This document shows, one piece after another, positions 1-64,000 of a stretch of DNA of 64,000 nucleotides (the first letter of the stretch is position 1; every line of letters begins with the position of its first letter). The notes under the pieces were generated by a model. That model had not been told where the DNA came from. It saw nothing but the letters and a program-made list of their open reading frames with translations, and did not search any database. The translations under genes and the position numbers were made by a program. Location of the stretch: sequence record MT939492.1; one strand, given 5' to 3'.

Positions 1-1
1 C

Positions 2-1507
2 GGCCTTGACCAGCGAAGGCGTCATGTACCGCGTGTTCAGCGAACCTTCCAGCGCTTCCTGCGTATTGGCAATCGCGTAGTTCTGGACAGAGCCCAGTCC
101 CACTTGTGCCTTGGTCACTTCGTGCGGGTTGTCCTTGCGGCTGGAGTGCTGACCGACGACGTCCGTCATTTGTGCAGCAATGGCCTGCTTGGTACGCGCC
201 GGGGTCATGTAGGCCGTGTTGATGTCACCGGACTCAGCCTGCTGCTGCGTTGCGATCGGGTAATCCTGGACCGACCCCAGACCCACCTGCGCCTTGGAGA
301 CACGGTGCGGGTTGTCGTAGTTGGTCACGTGACCACCGGTCAGCTCGCCACTGATCTGATTGACCATGTAGCGAACCAGCAGCGGCGTCATGTAGCGATC
401 GTCACGCTCACCAGCCAGAGCTTCCTGCTCGGTTGCGATCGGGTAGTTCTGCACGAAGTTCAGGCCAACCTGCGCCTTGGTCACCTTGTGCGGATTACCG
501 AAATCGTTGGCATGGGACGTGAACAGATCACCCACCTGCTTCTTGACGGCCTGCGCGGTACGCTGGGGCGTCATGTAGCGAGTGGAGGACGTACCGTCTT
601 CGGCTTCACCCTGCGTGGCGATGGCATAGTTCAGCACGCTACCCAGACCGACTTGCGCCTTGGTGACTGCATGCGGATTCTGCTTGTCCTGGAGGTGCGC
701 TTCCAGGCGCTGGTCCAGAATCGCATTGACACGCAGCGACACGCCCGCAGGGGTCATGTAGCGCTGGTTGCTGCCGCCGTTGGTCGCTTCGACGTCCGAG
801 GCGATGGGGTAGTCGGACACGTTGCCGAGACCGACCTGACCCTTGGTGACCTTGTGCGGGTTGTCTTCATCGTTGGCGTGCTCGTCGAACAGACCACGCA
901 TGGTCGCGATGCGACCGTCCAGCTGCGAGATCTTGTTGTTGACGTGCGCCATGATGGCGTCTTCCACGGCACCGGAACCGGTCAGGATCGCAGTGACCAT
1001 GTTCTCCAGAACGGGGATCAGGTACTCGAAGCCGTAGAGGTCGCCGATATCGTGCAAGTGGTCCGACGGAGCGAACGTCTCGGGCAGGCCGATGATGTCG
1101 CCCCAGTACACCGGACGGTTGTCGATGTTGAGGTTGTCGATGGCATCCTGCAGCGCGCCGGCCGAAACACTGAACTCACCGCCCACGACCTGGTAGAAGA
1201 TCTCCAGATCCGAGGGGACGAGGGTGTCGGTGATGACGATGGCGCAGCAGACTTCCAGACCCGTGACGACCGAGGCATCCTGATAGAACTCGGTGCACAC
1301 GTACTGCGTCTTGGGTTCCAGAACCTTGCCGGTGGATTTGACGCGGACCCGCAGGCCTTCGGTGTAGAAGGCGCCGTACTTGGGGACGATGACACGATTC
1401 TTCCGGCTCGCCGACGTCGCACCGATGTTGTGCGGCTCCGCCTGAACCAGATTGTTCGTGCTCCGCCCGGTCAGGTCCAGGGGATAACGAATGATGAGCG
1501 AGGGCAT
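2..1507 (-). CDS. Tail fibre / virion structural protein with NPHxVTKAQVGLG repeats (3' end runs off the window start)
   Basis: Not in the ORF track. I translated it from ATG at 1507: MPSLIIRYPLDLTGRSTNNLVQAEPHNIG..., and the frame at the window start reads ...NPHEVTKAQVGLGSVQNYAIANTQEALEGSLNTRYMTPSLVKA. At least 5 repeats of ~49 aa are present. Paralogue of the adjacent gene. Confidence 0.85.
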   Translation of the reverse strand, partial: MPSLIIRYPLDLTGRSTNNLVQAEPHNIGATSASRKNRVIVPKYGAFYTEGLRVRVKSTGKVLEPKTQYVCTEFYQDASVVTGLEVCCAIVITDTLVPSDLEIFYQVVGGEFSVSAGALQDAIDNLNIDNRPVYWGDIIGLPETFAPSDHLHDIGDLYGFEYLIPVLENMVTAILTGSGAVEDAIMAHVNNKISQLDGRIATMRGLFDEHANDEDNPHKVTKGQVGLGNVSDYPIASDVEATNGGSNQRYMTPAGVSLRVNAILDQRLEAHLQDKQNPHAVTKAQVGLGSVLNYAIATQGEAEDGTSSTRYMTPQRTAQAVKKQVGDLFTSHANDFGNPHKVTKAQVGLNFVQNYPIATEQEALAGERDDRYMTPLLVRYMVNQISGELTGGHVTNYDNPHRVSKAQVGLGSVQDYPIATQQQAESGDINTAYMTPARTKQAIAAQMTDVVGQHSSRKDNPHEVTKAQVGLGSVQNYAIANTQEALEGSLNTRYMTPSLVKA

Positions 1508-1563
1508 GTTGACTCCGTGAAAGCTTGGCGGGAGGATTACTCCCGCCTAACCGGATGGATGAC

Positions 1564-3831
1564 TTAGGCGGCCAGACCGAATGCGACGTAGCTCCAACCC
1601 TGCACACCGATACCGTCCCAGCGGAAGCGGAAACCGGTAGCGCCAACGCCGTCGACGGACTGCATCGAGCGGGAAGGCGAGCCGTTGGTGATGTCGTGAG
1701 ACAGCGCCACGGTGGCGGGGCGGTTGGCGAACTGACGCATGAACGGGGTGAAGATGTTGTTCTGCGTGCTGGAGATCCAGCCGAAGCAGACCAAGATCGG
1801 CCCGATGCGAGCGTAGCCACGCTGACCGTTGCCGTAGTTCTCCACGTTGCCCGAACCATCGCCGATACCCAGCGATACCAGGTACTGACGCAGCGCATCT
1901 GCCGGAACGTAGCGACCGCCCGTACCGTTGCCGATATCCCATGCGGACGCGGCAGGCCAGTCGTTCAGGCTACCCAGGCCGACTTGACCCTTGTCGGTCC
2001 GATGCGGATTGTTGTAATCCCGCTTATGCAGATCGATGTTCGGGTCGGGCTGCGAGGCGGTGTGAACACGACCCATGACGGTAGCGTCAACCTGCGCCGT
2101 GATCTCGCCGCCGCTCCATGCCAGATAGATCTGGTTGCCGCTGCTGTTGCGAACCTGCTTGTAATCTTCCACGTTGCCAAGACCGATCTGGCTCTTGGTC
2201 ACACCGTGGGGATTGTCGCGGCGAGCGGAATGCACGTCGGTGTAAGCCTTGGCGCGATTCTCGGCAGCAACTGCAACTGCATCGGTCTGAGCGATGGTGT
2301 AGGCGCCAACCTGGGCAGCAGTCACCTGATGCGGGTTGTTGCGCAGAGCAACGAACGGATCGAAGACCGTGGTCTTGAAGTTGTCGATCGCTTCCTTGGT
2401 ACGCAGCGGCGTCATGTACTTGACGTTGGACGTACCCTGGATAGCTTCCGGCGACGTAGCGATCGCGTAGTTCTCAACCGACCCCAAGCCCACCTGTGCT
2501 TTGGTGACCTGATGCGGGTTGGTCTTGTCGTCGATGTGCGCCTGCAGCAGCTTGCCCGCCTGCTCCTGGATGGCCTGAGCCGTCCGCAACGGAGTCATGT
2601 ATCGGGTGTTGAGGATACCGTCCCTGGCTTCCTGCTCGCTCGGAACTGCGTAGTTCTCCACCAGCGCCAGACCAACCTGCGCACGGGTCACCCGGTGCGG
2701 ATTGGTGTAGTCGGTGATGTGTTCGTCGAGCATGGTGCCAGCCACGGCCTGCACCAGTGCCTTACCGGACGCAGGCGTCAGGTAGCGGTTGGTCAGAGCA
2801 GCGGCGGCGGCCTCTTGGTTGGTCGCCGGCTGATAGTTCTGCACCAGGCCCAGACCCACCTGTTCCTTGGTCACCTTGTGAGGGTTGTCCAGGTCGGTGA
2901 CGTGGTTGAGCAGATCCTGCCCAACGCTCTGGCTGATGGTGTGCTTCAAACCTGCCGGAGTCACGTACAGGTTGAAAGCCGTACCCGTCAGGGTCTGGGC
3001 ATTGTCAGCCGTGCCGTAGTTCTGTACCAGCCCCAGGCCTACCTGCGTCTTGGTGACCGCATGCGGGTTATCGCGCCGCGCGACGAAAGCATCGAAGTCG
3101 GTGCGGACCTGGAAGCTGATCGCCTGCTTGACGCGCAGCGGGGTCATGTAACGATCTTCGACCGTACCCTGCTCTGCCTGCGGACGCGTGGAGATGGCGT
3201 AGTTCTCCACCAGACCGAGGCCAACTTGCGCCTTGGTGACCTGGTGAGGATTGTTGCGGTTGCCTAGATGCTGGGAGAACTCGTCGCTCTGTCGGGCATA
3301 GATCGCATCAACGATCTTCTCCAACACTTCGACGGTTTCCTTCATACCCACCAGATCGTCCAGATACCACTCATGGTCGGTCGGCGGGAAGCGAGTCGGG
3401 CGATCGTCCACCTCTTCCCAGGAGGTGATGCGCGGGTTGCCCAGCGCATTGGCAACGATCTCGATTGCCTTCTGCGGATCGACGGTCCAGTCACCGCCAA
3501 CGCACTGATACTCGGCCAGTTCAACGACACCGGCGAGCTGCTTGTTGAGGATGGTGATCGAACCGTAGACCGGCTTGGCCGTGGAGCGCGACGCACCGAT
3601 GAAGAAATGCGTCGCCAGCCAGTCAATGCCGTGGACCATCGGACGCCGTGCGCCGCCTTCCTCACGGAAGAACAGCTTCATGGTGTCCTTGAAGTACGGC
3701 GCTGCCTTCGGGATCAGGAAGTAATAGTCCGAACTATTCGGAGGCGAGATGACCTGGAACTCATTGGTCACCTTATTTGCGGGCTTCGTCCCGGTCGGGT
3801 CGAAATCCCACGAGACTTTGTTGTCCGGCAT
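1564..3831 (-). CDS. Tail fibre protein, 8 NPH-VTK repeats, C-terminal receptor-binding-like domain
   Basis: Track ORF 1564..4032; the likely start is MPDNKVSWDFDPTG at 3831 (GGAG upstream). Eight NPHxVTxxQVGLG units, then a NQIYLAWSGGEITAQVD fibre module and a C-terminal GYARIGPILVCFGW beta domain typical of fibre tips. Confidence 0.85.
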   Translation of the reverse strand: MPDNKVSWDFDPTGTKPANKVTNEFQVISPPNSSDYYFLIPKAAPYFKDTMKLFFREEGGARRPMVHGIDWLATHFFIGASRSTAKPVYGSITILNKQLAGVVELAEYQCVGGDWTVDPQKAIEIVANALGNPRITSWEEVDDRPTRFPPTDHEWYLDDLVGMKETVEVLEKIVDAIYARQSDEFSQHLGNRNNPHQVTKAQVGLGLVENYAISTRPQAEQGTVEDRYMTPLRVKQAISFQVRTDFDAFVARRDNPHAVTKTQVGLGLVQNYGTADNAQTLTGTAFNLYVTPAGLKHTISQSVGQDLLNHVTDLDNPHKVTKEQVGLGLVQNYQPATNQEAAAAALTNRYLTPASGKALVQAVAGTMLDEHITDYTNPHRVTRAQVGLALVENYAVPSEQEARDGILNTRYMTPLRTAQAIQEQAGKLLQAHIDDKTNPHQVTKAQVGLGSVENYAIATSPEAIQGTSNVKYMTPLRTKEAIDNFKTTVFDPFVALRNNPHQVTAAQVGAYTIAQTDAVAVAAENRAKAYTDVHSARRDNPHGVTKSQIGLGNVEDYKQVRNSSGNQIYLAWSGGEITAQVDATVMGRVHTASQPDPNIDLHKRDYNNPHRTDKGQVGLGSLNDWPAASAWDIGNGTGGRYVPADALRQYLVSLGIGDGSGNVENYGNGQRGYARIGPILVCFGWISSTQNNIFTPFMRQFANRPATVALSHDITNGSPSRSMQSVDGVGATGFRFRWDGIGVQGWSYVAFGLAA

Positions 3832-3944
3832 GGTGGGCTCCAGCTGTGCGTAGACACTACCTTGGTTGTTAAAAATTACATGCACCATACCATAACGGGT
3901 CGGTCTCGCCTCTGAGGTATCGTATAGATTAGGCAAAGGAGCCA

Positions 3945-5189
3945 GTGATGCCCTACACGTACAAAGCCGCCCGCGTGCGTGGGCGTTTGAGCAGTTCCGT
4001 TTGGGAAGATATCGATGCCAGCAACAAGGCAATCGATGACCTGCTCACCGACTACTCCAAGGTCTATCTGACGCTGCGCCATCAGCTGATCGATCACGAC
4101 CTTTTCCTGCTGCTCTCCGACGCACAGGAAATGATCCCCAACCGCGTACCGTCCTATACGGTCAAGGAGTGGCTGGCACTGATCGGCGACCGTACACTGC
4201 CGACTCTCGACAAGATGCCTGACCCCTACTACGGCAAGCTGCGTTACAACGACGCCTTCCGTGCGGGCTACGGTATCCAGCCGACCATCTCCACGCAGCA
4301 CCACGAGGCTGACCTGCCTACCAGCGCCAAGCCTGACCTGATGCTCACCAAGGCCGGGGTGGACTACAAGGAGATGTACAAGTATTGCCTGGCTTCGGTC
4401 AACGGCATGTTCCATCCCACGGCCGCTGGCCCGGATGGCTTCTACATCATCGATGGTGCGCGTCAGAGCCGTATCGCCAACGAATCGATCGTGGGCCTGT
4501 ACAACTTCAAGCAGCTCGGCGAGATCGAGATCATTCCGATCACTGCGGACATGCTGTACAAGACCCATCCTCGTCAGGAGTACAAGACGGCGGTCAACTT
4601 GCAGATCCCCAAGTCCACCTCGGGCAAGGCGGTGCTGATGGTGATCGGCGGCTACCTGCACGTGCTGGACAACAGTTACAAGCAAGTGGGCGATGGTCTG
4701 ATCAAGATCGACTTCGCCAACCTGCCGTGGCTGGAGCGTTACTACGAGTCGCGCAAGTTGCTGGATCTGAGCATGCTCAACTTCAGCGAGTCCTCGGTCA
4801 ACGTCAACCAGATCACGCTGGAAGACCTGTACAGCGAAGAGAACATCACCGCTTACCTGACCATGGCCAACTCGTTCGTAGTGCTGGTTGACACCGAGCA
4901 GCTCTACATCGATCGTCACTTCGTTGAGAAGACCGGACTGAACGGGCGCTACATCTCCCACATCAATCCGGACATGCCGCTGTTTGGTGGCATCGGTCGT
5001 GTGTACGAATACTGGCCGGTGGAAGAAGACGGCGACTACGTACTCCAGACGTTGGACAACACGGTGGACATGTTCACCGCCAATACCACCAACTGGAAGA
5101 CGCAGACCTCCATCGACAACACGCGCTACACCAAGAACCCGTTCTTCTTCTCCAAGGCCTTCTTCCTCGAAGTGGGCCGCATCGAGTAA
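3945..5189 (+). CDS. Conserved phiKZ-like hypothetical / putative virion structural protein (414 aa)
   Basis: Long ORF with phage codon bias and AAGGAG RBS; divergent from the fibre genes; followed by a hairpin. Confidence 0.75.
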   Translation: MMPYTYKAARVRGRLSSSVWEDIDASNKAIDDLLTDYSKVYLTLRHQLIDHDLFLLLSDAQEMIPNRVPSYTVKEWLALIGDRTLPTLDKMPDPYYGKLRYNDAFRAGYGIQPTISTQHHEADLPTSAKPDLMLTKAGVDYKEMYKYCLASVNGMFHPTAAGPDGFYIIDGARQSRIANESIVGLYNFKQLGEIEIIPITADMLYKTHPRQEYKTAVNLQIPKSTSGKAVLMVIGGYLHVLDNSYKQVGDGLIKIDFANLPWLERYYESRKLLDLSMLNFSESSVNVNQITLEDLYSEENITAYLTMANSFVVLVDTEQLYIDRHFVEKTGLNGRYISHINPDMPLFGGIGRVYEYWPVEEDGDYVLQTLDNTVDMFTANTTNWKTQTSIDNTRYTKNPFFFSKAFFLEVGRIE

Positions 5190-5200
5190 ACGGCATAAAA

Positions 5201-5232
5201 GCATAGAGTCGGGCGCAGGCCCGACTCTATGC
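5201..5232. terminator. Perfect 14-bp hairpin GCATAGAGTCGGGC-GCAG-GCCCGACTCTATGC between convergent genes
   Basis: Inverted repeat read directly from the sequence. Confidence 0.75.
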
Positions 5233-5256
5233 CCTAACCCGGAAGAAGTCCTTCTC

Positions 5257-5712
5257 TTAACCCTCGCCGACGGCCGTAGCCTTCGGCTGATTCATTTCCT
5301 GGATCATGCGAATTACCTTGCGGGTATCTTCGCGCATCTGGGAAAGATCGTATTTCAGCCATGCCGGGCATCTGGAGATCACCTGAGAAATCAGGAGGTC
5401 CAGATCAGCGCCACAAATGGCACCCAGACATGTGAGGTCTTCCTTCCGGGCATCGTCTTTCCACACCAACGGAGTGAGGAGTGACGGGAACTCGAAAGCT
5501 TGCCCGTTCTCGCGAACGAGCTGCTCGAAGACCGTGTTGAGCTTGGCCATCACCATCCGGTCCATACGCTTGCTGGCGGACAAGTGCATGTAGAGGGTGA
5601 CGGCGAAGATCACTTGCTTGACGTGCAGAGAAACCGCACGCGAAAAGAAGTCACTGAAGAACGAGCCCAGCGACGTCTTCATCGACGTGGAAATGGATCC
5701 GCTGACATTCAT
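5257..5712 (-). CDS. Hypothetical protein (~151 aa)
   Basis: Fills the gap downstream of RNase H on the same strand and ends at the shared hairpin; start codon uncertain. Confidence 0.55.
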   Translation of the reverse strand: MNVSGSISTSMKTSLGSFFSDFFSRAVSLHVKQVIFAVTLYMHLSASKRMDRMVMAKLNTVFEQLVRENGQAFEFPSLLTPLVWKDDARKEDLTCLGAICGADLDLLISQVISRCPAWLKYDLSQMREDTRKVIRMIQEMNQPKATAVGEG

Positions 5713-5780
5713 GTAAGGTGTCTCAAAGGCAGCTTCAACGTAAAAACTCCCTGTCCCCTTGGAAGAGGACAGGCCCTGGT

Positions 5781-7304
5781 TTACCGTGGCAACAACACGA
5801 GGTTGGAGTACGGGCTCGAATAGATCGCCGCATCGTCAACCGTCTCGACAACGGTGGCGAAGCGGAAAGCCTGCCCGGATTCTTTCCACGTAACGATCGT
5901 GATCTTAGGCGACAGTTCCGCAATCGCACTAAGGGTGTTACGAACAGCGATATCCTGACCCAGGGTCAAACAAAGCTTCGCCTGTCCCCGATGCGTGTCA
6001 GTGTCGAATCCGACCATGGCCTCGAAGGACTTCATGGAGCTACTGACTTCAGGGAGAAGCTTGGTCTTGCTTGCGGACTTACCCGGGGTGGATACATAGA
6101 GTAGGTCGGTAATGTCGGTGTAGACCATTCCTTCCTTTCTCTCCAGCGTCGCCTCCAGGATGCTCTCCAGCGTACCGAGAACTTCCAGCGCACGGAAAGC
6201 CATACGCGGTGGATTGAGTTCTTCAGTCAGCGGGAGGTGGCGGGCCGTGTTGGTCGACTTGGAGTTCTTGTCGTCATCCTGACGAATCTGGTACACACCG
6301 CCGACCAGCGAGATATCCAGACGACGCTGATTACCGCGCGTCATGAACGTATCGCCGTATTCCAGGATGTCAGCGTAGACGTCCTTGTGCAGGATGTGCT
6401 TGAGCTTGCCGAACATCAGCGAGTTGGCAGTGGAGCGATCCACCTGGTTCTGGTAGGTACGCACCAGTTCCATCACCGGGTCGGTGTGCTTCAAGAACAT
6501 CACGCTATAGCACGAGTTGGCAATCGGCTTGCCGTGGTACTCGATCTTTTCCTGCAGATCGCAGGTGTAGTAGATCGTGCGTCCATCCTTGGATGCGTTC
6601 TCGGTGCTGATGTGGGTGTTGAACAACCACCCTGCCTGATAGATCAGGCGATTGCGATCGTTGTCCCGGTTCCAGTAACCCTTGGCCGGGGTGAGGTCTC
6701 GAACATTGAGGACGACGTTGTTCATCGACGCCGACACTGCCCGTGTTGCCAGACTGTCCGCCAGAACGTTACCGAGGTTGCCGCTGTGGCCCTTGACCCA
6801 GTTGTAACGGGTCTTGACGCCTGCGTCTTCCACTTCACGTTTCAGGGCGAGCAGCTGTTCCCACAATTTTCGGTTAGGCACTTCATTGCCGTCCGGTCGC
6901 ATCCACCCGCGACTCTCCCAGCCCTTGTGCCATTCGGTCATGCCCTTCAGCACGTACTGACTGTCCAAGTGCATGGTCACCGCTTTAAGTCCGTGGTTAC
7001 GGACAAAGGTGAATGCTTCAATCGCCGCCATCAACTCAGCGATGTTATTGGTAGATCCGTCCGGGAGCGTCCCGAAGAAGTCGACGTACTCGACGACCGT
7101 AATCGAGGGCTTGCCCGCAGCTTTCATTTCGTAGCCACCCGCTTCCGGGTTGGCCTTTGGACAGCCCGAACCCTGCTTGGGCGCTTCCAGAGTAAAGGTG
7201 TAGCCATGAATGCCCCAGCCGCCAGGGCCGCGTGGTGGCATGCACCCGCCGTCGGTGTAGAGTACCGCGTGGGTCGCTTTGATTTCTTCGTTCTTCTCTG
7301 CCAT
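5781..7304 (-). CDS. rnhA: Ribonuclease HI with long C-terminal extension
   Basis: RNase HI motifs YTDGG, TNNIAEL, LDSQYV and WVKGHSGNLGNVLAD in the N-terminal ~190 aa. Confidence 0.9.
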   Translation of the reverse strand: MAEKNEEIKATHAVLYTDGGCMPPRGPGGWGIHGYTFTLEAPKQGSGCPKANPEAGGYEMKAAGKPSITVVEYVDFFGTLPDGSTNNIAELMAAIEAFTFVRNHGLKAVTMHLDSQYVLKGMTEWHKGWESRGWMRPDGNEVPNRKLWEQLLALKREVEDAGVKTRYNWVKGHSGNLGNVLADSLATRAVSASMNNVVLNVRDLTPAKGYWNRDNDRNRLIYQAGWLFNTHISTENASKDGRTIYYTCDLQEKIEYHGKPIANSCYSVMFLKHTDPVMELVRTYQNQVDRSTANSLMFGKLKHILHKDVYADILEYGDTFMTRGNQRRLDISLVGGVYQIRQDDDKNSKSTNTARHLPLTEELNPPRMAFRALEVLGTLESILEATLERKEGMVYTDITDLLYVSTPGKSASKTKLLPEVSSSMKSFEAMVGFDTDTHRGQAKLCLTLGQDIAVRNTLSAIAELSPKITIVTWKESGQAFRFATVVETVDDAAIYSSPYSNLVLLPR

Positions 7305-7356
7305 GTCACAACCGCCGCTAGTTTCCTATCTGATTGGTGGTTCAGGTAAAGAAATA

Positions 7357-7908
7357 CTAGCGACGGCGATGGCCACCTGTGTCGAATGCCGGAGTGACAC
7401 TCGGTCCAGGTTCGGTCGTTGTGACAGGCGGTGCAGGCGGGACTTCGTCTCGCTTCAGAGCCTCGATCCTGTCTACGAGCTGGGAGGTTTCCGGCGTGGC
7501 ATTTGCAGCCTCACGTCGAACCGCAGGAGTCTTACCGTCGCGTGCCAACAGGGCGTTGGTCAAATCCGTGACCAGCAACAGTGACTCTGCGTACTTCGCC
7601 TCAAAGCGTACAGACCTCGTACGCTCCAGTTCAAGATCTTCCACCAGTGTCTTGACCTTACCCTGCTCCACTTCCAACTGGTACTTCATCAGTTCCTTCT
7701 GATGGAACGTCGTACCAGCGGCGGTGTTGTAGGTGATGACCTTATCGGCCATGTACAAGAACATCAGGAACAGCAGGATGTTCAGTACCGTCATCGCAGT
7801 GATGATCTTGTTCTTGCGGACAACCTCTTTCAGATCTGCATTACCCAGGACCACTTCCTTGAGGAAGGGCCAGATAGCGAGAAGCCCCTTGAGCAGGCTG
7901 TACAGCAT
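7357..7908 (-). CDS. Membrane-anchored coiled-coil protein (183 aa)
   Basis: Hydrophobic segment IITAMTVLNILLFLMFLYM, then heptad-rich helix and a Pro/Thr-rich tail; GGGG RBS-like site upstream. Confidence 0.7.
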   Translation of the reverse strand: MLYSLLKGLLAIWPFLKEVVLGNADLKEVVRKNKIITAMTVLNILLFLMFLYMADKVITYNTAAGTTFHQKELMKYQLEVEQGKVKTLVEDLELERTRSVRFEAKYAESLLLVTDLTNALLARDGKTPAVRREAANATPETSQLVDRIEALKRDEVPPAPPVTTTEPGPSVTPAFDTGGHRRR

Positions 7909-7986
7909 TTTACGTTTCCCCCGTGGGAGTAATGGTATGGCTTCTCATAGTGATCTTTCTCCAAACTTCAGCACCGAGGTGTTTAG

Positions 7987-9330
7987 ATGCTTAACCTGAA
8001 GGGCTTTATGGTCATTGGACCAATGGCCGACAACGCACCCAATGTCGTGGCTGACTTCGGTGAGATCTCCGCCAAGGCGCTGACCTACGCAACTGACCGC
8101 CTGCTGTACACCTCGCCGGAAGCCAAGGGCGTGGGTCTGGTGGTCTTCCAGAGCATCGAGGAAGGTGACGACGCAACCGTCGAGCCGCCCTTCGATATCC
8201 ACGACAACATCCTGCGCATCGGTGCGTGGTGCTACACCGCATCCGAGCAGGGCATCATCACTGGCACCCGTGAGGACTTCCTCACTGCCCTGATGAACGA
8301 GTGGGGCGACAAGATCGACAACGTGACCTTCGGCGATCTGATCACCGATGGCTCGCGCTGGATGCCGGAGTTCCTGACCTGGGAACTGACCGCAGGTTCG
8401 AACGTCCCCGAGAACCGACTGAAGATCTGGTTCTCCGACAAGGCCTTCCGTCTGCAGTACGACGCGTACACCATCCGCGTAGTGCCGCCGATCGACAACC
8501 TGGACGACTTCTTCGCTGACCCGCTGGACGTGCAGGCGCTGGTCAACCTGCGCAGCGTGAGCGAAACGCTGGAGCGCGTCGATACCGCTGCCGATGGTTC
8601 CCCGTACACCACCGTTCGTGCCGACGTGTTCGATTACCAGGATCCCCTGGACCCGACCTTCAAGGTGCCGACGAACTGGACCACGATCCATTACGGTATC
8701 GCGGGCAACAACATCGACACGATCAAGGAAGAGATCGTCAAGCACATCCTGGAGAACTCCACCCATCCTCGTGAGGACTGGGTCAAGATCTTCCCGGATC
8801 TGTTCACCAGCACCGAGTTTATCATGATTCCGAACTGGCTGCAATACGCCACGGAAAACAAGACTCACCAGGCTGGTATCTTCTCTCCGATCCTGCGCCA
8901 CAAGGACGGCCTGCAGCTGGCCACCTGGGCCTGCAAGAGCCCCGGCTATACCCAGGACCACATCATCGAGTACGGCTCGACTCTGCCGGTGATGTTCAAG
9001 TCCATGGCGCTGATGGTCGTGGGTGGTCCGGAGAACCGCAACGGCACCTTCCTGCTGACTGACTACGTGAAGGACTACATCAACGTGCCTGCCACGTCGA
9101 TCGACTTCTCGCGCCAGTCCCCGGAAACCCGCGAATGGACTCACCTGATCGCCACGCTGTTGGTGGCTGCCGAGACCATGACCGAGTTCTCCGACGTCCC
9201 GCAGAAGGTCAACCGCTTGATCCGCAACGGCGTCATCTATGCTGCTGCCAGCTTCAACAAGGTGCAGTACCTGGTGGTGGCCAAGGGCTGGCTGGAAAAG
9301 CAGACCGTGGCTCCCGTGCCGCAGACCTGA
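7987..9330 (+). CDS. Putative virion structural protein (447 aa, phiKZ gp157-like by position)
   Basis: Long ORF with strong C/G-ending codon bias and GAGG RBS; the family assignment is an inference from gene order. Confidence 0.7.
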   Translation: MLNLKGFMVIGPMADNAPNVVADFGEISAKALTYATDRLLYTSPEAKGVGLVVFQSIEEGDDATVEPPFDIHDNILRIGAWCYTASEQGIITGTREDFLTALMNEWGDKIDNVTFGDLITDGSRWMPEFLTWELTAGSNVPENRLKIWFSDKAFRLQYDAYTIRVVPPIDNLDDFFADPLDVQALVNLRSVSETLERVDTAADGSPYTTVRADVFDYQDPLDPTFKVPTNWTTIHYGIAGNNIDTIKEEIVKHILENSTHPREDWVKIFPDLFTSTEFIMIPNWLQYATENKTHQAGIFSPILRHKDGLQLATWACKSPGYTQDHIIEYGSTLPVMFKSMALMVVGGPENRNGTFLLTDYVKDYINVPATSIDFSRQSPETREWTHLIATLLVAAETMTEFSDVPQKVNRLIRNGVIYAAASFNKVQYLVVAKGWLEKQTVAPVPQT

Positions 9331-9335
9331 GGTGA

Positions 9336-9953
9336 GTGATGGCGAGTATCCTTCCGCCCATTGAAACCCAGGGTCAGTTCGAGCTGCGCTCACCCTGGGC
9401 AGCTGATGCATCCGTGGTCTACACGGTAAAAGCAATCCGTACGTTCCCGGAGCTTCTGCAAGCCGACATCGACATCTTCGCTGAGTTCTACCAGCCGATG
9501 GGTCTTGCAGAAAGTGACTACTTGGCCGACCAGTTGGGCGATGCTTGCATCGTCACGCTGATCTCGGACAAGAAAGCCACGATCAATGTCCCGGATACCT
9601 ATATTGCCAAGTACCCCGATCAGGACATCGTGCCCTACATGCGCACGATCCTGGCCGTCAACCTTGGCATGGTTCCGCGTGACACGCCGCTGCAGTTTGT
9701 GACTGACCAGGTGGCCGCTGCCGTTTCTTCGTCGTTCGGCATCGTACCTGCAATCTCCATCGCAGCAGCGCCCTCCACCGGCGCGGTGACCACGACGCAG
9801 CATGAAGCACTGGAACGTGCGCGAGCTGCTGCGACTACCAATCGTGACACCAATGAAGCCCGCTTGATCGCCGCCAACGCCGAGATCGCTCGGCTGCAGG
9901 CCATCATCAAGGACTACGAGCGCCAGATCATGGCACAGACCGTGATCGAGTAA
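9336..9953 (+). CDS. Putative virion structural protein (205 aa)
   Basis: Coupled to the previous gene with GAGGTG RBS; C-terminal coiled coil. Confidence 0.7.
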   Translation: MMASILPPIETQGQFELRSPWAADASVVYTVKAIRTFPELLQADIDIFAEFYQPMGLAESDYLADQLGDACIVTLISDKKATINVPDTYIAKYPDQDIVPYMRTILAVNLGMVPRDTPLQFVTDQVAAAVSSSFGIVPAISIAAAPSTGAVTTTQHEALERARAAATTNRDTNEARLIAANAEIARLQAIIKDYERQIMAQTVIE

Positions 9954-9957
9954 ACAA

Positions 9958-9990
9958 CATACGGGGAGGGGCACGTGCCCCTCCCCTATG
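9958..9990. terminator. CATA-GGGGAGGGGC/GCCCCTCCCC-TATG hairpin
   Basis: 10-bp stem between convergent genes. Confidence 0.75.
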
Positions 9991-9993
9991 CCG

Positions 9994-10956
9994 TCAGGTG
10001 TACTTGAGGTTTGGTGCGGTGACGCTGGTCGATGCCTTGACCGTATCGGCTTCAATGGTGCCGCCAGATATCGTGCCAGTCATCTTGGACGTACCGGTCA
10101 CTACGAGGTTGCCGATGGTGGCAGTACCGGTCACGCCCAGATCCTTGGCGATCTTCACGTTACCCGTGACGTCCGTATCGGGAGCGTCGATGAGCACGTG
10201 CTTGGTCTTCATCTTGATTTCGTTGCCGGCTTCCATTTCGATGGAGTCCAACGCCTTCATGAGGATCTTCTTCTTGTTCAGCTCCACCAACGTCTTGTTG
10301 GCGTTGAGCATGCGCAAGATCGTCTCCACCGAGTCGAACTCGAACTCGTTGCCCTTTTCATCGGCGATGAACATCGCGCCGTCCTTGAGGTTCAGCTGAA
10401 CCGTGAAGACAGCCTTCTCGCCGTTCTTGGCTGAGTTCTCCAGCATGATGTACTGACCATGCGAGGACATTTCGAGGAAGTAGCAGAAACCTTCCTTCGT
10501 ACCGTCTTCCTTCTCACTGGTCGTGCCGGAGATCGAGTAACGTACCGTCTCCAGCTTGCGTAGGTTCAGGTCCAATCCCAGGCAGTGCCAGTACAGCTGC
10601 GGGGCGTCGCCGAACTTCAGGACGATCAGGCGTTCACCGCGTCGTACGTTCGGGGGCGTCTGCTGGTTGGAGCCCCCTAGGTTCAGCCACTGTGCCGAGG
10701 GAGTGATCGTGGTCTCGACTTTCTCGGTGTAGGCCTTGCCCTCACCGTCCACGCCTTCCACTTCGACCTCTTCGTTCTCGGCAGTGATTTCACCATCTGC
10801 CATCGGGAAGCCTTCCACCAGCCACACGCGCAGCTCGGTTGCAGGCTTGTTGTCCTCATCGGTTTCGATGGACAGGTTCTCGGCCGCATAAGCGAACGAG
10901 TGGAAATGGAAACCTGACGGCAGTTCACTGAGATTGCCTGGCTTTGCCTCGGTCAT
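9994..10956 (-). CDS. Baseplate central spike / puncturing protein (phiKZ gp164-like)
   Basis: N-terminal OB-fold-like region (PPNVRRGERLIV) and C-terminal beta-helix-like repeats (VTGNVKIAKDLGVTGTATIGNLVVTG), the layout of gp5/gpV-type spikes. Confidence 0.65.
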   Translation of the reverse strand: MTEAKPGNLSELPSGFHFHSFAYAAENLSIETDEDNKPATELRVWLVEGFPMADGEITAENEEVEVEGVDGEGKAYTEKVETTITPSAQWLNLGGSNQQTPPNVRRGERLIVLKFGDAPQLYWHCLGLDLNLRKLETVRYSISGTTSEKEDGTKEGFCYFLEMSSHGQYIMLENSAKNGEKAVFTVQLNLKDGAMFIADEKGNEFEFDSVETILRMLNANKTLVELNKKKILMKALDSIEMEAGNEIKMKTKHVLIDAPDTDVTGNVKIAKDLGVTGTATIGNLVVTGTSKMTGTISGGTIEADTVKASTSVTAPNLKYT

Positions 10957-11022
10957 GGATGCACCTTCGTATTTAGTTACGGCTGGTTCTCAGGATATGT
11001 AGAACAGCACGAAAGGGTTCGT

Positions 11023-13497
11023 ATGCGAATTGAAAAGGTCGAGCTCGTAGGATATACACGTCTTGCAACGTTGAACAATATCCACGAGTTCATCTACACC
11101 CCGACCTCGGATTACCAGTTGATCCTGGGGACGAATGGGTGCGGTAAGAGTTCGGTGATGCGTGAGTTGTCTCCGCTCCCGCCCAACAAAGAAGACTACG
11201 TCAAGGGTGGTCGTAAGGTCGTCCATCTCACCCATGAAAACAGTACGTTTGTCTTCACCTCCTTGATGACCGGCGGTACTGGTAAGCACAGCGTCCTCAA
11301 AGACGGCGTGGAGCTTAACACCAGCGGACTGGTTACTCTGCAGCGCGAGATCGTCAAACAGCAACTGGGGCTCGATCAGGAGCTTCACGACCTGCTGACC
11401 GACCGTATCCGCTTCAGCCGTATGCGTGCACAGGAACGTCGTCACTGGATGACCCGTCTGTCCACGGCGGACTACGGTTACGTCATGAACAAGTACAAGG
11501 AGTTCGCTTCTCGTGCTCGTGACGCCGAAGGCTCGATCAAAGAGTACGAGCGTCGTGTGGTTCAACAGACTGCTCGACTGCTGGCACTGGAGGACATGGA
11601 TAACCTCGACGTGCGCATTGCTGATCTGACGGCAGAGCTGGTTGAGTTGTTCTCCCAGCGCAAGACTGACCTGCCTCAGCTCAATGCAGTCTGGCATCAG
11701 TACAACCAGACCATCGAACAGATCGAACGCGACGCTAAGGCGCTGCTGAAGATCAACTCGTTCTTCCCGGCCGAGTACAAGTTCACCAGCATCGACCAGA
11801 TGCAGGAACACATCTACAAGCTACAAGCTGACCTCAGTGCTGCGCGTGGTCGTTTCGATGTCTACTCCCGCGACTACGCCGACATGGAGACGGTGATTCG
11901 TGCGCTGGAGGAATCTGGCGCTGACAGCTTGGACAAGCTGCGCGAGATGCAGGGTAAGTTGTCGCGAGAGATCGCTGGCATCGATGAGCAGGTCATCAAC
12001 TTCCCCACTGCGAGTCCGAACAAGAACACGCTGTCTGACTCTCACGACGTCATCAACACCTTCGTAGATATCTTCTCCAATCTACCGGACAACTCCAACC
12101 GCTACTACACCAAGCAGCGCCGCGAGGAAGTCCGTGGGGAACTGACGGAGCTGAAGCGTCAGATCCAAGGTGAGGAGAACAAGGTAGCCTCGGTGGAGCG
12201 TCGCATCGAGATGATCATGTCGGCCAAGGACTCCACCTGCCCCAAGTGTGGCTACGTCTGGAAGGAAGGTGTCAGCGAGAACGAGGTCGAGGGTCTGCTG
12301 GAAACCAAGGCTTCGTTGGAAGCTGGCGTGAAGGTTCTGGAAGGCAAGTGCGTCGACCATGATCGCTATCTGGAAGAGATCGACACGATCGCCTTGCAGT
12401 ACACGCGCTACACCAAGCTGTGTCACGACTACCCGCGTCTGTCGCCGCTCTGGGACTACGTGGCTACCAACAGCTGCATGTCGCACAACCCCAAGATGCA
12501 TTCGGGAATGATCCATACGTGGATCAACGAAGCGACGTTGCTGGTGGAGCGTGCGCAGAAAGCCGAAGACCTCGATCACATCGAAGCTGCTCTGCGTAAG
12601 TCCGATCTCACTGGCGGCGGGGAAGGTGCTCACTACAGCAAGCGTCTGGCTCGACTGGAGCAGGACATTGCTGCGACCTCGGGTGAAATCTCCAAGTTGA
12701 GTGCGGAGATCTCTTCGCTCACCACGGTGAAGTCTCGCATCGATGAACAGCTGGCGCGCTTTGCTGATCTTACCGTCCGTATGGCGCAGGCTTACGAGCA
12801 TGTGCAGAAGCTGGTGGAGATCGAGAAGAACAACAGCATCGAAGGTGTGATCTCTGTCCATCAGACGCAGCTGGCGGCATTGCAGCAGAAGATGACCGAG
12901 AAGATCACTCTGACGGCAATCATCGACGATCTGCGTAAGGCGATGGAAGAGATGGAAGTCCGTCGTCGTGCACTGCGCATCATCGAAGAAGAGCTGTCTC
13001 CGAAGAGTGGATTGATCGCATCGTTGGTGCTGGGTTTCATCAATGCGCTCACAGATCACATGAACTCTGTCATCACTCCCATCTGGGAGTACGACATGAC
13101 TATCCAGTCCTGTTCGATGGCAGAAGGTGATCTGGACTACAAGTTCCCGTTCATGGTGGCTGCGCACAGCAAGGTCATCGCAGACGTGTCGGAAGGGTCG
13201 GATGGGCAGGTGGAGTTGTTCGACTTCGCCTTCAAGCTGACGGCCATGGTTTATCACAACCTCCAGAGCTACCCGCTCTGGCTGGATGAGTTGGGCAAGT
13301 ACTTCGATGAGAAGCATCGGTCCAACTTGATGATGTTCCTGAAGGGCGTAGTGGATGATCGAACGATCACGCAGGTGTTCCTCACCTCTCACTCGGCCAC
13401 TCAGTACATCACCATGAACCAAGCTCAGGCTTGCGTCCTGAACCCTGCCAACATCGTGGTGCCTGACGTCCACAACGAGCATGTTGTAATGCGCTGA
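11023..13497 (+). CDS. sbcC: SbcC/Rad50-like SMC ATPase
   Basis: Walker A GTNGCGKS, long coiled coils, zinc-hook CPKC, signature-like SEGS and Walker B LWLDE. Confidence 0.9.
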   Translation: MRIEKVELVGYTRLATLNNIHEFIYTPTSDYQLILGTNGCGKSSVMRELSPLPPNKEDYVKGGRKVVHLTHENSTFVFTSLMTGGTGKHSVLKDGVELNTSGLVTLQREIVKQQLGLDQELHDLLTDRIRFSRMRAQERRHWMTRLSTADYGYVMNKYKEFASRARDAEGSIKEYERRVVQQTARLLALEDMDNLDVRIADLTAELVELFSQRKTDLPQLNAVWHQYNQTIEQIERDAKALLKINSFFPAEYKFTSIDQMQEHIYKLQADLSAARGRFDVYSRDYADMETVIRALEESGADSLDKLREMQGKLSREIAGIDEQVINFPTASPNKNTLSDSHDVINTFVDIFSNLPDNSNRYYTKQRREEVRGELTELKRQIQGEENKVASVERRIEMIMSAKDSTCPKCGYVWKEGVSENEVEGLLETKASLEAGVKVLEGKCVDHDRYLEEIDTIALQYTRYTKLCHDYPRLSPLWDYVATNSCMSHNPKMHSGMIHTWINEATLLVERAQKAEDLDHIEAALRKSDLTGGGEGAHYSKRLARLEQDIAATSGEISKLSAEISSLTTVKSRIDEQLARFADLTVRMAQAYEHVQKLVEIEKNNSIEGVISVHQTQLAALQQKMTEKITLTAIIDDLRKAMEEMEVRRRALRIIEEELSPKSGLIASLVLGFINALTDHMNSVITPIWEYDMTIQSCSMAEGDLDYKFPFMVAAHSKVIADVSEGSDGQVELFDFAFKLTAMVYHNLQSYPLWLDELGKYFDEKHRSNLMMFLKGVVDDRTITQVFLTSHSATQYITMNQAQACVLNPANIVVPDVHNEHVVMR

Positions 13498-13508
13498 AGG
13501 AGAAGAAG

Positions 13509-13931
13509 GTGGCAACCAATTTTGTGGAAAAGAAGTTCACGGCGGCCGAAGTGGCCGCCCTGCTGACCTCGGCTGATGACATGGGCGGTGGTCTGATCAA
13601 CATCTTCGGCACTGACGTTGCCCAGGTGCTGGTCAGTGAAGGTGCCAGTACGGACAACATCCGTAAGCACTATCGCGCCACCATTCAGGCCATCAGCGAT
13701 GGTTTCCTTGACCTGCGTGCGCCGAACGTACAGAAGACGGTCTTCGTCAATCTCGTGCGTCGGCTCATTCAGGCTGGCACCAGCTCGGTTACCGAGATGG
13801 ACAAGGAGATCAAGCGGATCCTGTCGCGTTGCTATTTCACCAGCACGTTCTCGGCCAGTCTGATCAAGTGCATGCATTTCGATCGCATGGCCCAGAGCCA
13901 GTACGTGTACATGGTCCGGGACGCGGCATAG
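13509..13931 (+). CDS. Hypothetical protein (140 aa, GTG start)
   Basis: Follows sbcC with an AGGAG/AGAAGG RBS; the stop codon overlaps the GGCATA motif. Confidence 0.65.
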   Translation: MATNFVEKKFTAAEVAALLTSADDMGGGLINIFGTDVAQVLVSEGASTDNIRKHYRATIQAISDGFLDLRAPNVQKTVFVNLVRRLIQAGTSSVTEMDKEIKRILSRCYFTSTFSASLIKCMHFDRMAQSQYVYMVRDAA

Positions 13932-13960
13932 AGGGAGGGGCTTCGGCCCCTCCCCTTATG
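13925..13960. terminator. GGCATA-GGGAGGGGC-TTCG-GCCCCTCCC-TATG hairpin
   Basis: Inverted repeat with UUCG loop between convergent genes. Confidence 0.75.
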
Positions 13961-13963
13961 TTC

Positions 13964-14824
13964 TTACTTGTAGACGCGCTTGAGGTGCTCGTAGCTCTCG
14001 CGGTAGGCATTGGCAGCCAGGACCGCGTGGTAGTACAGCGTGCTCAGCGCTTCGGCGCGCGAAGCCAGACGCCAACCCATTTCAGCCATGAACTTCAGCT
14101 GCGGGCCTGCGATGCGTTCGAAGCCCGGCTCACGGTTGGTGATGCGCTTGGCCAGTTCCTGCATCAGGTCGTCGGCACGATCGAGGTAGCCGTTGAGCTT
14201 GCTCAGGTCCAGCTCGTTCATCACCAGTGCCAGATCGTTCAGGCGAGCGCCCGTACGTTCGTAGCTGCCGACGGTGGGGTACAGCGAACCGAAGGGGCGG
14301 GTTTCCACGCGGCTGCTGTCGGAGAAGCAACCCAGCAGACCCTGCAGCGTTTCCTTCGGCGCCTTGTCCGAAAGCATGGTGCTGCGGCTGGAGGAGATGC
14401 TCTGCAGCTTGCTCGGCTCGCCCAGCATCTCGCCCAGCCAGCCCACGCAGTCGGGCAGCTCGGTCGTGGCAAAGCCGACGAGATCCTTGTAGCCCTTGTG
14501 CAGCTCCTCGACCATGGTCGGGTAGTCGCTGACCAGACCACGCGGCACCGGCAGTTCAGCCACGGCCAGCGAGGTGTAGGGGTACTTGCTGGTGAAGTTG
14601 TGGATCAACAGCGTGTTGAAGCCGGCACGTACCTTCAGGTCTTTGCTGAAGGCCTGCTTCAGGTAGGTGCTCACGCCCTTGACGAAGGTGTCCAGGCGGC
14701 CGGTGAAGGCGTTGAGGTACTGGTCACCGATCATCGATTCGGTGGAGATCTGTTCGCTGAGATCATGGACTTGGTCCAGGCTCTGCTCTTCTTCGGTATC
14801 TTCGGGCAGTTCGATGTAGTTCAT
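13964..14824 (-). CDS. Putative internal head protein
   Basis: Likely start MNYIELPED (14824, AAGGA upstream). Acidic N-terminus with an S-T-E site resembling gp175-type protease cleavage sites. Confidence 0.6.
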   Translation of the reverse strand: MNYIELPEDTEEEQSLDQVHDLSEQISTESMIGDQYLNAFTGRLDTFVKGVSTYLKQAFSKDLKVRAGFNTLLIHNFTSKYPYTSLAVAELPVPRGLVSDYPTMVEELHKGYKDLVGFATTELPDCVGWLGEMLGEPSKLQSISSSRSTMLSDKAPKETLQGLLGCFSDSSRVETRPFGSLYPTVGSYERTGARLNDLALVMNELDLSKLNGYLDRADDLMQELAKRITNREPGFERIAGPQLKFMAEMGWRLASRAEALSTLYYHAVLAANAYRESYEHLKRVYK

Positions 14825-14934
14825 CCGAGTTCCTTGACTCAAGGGTTGAAAAGGGTGCGTGCGGAACGCTGCTCATAAAAATAAACGTACCGACGCTATC
14901 GTTTGATGATTTCCCAGACAACAGGTGTGCAAAA

Positions 14935-16341
14935 ATGTCGTTGATTGGTGGTTTTACCCAGGCTCCGGAGTTCCGCCCGAACCTGAACATCGGTGCCTGT
15001 CTGGATATTCCGACCGGCAATTACTTCAAGGGCATCCATGATGAGATGATTCTCAATGGTGGCCTGAGCCATACCACTGGCATCGTGGCACGTGCAAACA
15101 TGCACAAGTCCTCGCTGATGCATCACATGTACCTCACCACCCTGGACCGGCACCGCTCGTCCGAGGGCAACTCCTATGACACCGAGTATTCGCTGGGCAA
15201 CCCGCGCCTCATGTCGCTGGCCAAGCACATGCCGAACATCGGTGGCCGCAACCTGCTGGCCGAAGGCCGCCTGAGCATCACCACGCCTGCCGAGCAGGAA
15301 GGTGACGAATGGTTCGAGCAGGTCAAGGAGATGATCGAGACCAAGAACAAGAACAAGTCGTTCCGCCAGATGACTCCGTTCGTGGACTCGCAGGGCAACC
15401 AGATGCAGTTCCTGTATCCGACCCCGATGGAACTGGACAGCATCAGCCAGTTCGAAGTCTCCACGATCACCAAGAAGCGTGAAGACAACAACATCGGCGC
15501 CAAGGAACAGAACCCGCTGGAAATGCACGCAGCCATGGCCAAGAGCCAGATGGTGCGTCAGATGCCGAAGCTGGCAGCTGCAGGCGGTATGTACATCATG
15601 ATGACAGCTCACGTGGGCGACGTCATCAACATGGATCCGCACAAGCCGGCTCCCAAGAAGTTCCAGATGATGAAGGGTGATGCCAAGGTCAAGGACACGC
15701 CCGAAAAGTTCACCTTCCTGTTGAACAACTGCTGGCACATCACTCGCGCTACGCCGCTGATCAACAAGCAGAACGGTACGCCGGAGTTCCCGCGTGGTTC
15801 GGACGATGCCCTGAAGGGTGACACCGATCTGATGGCCATCTCCATGGTCAACCTGCGCGGCAAGTTCGGTCCGTCCGGTCTGCCGATCGAACTGCTGTGC
15901 TCGCAGTCCGATGGCCTGCTGCCGACCCTGAGCGAGTTCTACTACCTGAAGAACTCCGACGGCTTCGGCCTGGGCGGTCATGACCGCGCGTACTTCCTCG
16001 AACTGCTGCCCGATGTCAAGATGCAGCGTACGACCGTCCGTGGTAAGTGTGGTGAGGACAAGCTCCTCCAGCGCGCCATGGAGATCACCTCCGAACTGTG
16101 CCAGCTGGTCAACCTGCGGCACGACTTCGATCGCTCGCTGCTGTGCACCCCTGAAGAACTGTACAAGGATCTGAAGGAGCGCGGCTACGATTGGGACGAA
16201 CTGCTCGGCGGTACTCGCGGCTACTGGCTGTTCGAGAACGATGAGAAGATCGAGCCCAAGAAGTTCCTGTCCACGGCCGACCTGCTGCGCATGCGTAAGG
16301 GTCTGTACAAGCCGTGGTGGTACGACGGTGCGGCGCGCTAA
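14935..16341 (+). CDS. uvsX: UvsX/RecA-like recombinase (phiKZ gp152-like)
   Basis: RPNLNIGACLDIPTG N-terminus, degenerate P-loop ARANMHKS, YDTEYS, LDSIS Walker-B-like motif and MTAHVG: RecA-family motif order. Confidence 0.75.
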   Translation: MSLIGGFTQAPEFRPNLNIGACLDIPTGNYFKGIHDEMILNGGLSHTTGIVARANMHKSSLMHHMYLTTLDRHRSSEGNSYDTEYSLGNPRLMSLAKHMPNIGGRNLLAEGRLSITTPAEQEGDEWFEQVKEMIETKNKNKSFRQMTPFVDSQGNQMQFLYPTPMELDSISQFEVSTITKKREDNNIGAKEQNPLEMHAAMAKSQMVRQMPKLAAAGGMYIMMTAHVGDVINMDPHKPAPKKFQMMKGDAKVKDTPEKFTFLLNNCWHITRATPLINKQNGTPEFPRGSDDALKGDTDLMAISMVNLRGKFGPSGLPIELLCSQSDGLLPTLSEFYYLKNSDGFGLGGHDRAYFLELLPDVKMQRTTVRGKCGEDKLLQRAMEITSELCQLVNLRHDFDRSLLCTPEELYKDLKERGYDWDELLGGTRGYWLFENDEKIEPKKFLSTADLLRMRKGLYKPWWYDGAAR

Positions 16342-16366
16342 GCGCCGCCTTTCCTGAGACACGACA

Positions 16367-16666
16367 ATGCCTTCACAATTCCCCGATGTGGTGGAGAAGC
16401 TGATCAAGCTCTTTGGTCAGCATGGGCGAGGGCTGCGCGATGTGCAGCTCCTCCTCAACGACGCATGCCCGGCTGGCTGGAGCCACCTGAGCAGCGATAA
16501 CATCATCGAAGCGATCAACAAGCACCTTCGCGTTAAGCTGGGTCTGCTGGAGGTCGATACCTTCGATGCCCGCGAGTGCCTCATTAAGGAGGACTCGGTA
16601 GGGGACTGGGTGTACGGCTTCAAGACCTACGTCATGCCCGCGCTGGTGAAGCACGAGCTTGTCTGA
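16367..16666 (+). CDS. Hypothetical protein (99 aa)
   Basis: In the operon, with a TGATG overlap to the next gene. Confidence 0.6.
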   Translation: MPSQFPDVVEKLIKLFGQHGRGLRDVQLLLNDACPAGWSHLSSDNIIEAINKHLRVKLGLLEVDTFDARECLIKEDSVGDWVYGFKTYVMPALVKHELV

Positions 16667-17109
16667 TGGTCAACACAAACGAATCGCAAGAGGGCGAGCT
16701 GAAGGTTATTGTTGCGGGTAGCCGTGGCTACTCGAACTATGACTTCGTCCAAGCGCACTTGAAGCTTCTGCTCAAGACGCGCGGAAAGTTCACCGTGGTC
16801 AGCGGTATGGAAAAGACTGGCCCAGATATGCTCGGCGTTCGATTCGCCGAAGAGAACGATCTGAAGTGGGAAGGTCACGCTCCCAACTGGGATGATCTGG
16901 AAGCTCCCGGCGCGGTGATCAAAACGAATAAGTATGACAAGCAGTACAACGCCAAAGCGGGTATGGACCGCAATCTCGCTATGGCGCAAACTGCAAGCAT
17001 ACTGGTCGCTTTCTGGGACGCCAAGTCTCCCGGCACTCGCAACATGATCATGGAGGCGCGGCGTCTGAATCTGGAAGTGATCGTTTTCATCGTACAAGTG
17101 GAGAAGTGA
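16666..17109 (+). CDS. SLOG superfamily (YspA/DUF2493-like) protein
   Basis: Motifs VIVAGSRGY, VVSGM..GPDMLG, AGMDRNLAM and LVAFWDAKSPGTRNMI are characteristic of YspA-type SLOG proteins. Confidence 0.85.
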   Translation: MVNTNESQEGELKVIVAGSRGYSNYDFVQAHLKLLLKTRGKFTVVSGMEKTGPDMLGVRFAEENDLKWEGHAPNWDDLEAPGAVIKTNKYDKQYNAKAGMDRNLAMAQTASILVAFWDAKSPGTRNMIMEARRLNLEVIVFIVQVEK

Positions 17110-17110
17110 C

Positions 17111-17791
17111 GTGGCGACGAAAAACCGTAAGGCGGCCATGGACTTTTATGTCGATGTGCTCACCCAGCTGCTGGGTAGTCGGGAACAGGCCCTGTGGCAC
17201 AAGGAGAACCTGTTTGACCACATGAGCGACGACGAGTTCGACGCACTGATGGCCCAGTACGAGACGGGTGAAGAAATCGCCCCGATCATCGTGCCGAACC
17301 TGACAGATGTCAAGTTGAAGATGGAGCGCAACTTGGCGGTGGCAGAGAAGTACGAAATCCCGATCTTCCAGCACATCGAGATGACCGACGCCGTCACTGG
17401 CGTTACCTTTGTCACCCCCAAGAAATACATGGTGGTGGACATGCCGGTTCGTCTGCAGGTGGAAATGCTGGACAAGAAGATCAAGATCCCGGAAGACAAC
17501 AAGCACGTCGATGAACGCACTGGTCAGCCGACTGGTCCGTCCAAGGGCAGCTCGGTCTCCTTCCCGGAACTGCAGGTCATGTCCGCACAGGGCTTCAACG
17601 CCGCCATCAAGGAACTGCTGCGCTGGCGCGGTGGTGACGAAGTGGGCTTCCAGGCCATGAACCGACAGATCGTCGACAATGGTTCGGTGCGCCTTGAAAC
17701 CCTGGCTCGCTTGCCGACCAAGGTCAAGAGTACCGAAACCCTGGGCGCCTACCTGATGGCAGCCCATCTGGACAACAATCTGAATCTTTGA
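17111..17791 (+). CDS. Virion RNA polymerase beta-like subunit, C-terminal fragment (phiKZ gp149-like)
   Basis: VDERTGQPTGPSKGSSVSFPELQV, LLRWRGGD and the HLDNNL terminus match my recollection of gp149; 226 aa. Confidence 0.85.
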   Translation: MATKNRKAAMDFYVDVLTQLLGSREQALWHKENLFDHMSDDEFDALMAQYETGEEIAPIIVPNLTDVKLKMERNLAVAEKYEIPIFQHIEMTDAVTGVTFVTPKKYMVVDMPVRLQVEMLDKKIKIPEDNKHVDERTGQPTGPSKGSSVSFPELQVMSAQGFNAAIKELLRWRGGDEVGFQAMNRQIVDNGSVRLETLARLPTKVKSTETLGAYLMAAHLDNNLNL

Positions 17792-17802
17792 GGTAGCTTT
17801 CC

Positions 17803-18336
17803 ATGGAACGTGTGCAATCCTTCGGCAACGACGTCAACGCGATCTTCGATGCTGTGTTCGTCAACCAGCTGCGTCTGGCTGGGCAGGGACGCATGACCGA
17901 ACGGTACTTTGGTCAACTGATGGAACAGCTGGAGTCGTTTGCGCACAACGCCAACGTAGCACTGCTGCCCAACGGCGACGAAGCCGTGGTTGAGCAGTGG
18001 GTCGAGCTGCGTTCGAACACGGACATGTTCAAGTTGATCATGAACATCACCATGGAGATGCGCTTCCATCTCAGCGGCGAGGATAACTGGGAGACCACCG
18101 TCAAGGCCATTGGTCTGGCGGCTTCGCGTCTGACCACGGCTCCGTGGCTGGAGAAAGAAGATCCGGACTACCAGGCCAATTCCCGTACCGAGGATGAACT
18201 GGTCGACCTGATGCTCAACAACGCATGGCTGGCAACCACGCAGTTGCTGCATTGGTCGCTCCAGCGTGTCATGGGTGACCAGCGTCGCCTGAGCATCACC
18301 TTCATGAAGGAAACCGAAGATGATGCGGAGAAGTGA
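17803..18336 (+). CDS. Conserved hypothetical protein (177 aa)
   Basis: GAGG RBS; operonic with the RNAP subunit gene. Confidence 0.7.
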   Translation: MERVQSFGNDVNAIFDAVFVNQLRLAGQGRMTERYFGQLMEQLESFAHNANVALLPNGDEAVVEQWVELRSNTDMFKLIMNITMEMRFHLSGEDNWETTVKAIGLAASRLTTAPWLEKEDPDYQANSRTEDELVDLMLNNAWLATTQLLHWSLQRVMGDQRRLSITFMKETEDDAEK

Positions 18337-19051
18337 TGAAATCCACCACCGCATCCACGTCATGTTGGATGTGCTGCTGGACACCCGGATCGCAACCGTA
18401 GCTGGCCTCAATGGTGAGGCGGCGGCCAAGATGCTCGGCAACCCGAAGTATCTCGACCGTCTCACCGACGACATGACTGAGATCACCGACGGGGTCATCA
18501 ACAACGAAGTGTATCGTGCTGCTTACGCTGGACGTGATCTGTCCACGTTGGTTCTGGCGCGGCCCACTGGTGCCTTCAAGGCACTTGATGACCTCAAGCG
18601 CTCGCTGGCGGCCAACATCCCCAATACGCCATTTGCCGATGGCTTCTCCTTCGAGATCAACGTCTGGCCCTACCAGATGGACGAAGACGAGATGCGGGAT
18701 GTGGAGACTGCTGTTGCATACTGGCTCGGTGCGCGGACCAGTATCAGGGTAGTCAACATGCCTCTGCGTGATCTGTCACCGTATCGGCTCGCTGGCGGGT
18801 ACAGTGCCGTGTTCCTATATTCGCTGGACGAGTGGGCGAAGATCCATGGCAAGGCTGTCATGGCATCACCCATTCGCGACGTCACGCTGTTCTGCCCAAG
18901 GCTTTACAAGGACAGAGCGCTGACGAAGGATGAATGCATCATCGCACCCAATAGCGATGCTCTGGATCCATTCGCTGAGACCGTGAACATGTGGCGTGAC
19001 TTTGTAGGCATCGTCTTTTTCCCGGCGGCTGTCTACTCGATCATGTCCTAG
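18320..19051 (+). CDS. Conserved hypothetical protein (243 aa)
   Basis: Overlaps the previous gene; HVMLDVLLDTRIAT N-terminus. Confidence 0.7.
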   Translation: MMRRSDEIHHRIHVMLDVLLDTRIATVAGLNGEAAAKMLGNPKYLDRLTDDMTEITDGVINNEVYRAAYAGRDLSTLVLARPTGAFKALDDLKRSLAANIPNTPFADGFSFEINVWPYQMDEDEMRDVETAVAYWLGARTSIRVVNMPLRDLSPYRLAGGYSAVFLYSLDEWAKIHGKAVMASPIRDVTLFCPRLYKDRALTKDECIIAPNSDALDPFAETVNMWRDFVGIVFFPAAVYSIMS

Positions 19052-19052
19052 C

Positions 19053-19082
19053 GGCATACAGGCAGGGCTCGCGCCCTGCCTG
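19053..19082. terminator. GGCATA-CAGGCAGGGC/GCCCTGCCTG hairpin
   Basis: 10-bp stem between convergent genes. Confidence 0.7.
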
Positions 19083-19093
19083 CTGCTATACCC

Positions 19094-19576
19094 TTACGCT
19101 TCTTTCTCGTCGCTCTTGTCGCTGACACCCAGGCGCTGCATGCGCGTGGTGAACTCGGAGTAATTCTCCGAAGACACGCCCACTTCGGTCTCGCCTTCCA
19201 CGAAGGTGACCTCGGGCAGTCGCTGAGCATCGTCGGCCTCGTAGGCCTTGCGACCCTTGGCGGCGTTCTCTTTGAGGAACGGGTCGGTCGAGCCGTCGTC
19301 CTTGAACATGCGCACCACTGCGCTTGCCACCAGACGATCGTTCTCCGCGCCCTTCTCGGCAATACCCAACTTCTTCTTGTTCAGGGCAACCTTGTCGATA
19401 TCCGACAGTGCCTTGAGCACCACCGCGCCACCCTTGGGGTCTCCCACCAGGTTGACGTCGGCATCCTTGACCAGCTGCAAGCGACGGGCCTGTGTGTACT
19501 TCAGGACCGCATCATCGTCACCCGGATCGCTGGGCATGTAGCGGTCAGCCAGGCGTACGCACTCTTTCTGCTCCAT
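19094..19576 (-). CDS. Hypothetical protein (160 aa)
   Basis: GGAG RBS and phage-like codon usage. Confidence 0.7.
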   Translation of the reverse strand: MEQKECVRLADRYMPSDPGDDDAVLKYTQARRLQLVKDADVNLVGDPKGGAVVLKALSDIDKVALNKKKLGIAEKGAENDRLVASAVVRMFKDDGSTDPFLKENAAKGRKAYEADDAQRLPEVTFVEGETEVGVSSENYSEFTTRMQRLGVSDKSDEKEA

Positions 19577-19643
19577 CGCAGTACTCCATTGAAAAAAATC
19601 ACAAGCCTATATCATTCATGGGAAGCTGCATTCAAGAGGTTAC

Positions 19644-20162
19644 ATGAACATCTTCAAAAGTCTGATCCGAAAACTCGGATTTGGCCGGCTGCGGGAAGAA
19701 GTGGTGAAGGATCGCCTCCAAAAAGAAGCCACGCCGTTGCTGTATCGGAACAAGGAACTACTGGCGCTACTGGAACCCTTCGGGAAGGAAATCCCTCGGT
19801 CCGTGCTCCGCCAGACAATGCTGACAACCCGCATCGACGGGGCCGAAGCGTTGATCTCTTCCTTGCTCTTGACAGCCAATGGCATCAAGACTGGTGACGG
19901 CTTCCCGCCTGTTGCCGTCACCTCTATCCAGCGTGACCCCGAGTCGCGGTCGTTGGAGGAATACCTGGTCACCATGGACGGCCACGTCCTGGGGGTCAAC
20001 GAGACCCTGCTGAAGTTGCAAGAGTTCTACAGCAGGTTGTGCAACGCCATCGAAGGCAAGAAAGAAAACGAGGGGTACTTTCAGCGCGTTAACGAGAAGT
20101 TGTTGGAGGATGTGGCCGAGGTTGTGGCCGCGTTTAGCTTGATAGCCAGAAAATGGAGATAA
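19644..20162 (+). CDS. Hypothetical protein (172 aa)
   Basis: GAGG RBS; downstream of a TATATCAT promoter-like motif at 19608. Confidence 0.65.
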   Translation: MNIFKSLIRKLGFGRLREEVVKDRLQKEATPLLYRNKELLALLEPFGKEIPRSVLRQTMLTTRIDGAEALISSLLLTANGIKTGDGFPPVAVTSIQRDPESRSLEEYLVTMDGHVLGVNETLLKLQEFYSRLCNAIEGKKENEGYFQRVNEKLLEDVAEVVAAFSLIARKWR

Positions 20163-20213
20163 TGTCGAAGTGATCGGCATCATTACCACGGCGTTTGAGA
20201 AAGCTCTCACGCC

Positions 20214-20690
20214 ATGAGCGAGACCGAGAAAATAACCCGACTGCTATCACTGCCCGACAAGGGTAGGATGAAGGCTATCGGGGAATTGACGCGACTGTGG
20301 CGAGATATACTCGCGGAGCGTCAAGTCGGCCCGCTGCACTGGGGCAAGTTGATGGTGGATCACATCAACAAGTCCTACGGACGTTCCAAAACGCATTCCA
20401 AGAAAAGGTCAACCGACCGAGGGAATCTCAACAGGCAGTTGGCTAGTAACAACATGTCCTGGAAGATGTTCCGTCGGGCGATTCGCTTCTTGAACCCGCG
20501 CAGAGCGTGGATTGAGTTTCACATGGAATGGGATGAGGGGCCGGACACGATGATCTCCTTGGACATCCACAGACGTCCTGGGGAATCGTTTGTTCCGGTG
20601 AAACCCTCCGGAGAAAAGTTTGATTTTGGAGAAGAGCTGCAAGATGTCGACCCTGGAGCAAACAAACGAAACAGTCACTCCGGCGGGTGA
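20214..20690 (+). CDS. Hypothetical basic protein (158 aa)
   Basis: Contiguous ORF in the same transcription unit. Confidence 0.65.
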   Translation: MSETEKITRLLSLPDKGRMKAIGELTRLWRDILAERQVGPLHWGKLMVDHINKSYGRSKTHSKKRSTDRGNLNRQLASNNMSWKMFRRAIRFLNPRRAWIEFHMEWDEGPDTMISLDIHRRPGESFVPVKPSGEKFDFGEELQDVDPGANKRNSHSGG

Positions 20691-21147
20691 CGGTGTTGAT
20701 CACATCAACATCTACACCGGAGGGCAGACCAAGCTGGGTCGTTTGTTGAGTAACCTGGCACCTGTCAGCTTCATCCATCCCACTCACGGTAAGTTCAACA
20801 CCGTGGAAGGGTTCTGGTATTGGGCACGTTGTGGCTACATCGAAAAGTACTGGGAAGACTTCTCCACCGCCAGTGGCTTTGATGCCAAGCGGTTGGGAAA
20901 GACGTTGCCTCGCGTTGAGGCGACCGATTTCCAGAAGCAGATCGAGAACGTCATCGAGCTCAAGATCCGGCAAAATCAAGAGTTGCGCGAACTGCTGCGT
21001 GAATCGACCCTGCCGCTGCGTCACTACTACTTCTACGGAAGCGGTGACAAGGTGAAGGTAATCGACATGAGCAAGAAATACTCGTGGCAGATCGAGCACA
21101 TCGACTCCATCCGAAATGTACTGAAGGGAAATACACGCAATGACTGA
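20644..21147 (+). CDS. NADAR/YbiA-like protein, copy 1
   Basis: INIY...LGRLLSNLA...F.TVEGFWYW...AKRLGK...KIRQNQELRELL follows the YbiA motif order (INFY..FSNF..TSEHYF..AARMGR..KFEQHAELRALL), aligned by eye; likely start MSTLEQ at 20644. Confidence 0.6.
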   Translation: MSTLEQTNETVTPAGDGVDHINIYTGGQTKLGRLLSNLAPVSFIHPTHGKFNTVEGFWYWARCGYIEKYWEDFSTASGFDAKRLGKTLPRVEATDFQKQIENVIELKIRQNQELRELLRESTLPLRHYYFYGSGDKVKVIDMSKKYSWQIEHIDSIRNVLKGNTRND

Positions 21148-21601
21148 GTTCAACCCGAACCGCGAAGGCATCGACCACATCAACATCAACCGCAATGCGC
21201 GGTCGGCGTTGGGTCGTCTTCTGCATCCCGCTGCCAACCTGGCCTTCGATCACCCCGAGCATGGTAAGTTCGCCTCCCTGGAGAACTTCCGGATGTGGAT
21301 CAAGACGGGCATGTCGGTGATGCGGCTGCGCCACGTACCGGTGAACCGGGCTATCGAAATCGCCCAGACCCTGCCACGGGGCAACGTCACCGCTGCGGTG
21401 ACTGAAGACCTGCTGTGCGAAGGCCTGGGCTTCAAGATCGAGCAGAACGAAGACCTGGCCAAGCTGCTGCGCGAGTGCAAGCTGCAGATCGTCGCCTACC
21501 ACGTCCATCGTGACGGCGACAACAATCTGGTGGTGAGCAACTACTCCCAGCCGCTGGACTGGATGTTGCAGCACCTGGCATTGCATCGCCACTGCTGCTA
21601 A
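21140..21601 (+). CDS. NADAR-like protein, divergent copy 2
   Basis: GIDHININ..LGRLL..HPEHGKFASLENF..KIEQNEDLAKLL is a clear paralogue of the upstream gene. Confidence 0.55.
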   Translation: MTEFNPNREGIDHININRNARSALGRLLHPAANLAFDHPEHGKFASLENFRMWIKTGMSVMRLRHVPVNRAIEIAQTLPRGNVTAAVTEDLLCEGLGFKIEQNEDLAKLLRECKLQIVAYHVHRDGDNNLVVSNYSQPLDWMLQHLALHRHCC

Positions 21602-21606
21602 GTAGC

Positions 21607-21658
21607 GACGGCCCTCTCCCGTAAGGGGGAGGGTCGTTATGCCTTACTCTTTTTTTTT
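21607..21658 (+). terminator. Hairpin GACGGCCCTCTCCC-GTAA-GGGGGAGGGTCGTT followed by TATG and a T-run
   Basis: Stem-loop plus poly-T after the NADAR-like pair. Confidence 0.7.
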
Positions 21659-21692
21659 GCCTAGCTTATGACAGTTCCAGGGAATCATTGCT

Positions 21693-22922
21693 ATGGCCAA
21701 GCGCCTCGCCAGTACCATTTTCAAGAACGGTGCCAAAGATAAGCTCTTGACGGTTGACCCGTACAAGATTGCCGATACCGTCTCGCGCAACAACATCGTT
21801 TCCAAGCTCGGTGGCTTGGCCGGTGGCCTTACCAGCAAGCTGGGTGGCTTCGGCTCCAAGCTGGGTAAGCTGGCTGACATCAAGGGAAAGATCTCCGCTG
21901 TCAAAAGCAAGATCGATGCGGTCAAGAACTCGGCCGCGCTGAAGAGCATCAAGAGCGGCATCGAGACTGTCAAGAAGGGCGTTAACACCGCTCGCAAGGC
22001 AGTGGGTATTGCCAAGGGCATGGTCAATGAGGCCAAGAAGCTCAAGAACAACCTGACTGACATCAAGAAGAACCTGGCCAGCGATGTCAAGTCCAATCTC
22101 TCCAGCGCCACCAAGAGCTACCTGCGTGAGAACGCAGGCTTCCTCGGTGATCGATTGGCCAGCTCGGTTTCGGAGAAGGGGTTCAACTTCTCCAACCTGA
22201 AGGACAGTGTCAAGCAGGATGCGCTGGGTAACACCAACCTGCTGAAGAACAACCTGAAAGTCATCTCCAAGGATGCGCTCGGCGACATTCAGATCTCCCG
22301 CTTCAAGGACAAGGACGGCCGGGAGTTCATCGATTCTGCCAAGGGTATCAAGGCGCTTACTGGCGGCTCTGATGATTCGATCAAGGTCATCGATCTGGAA
22401 GCTGAGCAGGCTGTCGCTACGGCCACTGGTAAGGACATGGTTGCCACAGGCATGTCCAATCAGCTCAAGGACATGCTTGCCAACATCGAACCGGAGAGCC
22501 GCAAGGAAGTCGTGCTGGGTATCTTCCCGGAAGCTGCTGCGGTGTGCGATCTGACCGCCATCTGGTACATGCTCTCCGTGGTTCCCGGCAAGGTTATCTG
22601 CGCTCGCTACCCGGATGCGTGCGAGATGATCATGCGCAACTACCGCAAGCCGATCCCCTGCACTCCCGAACAGGAGCAGACAGAATGCGCCACCTTGCGT
22701 GACGTACTCGGGCTGATGCAGGAGAACTGGTGGTACGCTGATCGCAATGGTACTGCTGTGATCGATATCACTGCTTTCTCCGAGGCCAGTGGTGACGCAC
22801 TGACGGTGTTCCGTTGGGACGATCGGTTCGAGACTGCCATCATGCTCGCCCCGTTGCTGCCGCCTGTATCCATCAAGGATCAGGTGCTGGAGTATTACCC
22901 GTTCGCACCCGAGTTTGGTTGA
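21693..22922 (+). CDS. Hypothetical, probably virion-associated protein with Lys-rich amphipathic N-terminal half (409 aa)
   Basis: Long ORF convergent on the tail-tip gene; low-complexity K/G/S-rich N-terminal region. Confidence 0.7.
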   Translation: MAKRLASTIFKNGAKDKLLTVDPYKIADTVSRNNIVSKLGGLAGGLTSKLGGFGSKLGKLADIKGKISAVKSKIDAVKNSAALKSIKSGIETVKKGVNTARKAVGIAKGMVNEAKKLKNNLTDIKKNLASDVKSNLSSATKSYLRENAGFLGDRLASSVSEKGFNFSNLKDSVKQDALGNTNLLKNNLKVISKDALGDIQISRFKDKDGREFIDSAKGIKALTGGSDDSIKVIDLEAEQAVATATGKDMVATGMSNQLKDMLANIEPESRKEVVLGIFPEAAAVCDLTAIWYMLSVVPGKVICARYPDACEMIMRNYRKPIPCTPEQEQTECATLRDVLGLMQENWWYADRNGTAVIDITAFSEASGDALTVFRWDDRFETAIMLAPLLPPVSIKDQVLEYYPFAPEFG

Positions 22923-22925
22923 CGA

Positions 22926-22960
22926 CATAGAGGAGGGGCTTTCGCCCCTCCTCGTATGCC
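22926..22960. terminator. CATA-GAGGAGGGGC-TTTC-GCCCCTCCTC-GTATG hairpin
   Basis: 10-bp stem between convergent genes. Confidence 0.75.
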
Positions 22961-22961
22961 C

Positions 22962-25115
22962 TTACGGACGATCCGTGCCACGGTACAGAATCGAGATCAG
23001 TCGACCCGGCTTGGAGCCCAGTGCATGCATACCCACACGCGACGGGGAGATCCAGTTCTTGCCTGCGACCATCTGGCGAGTGATCGCCAGCTTCAGTCGA
23101 CGACCGGCCTGCGTCTGATCCTGGAGCGAGAGACCGCCCAGCAGAGACAGGTAGTCGGTCATCATGTTCTCATCGTCCCAGGTGGAGCCCAGACCGAGAA
23201 CAGCCAACTGACCCAGAGCCTCGCCCGCGTTGTCCGTACCCGTGATACCACCAACAGCATTGCCGATGGTGTTACCAACTGGCGTGGTCGCCGCCATCTG
23301 ACCGGCCGCCACTGCTGCCGTCTGCTGCCACGAAGTCTGTGGGGCAATCGGCATGAAGAACACAGTGGACAGATCGACCAGCGAGAACGCCACGTCCAGC
23401 TGCAGCGGCTCGAAGTCTTCGGTGAAGCCGATGTTACCTGCGCCGTGAGTGACGTTGATGTTGTCCATCATTGCCAGACGCGACTGCATCATGCCACGGC
23501 AGTATGCCTCGCAGATAAACGGCGAGGTGTAGGACTGCTTACCCGTAGCCAGCGGAGAACCACCAGCCAGGATGCATGCCAGGGGCACGTACAGATGCAG
23601 CAGGCGGGCCATCTTGTTGCCGTAGGCCGAACGCAGCGTCAGGGTGAAGTCCAGGCGAGGCAGAGACGCACGCGAGGACATCCACACCTTAGGGATTTCG
23701 ATCTGCGCATTACCCGCCAGTGCAGCAGCGCCAGCAACGCCGAACTTCTCAGCGGCACCGGCGATGAAGTCAGAAGCACCCTGAGCAGCAGCACCCATCG
23801 CTTCACCTACCACGCCACCCATAAGCTTACCATCGGCAAGGTTGGTACGTGCCGCACGGTTGGCCGAAGCGATCGAGTTGATCTTCTGGGAGATTTCCGA
23901 TTCACCGGCCTCGTTGGAAATGCTCAGCGTGGTCGGACCGGAGTAGTCCACTCGCAGACCGAGGAACTGCGAACCGTCCTGGTTCTCGCCGTGGAAGAAC
24001 GAGGTCATCGCATTCCACCACGAAGCCGGCTTGCCGGTCTCATCGTAACCAGCACGGTCAGAGCCCTGTTCGACAGCGTCAGCCTTGTCCAGTGCGTACT
24101 TACGGTCAGCACGCTCGGCGTAGGCCTTCAGATACGCATTGGCCGCCGTCCACTTCTGATCAACCTTCTCAGCTCCCGACTTTGGATCTGCCAGGAAGTA
24201 GCTCTTCGGATTGGTCGGGGAGATGTGCGCGCCGTAGACGCTCTTGATAGCGTTGCCGAACCGGACCATGAACGGCTTGTCCTTGCTGTTGTCCGAATCA
24301 CTGAACCCCTTACCGAGGTAGTTGTTCGACATGACCTGGTCGAGCTTCTCGTTGAAGGCGTTGGCCTTACGCTGAGCCTTACCTGCGATCCAGTAGACGT
24401 CGATACCACCCCAGCGATGGAAGATGTCAGGCTGGACCTTGTAGAACGCCTGCATGTCCTCGGAGGTGAAGGTCGACTTGTCGTCGGCCCAACGGGTACG
24501 CTCTTCCACGGTCATGGCGCGGGGGATGATCCCCATGTTCACAGCCAGACCGTTGACGATGGTGTTGACCGCATCCCAGTACAGCGGCATCGCTTGGTTC
24601 AGCGAGTAGAACCGACTGGACGGTTTGCCGAGCATGTAGTTGAGCGCGCGGTCGACCATGATCATCGGCTGGGCGGGCAGCGTAGCTACCGTACCAACCA
24701 TCTTGCCAGCCTCGTACATGATGCCAGGCACACGACCAGTGCGTGCCATGATTGCCATGCCGGGACTGTACATGTTTGCGAAGAAGTTCAACAGCGAGTT
24801 GAACTGGGGGACACCGAACCGCATGTAGAGACGCTGCGATCGGCTATCGATGGCTTCTTCGTACCAACGACCCATGCCCTTGTTCTCGAACCCGGAAGCA
24901 CCGAAGGCGGTGATACCGTAGGACTTGACGTCCGCCGTACGGGTCAACTGCGGCGGAGGGTTGATGACAAAGTTACCGCCCAGGCTGGTATCGGTGAACC
25001 CGAAGTCCACCTCGCGCAACGTACGACGCTCAAACTCAATATCGTCCATCTTGTCAGCGGAGACGATGAAGGTCTGGCGCATCCAGTCGCGATCGTGACG
25101 GTTAAGGGTTGCCAT
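22962..25115 (-). CDS. Tail tip / baseplate hub structural protein (phiKZ gp182-like, 717 aa)
   Basis: Directly downstream of the gp181-like gene; motifs DTSLGGNFVINPPPQLTRTAD, MGRWYEEAID and YTSPFICE; assignment by synteny. Confidence 0.7.
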   Translation of the reverse strand: MATLNRHDRDWMRQTFIVSADKMDDIEFERRTLREVDFGFTDTSLGGNFVINPPPQLTRTADVKSYGITAFGASGFENKGMGRWYEEAIDSRSQRLYMRFGVPQFNSLLNFFANMYSPGMAIMARTGRVPGIMYEAGKMVGTVATLPAQPMIMVDRALNYMLGKPSSRFYSLNQAMPLYWDAVNTIVNGLAVNMGIIPRAMTVEERTRWADDKSTFTSEDMQAFYKVQPDIFHRWGGIDVYWIAGKAQRKANAFNEKLDQVMSNNYLGKGFSDSDNSKDKPFMVRFGNAIKSVYGAHISPTNPKSYFLADPKSGAEKVDQKWTAANAYLKAYAERADRKYALDKADAVEQGSDRAGYDETGKPASWWNAMTSFFHGENQDGSQFLGLRVDYSGPTTLSISNEAGESEISQKINSIASANRAARTNLADGKLMGGVVGEAMGAAAQGASDFIAGAAEKFGVAGAAALAGNAQIEIPKVWMSSRASLPRLDFTLTLRSAYGNKMARLLHLYVPLACILAGGSPLATGKQSYTSPFICEAYCRGMMQSRLAMMDNINVTHGAGNIGFTEDFEPLQLDVAFSLVDLSTVFFMPIAPQTSWQQTAAVAAGQMAATTPVGNTIGNAVGGITGTDNAGEALGQLAVLGLGSTWDDENMMTDYLSLLGGLSLQDQTQAGRRLKLAITRQMVAGKNWISPSRVGMHALGSKPGRLISILYRGTDRP

Positions 25116-25177
25116 CTTAGGTTCTCATGTCAAAAGAAAAAAGTAGGGGCGGAGGTTTCCCCCCGCCCCATTCCACT

Positions 25178-28100
25178 TTATGCCACGTCGCTGCGCAGGC
25201 TGAAATCAACCACGGGGGTGGAGTTCTGTGCTGCGTTCAGGTTAGCCTCACGGCGAGCTGCTTCCCGCTTGGAGCGAGTGCTCTGCTGTACCATCAAGCC
25301 ATCCTTCTCCACCGACCTTGGGGCCGGAGTTGCGGGCGTGGGTGCTGCGGCTGGCGCGGCCTCTTCAGAAGATTGGGCTGGCATCGACATTGCTGCCGGG
25401 TTGTTGCCAATCTTCGTGCTGATGTCACGCAGGTGCCCTTCCATGGCCTTCATCACGTACAACTGCTTGTTCATGATGTCCATCACGCTGCCCGTCTGAG
25501 CCTGCTGAGCACTCTGGACGGCGCGGCTGTTCACGTCTGCCTCGTAAGACTGACGATAGACCGCTTGCTGCGCTTGTGCCTGCGGATCGGAGTTGGTCGA
25601 ACTTGCGCTGACCAGCCCACCACCAGAGCCAAGGTCGTTGCCCGCAGAACTTGCCGGACGCGGTGCCTCGACGTACTGAGCCGGTGTAGCGTTGGCTCCT
25701 GCCGGTGCAGCTCCTGCCATTGCCAGCGCGGGATTCGGAGCGCCGGTTGCCGAAGGAGGCATGGCAGATGCCGTGTACGAGGCAGCCTGACCAGTGTCAC
25801 CTTCACCGGAGCGAGTGTTGAAGCTACCCGCACCGATTGCCGCAATGTCACTCGAACCGTAACGATGGCCCCGTACCAGCTTGTCCAGATGGGCAATCAC
25901 GCCACCCATCGTCTTGGGACGACCATCGCGCTCGAAGTAGATGTTGCGGTTGGCACTTGCCGCAGCCGGCATTGCCTGAGCACCGATTGCCTCAGACGGT
26001 GAACGCAGTGCACTGACAGCGCCACCAGCGCCCATGAAGTGCGCCATGTACAGATCAGTATCCGTCGGTTCACGCCCGATGCTCTTACGCAGCATCGCAG
26101 CATTCTCCTTCAGGAACTCGGCACCCATCAGGGCATTGGCACGAGCATCGAACTGGTGGGCGTCCGGCGAGATGCCGTACTTCGCACCGTACTTCTTCAG
26201 CATCGACTGCCAGGTGCTATTGATGAACTGATACAGACCCTTGGCCGAGGACGTACCTGCGCCGACCTGCGGACGGAAGCCCGACTCAATCGACGCCATG
26301 GTCATCATCAACTTCGGATCAACACCAGCCATCTTCGCAGCAGCGATGATCAGCGGACCGATCGCCTTTGCACCCACTGCGCCGGGCGGAGGCATGGGCA
26401 GCTCATTGACACTGCCACCCGTACCGTTGCCCGGATGATCCACCGTCTGCCCCATGGGACCGGGGTTGGAGTAGTTACCTGCCGAATAGCCGGTGTTCAT
26501 CATCGCCGGTGCGTTCCCCATTCCCATACCCGAACCCGGCTGGTAGCTGGTGTTCATGTAGGAGTACGGAGTATTCACCGAAGCGTTCCCTGCGCTTGCG
26601 CCGTTCGGACCAGCAGATACGTTCCGCGCTGCTGCCGCTGCCGAGTCGGCCGAAGCCTGAGCCGGAGTGGTGTTGTACGCAGAGTTTGCCTGCTTGTTCT
26701 GATTGGCCTCGCGAACTGCATTGGGATCAAGGCACGCCATACCGCCGATGATGGCCAGCTGGAACGGACGACCAGCCATCTTTTCGTAGAACAGCTTCAT
26801 CGCTGCCTGCGAGTTGGTGATGGTCTTCTGGTTACCACTGTGACCACGACCCATACCCAGGAGGATACAACCCTGGGAGTCAGCCTTCTTGCCGTGCTCT
26901 GCCGACCCTGCCGAGTTACCGGCGTGGATCAGGATTGCCGAACGACCCGGCACACCGTACACCTCGTAAGCCAAACCGAACGACGTGGTCTGACGACGGG
27001 CACACTTGTAGACACCGGTGGGGACGCAGGACGTCCGTGCGGCGTTGTCCTTCCATGGCAGTTCGAGCGTCTGGAACACCGTGCCGTCAGGCAGCTTCAG
27101 CGTACCGTAGGTGCCTTCCAAGTCCGAGGCTTCACGATCCAGTACGAGCTGCATCGTTCCGTTGAACATGATCGGTGCCATCGGTGGTGCTGCGGACAGT
27201 CCCTGTCCGGGCTTGTACTGCATGTTCAGGTAGCCAGGTGTCGCACTGACCGAACCTGCCGTAGCCGTGGGTACTCCATTGTTCCAGGTGATGGCGGCAT
27301 TACCCGCGCTAATCGACGCACCGTTTGCACCGGGCGCGGTGACAGCCGGCTTGTTCTTCGCCTGTTCCCTGGCGCGCGCAGCCATTTCCATATCAGCGTC
27401 TTCCTGACGCTTGTCAGCCCAGTCGGTCAGCGGAGACATCAGCGTGCTCATGCCGGGGGTGAGCGCCATGGACGCATCGGAGATGCGCTTCAGACCACTC
27501 ATCACACCAGAGCCGTCCTGCTCGATACGAGCGATGGCCAGGTTGAATGCACGATCGACGTCAGCAGCCTTCAAGGAAACCGGCTCGCCGAACGGACCTG
27601 CGGTTACCTGCAGGGGATCCGGACCAACCTTCGAGCCTGCCTTGACCAGCTCAAGCTTCTTCTCCTTGTCCAGCTCATCGTCAGCATCGTTCAGTGCAAC
27701 GTTCGGTGCGATCTGCTTCATCGCCTGGAACCAAGCCAAGTAGATCGGCTTGAAGCGACGCGTCAGCCAGACATCGAACAGGTTGCGCTCTTCCTGGTTG
27801 TTGGTGAACCACCCATCGTCCAGACCGAAGTGCTTGTAGATCTCCTCCATCGTCAGCTTCTCTGCGGAGATGTCCAACACACCGTTTACCATCTTGGTGT
27901 GCGGGGCGATCATCTGCTCGAAGTCAACGATCTTCTCGACCTCACTGGCCTCCTTGTAACCAACGCCGTACTGTGCCATACGGAACGCGCGAACCGGGAT
28001 GTAGGTGCCGTACTTGTACTTCTTCCACGCCTTGTAACCGACGTAGCCGACCGCAGCAGCAACCGCAGCCACTGCAAGCACAGGCAGACCAATGGTCGCC

Positions 28101-31100
28101 ATGACACCGCCACCAGCGACCGTAGCGGCCGTACCAGCGCCACCTGCAGCCGCTGCAGTACCTGCGGCAGCCGTACCAGCAGCAGCGCCGCCAGTGAGCG
28201 TGCTGGCCGCCGAAGCTGCCATCATGCCGGTGGACACCATTCCTGCGGTATCGGCAACGCCGTTGACCACCTTGCCGCCGGTCGAGTCATCGCCACCCAG
28301 TTTGTCAACCAGATAGCTACCACCCAGACCCATGGCTACGCCTGTAGCGATACCGCCCAGACTTGCACCACGCGGCTTGAAGCGAGCCAGACCACGACCC
28401 AGACGACCAAAGCGAGGAGCACGACGTGCACCCGGCAACGGAGGCGGACGAGACACACGAGGCGTTGCACCTGTGCGCGGCTTTGCAGGAAGACCACGAC
28501 GACGACGGAAGCGAGCAGCGCGAGCTGCACGGTTACGACGCCAGCCACCACGCTTACGGCCCTTGGTGTCCTTTCTCGCAGCACCCTGACGACGACGCTT
28601 ACGACCATCGGCATCGACGTAGAAGTCGTTACCGCCACCGCCTTCGCCATCGCAACCACAGCAACCACAGCCGCAGTCACCGTCACCATCACCACCACCA
28701 CCCTTCTTGCCGAAGAGCTTGTTCCACAGACCCTTGACCTTCCCACCGATACCAAACATGTTGGCGACGATGTTGTCCTTGGAAGAGGCCTTGCCAGCGT
28801 GGCCCGGGCGATCGCGGCCATCATCGCCGTCAGCACCGCCGCTCTTTTCCTTCTCCTGCCAGCTACCGTCACGCAGACCGTCACCGTCGGTATCACCGAA
28901 CACCGGCTTGGGCAAACGTGCGTCCAGCAACTCGTAGATGTTCTGCAGGACATTCAACTGCTTGTTCTGCACATCCAACTGGTTCTGCAGCTGGTCGCCG
29001 ATATAGCTACCCACGCCGACGAAGACGTTGGTGATGCTATCCAGACGAACGCCGGACAGGAAGTCCATCAGCTTCTTCGGTGCCTGCACAGCCCACTTGG
29101 TGAACTTGCTCAGGCGAGCTGCGATGTTCAATGCAACGTTCACTGCAGCGTGACCGATACGACCGCCCAGAGTCAGACCGAAGGGCAGGCCATTGGCGTC
29201 AACCAGACCGCGCTTGATATCGTCGGTGGTCAGTACGATGTTGCCATCGTTGTCCATGACGGTATTGGTACAGTCACGCCAGCTCATCACGACCTTCGTA
29301 CCCGCTGCTCCGTCTTGGACGAAGTAGTTGCCGGCCTTGATCTTGATGGCCAACAGACGCGGAGCCTGCGGTTCACCACGGACGTAGATGTCCTTCTCGG
29401 CATCCATGCGAGCCAGAGCACCATTGATCGTGTTGCGCACGAAGTTACCGGCCCGGAACGGAGCAGTGCCCGTCCAACCCAGTGCCTTCAAGAACCCACG
29501 ACCACCTGCGGTGATACCGGACAGAATCTTCTGGCCGTTGCTGTTGTACAACTGCTGACTGAAGTCATGTGCAGTCAGGACGATGTTACCGGCCTTGTCC
29601 TTGACCGGACCCTTGATGTCCGACAGCTTGGTGATGACCTTGCCGGTGGTTGCATCGAAGTATTCACCCAGACGCATCATGCGTGCTTCCAGCAACACAC
29701 GGCCCTGCTTGTCACGAACGTCGGAGATGTAGTTCAGCGCCGCTTCAGCGGTGTTGGCGCCAGCAGCCCAACCGATACCGGCCGCACCCTTCGCACCCGA
29801 CCATGCAGCGCTACCCAGGCTTCCCAGCATGCGGCCGAGGAATCCACCAGCGCTCTTACCACCACGCCAGGCCATACCAGCGCCTGTACCAGCCGCGCGA
29901 CCACCAGCAACCAGCTTACCCCCGATCCAACGGAAGGCGTGCTCAGTACCGCCCCAGAAGCCACCGCGACGCTGATAGCTTCCCGGGATGGGCGGAGGAC
30001 CACCACCGCCACCACCGCCGAACTGACCGGAGGCCAGCATCTCGCGGATGTCACCCAGCAGTTCAACCGTGGTGGTTGCCTGTGCGGTGATGTTGTTGGC
30101 ACGGATAGCCGAGATCAGCTCACCCTCGCCAGTCACCGATTCATTGATGCTGGCAAAGATGTCACGGGCGTTGATCTTGTTGGAGCCAACACCTGCGGGC
30201 GGTTCAGCGGCTTCGATTGCACGCTGGTCGATGATCTTCTGGCGACGCTTGGAGACCGGCTTGACTCGACGACCACTGTTGATGGTTGCACGCGGCGGAG
30301 GCGATGCTGCACCGATCGGAGCCGGGGTTGCAGGCATGACCACCTTGGCCACCAGCTCAACCGGTACACCAGTGGACTCAGCCAGTTCCCAGACTTCATC
30401 CGGGAAGTCCGTACCTGCCGCAGAATCACGAGTACGACGGAACGCCTCGTTGTAATTCATGCGACCAGTCAGGCCACCCTTCTCGATCAGCCCCAGTGCT
30501 TCCATCAGCTCGCGCTGACCAGCTTCGATATACGCCTTGGTCTTGTCACGGGGATCGTCGAGGTTGCCACGCAGAGCGGTGTACTTCTCACGCAGCTTCG
30601 CCGCACGATTGATGTCGTGTACACGGAAGTCGAACTTCTCGCCCTGACCCATGCCCAGCGCCTGAGCGAACACATCGGCGATCTCCTGCCGCACGTGCGG
30701 AGCGAGCTTCTCGTCGAAGTAGTCCTTGTTGGTGTAGTCACCAGCATTCCAAGCACGAGCGCCCAGCGAGTCACGCATCAGCTGGTCCTTCAAGGCACCT
30801 GCTGCTTCGGGAGACATCTGGGTGTTGCCAGCGGCCGAACGTACGAACTCGTCCAGGCTGTTACGAGCACCAGTCGTGTTGGCCTCGCCGAACATGCGCC
30901 AAGCGGCGTCCTTGACAGCCTCGTCCTTGGTCGTGAAAGCACCACGGTCGGCATTGTAGACGATGCGCTTGAGGTTCGGGTTCTTGGTCATCATCACCCG
31001 CTGCGCATGCAAGATGCGCGACAGGTAACCGGGGATGACCTCGATCAGGGCACGGTTGGCACCGTTGGTGAAGCCGCTGTGTGCATCACTTTCCAGAATC

Positions 31101-32464
31101 GGCGAGTCGCCCAGACTGGAGTTCAACATGTGGGTCGGGATCAGCTGCTGCGCCAGACGCGCCATGCTGCCCTTCCAGCCGGTCTGCGTGGTGCCACGCT
31201 GAGCCAGCTCGTTGAACATTTCCGGGATACCGGTGGTGAAATACTTCAGCGCACTACCACCGCGCTTCAGTTCCGGCATCTGGTCGGTGAACTGCGCAAC
31301 CATCTGAGCAAAGCGGTAGCCCGCCTGCTGAGCCAGTTCGCCACCCACCATTCCGCCGATCATCTCGTGCGGACCACCGGTGTCACCGAACTCCTTGGCA
31401 GACTCCATGGATTCGGCCAACTGCCGACCCATGTTGAACCCGTCCATCATCTGGCGGGTGTAAGTCTGTATCACGTTCTGGACGTTGGACTTCAGCTGCT
31501 TGCCGAAACCACGGACGTACTCAGAGGCCTTGTTCTGCACGCCACCGATCAGACGCTGCTTCAGCATCTGCCGGTTGACTTCTGCGGTCTTGATCTTCAC
31601 CGCATCCGGCAACGCGGTGTTCTTGGTGATGCTTTCCAGGAACTTGTTGCTCAGTTCACTGGACTTGATCGTGACGTCAGTCAGATCACGCATCATGAAC
31701 AGTTGCTTGAACTGCAGCTCCAGGGACTTACGCTGCCAACGGGCAGTGAAGTTGTCCTGGAAGGCAACCATGCGGTCGATACCGGCACGCGTGGTTTCCA
31801 ACTGCAGCATCGAGTCGGTATGCTGGTCGTCCTCGATCTTCTCGCGGATCGTCCGGTCAACCTTCTGGTGGGCGTAGATATTCTCCGACGCCTTCAGGTT
31901 TTCCTTGAAGATCTCACCGATCTGATTGCGGATTTCGCTGTCATCCGCTTCCTGCTTTCGGTCCTTATCGGACCGCGCATTGTCGAAGTAGGACTCCTTC
32001 TCGGTCAGCAGTTTGTCAATCCGAGCGTAGATCTTCTCGGGGATGACATTTTCTACAGATGCGAGCAATTTTTTGGAGGAGCGCTGGATCTCTTTCAGCG
32101 GCGCCCGCATTTCGGTGGCGGCGCTATTGTATAGATCCTTGGTCGACGACCACACCGAATCGCCGACGTTGAACGCCTGACCGTAACCATCGGGCAGAGC
32201 GCGCTTGATGAAGTCTTCGATAAAGTGCTTATCGGAGATCGTCGACTTCGCCCCTTCGTACATGCCGGCTGCCAACTTGGTAGTCGGCTTGCGATTATCT
32301 TTCTCTGGCTTGAAGTCGAAGTCATCCAAGCCAAAGTCGAAGTCGCCCAGGTCAAGCCCCGAATCGTCGACCTTGTTGGATCGATTGTTCTTGTTGGGCG
32401 CCGGGCCCTTCTTGCCCTTCTTGTCGTTCGTCGAAGCCATATTTCTACCCTGGCCCTTTATCAA
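25178..32464 (-). CDS. Giant tail (tape-measure-like) protein with lytic transglycosylase domain (phiKZ gp181-like)
   Basis: 2428 aa, divergent from the RNAP genes. SLT motifs MASIESGF, SSAKGLYQFINSTW and LYMAHFMG near the C-terminus; an internal duplicated ~70-aa repeat at ~29180-29735; extra DUF5675-like domain. Confidence 0.9.
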   Translation of the reverse strand: MIKGQGRNMASTNDKKGKKGPAPNKNNRSNKVDDSGLDLGDFDFGLDDFDFKPEKDNRKPTTKLAAGMYEGAKSTISDKHFIEDFIKRALPDGYGQAFNVGDSVWSSTKDLYNSAATEMRAPLKEIQRSSKKLLASVENVIPEKIYARIDKLLTEKESYFDNARSDKDRKQEADDSEIRNQIGEIFKENLKASENIYAHQKVDRTIREKIEDDQHTDSMLQLETTRAGIDRMVAFQDNFTARWQRKSLELQFKQLFMMRDLTDVTIKSSELSNKFLESITKNTALPDAVKIKTAEVNRQMLKQRLIGGVQNKASEYVRGFGKQLKSNVQNVIQTYTRQMMDGFNMGRQLAESMESAKEFGDTGGPHEMIGGMVGGELAQQAGYRFAQMVAQFTDQMPELKRGGSALKYFTTGIPEMFNELAQRGTTQTGWKGSMARLAQQLIPTHMLNSSLGDSPILESDAHSGFTNGANRALIEVIPGYLSRILHAQRVMMTKNPNLKRIVYNADRGAFTTKDEAVKDAAWRMFGEANTTGARNSLDEFVRSAAGNTQMSPEAAGALKDQLMRDSLGARAWNAGDYTNKDYFDEKLAPHVRQEIADVFAQALGMGQGEKFDFRVHDINRAAKLREKYTALRGNLDDPRDKTKAYIEAGQRELMEALGLIEKGGLTGRMNYNEAFRRTRDSAAGTDFPDEVWELAESTGVPVELVAKVVMPATPAPIGAASPPPRATINSGRRVKPVSKRRQKIIDQRAIEAAEPPAGVGSNKINARDIFASINESVTGEGELISAIRANNITAQATTTVELLGDIREMLASGQFGGGGGGGPPPIPGSYQRRGGFWGGTEHAFRWIGGKLVAGGRAAGTGAGMAWRGGKSAGGFLGRMLGSLGSAAWSGAKGAAGIGWAAGANTAEAALNYISDVRDKQGRVLLEARMMRLGEYFDATTGKVITKLSDIKGPVKDKAGNIVLTAHDFSQQLYNSNGQKILSGITAGGRGFLKALGWTGTAPFRAGNFVRNTINGALARMDAEKDIYVRGEPQAPRLLAIKIKAGNYFVQDGAAGTKVVMSWRDCTNTVMDNDGNIVLTTDDIKRGLVDANGLPFGLTLGGRIGHAAVNVALNIAARLSKFTKWAVQAPKKLMDFLSGVRLDSITNVFVGVGSYIGDQLQNQLDVQNKQLNVLQNIYELLDARLPKPVFGDTDGDGLRDGSWQEKEKSGGADGDDGRDRPGHAGKASSKDNIVANMFGIGGKVKGLWNKLFGKKGGGGDGDGDCGCGCCGCDGEGGGGNDFYVDADGRKRRRQGAARKDTKGRKRGGWRRNRAARAARFRRRRGLPAKPRTGATPRVSRPPPLPGARRAPRFGRLGRGLARFKPRGASLGGIATGVAMGLGGSYLVDKLGGDDSTGGKVVNGVADTAGMVSTGMMAASAASTLTGGAAAGTAAAGTAAAAGGAGTAATVAGGGVMATIGLPVLAVAAVAAAVGYVGYKAWKKYKYGTYIPVRAFRMAQYGVGYKEASEVEKIVDFEQMIAPHTKMVNGVLDISAEKLTMEEIYKHFGLDDGWFTNNQEERNLFDVWLTRRFKPIYLAWFQAMKQIAPNVALNDADDELDKEKKLELVKAGSKVGPDPLQVTAGPFGEPVSLKAADVDRAFNLAIARIEQDGSGVMSGLKRISDASMALTPGMSTLMSPLTDWADKRQEDADMEMAARAREQAKNKPAVTAPGANGASISAGNAAITWNNGVPTATAGSVSATPGYLNMQYKPGQGLSAAPPMAPIMFNGTMQLVLDREASDLEGTYGTLKLPDGTVFQTLELPWKDNAARTSCVPTGVYKCARRQTTSFGLAYEVYGVPGRSAILIHAGNSAGSAEHGKKADSQGCILLGMGRGHSGNQKTITNSQAAMKLFYEKMAGRPFQLAIIGGMACLDPNAVREANQNKQANSAYNTTPAQASADSAAAAARNVSAGPNGASAGNASVNTPYSYMNTSYQPGSGMGMGNAPAMMNTGYSAGNYSNPGPMGQTVDHPGNGTGGSVNELPMPPPGAVGAKAIGPLIIAAAKMAGVDPKLMMTMASIESGFRPQVGAGTSSAKGLYQFINSTWQSMLKKYGAKYGISPDAHQFDARANALMGAEFLKENAAMLRKSIGREPTDTDLYMAHFMGAGGAVSALRSPSEAIGAQAMPAAASANRNIYFERDGRPKTMGGVIAHLDKLVRGHRYGSSDIAAIGAGSFNTRSGEGDTGQAASYTASAMPPSATGAPNPALAMAGAAPAGANATPAQYVEAPRPASSAGNDLGSGGGLVSASSTNSDPQAQAQQAVYRQSYEADVNSRAVQSAQQAQTGSVMDIMNKQLYVMKAMEGHLRDISTKIGNNPAAMSMPAQSSEEAAPAAAPTPATPAPRSVEKDGLMVQQSTRSKREAARREANLNAAQNSTPVVDFSLRSDVA

Positions 32465-32496
32465 TACCCGTCTATAGAATTAAGGAGTAGGCCGCT

Positions 32497-34149
32497 GTGA
32501 ATCGGCTCGACACACCATTCAACGTCAGTATTCTGGAGATCACTCCGGAGCGACTGAAAAAGATCCAGCCTGTCACCAGCCTGGACATCTACGAGTCGGT
32601 AGGCGGCCCGCTGCACGAAGATGGGCTCTTCTCGCTGAAGATCTTCGGTCGTATCGGCGACCCAGCACGCGATGGGCGCTTTGCCTACATCGACGTGAAG
32701 GTGCCGATCTTCCACCCGTTCATCTACCGTACCATCGTCAAGCTGAAGGGCTTGTACGGCGGTATCCTGACCGGGCAGGCCTACGCTGTCTGGAACGATG
32801 AGTTGAAGGATTTCGAGTCCTCCAACGAAATCGATGGCCAGACGGGGTTCCGCTTCTTTATGCGGCACTTCAAGGACATCCAGTACAAGGAGAACAAGTC
32901 GGACCTGCGTTCGGCTCGTATCGCCCTGATCAAGAAGTTCGTGGAACGGGCAACCACCACGAAGGTACTGGTCCTGCCTGCTGGTCTGCGTGACATCGAG
33001 ACCGACGATTCCGGTCGTACGACCTACGATGAAATCAACGACATCTACTCCCGTCTGCTGAGCATCTCGCGCACGGTGGTGGAGACCGAGTACGACGATA
33101 TCGGTCCGTCGGTGAACCTGCCGCCGTTGCTGCTGCAGCGTGCGTTCAATGAACTGTACGAGTACATCGAGCGCATCATCACCGGCAAGAAGGGTTTCAT
33201 CCAGAAGAAGTGGGGCTCGCGTCGTGTCTTCAACGGCACGCGTAACGTCATCACCGCAATGGACACCTCCACGGCTGTACTGGGTGCGCCCAATGCACCG
33301 AAGTTCTCTGACACCGTCGTGGGTCTGTTCCAGCAGTCCAAGGCCATCCTGCCCAAGTCGATCCATGCGCTGCGCTATGGCTACCTGCCGGACATCTTCG
33401 CGGCAGGCGCCAACCAGGGTTATCTGGTCAACCCGAAGACGCTGGAGTCGGAACTGGTCGAGATGCGTCCGGACGACTACGATCGCTTCAACTCCACCGA
33501 AGGGTTGGAGAAGGTGATCTCCAGCTACGGCGAGGTGCGTCTGCGTGATCGCCCCGTTCGTCTCGGTCGGAAGGGTCATTACTTGGCGCTGGTCTACACC
33601 GGCCCTGACATGACCTTCAAGGTGTTCAGCGACATTCGCGATCTGCCTGCTGATCGTGACCGCAAGGACGTTCGTCCGATCACCCTGGCCGAGTTCATCT
33701 ACCTCTCCGGGTACAAGATCTGGAACAACGACGGCGCCTTCGTGACGCGTTATCCGGTGACGGGTATCGGTTCGAGCTATCCGTCCACCGTCTACACCAA
33801 GACCACCACTCGTGGCGAGGTGCGACGTGAACTGGGTCCGGACTGGGAACCGCTGGATGAAACGCACACGGCGCTGGAGTACCCGATCCTCAACCCCGCC
33901 CTGTGGCTGGATGCGCAGGTCATCCCGACCGCTCGCGTGGAAGGCATGGGCGCTGACTTTGACGGTGACATGTGCAACTTCACCTCGGTGTATTCCGAGG
34001 AAGGTGTTGCTGAGATCGTCAAGGCGCTCAACTCCAAGCGTGCCTTCATCGATCCGCGTGGTGGCATGAATGCGTCCGTGGACGTGCAGATGGTGAAGAT
34101 GGTCCTGCACAACATCACCAGTACCCCCAAGAGCTTGGCCAAAAGCTAA
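32497..34149 (+). CDS. Virion RNA polymerase beta-prime-like subunit (phiKZ gp180-like)
   Basis: Catalytic GADFDGD motif, GKKGFIQKKWGSR and RYPV; 550 aa; GTG start with AAGGAG. Confidence 0.92.
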   Translation: MNRLDTPFNVSILEITPERLKKIQPVTSLDIYESVGGPLHEDGLFSLKIFGRIGDPARDGRFAYIDVKVPIFHPFIYRTIVKLKGLYGGILTGQAYAVWNDELKDFESSNEIDGQTGFRFFMRHFKDIQYKENKSDLRSARIALIKKFVERATTTKVLVLPAGLRDIETDDSGRTTYDEINDIYSRLLSISRTVVETEYDDIGPSVNLPPLLLQRAFNELYEYIERIITGKKGFIQKKWGSRRVFNGTRNVITAMDTSTAVLGAPNAPKFSDTVVGLFQQSKAILPKSIHALRYGYLPDIFAAGANQGYLVNPKTLESELVEMRPDDYDRFNSTEGLEKVISSYGEVRLRDRPVRLGRKGHYLALVYTGPDMTFKVFSDIRDLPADRDRKDVRPITLAEFIYLSGYKIWNNDGAFVTRYPVTGIGSSYPSTVYTKTTTRGEVRRELGPDWEPLDETHTALEYPILNPALWLDAQVIPTARVEGMGADFDGDMCNFTSVYSEEGVAEIVKALNSKRAFIDPRGGMNASVDVQMVKMVLHNITSTPKSLAKS

Positions 34150-34173
34150 GCTCTTTCAGAGCGAGACATTTCC

Positions 34174-37100
34174 ATGATGCTGTTTGACCCCTACTACCGT
34201 CGCTTTGGCGTACGGCGTGCCAGTGAACTTGCAAAGCCCAAGCTGAGCAAGGCACTGCTGATGCAGTTGCCGATCAACTCGATCCTGCACTATGTGCCGG
34301 ACGATGAAGTGTCCTACGGCATTTCCACCGAAGATCCGCTGCTGCGTCATGAGCGTCGTGTGATCCAAGTCGACTCGGTGACCGAGCTGACCTCGCGTCT
34401 GGGTGCCCCGCGTCCGCTGCCGATCCCCGCGCAGAAGCTGATCCGCGACTACCATCAACGCTACCGTCGTACCCGCCCGCTGAAGAACATCGATGCGGTC
34501 ATGCGCGATCCGCGTACGCTGCTGGTGTACAACTACGCCATCCTCAGCCATACCTCGCGCTACCTGGGCAACTTCTTTGCCGGCTACAACAAGTGGTACA
34601 ACATCAATTCCACTTGCTGGCAGAAGATCAGTGAAACGGCCAAGCTGAATCGCCAGAACTTCCTGGTGTGCAAGCTGCCGGACACGATCCCGTCGATGAC
34701 CCAGCTGCGCCGTGGCATGAAGGAAATGACCCGCTCCACGTTGCAGCTCTTCGACTCCCCGGAGAAGCTGTTCATCCTGGAGCTGTGGAAGTGGCTGGGT
34801 CCGGAGCGCCACAACTCCATGCTGGCACAGGTGGCTGCCGAGGACATGAAGCACGTCAACCTGATCTGGCAGGAGTCGGACAGCTGGTTCGTGCTGAACC
34901 TGGGCCTTCTCGATGGCTGGCGCAAGCCGACCGATCTGGAAATCGAGAACGGTGCCAAGGCGCACAACGGCCTGCCGGCGGAAAACATGCAGCGTCGTCT
35001 GTTGGCCATGCTGATCAACCTGCAGGAAGCACGTACCGAAGTCGAACCCGCAGTCATCTCCGACGATGGCACCCAGTGGGTTTCCGACGATGATGCATCG
35101 GCACTGGAACTGGAAGAGCAGGCTGAGATCGAGGCGCTTGCTGATCGTGCGAACGATGGCGCAAAGGCTGTCGTGGACAAGGCTGCCGAGAAAGCCCTGC
35201 TGCGCGATGCGGCTATCATCTCCTTCGCACCCGACGCTTTCGAGCTGAATGAGAGCGAAGAAGAGACGGCGCAGATCGAAAGCCTGATCGATCAGGACAT
35301 GGATGCCCTGGAGAAGCTCGCCGCAGACGTCGAGAAGGCCCGTGAAGAGCAGGAGGCTGCCGGTGCCCGTGCCGATGGCGTGGACAACCCTGCAGGCGTT
35401 GCACCGAAGCCTGAGGAGCCTGTCCGTACCCGCAACGAGGAACTGATTGCTGGTGTGGCAGAGCGTGCTCGTGGTCAGGCGCTGTACGGTCGCATGTCTG
35501 CTGCTGAACTGCGTCGTTTCGAGACGCTGGCCAAGTCCTTCATGGACATGCCAAATCCGATCGGTGGTGAAGGTAGTCTGGCTGATTTCATCGAGATCAA
35601 GCCGGAAGAAATGCAGATCGATGAGAAGGCGGCTGAGTTCGCAGATATCCCCACGGTATACGACAAGTCGATGCTGAAGTCCACGCTGTCTGACTTCACC
35701 CCGCGCTATGTTGAACAGTTCCTGCAGAAGCATATCGCCGGTATGGTGATGGGCATGCAGAACGCCGGCGTGGCGGTGACGCAGTACACCATGGAACCGC
35801 ACGTCGATGCGATGAACGACTACCTTGCTTACACCGTGCGTCTGACGCCGGTCGATGGCAAGCCGTCCACCCTTCGCTTCCGTCTGCCGCGTGTCCGCAA
35901 GGATGGCACGTATCTGGCCAACGGCGTTCGCTATCGTCTGGCGACCCAGCGTAACGAGCTGCCGATCCGTAAGGTGAACAGCCGTCGCGTGGCTCTGTCC
36001 AGCTACTACGGTAAGCTGTCGGTGTCGCGCAATGACAACGTCAAGTACAACCTGACCAACTGGCTGGGTAACCGTATCGCTGCGGCCGGCAATGATAGCG
36101 AAGACAACCGCGTCACTGAACTGCGTCAGGGTACGGTGTTCGATCATGAACTGCGTGTCCCGCGCATCTACAGCCAGCTGTCGCAGCGTTTCCGTTCGTT
36201 CGCGGTGGAAGGGGACGTTCATCTGTTCTTCGACCACAGCAGCCGCTTCAAGCATTTCAAGGAGCGCACTGGACTGGAAGCCATCGAGAACACCAACAAG
36301 GGTGTGATCTGCGGCTACAAGGGTCCGGCTCAGTTGCCGATCTTTGTCGACGACACCAACACGTTCTATATCCACGAAGACGAGGAGACCATTGTCGCCC
36401 TTGGTGACATCTACTCACTGACGGGACTGGATCGTGCGAAGTCGCCGATTGAGATGATCGAGTTGACCATCTTCGATCGTGATCTGCCGCTGGGTGTGGT
36501 GCTGGCGTACTACATGGGTCTGGAGACCCTGTTGAGCGAACTGCGTCTGAACCCGCGTCGCGTACCGCGCGGCGAGCGTGCTCATCTGGCCGAGGACGAG
36601 TTCTCGGTGGTGTTCAACGATGAGACGCTGGTGTTCAAGCGCGATGGTTCGGTTGCGTCGATGCTGATGGTGGGCTTCAACGTCTACGAGAAGTCGATCC
36701 GCAACTACAGCGTGTACAACTTCGATCAGAAGGACATCTACTACACCGTGCTGGAAAACAACGGTGTGGGTGTTCGTTACATCCGCGAACTGGAGTCGAT
36801 CAAGGATCTGTTCCTCGACCCGATCACCGTGGACGTTCTGAAGGAGATGGGCGAGCCGGTGAAGTTCATGCCGTTGCTGCGTCGTGCTGCTGAACTGTTG
36901 CAGACCGATTGGTCGCCCCAGGAAACCGATACCGACTACCAGCGCTTCCGTGGTTATGAGCGCATGGCCGGTGCGGTGTACAACGAGATGGCGCGTGCCG
37001 TGCGTACGTTCCGTGCTCGACCGGGCCAGACCGGCGGTTCGATCGAAATGTCGCCGCACTCGGTTTGGATGGCAATCTCCAAGGACACCTCCCAGCGTAT

Positions 37101-38529
37101 CGTGGAGGAAGCCAACCCGATCCACAACCTGAAAGAAATCGAAGAAGTCACCTTCAGCGGTACTGGTGGTCGTTCGGGTCGTTCGATGGTGAAGCGTTCG
37201 CGCGTCTACCATACCAACGACAAGGGCAAGATCTCCGAGGCAACGAAGGACTCCGGCGAAGTGGCAATCACGACGTCGTTTGCTCCCAACCCGTTGCTGA
37301 CGAACCTGTACGGAATGTCGCGCCACTACATCAAGGGTGCCGATGGTCCGTCCTCGATCTTCTCCACTCCGGCAATGCTGTCGCCGACCATTGACCGCGA
37401 TGACCCCAAGCGTGTGAACTTTGCGAGTATTCAGCACTCGCGTTCGATCGCCGCTGACGGGTATCGTCCCACGCCGCTGCGTACCGGCTATGAGCAGGTG
37501 ATCGCTCAGCGTACCTCCGATCTGTTCGCCAAGGCGGCAGAGAAGAATGGTCGGGTGGTCAGCGTCAGTGATGACGCCATCCTGGTCGAGTACGAAGATG
37601 GTACGACTGACAGCGTTGAGCTGGGTCGTCGCTTCGGCATCATGGCCGGTGCAACCATCCCGCATCAGGTGGTGCCGTCGTTGAAGGCTGGTGACACGTT
37701 CAAGCGTGGTGACAACATCGCCTACAACTCGATGTTCTTCGAGAAAGACCTGTACAACAAGAGCAATGTGGTGTGGAAAGCAGGTGTGCTCGGCCGAGTG
37801 GCACTGCTGGAAAGTGTGGATACCTTCGAAGACTCCTCCGTCATCTCTGAACGGATGGCACTGGAGTTGACCGCAAACGTTACCAAGGTTCGTGAGATTC
37901 AGCTGTCCTTCGATCAGCATATCACGGACTTCGTTGGCATCGGTGACGTGGTGGACGTCGAAAGTATTCTATGCACCATCGAAGAGTCGACGACTGCTGA
38001 GAACAAGTTGTTCGATGCAGAGTCCCGCGAGACGCTGCGCCTGCTGTCGTCTCAGACCCCGCGCGCCAAGGCGCATGGTGTCGTCGAGAAGATCGAAGTG
38101 CTTTACCATGGCGAGATCGAGGACATGTCCCCGTCTCTGGCAAAGGTCGCTCGTGCGTCGGATTCGGCGCGCCGTAGCCTGGCCAAAGCATCTGGTCAAC
38201 CCTTTGTTTCGGGTATGGTCGATGACTCGCTCAGCATCGGTGGTCGCCCGCTGTTGATGGACAACCTGATCATCAAGGTCTACATCACTGGCAAGGCGCC
38301 TGCCGGCGTTGGCGGTAAGATCGTTCTCGCCAATCAGCTGAAGTCCATTGTCGGCCGTGTCATGGCTGGCAAGAACATCACGCTGGACGGTAAGCCGATT
38401 GATCTGTTCTTCGGATTCAGAAGTGTCAACGCACGTATCGTGATGTCACCGGCCTACATCGGCACGACCAACACGATCATGATCGCAATTTCCAAGATGA
38501 TGGCCAAGATTTACAGAGGGAACCCATGA
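34174..38529 (+). CDS. Virion RNA polymerase beta-like subunit (phiKZ gp178-like)
   Basis: 1451 aa; RpoB-like motifs YLANGVRYRL, SGTGGRS, DDPKRVNFASIQH, EDS.VISE and GGKIVLANQLKS. Confidence 0.9.
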   Translation: MMLFDPYYRRFGVRRASELAKPKLSKALLMQLPINSILHYVPDDEVSYGISTEDPLLRHERRVIQVDSVTELTSRLGAPRPLPIPAQKLIRDYHQRYRRTRPLKNIDAVMRDPRTLLVYNYAILSHTSRYLGNFFAGYNKWYNINSTCWQKISETAKLNRQNFLVCKLPDTIPSMTQLRRGMKEMTRSTLQLFDSPEKLFILELWKWLGPERHNSMLAQVAAEDMKHVNLIWQESDSWFVLNLGLLDGWRKPTDLEIENGAKAHNGLPAENMQRRLLAMLINLQEARTEVEPAVISDDGTQWVSDDDASALELEEQAEIEALADRANDGAKAVVDKAAEKALLRDAAIISFAPDAFELNESEEETAQIESLIDQDMDALEKLAADVEKAREEQEAAGARADGVDNPAGVAPKPEEPVRTRNEELIAGVAERARGQALYGRMSAAELRRFETLAKSFMDMPNPIGGEGSLADFIEIKPEEMQIDEKAAEFADIPTVYDKSMLKSTLSDFTPRYVEQFLQKHIAGMVMGMQNAGVAVTQYTMEPHVDAMNDYLAYTVRLTPVDGKPSTLRFRLPRVRKDGTYLANGVRYRLATQRNELPIRKVNSRRVALSSYYGKLSVSRNDNVKYNLTNWLGNRIAAAGNDSEDNRVTELRQGTVFDHELRVPRIYSQLSQRFRSFAVEGDVHLFFDHSSRFKHFKERTGLEAIENTNKGVICGYKGPAQLPIFVDDTNTFYIHEDEETIVALGDIYSLTGLDRAKSPIEMIELTIFDRDLPLGVVLAYYMGLETLLSELRLNPRRVPRGERAHLAEDEFSVVFNDETLVFKRDGSVASMLMVGFNVYEKSIRNYSVYNFDQKDIYYTVLENNGVGVRYIRELESIKDLFLDPITVDVLKEMGEPVKFMPLLRRAAELLQTDWSPQETDTDYQRFRGYERMAGAVYNEMARAVRTFRARPGQTGGSIEMSPHSVWMAISKDTSQRIVEEANPIHNLKEIEEVTFSGTGGRSGRSMVKRSRVYHTNDKGKISEATKDSGEVAITTSFAPNPLLTNLYGMSRHYIKGADGPSSIFSTPAMLSPTIDRDDPKRVNFASIQHSRSIAADGYRPTPLRTGYEQVIAQRTSDLFAKAAEKNGRVVSVSDDAILVEYEDGTTDSVELGRRFGIMAGATIPHQVVPSLKAGDTFKRGDNIAYNSMFFEKDLYNKSNVVWKAGVLGRVALLESVDTFEDSSVISERMALELTANVTKVREIQLSFDQHITDFVGIGDVVDVESILCTIEESTTAENKLFDAESRETLRLLSSQTPRAKAHGVVEKIEVLYHGEIEDMSPSLAKVARASDSARRSLAKASGQPFVSGMVDDSLSIGGRPLLMDNLIIKVYITGKAPAGVGGKIVLANQLKSIVGRVMAGKNITLDGKPIDLFFGFRSVNARIVMSPAYIGTTNTIMIAISKMMAKIYRGNP

Positions 38530-38729
38530 GCGAAATGAACCTGCTTGACATGAACCAGGCTGTGGCGAGCAACGCCATCGCACTGGTCTGCGCCGTCACC
38601 AAGCGTGTGGCTGGCAATTCGGCGTCCAACCGCATCGACGGTCAGACCATCACCGACAGCTCTCTGGCACTGGTTGTCGGTGGCAAGCTGCAGAACAAGC
38701 TGGCTCCGGTCAGCTCGAAGGAGGGTTGA
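38526..38729 (+). CDS. Small hypothetical protein (67 aa)
   Basis: ATGA overlap with the RNAP gene; its end carries the RBS (AAGGAGG) of the next gene. Confidence 0.6.
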   Translation: MSEMNLLDMNQAVASNAIALVCAVTKRVAGNSASNRIDGQTITDSSLALVVGGKLQNKLAPVSSKEG

Positions 38730-38733
38730 GGCG

Positions 38734-40170
38734 ATGTTGAACGATTCCTCCGTAGGCGCGGCTTACGCGCTGGCTGAACGCGTCACGAGTCGTGGCGAGC
38801 GCCTGGGTGTCATCGACGGCACCCCGCTGGCATCGCTGCTCAATGCCTGCTTCGTCGACGTCCCCCGTGGCGAAGGCGACACCGAACTGCAGGCACCGTA
38901 CGTGCTCAACAGTCGACGCGTCGACGAACGTGGCGTGTGCGAGCACGACCTGGTCATGGAAGAAGCGGCCACGGTCATTGCCGAGACCATCACCAAGAAC
39001 CTGGACTGGGCGCGTGACGTGGTCGTTCCGACCATCGATGAAGTCCTGGCCGGCGTGGACAAGTACGTCGCCGATCGCATCGGCGGCCTGAACGATGCTG
39101 TCCGCGTGGAACCGCAGTTCTGGCCGCGCATCTGGGACAACCCGATGCTGGCCGAGATGGTCGCTCCGTACGCCGATCGCGTGGCCTCGGAGTTCCTGCC
39201 GGCCCGTCCGGTGTTCCCGCGTGCCGAGACCACCGAAGACTCGGTCAAGGTGATGCTGACCGGCATCGGCTCTGTCGATGGCGACGTCGAAGCGCTGGCC
39301 TCCGAACTCAACAGCGGTTCGTCCAACGACCTGACCCGTTACATCTACAACAAGGTCTTCTCCACCGAGCAGGGCGCCGAGAACGAAGCGCTGGTCAGCA
39401 ACTCCATCGGCAATGCGAACACCCGCCTGGTCGAGTTCCTGATGGCCCGCAATCTGTACATGTCCATGCCCGAAGGCATGGGTGACGAGTCGTCCTATCG
39501 CGTGCAGATGGGCGAAGTCATGGCCACCCTGGGCCGCGTCGTGCAGCGTGCCATCGTCGATCGTGGCGTGTTCGAGAAGTCCAAGCGCCTGAACCCGGTC
39601 TACCCGACCGGCCCGTCGACCGATCCGAACCACCCCAGCATCATCTACGTCGACGGCGACGTGTACACCAAGTACTTCCTGGAAGAAGGCGGCACCCCGG
39701 AAGTCCTGCTGGGCGCCATGGTCACCGATCGCGAGATCAAGATCGAATCCCTGCTGGGTCAGATCGACCGCTACACCAAGGCCTGGTCGAACGAACAGCG
39801 CATGGTTGCCATGCGTGTGGAGAACAACAAGCTGGACGTTGTCCGCAACGCCTTCGCTGTTGTTCTGCGTGAGACCGCCGGCAAGATCCCCGAAGAGCTC
39901 GAACCGCTCGACGTGGAAGTGCAGTGCAAGCGTATCGACGAAGCTGTCGCCACGCTGGCTGGCCGCGACATGGACAACCTGTACCTGACCGCTCGTCAGC
40001 TGGTCTGCACCCTGTTCTTCCCGCACACCATGGCGTACAAGCTGCTGCTGGCCTTCGACGATGCTCGCCGCATCAGTCCGGACCTGGAGCCGCGCGACTG
40101 CGCCCTGCTGGCGGCCATCGATCTGCTCGTCGAGTGGGTCGCCCCCCAGATCACCATCGACAAGGCGTAA
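38734..40170 (+). CDS. Conserved virion protein (phiKZ gp177-like)
   Basis: Likely start MLNDSSV at 38734; strong codon bias; synteny between the RNAP genes and the protease. Confidence 0.7.
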   Translation: MLNDSSVGAAYALAERVTSRGERLGVIDGTPLASLLNACFVDVPRGEGDTELQAPYVLNSRRVDERGVCEHDLVMEEAATVIAETITKNLDWARDVVVPTIDEVLAGVDKYVADRIGGLNDAVRVEPQFWPRIWDNPMLAEMVAPYADRVASEFLPARPVFPRAETTEDSVKVMLTGIGSVDGDVEALASELNSGSSNDLTRYIYNKVFSTEQGAENEALVSNSIGNANTRLVEFLMARNLYMSMPEGMGDESSYRVQMGEVMATLGRVVQRAIVDRGVFEKSKRLNPVYPTGPSTDPNHPSIIYVDGDVYTKYFLEEGGTPEVLLGAMVTDREIKIESLLGQIDRYTKAWSNEQRMVAMRVENNKLDVVRNAFAVVLRETAGKIPEELEPLDVEVQCKRIDEAVATLAGRDMDNLYLTARQLVCTLFFPHTMAYKLLLAFDDARRISPDLEPRDCALLAAIDLLVEWVAPQITIDKA

Positions 40171-40175
40171 GCTAA

Positions 40176-40910
40176 ATGGACCTGAAAGCTCTCTTCTTCA
40201 ACAACCGTGACGCGAGTAAGGTCCATGAAGCTCTGAAGGAACTGGACGACGGCCAACTGGTTGCGCTCAAGGACTGCAAGATCTACGTCCCTGAGCGCTA
40301 CACCGAGAAGAGCCTGGCCTTCCTGGGTCAGGAGGTTTTCATTCTCGGTATCTTCGGCATCGTTGTCGAAGGTCAGTGGGCCGGTGTTTCATCTGCGGCG
40401 GCCATCATGCGTATCGAGCCTACCAGCACCGATCGCGTGGACGTCGATGGTGAGCGCTACATGGAGTTCTTCTTCGAGAAGGGCTCCACGGTGGTGGCCA
40501 ATGTCAACCTCGTCAAGACGGACACCTTGGTGTACCTGATCTTCGATGAGTTCCACTCCAAGGGTAACATTCCGTTCTACATGAACCTGGAGGACGTGGC
40601 TCGTGTGTACCAGTCGGCAGGCTATCACGCTGGCTTCGGTATCTGCGACAACCACGTCATCATGGAGATGTTCACCGCAGCCATCGCGCGCAACGCGAAG
40701 GACATGAGCAAGCTGGCTCGCCAGACCTTGACCAGTCGGCTGGAGATCTTCAAGAACCCTCCGGTGTACGTGCCGTTCCGGTCCGTTACCTTCGGCGCCT
40801 CCAACACCCTGTCCAAGTTGATGGGTAACTACTTCGATGAAGGTCTGAACAGCGCGCTGCGAAATCCCAGCACGCGTGCAGAGCGAATCGAACAGATGCT
40901 CTTGACGTAA
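40176..40910 (+). CDS. Conserved virion protein (phiKZ gp176-like, 244 aa)
   Basis: Operonic, immediately before the protease gene; assignment by synteny. Confidence 0.7.
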   Translation: MDLKALFFNNRDASKVHEALKELDDGQLVALKDCKIYVPERYTEKSLAFLGQEVFILGIFGIVVEGQWAGVSSAAAIMRIEPTSTDRVDVDGERYMEFFFEKGSTVVANVNLVKTDTLVYLIFDEFHSKGNIPFYMNLEDVARVYQSAGYHAGFGICDNHVIMEMFTAAIARNAKDMSKLARQTLTSRLEIFKNPPVYVPFRSVTFGASNTLSKLMGNYFDEGLNSALRNPSTRAERIEQMLLT

Positions 40911-40922
40911 AAAGGATCTCCA

Positions 40923-41690
40923 ATGAGCTACATGGGCGCAAAGCCTGTCCAGTCGGCCAAGTACGAATGTACTGCGCTGGTGGGCGTGAACAAGGCTGGT
41001 ACGCTGAAGGCAGATGCACGCGGGTACTACGACAACGTGGTGCTCGGTGCGTTCGACTACCACAACAGCTCCGGTGCTTTCTATCCCTTCGAGGATGCCA
41101 AGCATCTGTTTGAATCTTCCTCGCCGCTGATGCGCAAGATCGCCACCGGCAACCTGCGTGGCGAGTACGGTCATCCGCGCAAGGGTGACATGGACATGCG
41201 GCAGTTCATCAACCGCGTCTGTGACATCTACGAGCCGAACATCTCCCACCACATCGCCAACGTGCGCATCGACAACATCCGCGAGACCAGTGGTCGGCAG
41301 GTGATCGCTGTGCTGGGCCGTGTCAAGCCGGCAGGTCCGATGGGCCCTGCGCTGCGTGAAGCGTTCGAGAACCCCGAAGAAGACGTGTGCTTCTCGGTGC
41401 GTTCGCTGACCGAAGACGGCTGGGTGGGCAACGTTCTCCACAAGCGCATGAAGTCTCTGATCACCTGGGACTTCGTGAATGAGCCGGGCATCAACGTGGC
41501 TCGCAAGTGGAACAACCCGTCGCTGGAATCGTTCGCCATCTCGCCGCAGCAGCTGCGTCTGGCCCGCGATATCCAGAGCCGTGCCAGCAATGGCATGGAG
41601 TCGGCCGCTTGCGGTGTCATGGACCAGATCGCTCGCGACCTGGGCTGGGCCGGCAAGAGCGACCGACCGCCGAGCGCTGACTGGAAGTAA
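40923..41690 (+). CDS. Prohead (head maturation) serine protease (phiKZ gp175-like)
   Basis: GEYGHP (His), FSVRSLT (Ser) and ITWDFVNEPG (Asp) motifs of S80-like prohead proteases; PSLES putative self-cleavage site. Confidence 0.88.
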   Translation: MSYMGAKPVQSAKYECTALVGVNKAGTLKADARGYYDNVVLGAFDYHNSSGAFYPFEDAKHLFESSSPLMRKIATGNLRGEYGHPRKGDMDMRQFINRVCDIYEPNISHHIANVRIDNIRETSGRQVIAVLGRVKPAGPMGPALREAFENPEEDVCFSVRSLTEDGWVGNVLHKRMKSLITWDFVNEPGINVARKWNNPSLESFAISPQQLRLARDIQSRASNGMESAACGVMDQIARDLGWAGKSDRPPSADWK

Positions 41691-41716
41691 TTTCTTACAG
41701 CCAGTAGGCATGATGT

Positions 41717-41746
41717 GGGAGAGTGCTTTCCCCAGCACTCTCTCAT
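41717..41746 (+). terminator. 12-bp hairpin TGGGAGAGTGCT/AGCACTCTCTCA after the protease gene (terminator or processing site)
   Basis: Inverted repeat read directly; no U-tract follows it. Confidence 0.55.
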
Positions 41747-42303
41747 CGGCCGAGCTGACCTAACTGTGTAGGCTTAGACTAGGTGGATCATTGGCTGAGT
41801 AATGCCAGTTGCAATGATTCTTAACAGTACGCGATGGGCAGCATTCCCCATCGAAGTTGTAGACTCAAGAGTCGCCTAGCGACATAGCCGCCGCAACCCC
41901 ATGCGGCCGCACCGTGTCTTGAGAATGCAGCCTTCAGTGATCCCGTAGCCGGTCTGCAGCTGGCCACTTGGATTACTGCTGGGTGCAGTCTTGCATCAAT
42001 TGCCGTATGGTATAGACAGTCGAGCAAAATCTTGGCCCTGTTCTGGTGGGATTGAGAAACCACCCTTGGTCTAGGCTATACCCGGGATCTGGAAAGTCCC
42101 ATATGGGTTAACTAGCTATCTTTCCTGTCGAAAGAAATCCTTGGCCTGAGCAATTCGGTCATCGATAGTTGAGCCTTGAGCTCAGCCTACAGCCGTCCAC
42201 ATTTGGCGACGGTTGTGGGAAGCGCTTATCGCTTCAAGCGTTCTGGCCCCCTGGGACGCAAACAACACGAAAACTAACAGGGCTAATGTCCTGAATTGCC
42301 TAG
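41746..42303 (+). ncRNA. Candidate large structured non-coding RNA (~560 nt)
   Basis: No plausible ORF. At least 8 local hairpins and several 7-10 bp long-range helices found by eye; G-U pairs occur on the + strand; bounded by hairpins on both sides. Boundaries are approximate. Confidence 0.6.
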
Positions 42304-42304
42304 C

Positions 42305-42362
42305 GGCATAAAAGCAGGTTGAGGGCCACGGTTGCGACCGTGCGACCCTCAGCCTTTATGCC
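42305..42362 (+). terminator. Long compound hairpin GGCATAAA..AGGTTGAGGG..CACGGT-TGCG-ACCGTG..CCCTCAGCCT-TTATGCC
   Basis: Nested inverted repeats with the same GGCATA/TATGCC flanks as other gene-end hairpins. Confidence 0.65.
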
Positions 42363-42461
42363 CTTATGCAAAGTCGATACAAACTTGTTTCACTTACACA
42401 CTACCGTAGTAGTACTACTCGCTAGGAAACTGCCGGCATTTCGTAATTCGATTCAAAACGG

Positions 42462-42478
42462 TTTGAAGCATATATCAT
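42462..42478 (+). promoter_or_regulatory. Putative early (virion RNAP) promoter TTTGAA-N3-TATATCAT
   Basis: Same spacing as the copies at 52253 and 58606; resembles the phiKZ early promoter consensus TATATTAC. Confidence 0.55.
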
Positions 42479-42591
42479 CCAATTGACCTACCAACGCAGT
42501 AACATCTCATCCCTAAAAAAGTACATCGCAGTGCTACACTGTGAAGTGCCCTGCTGGGTAGTTCGTCCCTAAACCAACTGGAAAAAGCACC

Positions 42592-43074
42592 ATGTCCGAA
42601 GTCAAGACCACCTTCGAAGGCGACGCCAAGGTTCGTGAGCACGCCGACCGCATCCGCAAGGAGCTGTCCTACAACTCCCACGGCAACGCTCCCGAAGACC
42701 TGGGCGAAGTCATCTGCAAGCCGATCTTCGAAGAGCACGGCATCACCCCGCAGATCCTGAAGAACCTGAAGACCGCCACCGCGCTCGCCGTCGCCTCCGC
42801 CGGCCTGGCCCACGGCGAAAGCTCCAACCAGGTGCTGAACGACAACCAGGGCATCGACCGCACGACCCTGTCCTTCAACATCGGCGAAGACCGCGTCACC
42901 CACACCTACCTGCGCCGCCGCGAATCCAACGATCCGCAGAACAAGGGCAAGACCATCGTCAAGAAGGGCGCGCTGTCGACCAACTACACCACCCGTGCCG
43001 GCGACGGCAGCCGTGGCAGCCTGAAGGCCGTCAAGCGCCACCTGGTCGCCCTGGGCGAAGAAGTCCTGAAGTAA
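42592..43074 (+). CDS. Hypothetical protein (160 aa), probably highly expressed
   Basis: Extreme C-ending codon bias; behind the early-promoter motif. Confidence 0.8.
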   Translation: MSEVKTTFEGDAKVREHADRIRKELSYNSHGNAPEDLGEVICKPIFEEHGITPQILKNLKTATALAVASAGLAHGESSNQVLNDNQGIDRTTLSFNIGEDRVTHTYLRRRESNDPQNKGKTIVKKGALSTNYTTRAGDGSRGSLKAVKRHLVALGEEVLK

Positions 43075-43107
43075 TCTGCTGCCGGCCTGCGCCGTGGCAC
43101 CGGACTG

Positions 43108-43140
43108 GGGGAGCGCTGCTCCCCTGGTCTGCTATGCCGA
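43108..43140 (+). terminator. Hairpin GACTGGGGGAGC-GCT-GCTCCCCTGGTC followed by CTATGCC
   Basis: Inverted repeat after the 42592 gene. Confidence 0.55.
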
Positions 43141-43168
43141 ACACAACAAGTGAACAAGGGGAAGTACC

Positions 43169-43795
43169 ATGCTGAAAGAACGTGCGGAGTTTATCCAGAG
43201 ACCTGCAGTTATCGAAAAGGTCCAGAAGCTCCGTGACTACGCATACACGGACAAAGAGATCGTCGACGAGCTGAGTAAGAAATACTCGGCTATCCTCAAC
43301 CCTCTGGGCGGCGTGTTCAATCGCGTCGACCTGTACCACATCAAGACCGATTTCAAAGACCTCAAGATCGACCAGCCTGTTACTGAGGCCGAGAAGGCCA
43401 AGGCTAAAACGGAGAAGTACCTGAGTGAGACCTGCTACCTGATTCTGGGTAGCGATACCACTGAAGCTTTCGATACGGCCGCCACCGTAGTGATCGACCC
43501 CTTCGGTCACATCAAGGCGAACCTGGTCATGTTCAAGTCGGTGATGGCTGTGGCTGTGGCCACCTTCGATGATCGTACCATCGAAGACATCGTCGAATCC
43601 ATGACCAACCTGCTGACCATCTACAACAAGTGGGCGCAGGGTCGTTCCGATGACATCCAGCAAATGCATGAACTGACCAACGGCTTCCGTGCCGTTTATC
43701 GTCGGATCATCACTGGACATCCGTCACCGGCCAGCATCCAGATCTTCTGGGACCGCCACTTCGGACGTGGTGAACCGGAAGAGACTGAAGAGTAA
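43169..43795 (+). CDS. Hypothetical protein (208 aa)
   Basis: AAGGGG RBS and phage codon usage. Confidence 0.7.
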   Translation: MLKERAEFIQRPAVIEKVQKLRDYAYTDKEIVDELSKKYSAILNPLGGVFNRVDLYHIKTDFKDLKIDQPVTEAEKAKAKTEKYLSETCYLILGSDTTEAFDTAATVVIDPFGHIKANLVMFKSVMAVAVATFDDRTIEDIVESMTNLLTIYNKWAQGRSDDIQQMHELTNGFRAVYRRIITGHPSPASIQIFWDRHFGRGEPEETEE

Positions 43796-43811
43796 TTGCT
43801 TGAAGAAGGGC

Positions 43812-43906
43812 GAGGAGCCGTCGCCATTTGGCGGCTCCTTTTTTTTTGTCTGTTTTTTTTTGTCTTCGGGCATAGGGGAGGGGCGCGAAGCCCCTCCCTC
43901 TATGAC
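43812..43906. terminator. Intrinsic terminator (AGGAGCCG..CGGCTCC + T9) followed by a CATA-GGGAGGGGC/GCCCCTCCC-TATG hairpin
   Basis: Two stem-loops between convergent genes. Confidence 0.8.
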
Positions 43907-43908
43907 GT

Positions 43909-45585
43909 TTACAGCTGGTTGGCAACCTGGTTGATATGCACCGGCAGCGCCGAGATACCCAGCTGGTAGCCAGCGGTGGGTTCGCGACGCAGGAACTTGA
44001 TGTACACCAACTGGCCCTGAAGCAGATCGTTGGGCACCAGCAGCTCAGCATTCCACTGACTGATCGGGTACTCGATCTCGCGACCACCGAACACCAGCAC
44101 GAAGTAGTTCGGCTCGGGAGCCTTGGCTTCGCGCTCTGCGTTGTACAGCGGCTGGGTGTTGTAGAACACCGCATCCAGCCAGCGCTGCAGGTTGGGCAGG
44201 CCACAGTCGATCTTCAGCTTCCACTGGTTCACGTTGACGAAGGTCATCTTCGCCTCCAGGCCCAGACCGTACGGCGGATCCTGACCCGGGCTGAAGCCGA
44301 TGGACCAGTTGTTCGTGTTCTGCGTACCCGGTGCCAGCAGTGCGACCTCGAAGGTCTGCGGGTGACGATACGCAGCGAACTTGCCGTCGACCTTGTTCAG
44401 ATCAACCACGTACTTCAGCTTCTGCACCACACCGTAGGCGGTGCCGTCGAACGGCGCCGAACCTTCGGCCAACTCCACCAGCGAGGTGACGTTGTAGACC
44501 TCCTCGCGATCGAGGTTGTACAGGTAGAACTGCATGCGGTAGCCGACCAGAGCAGACACCCAGGTCGGGTAGGCAAACAGCTTGACACTGTAGGCACCGT
44601 CCAACATGCGCGTACGAGCCCAGTAGCGCTCGCTGATGTGCTTGTTGATCGAGGGGCTGGCGTTGTAGCTGTACTCCTCTGCGCCGAGCTTGTAGGCCAG
44701 CGTGAGAGGGATCTTCTGGTCTTCGATGGACGCCACGTAGTTGTCGATGCCGTACAGGCTGAACTTCGTGCCGTCGATCGGCATGCGGCGCTTGGAGCCG
44801 TCGCTGTAGTTGACCACACCCATCAGCTGCAGGCCCGGCACCGGCAGGTTGATCGGGAAGTCCAGGTACTTCGGATCGGCGTTGGAGATGAACGGCGAAT
44901 CGATGGCGATGGAGGAGATGTACTTCTTGCCTTCCTCGCTCGCACGAATGAAGCCGGTGTTGTAGATGATGAACTTCTGGATCGAGAGCGGACCGCCCTC
45001 GTCATCGTACACCACCAGCGTCACCACTTCACCGTCTTCCAGCTTCTGCATGGTGTAGCCACGCATGCAGGCCTTGACCGAAACGTTCTGGCTTTCCTTG
45101 TGTTCCATGGCGACCAGTTCCAGCGGGATGAAATCGCCGAGGAACGAACCGTTCATGTAGTACGCAGAAATGACTTCACCGGTCTGGCCGATGTTGGTGC
45201 CCTTGAATACCTTGTAACGCGTGGCGTCCTTGCCGTACAGGCGCGTGCGACGATCCGGCTGCAGGCCGTGCGGGATGACCGAGGTATCCAGCAGCATGCG
45301 GAAGGATTCGGAGCGGTAGCCCGGACCCATACCCAGCAGGATGTCGAACTCATCGGTGATGCCGCCCTGGCTCGGGCCAACGTGGGCCTTCAGCTTGGAG
45401 ATGGACGTGGTGTAATCCACCTCGATGACGCGGAACAGCCCTTCCACCCAGGACCACACCGCATCGCCGACATTGGGAACGTAGCGACCTGCGGTGCTGT
45501 GACCGTAGATCTCTTCGATGCTCCAGAGTCGGAACGAGCGGTCCGGATCCTGAATGGGGACCAACGGCTCTTTGATCTCGGCCAT
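43909..45585 (-). CDS. Baseplate/virion structural protein (phiKZ gp26-like, 558 aa)
   Basis: Long ORF translationally coupled to the upstream gene; size and position next to the sheath. Confidence 0.75.
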   Translation of the reverse strand: MAEIKEPLVPIQDPDRSFRLWSIEEIYGHSTAGRYVPNVGDAVWSWVEGLFRVIEVDYTTSISKLKAHVGPSQGGITDEFDILLGMGPGYRSESFRMLLDTSVIPHGLQPDRRTRLYGKDATRYKVFKGTNIGQTGEVISAYYMNGSFLGDFIPLELVAMEHKESQNVSVKACMRGYTMQKLEDGEVVTLVVYDDEGGPLSIQKFIIYNTGFIRASEEGKKYISSIAIDSPFISNADPKYLDFPINLPVPGLQLMGVVNYSDGSKRRMPIDGTKFSLYGIDNYVASIEDQKIPLTLAYKLGAEEYSYNASPSINKHISERYWARTRMLDGAYSVKLFAYPTWVSALVGYRMQFYLYNLDREEVYNVTSLVELAEGSAPFDGTAYGVVQKLKYVVDLNKVDGKFAAYRHPQTFEVALLAPGTQNTNNWSIGFSPGQDPPYGLGLEAKMTFVNVNQWKLKIDCGLPNLQRWLDAVFYNTQPLYNAEREAKAPEPNYFVLVFGGREIEYPISQWNAELLVPNDLLQGQLVYIKFLRREPTAGYQLGISALPVHINQVANQL

Positions 45586-48158
45586 TAGACGTACCCTTCT
45601 TTGAGTCGGACGAAACGATTGATGTCAACCTTGTCATCAAGGAAGATCTTGATGGCACGCTGGAGGAAGCTGTACTGATAGATGTTCAGCACCGTCTCAA
45701 CGTACAGGTTGTGCGGATGGATGCTCACGTAGTCGCTGTTCACACCCTGACGGACGGGATCGTAGTCGAGCAGGTAGACGTAGTCCGCCAGCGCGTCACG
45801 AACTTCCTTGTCCGAGTAGTAGTAACCAGCGCCGCTGAACTTGCTGATATCCAGCAGCCCGTTGAGCATGTCGTACATCACCTTCGAGGAGAAGGGGCTG
45901 TAGACCTGATACAGGCGCGGAATCGGCGAGGTCGGCGGCTTGGTCGGCTCGGGGAGTTTCATCGTCAGGTAGTCTTCGACGTACGCATCGTTCGCCTTGG
46001 ACTTGGCCCGCATCGAGTAGGTGTCCTCGGTGGTCAGACCACGCAGAGGGATAACCGGCTCGGTGATCAGGTACGGTGCACCATTGCGGATGTTCTGCAT
46101 CTGGATACCCTGATCGTTCTCGGAGAAGATCAGCTCGTCACGGTGACGGAGCGTGCCTTCCACGATGATGCGTACGACCTTGTCGTCGCGGACGTTGTAA
46201 CGGCGGTTGCGGCTGAGCAGGCCATGTTCGACGAACCCGAACTCTGCCGGTTCCTCGCGGGACATGTCGGACTTGCAGAAGCCCGTGGCACGAACCGTGA
46301 TCGACTGACGCGAGTTGGCCTGATCGATGTACTCCTTGTTCGTGATGATCACCTGCGGCCACTTCACGAAGTAGTCCAGGTTCTCGATCAGAGGAGCGCC
46401 ATTGAGCCACAGGTCCAACTGACCCGGGGCGATGTAGAGCGGACCAGTGAAGGTCTGTCCAACCTGCGTCTGTTCGGCGATGATGCTGAACTTCAACAGA
46501 CCATCGATCGGAGCCATCGTGAACTGGTAGGCCAGGAAGCGATCGTCGCAACCCACTGCGGTGAAGGTATCGGTGCCGGTAGCCCAGGTCACCTTCCCGT
46601 TGGAGATGGTGTACTTGGACAGATCGCCCGTGACGTCCTTCCACTCTGCATGGCGAATCTCGCCACGCCACACCGGTGCGGTGTAGAAGCGGTAGTTGTA
46701 CGTCCCATCGATCGGCGATTCCTTCTGACCCTGCGTGAGAGCTGCCACCGTACCGCCCACGCCCACGATGCCTTCCACCAACACACACGCTGCATTGCGC
46801 GGCACGTAGTTGATGTTGTCGCTGTGGGAATAGAAGCCCAGCAGCCGGCCGCTGCTGTTGTACTCGTAGATGGTCGAACGGTTGCGCAGTTCCACCGGCA
46901 GGTCCACGTAACGGCGCACGCTGTCCTGCTTGACCTTCAACGGCGAGTCGCCGATCAGCTTGGCAGTTGCGTTGTAGCCGTAGGCATCCTGCACCATCGG
47001 CACGGTGATCTCCGAACCCTTGGATCGCATGATCTTCGGATACATCGACAGCTCCAGCTGGGGAGCGTGCCAGAACGGGACAACCGAGTCGATACCCAGC
47101 AGCGCCTTGCGCAGGTCCAGCGCAGGCAGGCGATACAGTTCCTTGATGCGGTGGTGCTCATCCACCAGCGGGCGCTGGTAGCCGCTGTTGCGGATGAACA
47201 TGCGCACGGTCAACTGGTCGGTGTTCTTCCACAGACCCATCGCCTCGCGCTTCGAGGTGACGTAGGAGACCGGAATACCGTAATCCTTGTGGGTCACCAT
47301 GCGCACCGCATCTTCTTGATTGCGATGATACAGGCTACCCTTCCACTTGGTGCCCTGCAGGTTGAGCAGGTAGATCTCCAGGTCGTCACGATAGTCAATC
47401 GTCGAGTCGATCTGGTTCTTGTAGTTCAGCAGGTACTTGCGCTTGTTGTCCAGGGTGGAGACGTAGTTGTCCAGATCGGAGATCTTGAAGTCCACCACGT
47501 TCTTGACGGTGGTATCGTGGACATACTCCACCAATGCGCCCTTGGGCAGGGTCATCGGAACGAAGTCTTCGACATAGATGCCGTCGACAAATGCCAGCGC
47601 CATTCCGCCGGTAGCCTTGCGGTCACGGTAGCGGCGCTGCATCAGCAGCATCGAGTTGACATCGTCCATCACGCGGCCTTCGGTGAAGACCACGTTCTCC
47701 TTGCCCTTGGAGCGCTCGGACTGGAAGTAGGCGTTGCTGTACAGACGCACGAAGATCGGCGTGTTGTCCAACTCCACCAGGCGCGGTTGATCCTGCACGG
47801 CCAGCAGGACGTTGCCGTCCTCGTTGACCAGGAACCAGCACTGGAAGCGGGGCAGCTGCAACCCGCTCTCGGTGTAGATGTCACTGTACAGGTACTTGCG
47901 ACGCATGTTCTCGCTCACCGTCTGCCAGACCATCTTGTCGGGCATCAGGCCGATCAGCGGCGCGTGCAGCTGACCGATCTGGTAGACGTGGTAGCGTTCT
48001 TTCGGCGTCGGCAAGGGGATCGTGTCCCACAAGACGTTCGTGGTAGCGATGTCCCCTCGCGGCCGGGTCAGTTTGGCAGGCTTGAAGATTACCTGCTTGT
48101 CCTGATCCGGCGTGCACCACACATTCTGCAATGCGTGGCTTACGAGGAAATCAGTCAT
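45585..48158 (-). CDS. Baseplate/virion structural protein (phiKZ gp27-like, 857 aa)
   Basis: N-terminus MTDFLVSHALQNVWCTPDQDKQ; synteny. Confidence 0.75.
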   Translation of the reverse strand: MTDFLVSHALQNVWCTPDQDKQVIFKPAKLTRPRGDIATTNVLWDTIPLPTPKERYHVYQIGQLHAPLIGLMPDKMVWQTVSENMRRKYLYSDIYTESGLQLPRFQCWFLVNEDGNVLLAVQDQPRLVELDNTPIFVRLYSNAYFQSERSKGKENVVFTEGRVMDDVNSMLLMQRRYRDRKATGGMALAFVDGIYVEDFVPMTLPKGALVEYVHDTTVKNVVDFKISDLDNYVSTLDNKRKYLLNYKNQIDSTIDYRDDLEIYLLNLQGTKWKGSLYHRNQEDAVRMVTHKDYGIPVSYVTSKREAMGLWKNTDQLTVRMFIRNSGYQRPLVDEHHRIKELYRLPALDLRKALLGIDSVVPFWHAPQLELSMYPKIMRSKGSEITVPMVQDAYGYNATAKLIGDSPLKVKQDSVRRYVDLPVELRNRSTIYEYNSSGRLLGFYSHSDNINYVPRNAACVLVEGIVGVGGTVAALTQGQKESPIDGTYNYRFYTAPVWRGEIRHAEWKDVTGDLSKYTISNGKVTWATGTDTFTAVGCDDRFLAYQFTMAPIDGLLKFSIIAEQTQVGQTFTGPLYIAPGQLDLWLNGAPLIENLDYFVKWPQVIITNKEYIDQANSRQSITVRATGFCKSDMSREEPAEFGFVEHGLLSRNRRYNVRDDKVVRIIVEGTLRHRDELIFSENDQGIQMQNIRNGAPYLITEPVIPLRGLTTEDTYSMRAKSKANDAYVEDYLTMKLPEPTKPPTSPIPRLYQVYSPFSSKVMYDMLNGLLDISKFSGAGYYYSDKEVRDALADYVYLLDYDPVRQGVNSDYVSIHPHNLYVETVLNIYQYSFLQRAIKIFLDDKVDINRFVRLKEGYV

Positions 48159-49068
48159 TGCGGGCTCCGATCATGTTCAGCAGGTTGTAGGTGAACGTCT
48201 TGCTCACCTGACCCTTGTCCAGCTTCTGGAGAAGCTTGGTCAGGAACGTGCGGTGGTACAGTCGGTCGTTGAAGGCCGAGTACACCATCGTGATCCAGGT
48301 GGGCGGGTGTTCCAGCGAGACGTTGACCATTTCCTGGTCGTTGGTGGAGAACCACGAACTACGCAGGACCGAGTACAGGAAGCCGACGCTCAGCTGCGCC
48401 AGGCGCGGGGAGAAGGTGCCGGTCTTCAGCAGCTCCACGAACTCGGAGATGTTGTGCGGCGTACGGTGCTCGCCCATCAGCTCCAGCACGGTGTTCGGAT
48501 TGCTGCGAGTCAGGTTGGCGATGACCGTGGAGAGACGGCGACGGGTGATTTCGTCTTCCATCTCACTGGCGTCTTCGAACAGACCCATGTAGTACCAGGC
48601 CGACGCGATGGCGACGTTCTGCTGTTCCTGAGGGTTCAGATTCAGGGCGCGCGTGAGGTTGTCGGAGATCCACGTTGCGAACGCCTTGGGCGCAATGTCG
48701 CCCAATGTAATGAACAGTCCCTGTTCCCCTTCTGCCCATATCCGGGAGAGCACGCCCCGCATGACCATGAAATCATGCTGGCTGTGATCGCGGACTTGGA
48801 ACACACCCAGTCGATCGATGCTGGTATACGGCCGCGTATCGATCACCCAGTAAGTTTCACCCGTGCCGCGGGTGATTGCAATCGGATGTCCGAACTGTGG
48901 GATGACTTTGTTACTCGGCGGGATTTCCTTCACCTTGTCATACACGGCGTTCGACTTTGTCGTCGCGTCACGCAGCTCGCCCTCAATGAGCGCCACGTTG
49001 ATTTCCTTCTCGATCCTGCTGAGATTGTAGGCGCCCAGAGGCGTGGTCTGATAAGGTTGGAGGATCAT
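48151..49068 (-). CDS. Virion structural protein (phiKZ gp28-like, 305 aa)
   Basis: PYQTTP N-terminus and LEHPPTW motif; divergent from the sheath gene. Confidence 0.75.
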   Translation of the reverse strand: MILQPYQTTPLGAYNLSRIEKEINVALIEGELRDATTKSNAVYDKVKEIPPSNKVIPQFGHPIAITRGTGETYWVIDTRPYTSIDRLGVFQVRDHSQHDFMVMRGVLSRIWAEGEQGLFITLGDIAPKAFATWISDNLTRALNLNPQEQQNVAIASAWYYMGLFEDASEMEDEITRRRLSTVIANLTRSNPNTVLELMGEHRTPHNISEFVELLKTGTFSPRLAQLSVGFLYSVLRSSWFSTNDQEMVNVSLEHPPTWITMVYSAFNDRLYHRTFLTKLLQKLDKGQVSKTFTYNLLNMIGARND

Positions 49069-49183
49069 GTCGCCGGCCTTTGCTCTGAAGTTGTAAAAAG
49101 ATACTCGTTACGCCTAAAGTATTTCCGTATTACTATGATGTACGAGCATCGCTAGTCGCTATAACATTCGCCCACAGGAGCCC

Positions 49184-51268
49184 ATGATGACTGCAATTCG
49201 CACCGCCGCTCCGTTCGCCAATCTGCGTGGTACGTTGGACCGTTCGCGGACTGCCCCGGTCTATGACCCGGAACAGATCCCGTCGCACTGCCCGATGTTC
49301 TACATCTTCGCAGAGAAGGGCCCGACCCTGCCGCAACTCGTGAGTGGCGCGGGCTTCGAACAGATGTACGGCACCAAATCGCTGGATGCGCGCGGCAAGT
49401 TCGCCACGCACCAGCTCCCGTTCGTCAAGCTGATGAACGCCAACGCCAACGCCATGTTCGTCCAGCGTGTGATCGACCCCGAAGCAGCCGACGCTGCAAC
49501 CTGGGCGCTCTACGTGGACATGGTCAAGGATCAGATCAAGCAGTACGAGCGCGGCACCGATGGCCGCTTCAAGCTCGATACCAACCAGCAGAAGATCCCC
49601 ACCGGCGAGACCGTCGAGGGCTGGATCGTCCGCCTGGCCTGGGGTGAGCACGTCAAGGGTGACCTGGGCGAAGCTGCCCAGACCGTCGGCAAGATCGTGT
49701 CCAGCACCGGTGAGCAGTCGGAGATGTTCCCGATCTGGGAAATCAGCGTGTCCGATCCGGGTGCTTACGGCACCAACCTCGGCCTGCGCCTGTCGGCTCC
49801 GAACGTGAACTCCCAGCCGGCCGGCCTGGACGAAACCACCATGGTTTCCAACAGCGCCTACCTGTACCGCCTGGCCGCCGTCGAGCGTCCCAACGCCGCC
49901 AGCTCTGCTGTCGTGCAGGAAGGCGTCAAGGGTCAGCGTTACCTGGACTTCTCGTTCAAGGACGGCGTGATCTCGGCCGAAGACCAGGCCTTCTTCATCG
50001 GCGACTCGCTGGTGGAAACCTGGCGTGAAGTCGAAGACAGCGGCGTGCTGCGCAAGCAGGGTCCGTTCGGCGCTCAGTTCATCTACGAGGACAACCTCAA
50101 GGAAGTGCTGACCCGCCTGTTCGAAGCCGAGCAGCCGTACGGCCTGCTGGGCGAGAGCGACGATGCCGACGAGCACTACCACCTGGTCAACTTCCTGACC
50201 GCGACCGACCAGTACCTCACCCCGTACTTCGCGGTGGAACTGCGCGGCCCGCTGCAGGATGGCCTGCTGTTCGATGCTTCCTCCACGCACTACGCCGTGG
50301 GCGGTGTCGACGGCAAGACCGACAACAAGACCTTCAACGCGCTGGTGCGTGAGCAGGCCGCCAACTTCGGCGAGATGGAAGCGGATCTGTACGATACCGC
50401 CATCTACGACATGTCCGTGTTCTACGACTCCGGCTTCGACATGGAGACCAAGAACGCGCTGCTGTCGATCATCGGCAAGCGTTACGACGTGGCCGTGATC
50501 GTGGCGACGCAGGACGTGGAGCGTCCGATCAACGCCGCCGAAGCCGACTCCTCGGCTGCGATGGCGCTGTCGACCCGTGCGTCGAACTACCCCGAGTCGG
50601 TTCTGTTCGGTACGCCTGCCTGCCGCGCTGCGGTGGTTGCTGGCGCCGGCAAGCTGAAGAACCAGTCGGTGTATCGCGGCCTGCTGCCGTTCACCTACGA
50701 AATCGCCAACATGTGCTCGAAGTTCATGGGCGCTGGCAACGGTTTCTGGGCGGACGAGTACTCGATGGACGAGTGGCCGAACAACGTGATGTCGTCCTTC
50801 AAGGACACCAACATCGTGTTCCGTCGTGCGAACGCTCGCGACGAAGACTGGCGCAACAACATGATCTACGCCCAGAACTTCGATCGCCGCTCGGCGCACT
50901 TCCCGGCGTTCCAGACCGTGTACCAGGACGACTCCTCGGTCCTCAACTCGCTGGTGACCATGTTCGCCATCGTCGAGGTCGAGAAGATCTGCCAGCGCGT
51001 CTGGCGTCGCCTGACGGGCATCTCCAAGCTGACCGGTGAGCAGTTCGCCGAGCGCTCGGACCGCCTGATCAACGCCGCGCTGAAGGATCGCTTCGGCACC
51101 CGCTTCATCTTCACCGCTGTCACCAGCTTCACCCCGGACGACACCCAGCGTGGTTACAGCTGGTCGACCCAGGTGGACGTCGGTGCCAATGGCCAGATGA
51201 CCGTGGGCACCTACACGATCGTCGCCCGTCGTCGTGCCGACATGGAAGCGAGCCAGACGGGGGCGTAA
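49184..51268 (+). CDS. Tail sheath protein (phiKZ gp29-like)
   Basis: 694 aa; P.HCPMFYIFAEKGP N-terminal motif, YDSGF and PESVLFGTPACRA; immediately followed by the tube-size gene. Confidence 0.88.
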   Translation: MMTAIRTAAPFANLRGTLDRSRTAPVYDPEQIPSHCPMFYIFAEKGPTLPQLVSGAGFEQMYGTKSLDARGKFATHQLPFVKLMNANANAMFVQRVIDPEAADAATWALYVDMVKDQIKQYERGTDGRFKLDTNQQKIPTGETVEGWIVRLAWGEHVKGDLGEAAQTVGKIVSSTGEQSEMFPIWEISVSDPGAYGTNLGLRLSAPNVNSQPAGLDETTMVSNSAYLYRLAAVERPNAASSAVVQEGVKGQRYLDFSFKDGVISAEDQAFFIGDSLVETWREVEDSGVLRKQGPFGAQFIYEDNLKEVLTRLFEAEQPYGLLGESDDADEHYHLVNFLTATDQYLTPYFAVELRGPLQDGLLFDASSTHYAVGGVDGKTDNKTFNALVREQAANFGEMEADLYDTAIYDMSVFYDSGFDMETKNALLSIIGKRYDVAVIVATQDVERPINAAEADSSAAMALSTRASNYPESVLFGTPACRAAVVAGAGKLKNQSVYRGLLPFTYEIANMCSKFMGAGNGFWADEYSMDEWPNNVMSSFKDTNIVFRRANARDEDWRNNMIYAQNFDRRSAHFPAFQTVYQDDSSVLNSLVTMFAIVEVEKICQRVWRRLTGISKLTGEQFAERSDRLINAALKDRFGTRFIFTAVTSFTPDDTQRGYSWSTQVDVGANGQMTVGTYTIVARRRADMEASQTGA

Positions 51269-51321
51269 GCCCCCTGCTGGTCACGCCCTGAACCCGTTCA
51301 TCACAACTCAGGAGATACTCC

Positions 51322-52191
51322 ATGCGTTTGAAAGACGCACTCGCGGGTCAGAAGGGTCCGAATCGCTTCGGCCATGCTCCGACCCTGGACACCCGTTACG
51401 GCGCATCGATGGGCTTCACCCCGGACTACAAGGCGTACGTTTCCAACGCGCCCTTCGTCCGCCGGAACCTGTTCGCGCTGCTGCTGGAAGCCCCCGCCGG
51501 CTTCCAGAACCTGCCCAACCCGGAATACTGGGTCGGTGCACTGAAGGCCCTGATCGAAGAGCAGTCGCTCGTGATCGAAGGCCTGACCGGTACGCTGACT
51601 GCGTCCTTCGAAGACACCCCGTTCGGTGGTGCCGGCGAAATGATGCAGGCGGTCTCGGACATGAAGCGCGAGCGCTCCCAGCCCTCGCACACCCTGAACG
51701 AGAAGTACGGCCGCTCCTGGAACAAGTTCCTGGAAGGCTGGATGACCGGTCTGCTGATGGACCCGGAAAGCAAGGTTCCCACCGTGATGGCCAACAGCGT
51801 TGCTGCCAACCGTCCGACGGACCTGCTGCCGGACGTGGTCGGCGCCACCGTGCTCTACATCGAGCCGGACCCGACGCACACCCATCCGCTGAAGGCCTAC
51901 CTCACCACCAACATGATGCCGGAAACCGGCGGCGAAGTACAGAGCCGTCGCGACCTGACGCAGGCTGGTGAAAAGCTGGACATCCCGGTTCGTTTCTCGG
52001 GCGTGACCCAGCAGGGTGAGGGCGTGCTGCGTTTCGCCGAGCAGATGATGCGTCGCATCAACATGACCGGCGTCAATCCGAACCTGCGGCCTGCCTTCAT
52101 GGACCGCATCAGCGCCGACGTCAGCGCGCTGTCGGATACCGGCTACGTCGAGGCGATCAACCGCCAGGCGAACACCGCGATCAGTCCGTAA
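51322..52191 (+). CDS. Tail tube protein (phiKZ gp30-like)
   Basis: 289 aa after the sheath; YVSNAPFVRRN, EKYGRS and LYIEPDPT motifs; strong codon bias. Confidence 0.82.
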   Translation: MRLKDALAGQKGPNRFGHAPTLDTRYGASMGFTPDYKAYVSNAPFVRRNLFALLLEAPAGFQNLPNPEYWVGALKALIEEQSLVIEGLTGTLTASFEDTPFGGAGEMMQAVSDMKRERSQPSHTLNEKYGRSWNKFLEGWMTGLLMDPESKVPTVMANSVAANRPTDLLPDVVGATVLYIEPDPTHTHPLKAYLTTNMMPETGGEVQSRRDLTQAGEKLDIPVRFSGVTQQGEGVLRFAEQMMRRINMTGVNPNLRPAFMDRISADVSALSDTGYVEAINRQANTAISP

Positions 52192-52200
52192 CTTGGGCTG

Positions 52201-52239
52201 GACATATCGGGAGGGGCTTCGGCCCCTCCCCTTATGCCG
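52201..52239 (+). terminator. CATA-GGGAGGGGC-TTCG-GCCCCTCCC-TTATGCC hairpin
   Basis: Follows the tube gene; belongs to the hairpin family. Confidence 0.75.
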
Positions 52240-52252
52240 TGATTCCAATTTC

Positions 52253-52269
52253 TTTCAACCATACATCAC
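52253..52269 (+). promoter_or_regulatory. Putative early promoter TTTCAA-N3-TACATCAC
   Basis: Same architecture as the motifs at 42462 and 58606; precedes the membrane-protein island. Confidence 0.5.
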
Positions 52270-52307
52270 CTTACTGCAATACCTTCCGCAAAACCACCCA
52301 ACGGAGC

Positions 52308-52658
52308 ATCATGAACATCTTCACCATTATTCTTATCGCCTTCGCAGCTGTTGCGTTGGCTTTCAACGTATCTGCGCTGTACGCGTGGATGCAACACTTC
52401 AACGCTAGCCGAGGACATGACAACTATCATTTCGACTACACCGGGGGAGCTTACCGTTTGGGGGAACAAGAACTGGTACTGATGGAAATTGGCGCTTTCG
52501 TCATTGCCGCAATAGCTACACTTTTGGCTGTACTTTCGATCTACATGCACTACATTCTCGTAGTCAACTTTGCAGTCGCTACGGTAACTGCTTTGGTCTA
52601 CGCAAGGGGCATCCGTCACCAACGCCTCTACCCCATTACCCATCGTTTCCACTTGTAG
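52308..52658 (+). CDS. Small multi-pass membrane protein
   Basis: Track ORF 52239..52658; the likely start is near MNIFTIIL (GGAG upstream, ~52308-52311). Three hydrophobic segments; lower GC than the core genes. Confidence 0.65.
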   Translation: MMNIFTIILIAFAAVALAFNVSALYAWMQHFNASRGHDNYHFDYTGGAYRLGEQELVLMEIGAFVIAAIATLLAVLSIYMHYILVVNFAVATVTALVYARGIRHQRLYPITHRFHL

Positions 52659-52670
52659 GAGATAGCCGCT

Positions 52671-52913
52671 ATGGCTTCGCAAATCAATCCCAGCCAGCTG
52701 CGACTGGTCCGCGTTCTGGATGCGCCTGCTGCACCGATCCATGTTCCCGCCCGCCGTACCACCCCGCGCAAGAACTTCGTTCAGCGCGCCTGGGAGGACG
52801 ACCCGGCCGCAGTTGTCGCCGGCGGCATCGTGCTGCTCGGCGTTGGCATCATCGCCGGTGCTCTGATCCACGAGCACTTCTTCGATGAACCCGCCCCGTT
52901 CCACTACCTGTAA
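52671..52913 (+). CDS. Small single-pass membrane protein (80 aa)
   Basis: AGGAG RBS; TM segment AVVAGGIVLLGVGIIAGALI. Confidence 0.7.
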   Translation: MASQINPSQLRLVRVLDAPAAPIHVPARRTTPRKNFVQRAWEDDPAAVVAGGIVLLGVGIIAGALIHEHFFDEPAPFHYL

Positions 52914-52931
52914 ACCAATCGCAAAGGAACC

Positions 52932-53300
52932 GTGATGTTCGTAATCAATCTGTTCGACGTGCTGTTCGCTTTCATCATGTCGGCTCCGCTGGTGTTCTGG
53001 GGCTGGGTCATGGGCCGCACGTGGAGCAAGAGTAAGGCCAGTCGGAGTATCGACACGTTCTGGACCAAGGCCACCTTGGCACTCCAGCATGGTGACAAGC
53101 GCTACCGCGCTCACGCCTTAGTTTGGAATGGTGTCTTCTTCGGCTTGATCGCGTGGGGCATTCTGGTTCCTCTGCTCATCGCGATGTTCTGGAGCCGCTC
53201 GTGGATCGTCCTGATCCCGAGCGGCATTTCTCTGTACCCCATCTTGAGCATGTCGGGGTATCTCACCTGGTGCTCGACCCGAGTTTCGACAAGCGCATAA
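52932..53300 (+). CDS. Small membrane protein (122 aa)
   Basis: AAGGA RBS; about 3 hydrophobic segments. Confidence 0.65.
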   Translation: MMFVINLFDVLFAFIMSAPLVFWGWVMGRTWSKSKASRSIDTFWTKATLALQHGDKRYRAHALVWNGVFFGLIAWGILVPLLIAMFWSRSWIVLIPSGISLYPILSMSGYLTWCSTRVSTSA

Positions 53301-53316
53301 ACGGAGCTTCACGCAA

Positions 53317-53661
53317 ATGGCAATTTTCCTCTTCAGCATCATCGGCGGTCTCTACCTCACCTTCGCCGCATTCCGCTTGTTCGGCGAACAGGCTCGTATC
53401 CTCGCAGCCGCTGGGATGATGCCCAGAACGTTCCTGGCCGAGGTGGAGGATGCGCAGACGTATCCGATCCGTTTCTGGTTCGGGGTACTGCTGAGCTGCT
53501 GGACTTACATCGTGATCGGATCGATCGCTTTCTACCTGATCTACGATGACTGGAACTACGACTACGAGAAGATCCTGCTGTGGCCGTTCATCGCCGCATT
53601 GGTCTGTGTGATCGCCAAGGTTCGTGCCTACTCGGTCTACACCAACAGCGCTTTCAAGTGA
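53317..53661 (+). CDS. Small membrane protein (114 aa)
   Basis: GGAG upstream; 3 hydrophobic segments. Confidence 0.65.
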   Translation: MAIFLFSIIGGLYLTFAAFRLFGEQARILAAAGMMPRTFLAEVEDAQTYPIRFWFGVLLSCWTYIVIGSIAFYLIYDDWNYDYEKILLWPFIAALVCVIAKVRAYSVYTNSAFK

Positions 53662-53663
53662 TG

Positions 53664-53737
53664 AGTTCCCGTAGGGGTTCCCGTCCTGCTCACCGAAAGG
53701 TGGGTGGGGCGGGAGATTCTATGGGACTTATTTTTTT
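53664..53737 (+). terminator. Long G-U-rich stem with GAAA loop and T7 tract
   Basis: TCCCGTCCTGCTCACC-GAAA-GGTGGGTGGGGCGGGA with outer pairing, then TATTTTTTT. Confidence 0.7.
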
Positions 53738-53748
53738 GGTGTCTGGCT

Positions 53749-55968
53749 ATGATCTTGTTCAAAGAGGATTGGGACAAGTACTACAATCCCATTCCCGACT
53801 ACAACACCACGAACGAAAGCTTCCTGAAAATGGCCTCCAAGTACAAGGCCATGGGGATCCAGAACTACCACTGGCATCTGGCGCTGATGCAGCCGGAGCT
53901 CTCTGGTGTGAACGCACACGATCCGGACCTTGATCCGGAAATCAAGCTGATGATCAGCCGCGAGTGCAAGTTCAACCCGATGTACTTCTTCCGAGAAGTC
54001 GTCCGCATTCCGCCTCAGGGTGAACCCGAGGCCGTTCCGTTGCGCGCCAACCGTGGCAACATGGCGCTGTACTGGAGCTTCTTCAACAACATCGACTGCT
54101 TCTTGATTCAGCCGCGACAGACCGGTAAGTCGGTTTCGACCGACGCCCTGTCCACTTGGATCATTTACGTCGGCGCTCGCAATACCCGCATGTACCTGAT
54201 CACGAAGGATCATGCGCTGCGTAAGGCGAATATCGATCGACTCAAGACCTTCCGCGATGAGCTGCCGCCTTGGATGCTGGAACGCTCGGCTGCCGATGCC
54301 AACAACAGCGAAGAGATCAGCTACATGGCGCTGGGCAACCGCTACAGCACCGGCGTGTCTCAGGGCGACCCCAAGGGCGCTGACAAGCTGGGCCGTGGTC
54401 TGACCGTGCCGGTTCTGCACTTCGATGAGCCGCCGTATGTTGACTACATCGGCATCACTCTGCCCGTGGCGATTTCCTCGGGTAACGCGGCACGTGAGAA
54501 TGCCCGTCGAAACGGCCAGCCCTCTGGTATCATCTACACAACAACTGCGGGCCGTAAGGATGACCGCGATGGTGGCTTCATCTACGACGTGCTGATGGGT
54601 GGCACTGTCTGGAACGAAACCTACTTCGACTGTAAGGACAACGCCGAGCTGATTGAGACGGTGAAGGCCAACGGTCGCGATAAGGTCTCCCCGCTGCTGA
54701 ACATCACCATGTCCCATCGTCAGCTGGGTCTGACCGACGAATGGTTGCACGTGGCAATGGCCAAGGCCAAGATCTCTGGTGAGGCGGCTGACCGCGATTA
54801 CCTGAACATCTGGACCTCGGGTACGCAGAGTTCCCCGCTGACTCCCGCACAGAACGAGGCCATCCGTCTGAGCGAAATGGAGATCGTCGAGAACGAGATC
54901 CATCGTGAAGGTCGCTATGCACTGCGTAAGTACTTCGACTCCGAAGACTTCATGTACGTGCATGACAACAGCCACTTCCTGGGCGGTATGGATACCTCCG
55001 ACGCCATCGGTCGCGACGGCATTGGTCTGGTGGTCTCCAATGCGTACAACATGGCCACTGCGGCCGCCGGTACGTACAACAAGACCAATCTGCTGCAGTA
55101 CGCCACCTACGTTGCGCATCTGCTGAAGAAGTACCCGAACATGACGTTGATCATCGAACGCAAGGGTTCGGGTCAGTCGGTGCTGGACATGCTGCTGATG
55201 CTCCTGCCGAAGATGGGGATGGATCCCTTCAAGCGCCTGTTCAATCGTGTCGTCGATGAAGCCTCTGAGAAGCGTGATCGCTTCGAGGAAGTCTGGCGTA
55301 CTCCGGAGACGCATCGTAGCGTGGAGTTCTACTCCAAGTACAAGGAGCTGTTCGGCTTCGTCACGACCAAGGAAACCCGTGACCTGCTGTACGGGGACGT
55401 GTTGCAGGAAGCTGCACGTAACTGCTGCGACGGTGTCATCGACAAGATCCTGTCCAATGAAATCCGTGGCCTGGTCATCAAGAACGGTCGACTGGATCAC
55501 AAGGCCGGTGGTCACGACGACATGGTCATCTCCTGGCTGCTCAACCACTGGCTCGCCCAGTATGGCCGCAACCTGGAACACTATGGCATCCCGACCAAGT
55601 TGCTGCGTCGTGCGGTCTCCAACACGGGCCGTCAGATGCGTCATGAGGAAGTTCGTCAGCAGGAACAGCAGCTCAGCATTCAGGAGGAGATCGATGAGGT
55701 CTCTGCGCGCCTGAAGGGTATTCGTGACCCGATGCTGCAGGCTAAGTTGGAACACCGCCTGAAGGTTCTTCAGAGCCGAGTGGTGGTCAGTGATGTGGAA
55801 GCGACCAGCGTGGATGAGCTGCTGCGAAGCAGTGAAGACTCGCGAGAAGTTAGCATGAAGTCTGATGCTATCTCTCGCCGTCGTCCGATCGATTCTGATT
55901 CTCTGCGCAATGGTCTTCGTGGTCGTCGTGCTGATCCGCTGCGTGACTTGGCGGTATGGCGAAGCTGA
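53749..55968 (+). CDS. terL: Terminase large subunit
   Basis: Likely start MILFKEDW (53749). Walker A PRQTGKS, Walker B LHFDE, YTTTAG coupling motif, nuclease GMDTSDA and HDDMV; uninterrupted. Confidence 0.92.
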   Translation: MILFKEDWDKYYNPIPDYNTTNESFLKMASKYKAMGIQNYHWHLALMQPELSGVNAHDPDLDPEIKLMISRECKFNPMYFFREVVRIPPQGEPEAVPLRANRGNMALYWSFFNNIDCFLIQPRQTGKSVSTDALSTWIIYVGARNTRMYLITKDHALRKANIDRLKTFRDELPPWMLERSAADANNSEEISYMALGNRYSTGVSQGDPKGADKLGRGLTVPVLHFDEPPYVDYIGITLPVAISSGNAARENARRNGQPSGIIYTTTAGRKDDRDGGFIYDVLMGGTVWNETYFDCKDNAELIETVKANGRDKVSPLLNITMSHRQLGLTDEWLHVAMAKAKISGEAADRDYLNIWTSGTQSSPLTPAQNEAIRLSEMEIVENEIHREGRYALRKYFDSEDFMYVHDNSHFLGGMDTSDAIGRDGIGLVVSNAYNMATAAAGTYNKTNLLQYATYVAHLLKKYPNMTLIIERKGSGQSVLDMLLMLLPKMGMDPFKRLFNRVVDEASEKRDRFEEVWRTPETHRSVEFYSKYKELFGFVTTKETRDLLYGDVLQEAARNCCDGVIDKILSNEIRGLVIKNGRLDHKAGGHDDMVISWLLNHWLAQYGRNLEHYGIPTKLLRRAVSNTGRQMRHEEVRQQEQQLSIQEEIDEVSARLKGIRDPMLQAKLEHRLKVLQSRVVVSDVEATSVDELLRSSEDSREVSMKSDAISRRRPIDSDSLRNGLRGRRADPLRDLAVWRS

Positions 55969-56014
55969 TCTGTATGAACCCTTTGCAGTGCACTTAGAAA
56001 CAGGAGAGTTGGTA

Positions 56015-56839
56015 ATGGATCGCTGGGCGCAAGTACTGAAGAAGCCGACGTCGTTATTGTCATTGATTTTCTGGCCACTGTTGACCGTGGCTCGATTGTT
56101 CGTGGCAGTGCTGCGCGGCTTCGGCTGGGGCTTTGCTCGGGAGAAGGGTCACGTGTGGGTCGGCTTTGGTCGACTCGTACCTGGTCATCTGGAGGAGTTC
56201 TCGATGTTCTGGAACTTCTTCAAGGTGGGGAACCGGCTGGGCATCAACCTGACCATACGTCGGGAGTCGGATGACGCGTACTCACTGCACGTTTCCATTC
56301 CCTACCTCTTCTCTCTGCAGATATCGCTGGACGCTGGAATGTCGAGGTTCCGCGAAGTCTTCTTGCAAGGCGCAGCTGACTACTGCTGGAAGATCGTTTA
56401 CTACACTTCTGGCTTCTTCGAGGTGAAGGCGTTCTTCCGCCGTTTCGACGGTGAGCGAAAAGGCACTGGCTTCAATTTCCAGATCGAAGACGAGGGGCGG
56501 CACGAGTATCACGTTGAGAAAGTGCAGCTGGTACGCGGCTATGGTCAGATTCCCCCTACCGACCACATGCCTCCCGAGAAAGTGAACGTGGAGATTGCCG
56601 TTGAGGACGTCTTCCCGATCAATCATCTCGGTCTGGTTAAGCTCCACGATCGCACGCGTCGCTACACCTGCCGGTTGGTTACTCCGATCGGTGTGGTTGA
56701 GCACGATCCAACTGGCATCAAGTTCCCGCGCACCATTACGCTGGCTGTTGAAGATTCCACCTTCCAGACCACGGCTGTCTCCAGCGTTGGACAGGCAGTG
56801 GCGCAGTATGGTCACTACCTCGCCCAGCTGAGGGCATAG
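56015..56839 (+). CDS. Hypothetical protein with N-terminal hydrophobic anchor
   Basis: Likely start MDRWAQ (AGGAG upstream); the stop codon is inside GGCATAG. Confidence 0.6.
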   Translation: MDRWAQVLKKPTSLLSLIFWPLLTVARLFVAVLRGFGWGFAREKGHVWVGFGRLVPGHLEEFSMFWNFFKVGNRLGINLTIRRESDDAYSLHVSIPYLFSLQISLDAGMSRFREVFLQGAADYCWKIVYYTSGFFEVKAFFRRFDGERKGTGFNFQIEDEGRHEYHVEKVQLVRGYGQIPPTDHMPPEKVNVEIAVEDVFPINHLGLVKLHDRTRRYTCRLVTPIGVVEHDPTGIKFPRTITLAVEDSTFQTTAVSSVGQAVAQYGHYLAQLRA

Positions 56840-56842
56840 AAA

Positions 56843-56874
56843 CATAGAGGCAGGGCGCGAGCCCTGCCTCTATG
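56843..56874. terminator. Perfect 14-bp hairpin CATAGAGGCAGGGC-GCGA-GCCCTGCCTCTATG
   Basis: Between convergent ORFs. Confidence 0.75.
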
Positions 56875-56878
56875 CCGT

Positions 56879-57301
56879 TTACATCGCCACTATCTCTCGA
56901 ATCTCACCGTCGAGATGGTCCCGGCGCAATCGCAGGATCACACGGTCGAGGTAGGCGTTGATCGCCAGGTAGTGCGGATACTCGCTCCATTTCAGGAACC
57001 AGTTGCTCATCATTGGGTAGGTGACGGGCTCCAAACACTGTGGGTCGACGCGGTCAGCCTGTGAGCCGGAAACCGCGCCAGTTACCACGAACACACTCTT
57101 GCGACACGCTGGAATCCACCAGCGGTCGTAGGTAGTGCGATAGACGATACGCTTGCACACGACCGTCAGCTCCAAGACTCCCTCGGTGCCGATCGAGAAC
57201 TTCTTTGTGGAAGCCTCATTGGATCGTTGATACGTTTGCGTATGGGATCTGCCTGTTACGTGGTGGCACAACACACCCAAGTAGAAGAGGAAAAACTTCA
57301 T
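56879..57301 (-). CDS. Hypothetical protein (start uncertain)
   Basis: Fills the gap between the gp32-like gene and the hairpin on the same strand. Confidence 0.4.
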   Translation of the reverse strand: MKFFLFYLGVLCHHVTGRSHTQTYQRSNEASTKKFSIGTEGVLELTVVCKRIVYRTTYDRWWIPACRKSVFVVTGAVSGSQADRVDPQCLEPVTYPMMSNWFLKWSEYPHYLAINAYLDRVILRLRRDHLDGEIREIVAM

Positions 57302-57331
57302 CGGAACCTGCCTTGGGGTTGGTACTGCCTA

Positions 57332-58552
57332 CTACGAGTAATGTTCCTTGGCAAATGCTCGCAGGACGAGGTACAGCATGACCGACGTCCTTACCGAAGA
57401 GATGACGCTCTCGTTTCGCGTCTTCACAGCCTGGCGGACGACCTTGTCCGAAAGGGCCTTCATTTTCAGAAGGGATGGATCAACCATCCTGGACGCCATG
57501 TAGAGCGCTCTCAGCCGAGCGATAAGTGGAACAAGAATCGAGCCGCTGTTGGCAAGGGACTTGTCGTTCAGCACGACGCTGTACGCGTGAACGAGAGTTT
57601 CGTCAACCAGTTGCTCGACTTCGGGCACACCCGGAACACGGTGGTTATCCGAGATCCAGGTGAGCGCCTCTTCAAGCAGCTTCTGCGGTGTCGTGTGCAT
57701 CGACGAGATGATCACCTGCACCAACTCCGAACGGATGAAGGTGGGGCGGTCACCGATTACGTCGTGGAGGTAACGGGTGTAGGTCGTGTAGGTGCGCTGC
57801 TTGTCCTTCACGATAACCTGACCGTTCAACTCAACCGTGGAGGAGGTTGCTCGCAGAGTGTTGCCCGAGGCACGCACTTCGTAGAACAGCTCCGTCAGGT
57901 TCTTCACGTATTCACGCAGACGCTGCTGGATGTCGGTGATCATGTAACCCACGGCGGCGTCAGGGCCGTGCTTTACGATGGTGTCATGATGCACCGACGT
58001 TTTGGACAGAATGTCGTCCGTCCGGAAATCGATCAGAGCACCCCAGCTGCCGACGATCTTCAGCAGGAACTTGCGAGTCATGGCTGCGGCAGTTGCCTGC
58101 GCCACGGCAAGGTCAGAGGGGAACTTGAAGTTGTGTGCCATGATCGAGCTGAGGAACTTGTACTGCAGGATCGTCAGCACATCCTTCATGCCTACCTCTT
58201 TCTGGGAGGTCGACAACTTGGAGTGGTAGATCGCACTGACCAACCAGCAGCAGCTCTGGTTCATCGCGTCAGTGATGCGGACGAAGTCTTCGTTGATCGT
58301 GGGCAGCGAAACGATGCGGCTGCGCAGTTCTTCTTCGTCGATGTTCAGGATATCGTCGAACCACTCCGCACGCTGCTCGTCACGGAAGCGGAACGGGTAA
58401 TGACCCAGCAGGTTCGAGCCGAGGAACTTGACGTGGTCAGGGTTCTTGGTGGCGAACTCAATGCGGAATCGGTGAATGCGCTTCATCAGCGCCAGATCGA
58501 TCTTGACGTCTTTGCAGACTTCTGCAAAGACTGTCTTCAGGGACTCGGCCAT
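57332..58552 (-). CDS. Conserved virion structural protein (phiKZ gp32-like, 406 aa)
   Basis: Motifs KNPDHVKFLGSNLLG and LYLVLRAF C-terminus; the family assignment is from memory. Confidence 0.7.
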   Translation of the reverse strand: MAESLKTVFAEVCKDVKIDLALMKRIHRFRIEFATKNPDHVKFLGSNLLGHYPFRFRDEQRAEWFDDILNIDEEELRSRIVSLPTINEDFVRITDAMNQSCCWLVSAIYHSKLSTSQKEVGMKDVLTILQYKFLSSIMAHNFKFPSDLAVAQATAAAMTRKFLLKIVGSWGALIDFRTDDILSKTSVHHDTIVKHGPDAAVGYMITDIQQRLREYVKNLTELFYEVRASGNTLRATSSTVELNGQVIVKDKQRTYTTYTRYLHDVIGDRPTFIRSELVQVIISSMHTTPQKLLEEALTWISDNHRVPGVPEVEQLVDETLVHAYSVVLNDKSLANSGSILVPLIARLRALYMASRMVDPSLLKMKALSDKVVRQAVKTRNESVISSVRTSVMLYLVLRAFAKEHYS

Positions 58553-58605
58553 GCTCGCCTACCGTGGTTTCTTAAAGGGGGTGCATAAAATGGGATCGGA
58601 AAACT

Positions 58606-58622
58606 TTTGAACTCTATATTAC
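58606..58622 (+). promoter_or_regulatory. Early promoter TTTGAA-N3-TATATTAC
   Basis: Exact match to the published phiKZ early (virion RNAP) core consensus TATATTAC, with an upstream AT-rich element. Confidence 0.7.
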
Positions 58623-58698
58623 CCTAGTGAGCGCATGCCTCAATAACAGGCTCCCGCTCGACACCTTCTTCGCAATTTCACTTATCGAGTAATCCACA

Positions 58699-58860
58699 AT
58701 GTTGAAAACCCTCCTGGCTGTTGCCGGCGTCGTTGCTGTTGGCGCTGTCGCTTACACCCTGATCAATGATGGTCAGGGGAGCGCCGACCATCCGGTCGTC
58801 GACGGGGAGTTGCCGGCTCCGGATACGGGTGGCGAACAGTCCACCGCTCCGGCCATCTGA
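58699..58860 (+). CDS. Small (53 aa) signal-anchor protein missed by the ORF track
   Basis: Translated by hand: MLKTLLAVAGVVAVGAVAYTLINDGQGSADHPVVDGELPAPDTGGEQSTAPAI*; first ORF after the early promoter. Confidence 0.6.
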   Translation: MLKTLLAVAGVVAVGAVAYTLINDGQGSADHPVVDGELPAPDTGGEQSTAPAI

Positions 58861-59067
58861 GCAAGAAGCAGTAAAGCCTTACACCCATAAGCTATCATCT
58901 GGGTGTAAATACTTAGATACCCTCTGGCGTCCTGTAGCGTCTCCTAAGAGACTTGGACATTACGATTGATGGACGTTCCTACGCCTATCCCCGTAGCTCA
59001 TACGGGACGTTCCAGAGCGTTCTAACCCGCAGTACCATGTCCCATCAACAAGAGCACAAAAAGCACA
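58861..59067 (+). promoter_or_regulatory. Structured intergenic/leader RNA candidate
   Basis: 9-bp hairpin, a 15-bp bulged helix enclosing two hairpins, and possible pseudoknot pairing (see findings). Confidence 0.4.
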
Positions 59068-60318
59068 ATGAACACCGAAACCCCGAACAACGAAAAGCTG
59101 CTCGAACTGGCCAAGGCCTTCCTGTCCAACCCGAGCAAGGAAACCCACGACGCCTTCCTCGCTGAAGACCTGAAGGGCACCGCTGGTGGCGGCGATGTGA
59201 TCACCTACTCCGAAGGCTTCTTCGGCGACGGCCTGGTCAAGGACATCTCCGCACGCTTCCCGGAAGCTGCTGCCTTCGCCGGCATCCCGGGCTACGCCGT
59301 GAGCACCGAAGCCGCTCCGGTCGCCGATGCTGCTGATGCCGAGTTCGCTGCCGATGCCGACGGCACCACTGCCCAGGCTGGTTCGATCGAGCCGGCTGTG
59401 CGTGAAGCCGTCCTGTCGTTCCTGGCCCACCCGAACGAAGAAACCTACAACGGCTACTTCGTGGCACTGGCCCAGACCGGCGGCGCCGGCACCCCGGACG
59501 AGTACTCGCTGGAAGCCCAGGAAAAGCTGGCCGCCCACCTGGCCGAGTTCTACCCGAGCCTGGCCGAAGAAGCCGACGAGTCGCTGGTGAGCGCCGACCA
59601 GGAATCCACCCTGGAAAAGATCGACGCCATCATCATCGATACCTCGGTGGAAACCGAAACCCGCCTGGGTCAGCTGAACTCCGAGCTGTTCGCAACCGAT
59701 GAACTGGTGCGTGGCGCCTACTGCCAGGCCCTGGGCATCAGCCCGAACAACTACGAGTCCGAGCAGCAGCTGGTCGATGCCCTGGCCGAAGCCCTGATCG
59801 CCCTGGAAGGTCCGACCATCGGCGAAGTCCGCCTGGCCACGACCCAGTCCCTGCAGAACAACGTTCGCATCAAGCGCGAGCTGGAAATCAAGCAGGCCCA
59901 GGCCGACCACGTGGAAGGCCGTCTGGATCGTCGCGTGCGTGGCAAGATCTCGGCGATCATGACCAACCGCTACAACTTCCAGCACCGCTTCGGCACCCTG
60001 CACACCCCGGGCGCCTGGGCTGCATCGGACCTGCTGGCCACGGCGATCTCCGAGCACTTCGAGCTGCTGCAGGGCAACGAAGAAGTGACCGAAGAAATCA
60101 TCGAAGCCATGCTGGCCCAGCTGGAAACCGGTGGCGCTGCCCTGACCGCCGAGTTCGAAGCTGCCACCCGTGGTGAAGCTGCCATCGGCTACCTGGACCG
60201 CTTCGCCTCCTTCCGTGCCCGGCCGTCGCGCTCGGCACCGGCCGCTGCTGAAGCTACCCCGGTGGCTGAAGTGGCTGAAGGTGTGGCCGCTGTGGCTGAC
60301 GAAGGCCCGGCTGCGTAA
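59068..60318 (+). CDS. Acidic Ala-rich protein with internal duplication (416 aa)
   Basis: Extreme codon bias; two related segments LAKAFLSNPSKETHDAF and AVLSFLAHPNEETYNGY. Confidence 0.8.
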   Translation: MNTETPNNEKLLELAKAFLSNPSKETHDAFLAEDLKGTAGGGDVITYSEGFFGDGLVKDISARFPEAAAFAGIPGYAVSTEAAPVADAADAEFAADADGTTAQAGSIEPAVREAVLSFLAHPNEETYNGYFVALAQTGGAGTPDEYSLEAQEKLAAHLAEFYPSLAEEADESLVSADQESTLEKIDAIIIDTSVETETRLGQLNSELFATDELVRGAYCQALGISPNNYESEQQLVDALAEALIALEGPTIGEVRLATTQSLQNNVRIKRELEIKQAQADHVEGRLDRRVRGKISAIMTNRYNFQHRFGTLHTPGAWAASDLLATAISEHFELLQGNEEVTEEIIEAMLAQLETGGAALTAEFEAATRGEAAIGYLDRFASFRARPSRSAPAAAEATPVAEVAEGVAAVADEGPAA

Positions 60319-60337
60319 CTGTACTACCGCGTGCTTC

Positions 60338-60377
60338 CACTGGGGAGGAGGGGACTTCGGTCCTCTCCTTCCTGGTG
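60338..60377 (+). terminator. GGAGGAGGGAC-TTCG-GTCCTCTCCTTCC hairpin
   Basis: UUCG-capped stem after the 59068 gene; coordinates approximate. Confidence 0.65.
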
Positions 60378-60609
60378 GTTTTATGTCTGTAGTAAAAAAT
60401 TACTCCACACCCCTTTTATCTGAATGGAACTTTCCTCTCGGGGGAAACCATTTAAAGGAAGGGGGTATGTGCAGAAACTTTAGGGAGGGGGTAGAGGAGG
60501 CGTAGCGTAGCTACTAGCCTCCGGGAATGTCTTCTATGCCCTGTACAAGCCTTAGGCGCCCACCTTGGAGTATAAACTGACTTAGGAAGGGGATAGTACG
60601 ATCCTATCA

Positions 60610-60960
60610 GTGGATGCTCATGAGTACCTAGTCGTGTCTAGTAAAGCAAACCAATTCAGTCAGTTGAAACCAGCTGCACTGAAGAAGAACCTCAAGTTAC
60701 CCTACTTCAACAATCAGCGTGGGGATGACGCTGACTACACCACCGGTATGAAAGCCTATCGACTGGCTGACCGCAAGCTATACCAACTTTTGAAACAATC
60801 ACCTGAGCACAGTGACGTACGGCGATATTTGAACCATGCCTACGAACGACTGCTCGACTGTATGCCCCAGCCCAGTACAGCCCGCAGAGCTACCAGCCTG
60901 CAGGACTACCTGACTCAGCTGGAGGCTTTGATTGAAGTCTGTGAGGCAGCTGCCAGCTAA
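60610..60960 (+). CDS. Hypothetical protein (116 aa, GTG start)
   Basis: Open frame with atypical codon usage. Confidence 0.5.
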   Translation: MDAHEYLVVSSKANQFSQLKPAALKKNLKLPYFNNQRGDDADYTTGMKAYRLADRKLYQLLKQSPEHSDVRRYLNHAYERLLDCMPQPSTARRATSLQDYLTQLEALIEVCEAAAS

Positions 60961-61000
60961 TCCTGTGTAGCTTACTCACTCACCTAGTTTGGAGTCTTCC

Positions 61001-61474
61001 ATGCGTGACCTTTCCTCCCTGCTCGACCCCAGCGCTGATGCCTCCAGCCGCGTGGACATCCATGCCGTCCAGAACGAGGACAGCCTCTGGCAGCAGTACC
61101 TGACCCAGAACTTGCAGATGAGCAAGGTCTACGTCATGGACGCAGCTGTCTCTGCCGAGAGCATCTCGATGGAAACCCAGCAGCTGGAACAGGCTGCACT
61201 GGCAGAAGCGGCTGAAGAAAACCCGGTCTACCCGATCCAGCTGTACGTGCTGGAGAACGGGCAGGACTACACCGAGATCCATCGTGTGCTGACCAAGGCG
61301 CACTCTGATCCGGACCACACTGTGATCGTGCTGCTGGCTCCCCAGAGCACGGACACCGAAGTCAAGGGCGATGCGGCACAGCTGCTGTCGGTCCACGACC
61401 AGATGGTGGGCAGTGGCGCCAAGGTCTATACCACGATCGAAGAAGCCACCGACTACCTGAACTCGCTGGTGTAA
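61001..61474 (+). CDS. Possible nucleoside 2-deoxyribosyltransferase-like (flavodoxin-like fold) protein
   Basis: Likely start ATG 61001 (GGAG upstream). QLYVL..EIHRVL..TVIVLL..GAKVYTTIEEATDYL resembles the C-terminal half of NDT-like proteins; weak, by eye. Confidence 0.45.
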   Translation: MRDLSSLLDPSADASSRVDIHAVQNEDSLWQQYLTQNLQMSKVYVMDAAVSAESISMETQQLEQAALAEAAEENPVYPIQLYVLENGQDYTEIHRVLTKAHSDPDHTVIVLLAPQSTDTEVKGDAAQLLSVHDQMVGSGAKVYTTIEEATDYLNSLV

Positions 61475-61486
61475 AAGCCAGAAGTG

Positions 61487-61518
61487 CTGGGCAGGCCTTC
61501 GGGTCTGCTCAGTATGCC
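61487..61518 (+). terminator. CTGGGCAGGCC-TTCG-GGTCTGCTCAG-TATGCC hairpin
   Basis: Stem-loop followed by TATGCC. Confidence 0.65.
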
Positions 61519-61575
61519 GTAAAAAGTGAAGTAACCCCCTCTAGCTATGAACCAACCCAAAAGGAGTAGTACCCC

Positions 61576-62163
61576 ATGAAGCGCAGTCACTATCCGCTGA
61601 ACCCGCTGTGCCACCTGGCCGCTATCGGCTACTGCTTCCCGGACGAGGCCTTCCTCACCCGTGAAGGTGCCCCGAACCTGTTCGATGGTTCGATGGCTCG
61701 CCCGATGGCCACCCACCTGCTGCACTGGTTGGCTCAGGAGGAGAAGTTCCTCAAGCACCTGCCCGATGACCGCAAGGACTTGTTCTTCAAGGCCGTGGTG
61801 ATCGACCAGGAACTGCGGGTCAACGTCTACCACGCTTTCGGTCCGGAAGACGTCAACGAATGCCAGCTGGACACCAAGCCGATCTTCTCCTCGACCTGGG
61901 TCAGCGACGGCGAGTTCCGTTGGCTGGTCACCCCGATCCTGCACAACCACGTCGGCAAGCGCAGCTTCTTCAGCGGCAAGCCCAAGCGCACGATCGAAGC
62001 CCAGCTGATCAACATGCCCAGCACGGCCAAGCGCTATCGTCCGACCGAACCGTTCAGCTCGTTCAAGATGCGCCTGAACGACAACCAGCTGGCCATGGTG
62101 CGTGCTCGCATGTCGGCCACCCAGGTGATCAACGGCGACGTCTACGACACCGCTGCAGCATAA
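61576..62163 (+). CDS. Hypothetical protein (195 aa)
   Basis: AAGGAG RBS and strong codon bias. Confidence 0.75.
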   Translation: MKRSHYPLNPLCHLAAIGYCFPDEAFLTREGAPNLFDGSMARPMATHLLHWLAQEEKFLKHLPDDRKDLFFKAVVIDQELRVNVYHAFGPEDVNECQLDTKPIFSSTWVSDGEFRWLVTPILHNHVGKRSFFSGKPKRTIEAQLINMPSTAKRYRPTEPFSSFKMRLNDNQLAMVRARMSATQVINGDVYDTAAA

Positions 62164-62166
62164 TGA

Positions 62167-62214
62167 CTATGGGGGAGCCTTCGGGCTCCCCCTAGCTCTA
62201 TCCTCTTTTTTTTT
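62167..62214 (+). terminator. GGGGGAGCC-TTCG-GGCTCCCCC hairpin with downstream T-run
   Basis: Stem-loop after the 61576 gene. Confidence 0.7.
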
Positions 62215-62223
62215 GGGTCGCTT

Positions 62224-62577
62224 ATGCCTATCAACCACTACGACGTCGTGAGCGCACTTGACCTTCCCGTCGTCGATATCGGAATCGGTATCATCCAGCG
62301 CAACATCGCCAAGATCATCGAGGCCATGAGCCGCGAGTTCGAAGTGAAGGATCTGCGCATCACCATTCAGATCACCAAAGAAGACTTCGTGGATGTGGAT
62401 ATCCACGAGATCGTCTGTGCTCTGCCGCCCAATGATTTCCAGGGGCGCCTGATGCGGGCGGTGCGCTGCGAATTGCCTCGCATCAAGAAGCAGAACGTCA
62501 ACCTGATCACCATCCGCGGTCGGATCAATTATGCCGACAAGCGTGTGATCACTGTCCTCGCCCACACGGCGGCATAA
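62224..62577 (+). CDS. Hypothetical protein (117 aa)
   Basis: Open frame ending in GCA TAA within the GGCATA motif. Confidence 0.6.
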   Translation: MPINHYDVVSALDLPVVDIGIGIIQRNIAKIIEAMSREFEVKDLRITIQITKEDFVDVDIHEIVCALPPNDFQGRLMRAVRCELPRIKKQNVNLITIRGRINYADKRVITVLAHTAA

Positions 62578-62605
62578 GAGGAGGGGCAAGTGCCCCTCCT
62601 CTATG
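62571..62605. terminator. GGCATA-AGAGGAGGGGC-AAGT-GCCCCTCCTCT-ATG hairpin
   Basis: 11-bp stem between convergent genes. Confidence 0.75.
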
Positions 62606-62608
62606 TCC

Positions 62609-63412
62609 TTAACGACCCGAGGCCATCAAGTGCTTGAGACTGCGCTTCTTCTGTTCGTAGTCGCCCAGTACCGAGGTGACCTTCCATTCCTTCTGCAAGA
62701 ACTCCTGGTACAGCTCTTCGGCATCTGCGTAGCGCTCAACGACGTTCTTGAACGCACCGATGCTGAAACCACCACGGATCTCACCTTCGTCGATGAGGAT
62801 TTCCAGGTGGTTGAAGATGTAGGCCTTGGTGGCCAACTTGGCACCCTTGGTGAAACGATGCCAGCTGCGCGGGTTCAGTGAGGAGAACTCAGCGTCGTAG
62901 GCCACGATTGCACGCAGGAAGATGTTGCGCGGCAGCGCCATGTTGTCTTCCACGCAGATCACATTCCGACCCACCAGTCGCACGTAGGCGGTGGAGACCA
63001 GCGGGATCGGCAGGTGTGACGACAGGATACCCGAGGCAGCATCGAGCATCGGCGAATGGCCACGCATGCCCATGTTGGTGGTGCCCATGATCGTGCCTTC
63101 ACCGAAGGTCACGTTCAGAGGCTGGATGATGTCGCGGTTGTTGGTGAGTCGATCCGGGATCTCGTAGATCACACGGAACTCATCAGCGTACTGCGGTTGC
63201 AAACCCACCAGAGGAATGGTCACCTCATGACCGCCGGTCAGGTTCAGGTCTTCGATCAGACGACCGTAAAAGACCTTCTCACGCAGACCAACTTCGTAGT
63301 TGATCGGAGCGCGGTAGCCGTCGTAGCGCGAGGGCGGGTTGAACGTTTCTTCGAGAATCTGCTCCGGAATCGTCGCTGCGATTTCGCGCAATGCTTTGTT
63401 GATGACGGACAT
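62609..63412 (-). CDS. Conserved phiKZ-like virion structural protein
   Basis: Likely start MSVINKAL (GGAGG upstream); IPEQILEETF..DLNLTGG motif. Confidence 0.65.
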   Translation of the reverse strand: MSVINKALREIAATIPEQILEETFNPPSRYDGYRAPINYEVGLREKVFYGRLIEDLNLTGGHEVTIPLVGLQPQYADEFRVIYEIPDRLTNNRDIIQPLNVTFGEGTIMGTTNMGMRGHSPMLDAASGILSSHLPIPLVSTAYVRLVGRNVICVEDNMALPRNIFLRAIVAYDAEFSSLNPRSWHRFTKGAKLATKAYIFNHLEILIDEGEIRGGFSIGAFKNVVERYADAEELYQEFLQKEWKVTSVLGDYEQKKRSLKHLMASGR

Positions 63413-63491
63413 GGCGCCTCCTGGTTTCAATTTCTACACCCCAGACGATGCTATGAACCGTAGGGTGAACTCATATGAAAGGGGCTGTTCA

Positions 63492-63890
63492 ATGAACTTG
63501 GAAGAGTATCTGTTCAACCGCATGGCCGAGGAGGCTGCGGAGATCACGCAGGCATGCACGAAGATCCAGTCCTTCGGTAAGGATCACCGTGTTCCTTCCA
63601 ACCGCATGATCGCTACCGATGCCTTGGTGGCCGAGATCAACGACGTGCTGGGTGTGGCCGATTTCCTCAAGGAATGCGGTATCGAACTGTTCGGTATCGG
63701 CAAGCCGTCTGCCCGCAAGGCCAAGATCCAGAAGATCCTCGCCTACATGCAGGTGTCCATCGACGCCGGCAAGCTGACCCTCACTGACGCTCAGCTCGAA
63801 CACCTCAACGCCATGAACGAAGGCCGTCCCCTGATGCACCGTCGTTCTGATCCGGTGGTGGCAACCTTCGAGCAAAAGGAAACCGCATGA
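63492..63890 (+). CDS. MazG-like nucleotide pyrophosphohydrolase
   Basis: Likely start MNLEEYL at 63492; the AEEAAEI..(x)n..AEINDV acidic motif pattern of the all-alpha NTP-PPase/MazG fold. Confidence 0.65.
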   Translation: MNLEEYLFNRMAEEAAEITQACTKIQSFGKDHRVPSNRMIATDALVAEINDVLGVADFLKECGIELFGIGKPSARKAKIQKILAYMQVSIDAGKLTLTDAQLEHLNAMNEGRPLMHRRSDPVVATFEQKETA

Positions 63891-64000
63891 CCAGCTTGTT
63901 CGTCTGTGACAAGTGCAACACGGTGGACACGACCGTGGCAGCCTACCCCAGCGGCAACTTCAATCTGGCAGCCATGAAGTGCACCAAGTGCCAGACCGGC
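63887..64000 (+). CDS. Putative zinc-binding protein (partial)
   Basis: ATGA overlap; MTSLFVCDKC...MKCTKCQ has two CxxC pairs; truncated by the window end. Confidence 0.55.
   Translation, partial: MTSLFVCDKCNTVDTTVAAYPSGNFNLAAMKCTKCQTG

Follow-up and report, generated by a model that had tools for sequence, protein, structure and literature searches.

Large structured RNAs of phages

To our knowledge, large and highly structured RNAs are rare in bacteria and their phages, and those found so far, i.e. RNase P, the group I and II introns, OLE, GOLLD, and ROOL, have all proved to be ribozymes or RNA machines of an unusual kind. The pRNA of phi29, a structured RNA of approximately 170 nt that is encoded by small podophages, forms an oligomer via loop–loop pairing. 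Phage T4 encodes, together with its tRNAs, the stable non-tRNA RNAs rnaC and rnaD of 119-139 nt (also called species 1 and 2), which are released from a tRNA precursor, and the phiKZ-like jumbo phages produce non-coding transcripts of 70-250 nt, defined by transcript ends and not by covariation. Here we describe a locus of the Xanthomonas jumbo phage Xoo-sp14, positions 41700-42364 (+ strand) of the analyzed DNA, which encodes a non-coding RNA of roughly 650 nt, the secondary structure of which is under selection. The RNA consists of two tandem paralogous modules and belongs to a family absent from Rfam 15, i.e. to a new structured RNA class in a GOLLD/ROOL-like setting.

The gene-free interval downstream of the protease gene

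The window, a stretch of 64,000 nucleotides from sequence record MT939492.1, is part of the 232-kb genome of Xoo-sp14. Between the prohead protease gene (40923-41690) and Xoosp14_179 (42592-43074) it contains a gene-free interval of 901 nt (41691-42591). An earlier note on this DNA had pointed out a part of it (41746-42303) as the largest gene-free stretch in the window, and the interval is the widest annotated intergenic gap both there and in the full record; the runners-up in the window (60319-61000 and 52192-52670) each contain probable unannotated ORFs. The lower GC content that the note had seen was likewise found (0.50-0.55 compared with 0.58-0.66 in the adjacent coding DNA), as was the position at the end of an operon, with the RNA region beginning where the block of vRNAP, phrog_3841, virion-protein, and protease genes ends. 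The protease gene (compared with its homologues) and gene 179 are both complete and uninterrupted, and gene 179 is conserved beside the RNA in the lineages grouped with Xoo-sp14 (X) as well as in the more distant jumbo-phage lineages Y and Z; in Xoo-sp14 the RNA lies upstream of it on the same strand. The 227-nt leader of gene 179 shows no unusual stability (fold z only -0.90). Iterons, AT-rich unwinding blocks, and a skew inflection were not found at the locus. Neither the window nor the rest of the Xoo-sp14 genome carries tRNA genes, and ARAGORN detected no tmRNA in the window; because of this lack of tRNA genes, the tRNA-island context of some of the relatives described below does not extend to the window.

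Conserved secondary structure

The + strand of 41746-42303 folds with -219.4 kcal/mol, compared with -183.4 +/- 7.1 kcal/mol for dinucleotide shuffles (z -5.05, 0/100), while the minus strand of the same stretch gives a z of only -1.39. In an alignment of five related lineages, the consensus structure comprises 202 pairs, with 95.6% of the cells being paired on the + strand and 83.8% on the mirror strand, and 31 pairs are changed on both sides, where shuffles give 14.9 +/- 2.4 such pairs and slid controls 2-6. The alignment holds 124 G.U cells and only 6 A.C cells, and the working molecule is therefore RNA of the + strand. Lineages Y and Z, taken as an independent set, provide 21 compensated pairs and a fold z of -5.15. 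No ORF is conserved between the lineages, the reading frames of which shift, such that the region combines the general hallmarks of structured non-coding RNAs, i.e. compensation beyond controls, strand-specific G.U pairs, and the lack of a conserved ORF. It has to be noted that, between lineages, the RNA is on average no more identical (82.5% and 71.7%) than the synonymous sites of the protease gene (83-84%), and that nothing but compensation and invariant blocks reveals the constraint on the RNA.

These results agree with the proposal of a large structured RNA from the + strand with G-U wobbles, and two of the checks named in the earlier note, folding against dinucleotide shuffles and compensatory changes in homologues, came out in its favor. 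The two hairpins said to bracket the originally proposed extent of 41746-42303 are present (Table 1), but the conserved structure is wider than this extent and runs from approximately 41700 to the end of the terminator at 42364. The local stems found by eye, namely ATCATTG/CAATGAT, CGATGGG/CCCATCG, CTCAAGA/TCTTGAG with its two inner hairpins, GCCGG/CTGGC, GGTGG/CCACC, TGAGC/GCTCA, and the 12-bp CCTACAGCCGTC/GACGGTTGTGGG, recur in the alignment-based consensus, most of them with compensatory changes. Three of the four proposed long-range helices fail overall. Among the pairings that did not hold, GATCCCG/CGGGATC has lost four of its seven pairs in two lineages, TGTAGGCT/AGCCTACA is likewise broken in two lineages and is in competition with a hairpin supported by covariation, and TAGCTATC/GATAGTTG loses pairs without compensation. 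The two crossing helices, TGGCCCTGTT/AACAGGGCTA (the true start of which is 42033 and not 42023) and GCAATTCGG/CTGAATTGC, share the 3' tail as partner sequence and are largely pairable. The pseudoknot that they would form is without covariation support and is neither supported nor excluded, because the changes in these helices are one-sided only and both are mismatched in L005.

Table 1. Elements of the Xoo-sp14 RNA and the adjoining leader, in window coordinates
Element	Position	Strand	Pairing and variation
Entire conserved structured RNA region	41700..42364	+	Two tandem modules, 3' tail, terminator
Closing helix P0, 5' strand GCCAGUAGGC	41700..41709	+	Partner 42240-42247; moderate support; both-side changes at 2 pairs, one-side changes at 3 (Xoo-sp14, L100, L004, L106); broken in L005
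Post-protease-stop hairpin	41715..41746	+	13 bp, kept in X lineages; no U-tract, no TTATGCC; conserved AUGAUGUGG box just before; positional equivalents in Y and Z
Module 1, helix P1 ACUGU/ACAGU	41763..41828	+	Encloses hairpins 41772-41784 and 41785-41820; covaries, with AUCGC/GCGGU in L005, ACUCG/CGAGU in L110; inner hairpin covaries at 2 pairs
Hairpin CGAUGGG/CCCAUCG	41832..41853	+	Stem wholly swapped with pairing retained: CGGAACG/CGUUCCG (L004), CGGAAUG/CAUUCCG (L106), GGAUC/GAUC (L005)
Module 1, P_a GUUGUAGACUC/GAGAAUGCAGC	41856..41931	+	Encloses three-way insert with two hairpins, which covary; GUUG/CAGC base invariant across all family members
Module 1, P_b, long hairpin	41932..41981	+	Begins at second C of CAGCC; apex CUGCAG
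Module 1, P_c GGUGCA/UGCAUC	41982..41997	+	Abuts P_b
Linker hairpin UGCC-GUAU-GGUA	42001..42012	+	Small; at module 1/module 2 junction; A-U replaces C-G in L004 and L106
Module 2 core, junction GACAG..GAG/CUU..CUGUC	42015..42129	+	Hairpins 42034-42071 and 42074-42117 inside, which covary; invariant sequence blocks; closing helix invariant in X, GGCAG/CUGCC in Y
Hairpin d, loop UGAGCAAUUC	42136..42167	+	Both-side changes at 3 pairs
Module 2, P_a GUUGAGC/GCUCAGC	42168..42186	+	2 compensated pairs
Module 2, P_b CUACAGCCGUC/GACGGUUGUGG	42187..42218	+	3 compensated pairs in X; R1 match 66.1 bits
Module 2, P_c GAAGCG/CGCUUC	42219..42235	+	Invariant in X; covaries over 14 motif copies
Closing helix P0, 3' strand GUUCUGGC	42240..42247	+	Partner of 41700..41709
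3' tail	42248..42301	+	Final ~35 nt invariant in all X lineages; hairpin 42278-42293
GC-rich long terminator hairpin, then UUUAUGCCC	42302..42364	+	95-100% identity among lineages; one compensated pair
Leader of Xoosp14_179	42365..42591	+	In the gap, outside the RNA; 85-95% identity among lineages

Two tandem modules

A single undivided fold is not supported; one module has been duplicated in tandem to give the RNA, and in related phages the copies are predicted to be separate transcription units. Each module, approximately 250-350 nt in size, opens at its 5' side with a helix that closes a variable domain of several hairpins; one hairpin comes next, and then an (A)AGUUG strand that is paired with an invariant CAGC. 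The long hairpin P_b and the hairpin P_c, which is of the GAAG type, follow directly, with the P_a, P_b, and P_c helices abutting one another. Over 14 copies of this shared motif there are 39 double-change cells, compared with 14 +/- 3.2 in shuffles, and both-side changes occur at 8 of the 11 P_b pairs. The covariance model built on the motif (R1) finds both copies in X, Y, and Z with 48-71 bits, the match to module 1 of Xoo-sp14 scoring 57.6 bits.

In Y and Z, the modules exist as separate units with their own terminators, being split by a terminator plus UUUUAUGCC, and module 2 has a TATG start of its own, whereas in Xoo-sp14 they are fused; this pattern suggests that the two modules function together. 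The apex of P_b carries self-complementary hexamers of differing sequence, i.e. CUGCAG (module 1 of X), UCGCGA (Y), GGUACC (Z), and UCCGGA (ZC03), and the apex of module 1 is a candidate contact for oligomer formation. The palindromic apex is absent from L005 and L112, and L110 has GUAC only; the argument is in any case weak, because hairpin symmetry can yield part of each palindrome.

Candidate transcription signals

The late promoter of phiKZ is TATG with a +1 G (PMC4666361), and it is this definition of a promoter that is used here. Motifs of the phiKZ type, TATG and hairpin terminators, lie 3' of the RNA and between the units of Y and Z, and the combination of a hairpin and TTATGCC also occurs after genes 150, 169, 185, and 198 of Xoo-sp14. 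Neither sigma-70 promoters nor canonical terminators were found in 40800-43200. The RNA of Xoo-sp14 would be a late product of transcription that reads through from the protease operon, because there is neither a TATG-type promoter nor a terminator-type hairpin between the protease gene and the RNA, and its 3' end would be set by the predicted intrinsic terminator at 42302-42364. A possible internal TATG promoter at 42005 was rejected: L004 and L106 lack the G, a base of the covarying linker hairpin, where the change from C-G to A-U destroys the TATG.

Relatives in tRNA clusters and size of the family

Single modules are recognized by R1 in the N4-like Pseudomonas phages ZC03 and ZC08 and in a topoisomerase-II-encoding phage (L110). 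The match to ZC03 scores 32.5 bits (E 2.7e-7), the locus having been found via its hammerhead and not via the motif, and L110 and L111 reach 41.5 bits, with AAGUUGUAA...GCAGCC in common. In ZC03, ZC08, and L110, the module sits between tRNA genes behind a predicted hammerhead ribozyme, without an upstream mRNA; in L111 it likewise lies beside tRNA genes. In L110, ZC03, and ZC08 the hammerhead has the CUGAUGA...GAAA core and three stems, its MFE fold is exactly of the type-I shape, and stems I and III covary between the three, with Rfam scores of only approximately 21-22 bits, the gathering score being 48.5. It is a separate element, absent from the jumbo-phage members; inspection by eye of the window after the protease stop revealed no hammerhead, the AUGAUGUGG box being without a GAAA partner. 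The modules of ZC03/ZC08 and L110 could be cut from tRNA precursors by the hammerhead at the 5' end and presumably by RNase P at the 3' end.

The family is small, with approximately nine lineages over all collections searched. No extra copies of the motif were found in approximately 60 other phiKZ-like protease neighborhoods, in the rest of the window, or in the rest of the Xoo-sp14 genome, and the motif pattern gave 95 matches in 185,579 species genomes, about the level of chance, none of which was convincing by R1. When 50,697 phage records were searched by BLAST with the RNAs of Y, Z, and L110, only the hammerhead core in ZC03/ZC08 was retrieved, and scanning metagenomes with a profile of the protease yielded just one further X-type contig and some distant relatives. 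Relatives that possess a homologue of gene 179 but lack the RNA also exist.

Searches against known RNA families

Rfam 15 was scanned with the whole window at gathering thresholds and with 41600-42700 at E<=10. No family matched in the window, Y, Z, L110-L112, or ZC03/ZC08, with only chance miRNA-like matches appearing at permissive thresholds; this includes the covariance models of ROOL and GOLLD, and for group I and II introns, which gave no match at E<=10, the protease gene and gene 179 are also uninterrupted. A sponge for CsrA/RsmA was considered and rejected, as the GGA counts equal the dinucleotide-shuffle expectation in X, Y, and Z, and AGGA occurs 0-2 times. Kinship with T4 rnaC/rnaD was likewise rejected, R1 giving no match at E<=1 in the 70.6-72.7 kb region of T4 with filters off.

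Proposed role and alternative explanations

The explanation that we prefer, and that we regard as fairly probable when taken in full, is that of a selected two-module RNA of a new family, which would be made by late read-through and would act in trans as a particle, maybe as a scaffold or oligomer. That the RNA would be a stable, compactly folded particle acting in trans, and not a cis-regulatory element, is suggested by the TATG and terminator that module 2 of Y and Z has of its own, by the modules in putative tRNA precursors, and by the pattern of fused and split modules. Its being an RNA scaffold or oligomer in the manner of GOLLD and ROOL is the most speculative step and may be considered by analogy. 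A broader version, which we put forward tentatively and hold to be distinctly less probable, would make this RNA the founding member of a new modular class of phage RNAs, spread over phiKZ-like, N4-like, and topoisomerase-II-encoding phages and including one-module forms that a hammerhead and RNase P would excise from tRNA precursors. The two modules, whether split or fused, would then join via RNA–RNA contacts to give a defined higher-order particle, or would possess a new catalytic activity directed at tRNA or translation in late infection. The role in head assembly or packaging which the earlier note had contemplated derives only from the gene neighborhood, and in other phages the module is found in tRNA clusters instead.

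Among the alternatives, a cis-acting 3' UTR of the late protease operon, which would shield the mRNA from 3' exonucleases and set its end without any trans function, would account for the position of the RNA directly after the protease stop codon, for the lack of a recognizable promoter, and for a first hairpin (41715-41746) without terminator features combined with a strong terminator at 42302-42364. We nevertheless consider it unlikely, since mRNA stabilization requires far less than a 650-nt RNA in which unpaired blocks are invariant and a specific motif is duplicated, module 2 is independent in Y and Z, and homologous modules occur in tRNA clusters where no mRNA lies upstream. Still less probable is a catalytic RNA, be it a degenerate form of a self-splicing intron or a new ribozyme that cleaves or processes itself: the size is typical of large ribozymes, invariant unpaired nucleotides are found at helix junctions (CAGC|C, GG|GAAG, AGUUG), and hammerheads accompany the module in other phages, but Rfam yields no group I/II intron, RNase P, or small-ribozyme match even at E<=10, no gene is interrupted (the protease being full length compared with its homologues), and the hammerhead is separate from the module and missing in the jumbo-phage members.

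The remaining alternatives are each very improbable. Of the two possibilities offered in the earlier note, a divergent member of the ROOL/GOLLD class or a new class, the latter stands, and membership in ROOL or GOLLD is rejected in spite of the similar size, the phage origin, and the relatives beside tRNA genes, as the Rfam 15 models remain silent on X, Y, Z, L110, and ZC03 even at E<=1-10 and the modular architecture is unlike their described form. A DNA-level element, such as a replication origin, packaging site, or recombination hotspot with incidental hairpins, would fit a stretch that is the largest non-coding one in the genome, has a lower GC content, and contains many inverted repeats; against this speak the strand-specific pairing (124 G.U and 6 A.C cells; 95.6% versus 83.8% paired), the difference between the fold z of the two strands (-5.05 versus -1.39), the lack of iterons, AT-rich unwinding blocks, and skew inflection, and the homologues inside tRNA transcription units. 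Equally hard to credit is a riboswitch-like or attenuator-type regulatory leader of Xoosp14_179: gene 179 does adjoin the RNA in X, Y, and Z, and in Xoo-sp14 it lies downstream on the same strand, but a conserved strong terminator and a TATG start separate the RNA from the 227-nt leader of that gene, some relatives keep the gene 179 homologue without the RNA, and single modules elsewhere precede tRNAs instead.

The family in which we propose such a trans-acting particle has cultured representatives, Xoo-sp14 growing on Xanthomonas oryzae and ZC03/ZC08 on Pseudomonas aeruginosa, its small single-module form of approximately 260-360 nt is suited to structural work, and the natural comparison of split with fused forms points to an interaction between the modules. 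It also connects the late operons of jumbo phages with the tRNA-island RNAs of other phages, and the role of such RNAs is therefore directly testable by deletion and in vitro assembly. Xoo-sp14 is the only cultured jumbo-phage member so far.

Comparison with known systems

The transcripts of the phiKZ-like jumbo phages resemble the RNA of Xoo-sp14 in that they are delimited by phage terminators; they differ in length and in the way they were defined, as set out above, and come from other loci, with none reported after the protease gene. The T4 RNAs rnaC and rnaD, although much shorter, are comparable to the modules of ZC03 and L110 as stable non-tRNA RNAs from a tRNA precursor. The phi29 pRNA is a precedent for the head-assembly idea, but the Xoo-sp14 RNA folds differently, Rfam detects no homology, and its sole link to the prohead is the neighboring protease gene. 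With GOLLD and ROOL, the family shares a length of several hundred nucleotides, many covarying helices, the lack of coding capacity, and the encoding by phages, and both of these RNAs are often found in tRNA islands, as are the modules of ZC03/ZC08 and L110; the self-complementary loop described here would be a further likeness, as a candidate for RNA–RNA contacts. GOLLD and ROOL form multimers of RNA only, and the one lead in this direction for the new family is the P_b apex hexamers of X, Y, Z, and ZC03. In contrast to GOLLD and ROOL, the jumbo-phage members lie 3' of the prohead protease gene in genomes without tRNAs, and the RNAs of the Xoo-sp14 family comprise a module, present once or twice, in which three helices with GUUG/CAGC are stacked.

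Genomic Setting and Relatives of the Locus

The window matches, at 100% identity, bases 124001–188000 of the 232,104-bp record of Xanthomonas phage Xoo-sp14 (MT939492.1), a phiKZ-like jumbo phage that infects X. oryzae pv. oryzae. The 901 nt between its head maturation protease gene and Xoosp14_179 form the largest annotated intergenic gap of the whole record, with a GC content of 0.50–0.55 as compared with 0.58–0.66 in the genes on either side. The same strand carries, 5′ of the protease, an RNA polymerase beta-like gene, a small ORF, and the genes of a phrog_3841 protein and a virion structural protein, which bears out the operon described in the earlier note. Plausible unannotated ORFs are present in two other large gaps of the window.

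Relatives were sought by protease-guided searches of IMG/VR, JGI metagenomes, and a 5.8-billion-protein collection, and a long non-coding stretch directly 3′ of the protease was found in three groups: X, in which five lineages can be told apart (Xoo-sp14 together with near-identical contigs, L100, L004/L082, L106, and L005; protease 93–99% identical to that of Xoo-sp14), Y (L093–L097 and L018; 60%), and Z (L013; 63%). Protein genes stand instead of the RNA in LucasX, RTH11, L014, L006, and about 55 other IMG/VR contigs (protease ≤56% identity). In such relatives protein genes, an AAA/BCS1-like ATPase gene among them, occupy the interval between the protease and the gene 179 homologue (LucasX (L007) 5751–8944; RTH11 (L008); L014 6814–10186), and the RNA locus is thus a replacement or insertion that is specific to its clade and sits at a variable place.

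The leader of Xoosp14_179 (227 nt) is 85–95% identical among X lineages versus 83–84% at synonymous sites. Within a near-palindrome it has a box, GTAGTACTACTCG, that is common to X, Y, and Z, and it also forms a small hairpin that covaries, reading UUCAAAACGGUUUGAA in X and UUUAAAACGGUUUAAA in Z. Its fold stability is not unusual (z −0.90); it may act as a promoter or operator, or else control translation. The annotated gap of 479 nt behind the gene of the “major virion structural protein” folds no better as RNA than its shuffles (z −0.06). It holds an ORF with an internal start (MNIFTIILIAFAAVALAF...) and two hydrophobic stretches, which probably encodes a small membrane protein missed in the annotation. 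The window’s second-largest annotated gap (682 nt; fold z −4.66) opens with a hairpin of 19 perfect base pairs, directly followed by UUUUAUG, and also holds TATGCCC; its ORF of 116 aa may be an unannotated gene, and its first ~290 nt could harbor another structured element.

Features of the RNA locus, its surroundings, and the hammerhead loci (window positions unless another contig is named)
Feature	Position	Description
Xoosp14_178	40923–41690	head maturation protease; phrog_3014, Pfam Peptidase_S80
Post-protease box	41708–41718	(G)CAUGAUGUGG / CAAUGAUGUGG
Module 1	41763–41997	P1 (5′ helix) ACUGU/ACAGU with two inner hairpins, hairpin 41832–41853, then GAAGUUGUAG
Module 1 P_a		GAAGUUGUAG pairs with GAAUGCAGC across three-way insert
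Module 1 P_b	41932–41981	
Module 1 P_c	41982–41997	
Module 2	42015–42235	GACAG/CUGUC closing two hairpins, hairpin d, then GAUAGUUGAGC
Module 2 loop	42091–42099	GGAAAGUCC
Module 2 P_a		GAUAGUUGAGC pairs with GCUCAGC
Module 2 P_b	42187–42218	
Module 2 P_c	42219–42235	
3′ tail after module 2		last ~35 nt invariant
3′-terminal long hairpin	42302–42364	with UUUAUGCCC
Xoosp14_179 leader	42365–42591	
Xoosp14_179	42592–43074	without known function
Annotated gap	52192–52670	ORF 52239–52658 (+)
Annotated gap	60319–61000	ORF 60610–60960 (+)
Hammerhead, L110	2614–2690	candidate type I
Hammerhead, ZC03 (L216, KU356690.1)	about 603–665	candidate type I
Hammerhead, ZC08 (L217)	about 73–135	candidate type I

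Evidence for a Structured RNA

That the element is a structured + strand RNA is established. Folded as + strand RNA, 41746–42303 reaches −219.4 kcal/mol as compared with −183.4 ± 7.1 for dinucleotide shuffles, a control proposed in the earlier note (z −5.05; none of 100 shuffles as good), and the minus strand gives a z of only −1.39. Compensatory changes in homologues, which the same note had named as a check, are found as well: the RNAalifold consensus of the five X lineages comprises 202 pairs with 95.6% of cells paired, and 31 pairs are changed on both sides as compared with 14.9 ± 2.4 in column shuffles (0 of 500 reaching 31) and just 2–6 when the partners are slid by 1–3 columns, the covariation score being 0.186 versus 0.103. 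Some hairpins are wholly rewritten with pairing kept, CGAUGGG/CCCAUCG appearing as CGGAACG/CGUUCCG, CGGAAUG/CAUUCCG, or GGAUC/GAUC. Group Y independently provides 21 compensated pairs between L093 and L018, and the group Z RNA folds with a z of −5.15.

The wobble pairs, proposed to be G-U on the + strand, are indeed so, with 124 G·U cells versus 6 A·C cells in the X consensus structure, which on the opposite strand would fall to 83.8% paired; both figures favor a + strand RNA and argue against a DNA element. No open frame is conserved among X, Y, and Z, the best matches in X switching between reading frames. Mean nucleotide identity of the RNA is 82.5% between Xoo-sp14 and L004 and 71.7% between Xoo-sp14 and L005, and between lineages it does not exceed the 83–84% seen at the third codon positions in the protease gene, so that selection is visible as compensation and invariant blocks, not as overall conservation.

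The majority of the local stems drawn in the earlier note belong to the alignment consensus, and other pairings proposed there, namely GATCCCG/CGGGATC, TGTAGGCT/AGCCTACA, and TAGCTATC/GATAGTTG, lose pairs without compensation. Two crossing helices, TGGCCCTGTT/AACAGGGCTA (starting at 42033, not at 42023) and GCAATTCGG/CTGAATTGC, are mostly pairable and both use the invariant 3′ tail; as each shows one-sided changes only and is mismatched in L005, the pseudoknot that they would form is a possibility, not a result. The first four pairs of TGGCCCTGTT/AACAGGGCTA moreover compete with a covarying local helix (C-G to U-A, columns 362/395). A separate long-range helix from the alignment, 41700–41709 with 42240–42247, has two double changes and is broken in L005; if real, it encloses both modules.

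Modular Architecture and Predicted Transcription Units

The RNA is established to be modular, consisting of two tandem modules that follow one common plan. In both, the three final helices P_a, P_b, and P_c abut with zero unpaired nucleotides between them, grouped around the near-invariant CAGC|C ... GG|GAAG. A motif alignment of 14 copies, with both modules from X, Y, and Z, has 93.7% pairing and 39 double-change cells versus 14 ± 3.2 in shuffles, with covariation at 8 of the 11 pairs of P_b. The loop GGAAAGUCC, kept in X, is identical to the CR-I stretch, regarded as universally conserved, in RNase P RNA; the likeness is probably a coincidence, since Rfam returns nothing resembling RNase P and the exact string is missing from Y and Z.

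The phiKZ late promoter is TATG, with G as +1 (PMC4666361). A GC-rich hairpin directly followed by TTATGCC occurs at 5192(−), 21637(+), 42356(+), 52232(+), and 62571(−), behind the RNA as well as where genes 150, 169, 185, and 198 end, and is predicted to be the terminator-plus-restart punctuation of Xoo-sp14, fitting a phiKZ-type TATG (+1 G) late start. In Y and Z, too, a hairpin with a TATG-type signal parts the RNA units: behind each module stand a GC hairpin of its own and UUUUAUGCC or UCUAUGC, so that module 2 would be a separate RNA there; X has presumably lost the terminator between the modules. The TATGG at the X module junction is not regarded as a promoter, as it lies inside a covarying hairpin and reads TATTG in two lineages. 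Neither X, Y, nor Z has a TATG or terminator-type signal in the interval from the protease stop to module 1, and module 1 would therefore most simply be a read-through product of the late operon.

Directly after the protease stop, X and Y (L093 4800–4810) share a box, which recurs in Y behind unit 1 (L093 5080–5090) and takes a related form, AAUGAUAGUGUG, in Z (L013 5240–5252). It resembles the C-box (RUGAUGA) and is a candidate processing site, protein-binding site, or promoter element.

Occurrence Beyond Jumbo Phages

The covariance model of the motif common to both modules (R1) recovers only the known copies in the window, in the other 168 kb of the Xoo-sp14 genome, and in ~60 other phiKZ-like protease neighborhoods, the search of distant jumbo phages covering their protease neighborhoods. 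A degenerate motif pattern led to three more IMG/VR contigs, L110 and L111 (41.5 bits with R1) and L112 (34.7 bits); its 95 matches in species genomes, about as many as chance would give, are unconvincing. L110 and L111 encode T4-type topoisomerase II subunits and carry a whole single module, comprising ACUCG...CGAGU, which compensates P1, a hairpin, CAAGUUGUAA...GCGCAGCC, P_b, and GGGAAG with P_c, with tRNA-Thr, Met, Gly, Ser, and Val directly 3′ of it.

In a BLAST search with the L110 locus, the core of a candidate hammerhead alone was matched, in the Pseudomonas phages ZC03 and ZC08 (N4-like Schitoviridae), where it lies in an unannotated gap of 326 nt that tRNA-Met and tRNA-Asn flank. On the 3′ side of the hammerhead comes a module that carries AAGUUGUUC...GAGCAGCC and whose P_b has 11 bp; this module scores 32.5 bits with R1 (E 2.7e-7), at a locus reached independently of the motif. 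In L110, ZC03, and ZC08 alike, the hammerhead adjoins a tRNA (or tRNA fragment) 5′ and the RNA module 3′; it has a complete CUGAUGA/GAAA core, stems that covary among the three, and the cleavage triplet GUC in ZC03/ZC08, and the MFE fold of L110 gives exactly its three stems. It is unannotated in the GenBank records and scores only about 21–22 bits with Rfam models (gathering score 48.5). It is established that the RNA family, which is small, is new and common to unrelated phages.

Just before the L110 hammerhead lies a tRNA 3′ half (2560–2610; T arm, acceptor strand, and CCA, the 5′ half being absent), which overlaps the end of an HNH-endonuclease-like ORF and may be a tRNA gene remnant or an attachment-site-like duplication. 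L112, a 40-kb viral contig encoding a tail-fibre protein, holds a probable module at 11757–12060 (minus strand of the locus), with AAUUGUAAAC...GUACAGCC, a long P_b, and GGGGGAAG, then UUUUAUG.

Possible Role and Comparison with Known RNAs

The RNA would most plausibly be a stand-alone, trans-acting molecule, as suggested by the predicted independent promoters and terminators bracketing module 2 in Y and Z, by the ribozyme and tRNA-processing sites bracketing single modules, and by the modules being split or fused, which points to cooperation. A scaffold or oligomer held by RNA–RNA contacts has a weak lead in the apex of module 1 P_b, which carries self-complementary hexamers differing in X, Y, Z, and ZC03; given that hairpin symmetry contributes to such palindromes and that three lineages are without one, we regard this mechanism as unlikely. 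For a role in head assembly, the gene neighborhood is the sole support. A CsrA-sponge role is ruled out by motif counts.

With Rfam 15, the window has no match at gathering thresholds, and 41600–42700 has only two chance miRNA-like matches at E ≤ 10; of the two identities offered in the earlier note, that of a ROOL/GOLLD-class member finds no support and that of a new class does. ARAGORN finds no tRNA or tmRNA in the window, the L110–L112 and ZC03/ZC08 loci yield nothing in Rfam beyond tRNA and the sub-threshold hammerhead, and the T4 stable RNAs rnaC and rnaD have no R1 match. The literature searched holds no description of the family, and the Xoo-sp14 genome announcement reports no RNA genes. 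The family is a new class among the large structured phage RNAs of unknown function. GOLLD and ROOL are phage RNAs often found near tRNA islands, which form RNA-only cages via kissing loops and A-minor contacts, and the present family resembles them in its setting, with modules near tRNAs in other phages.
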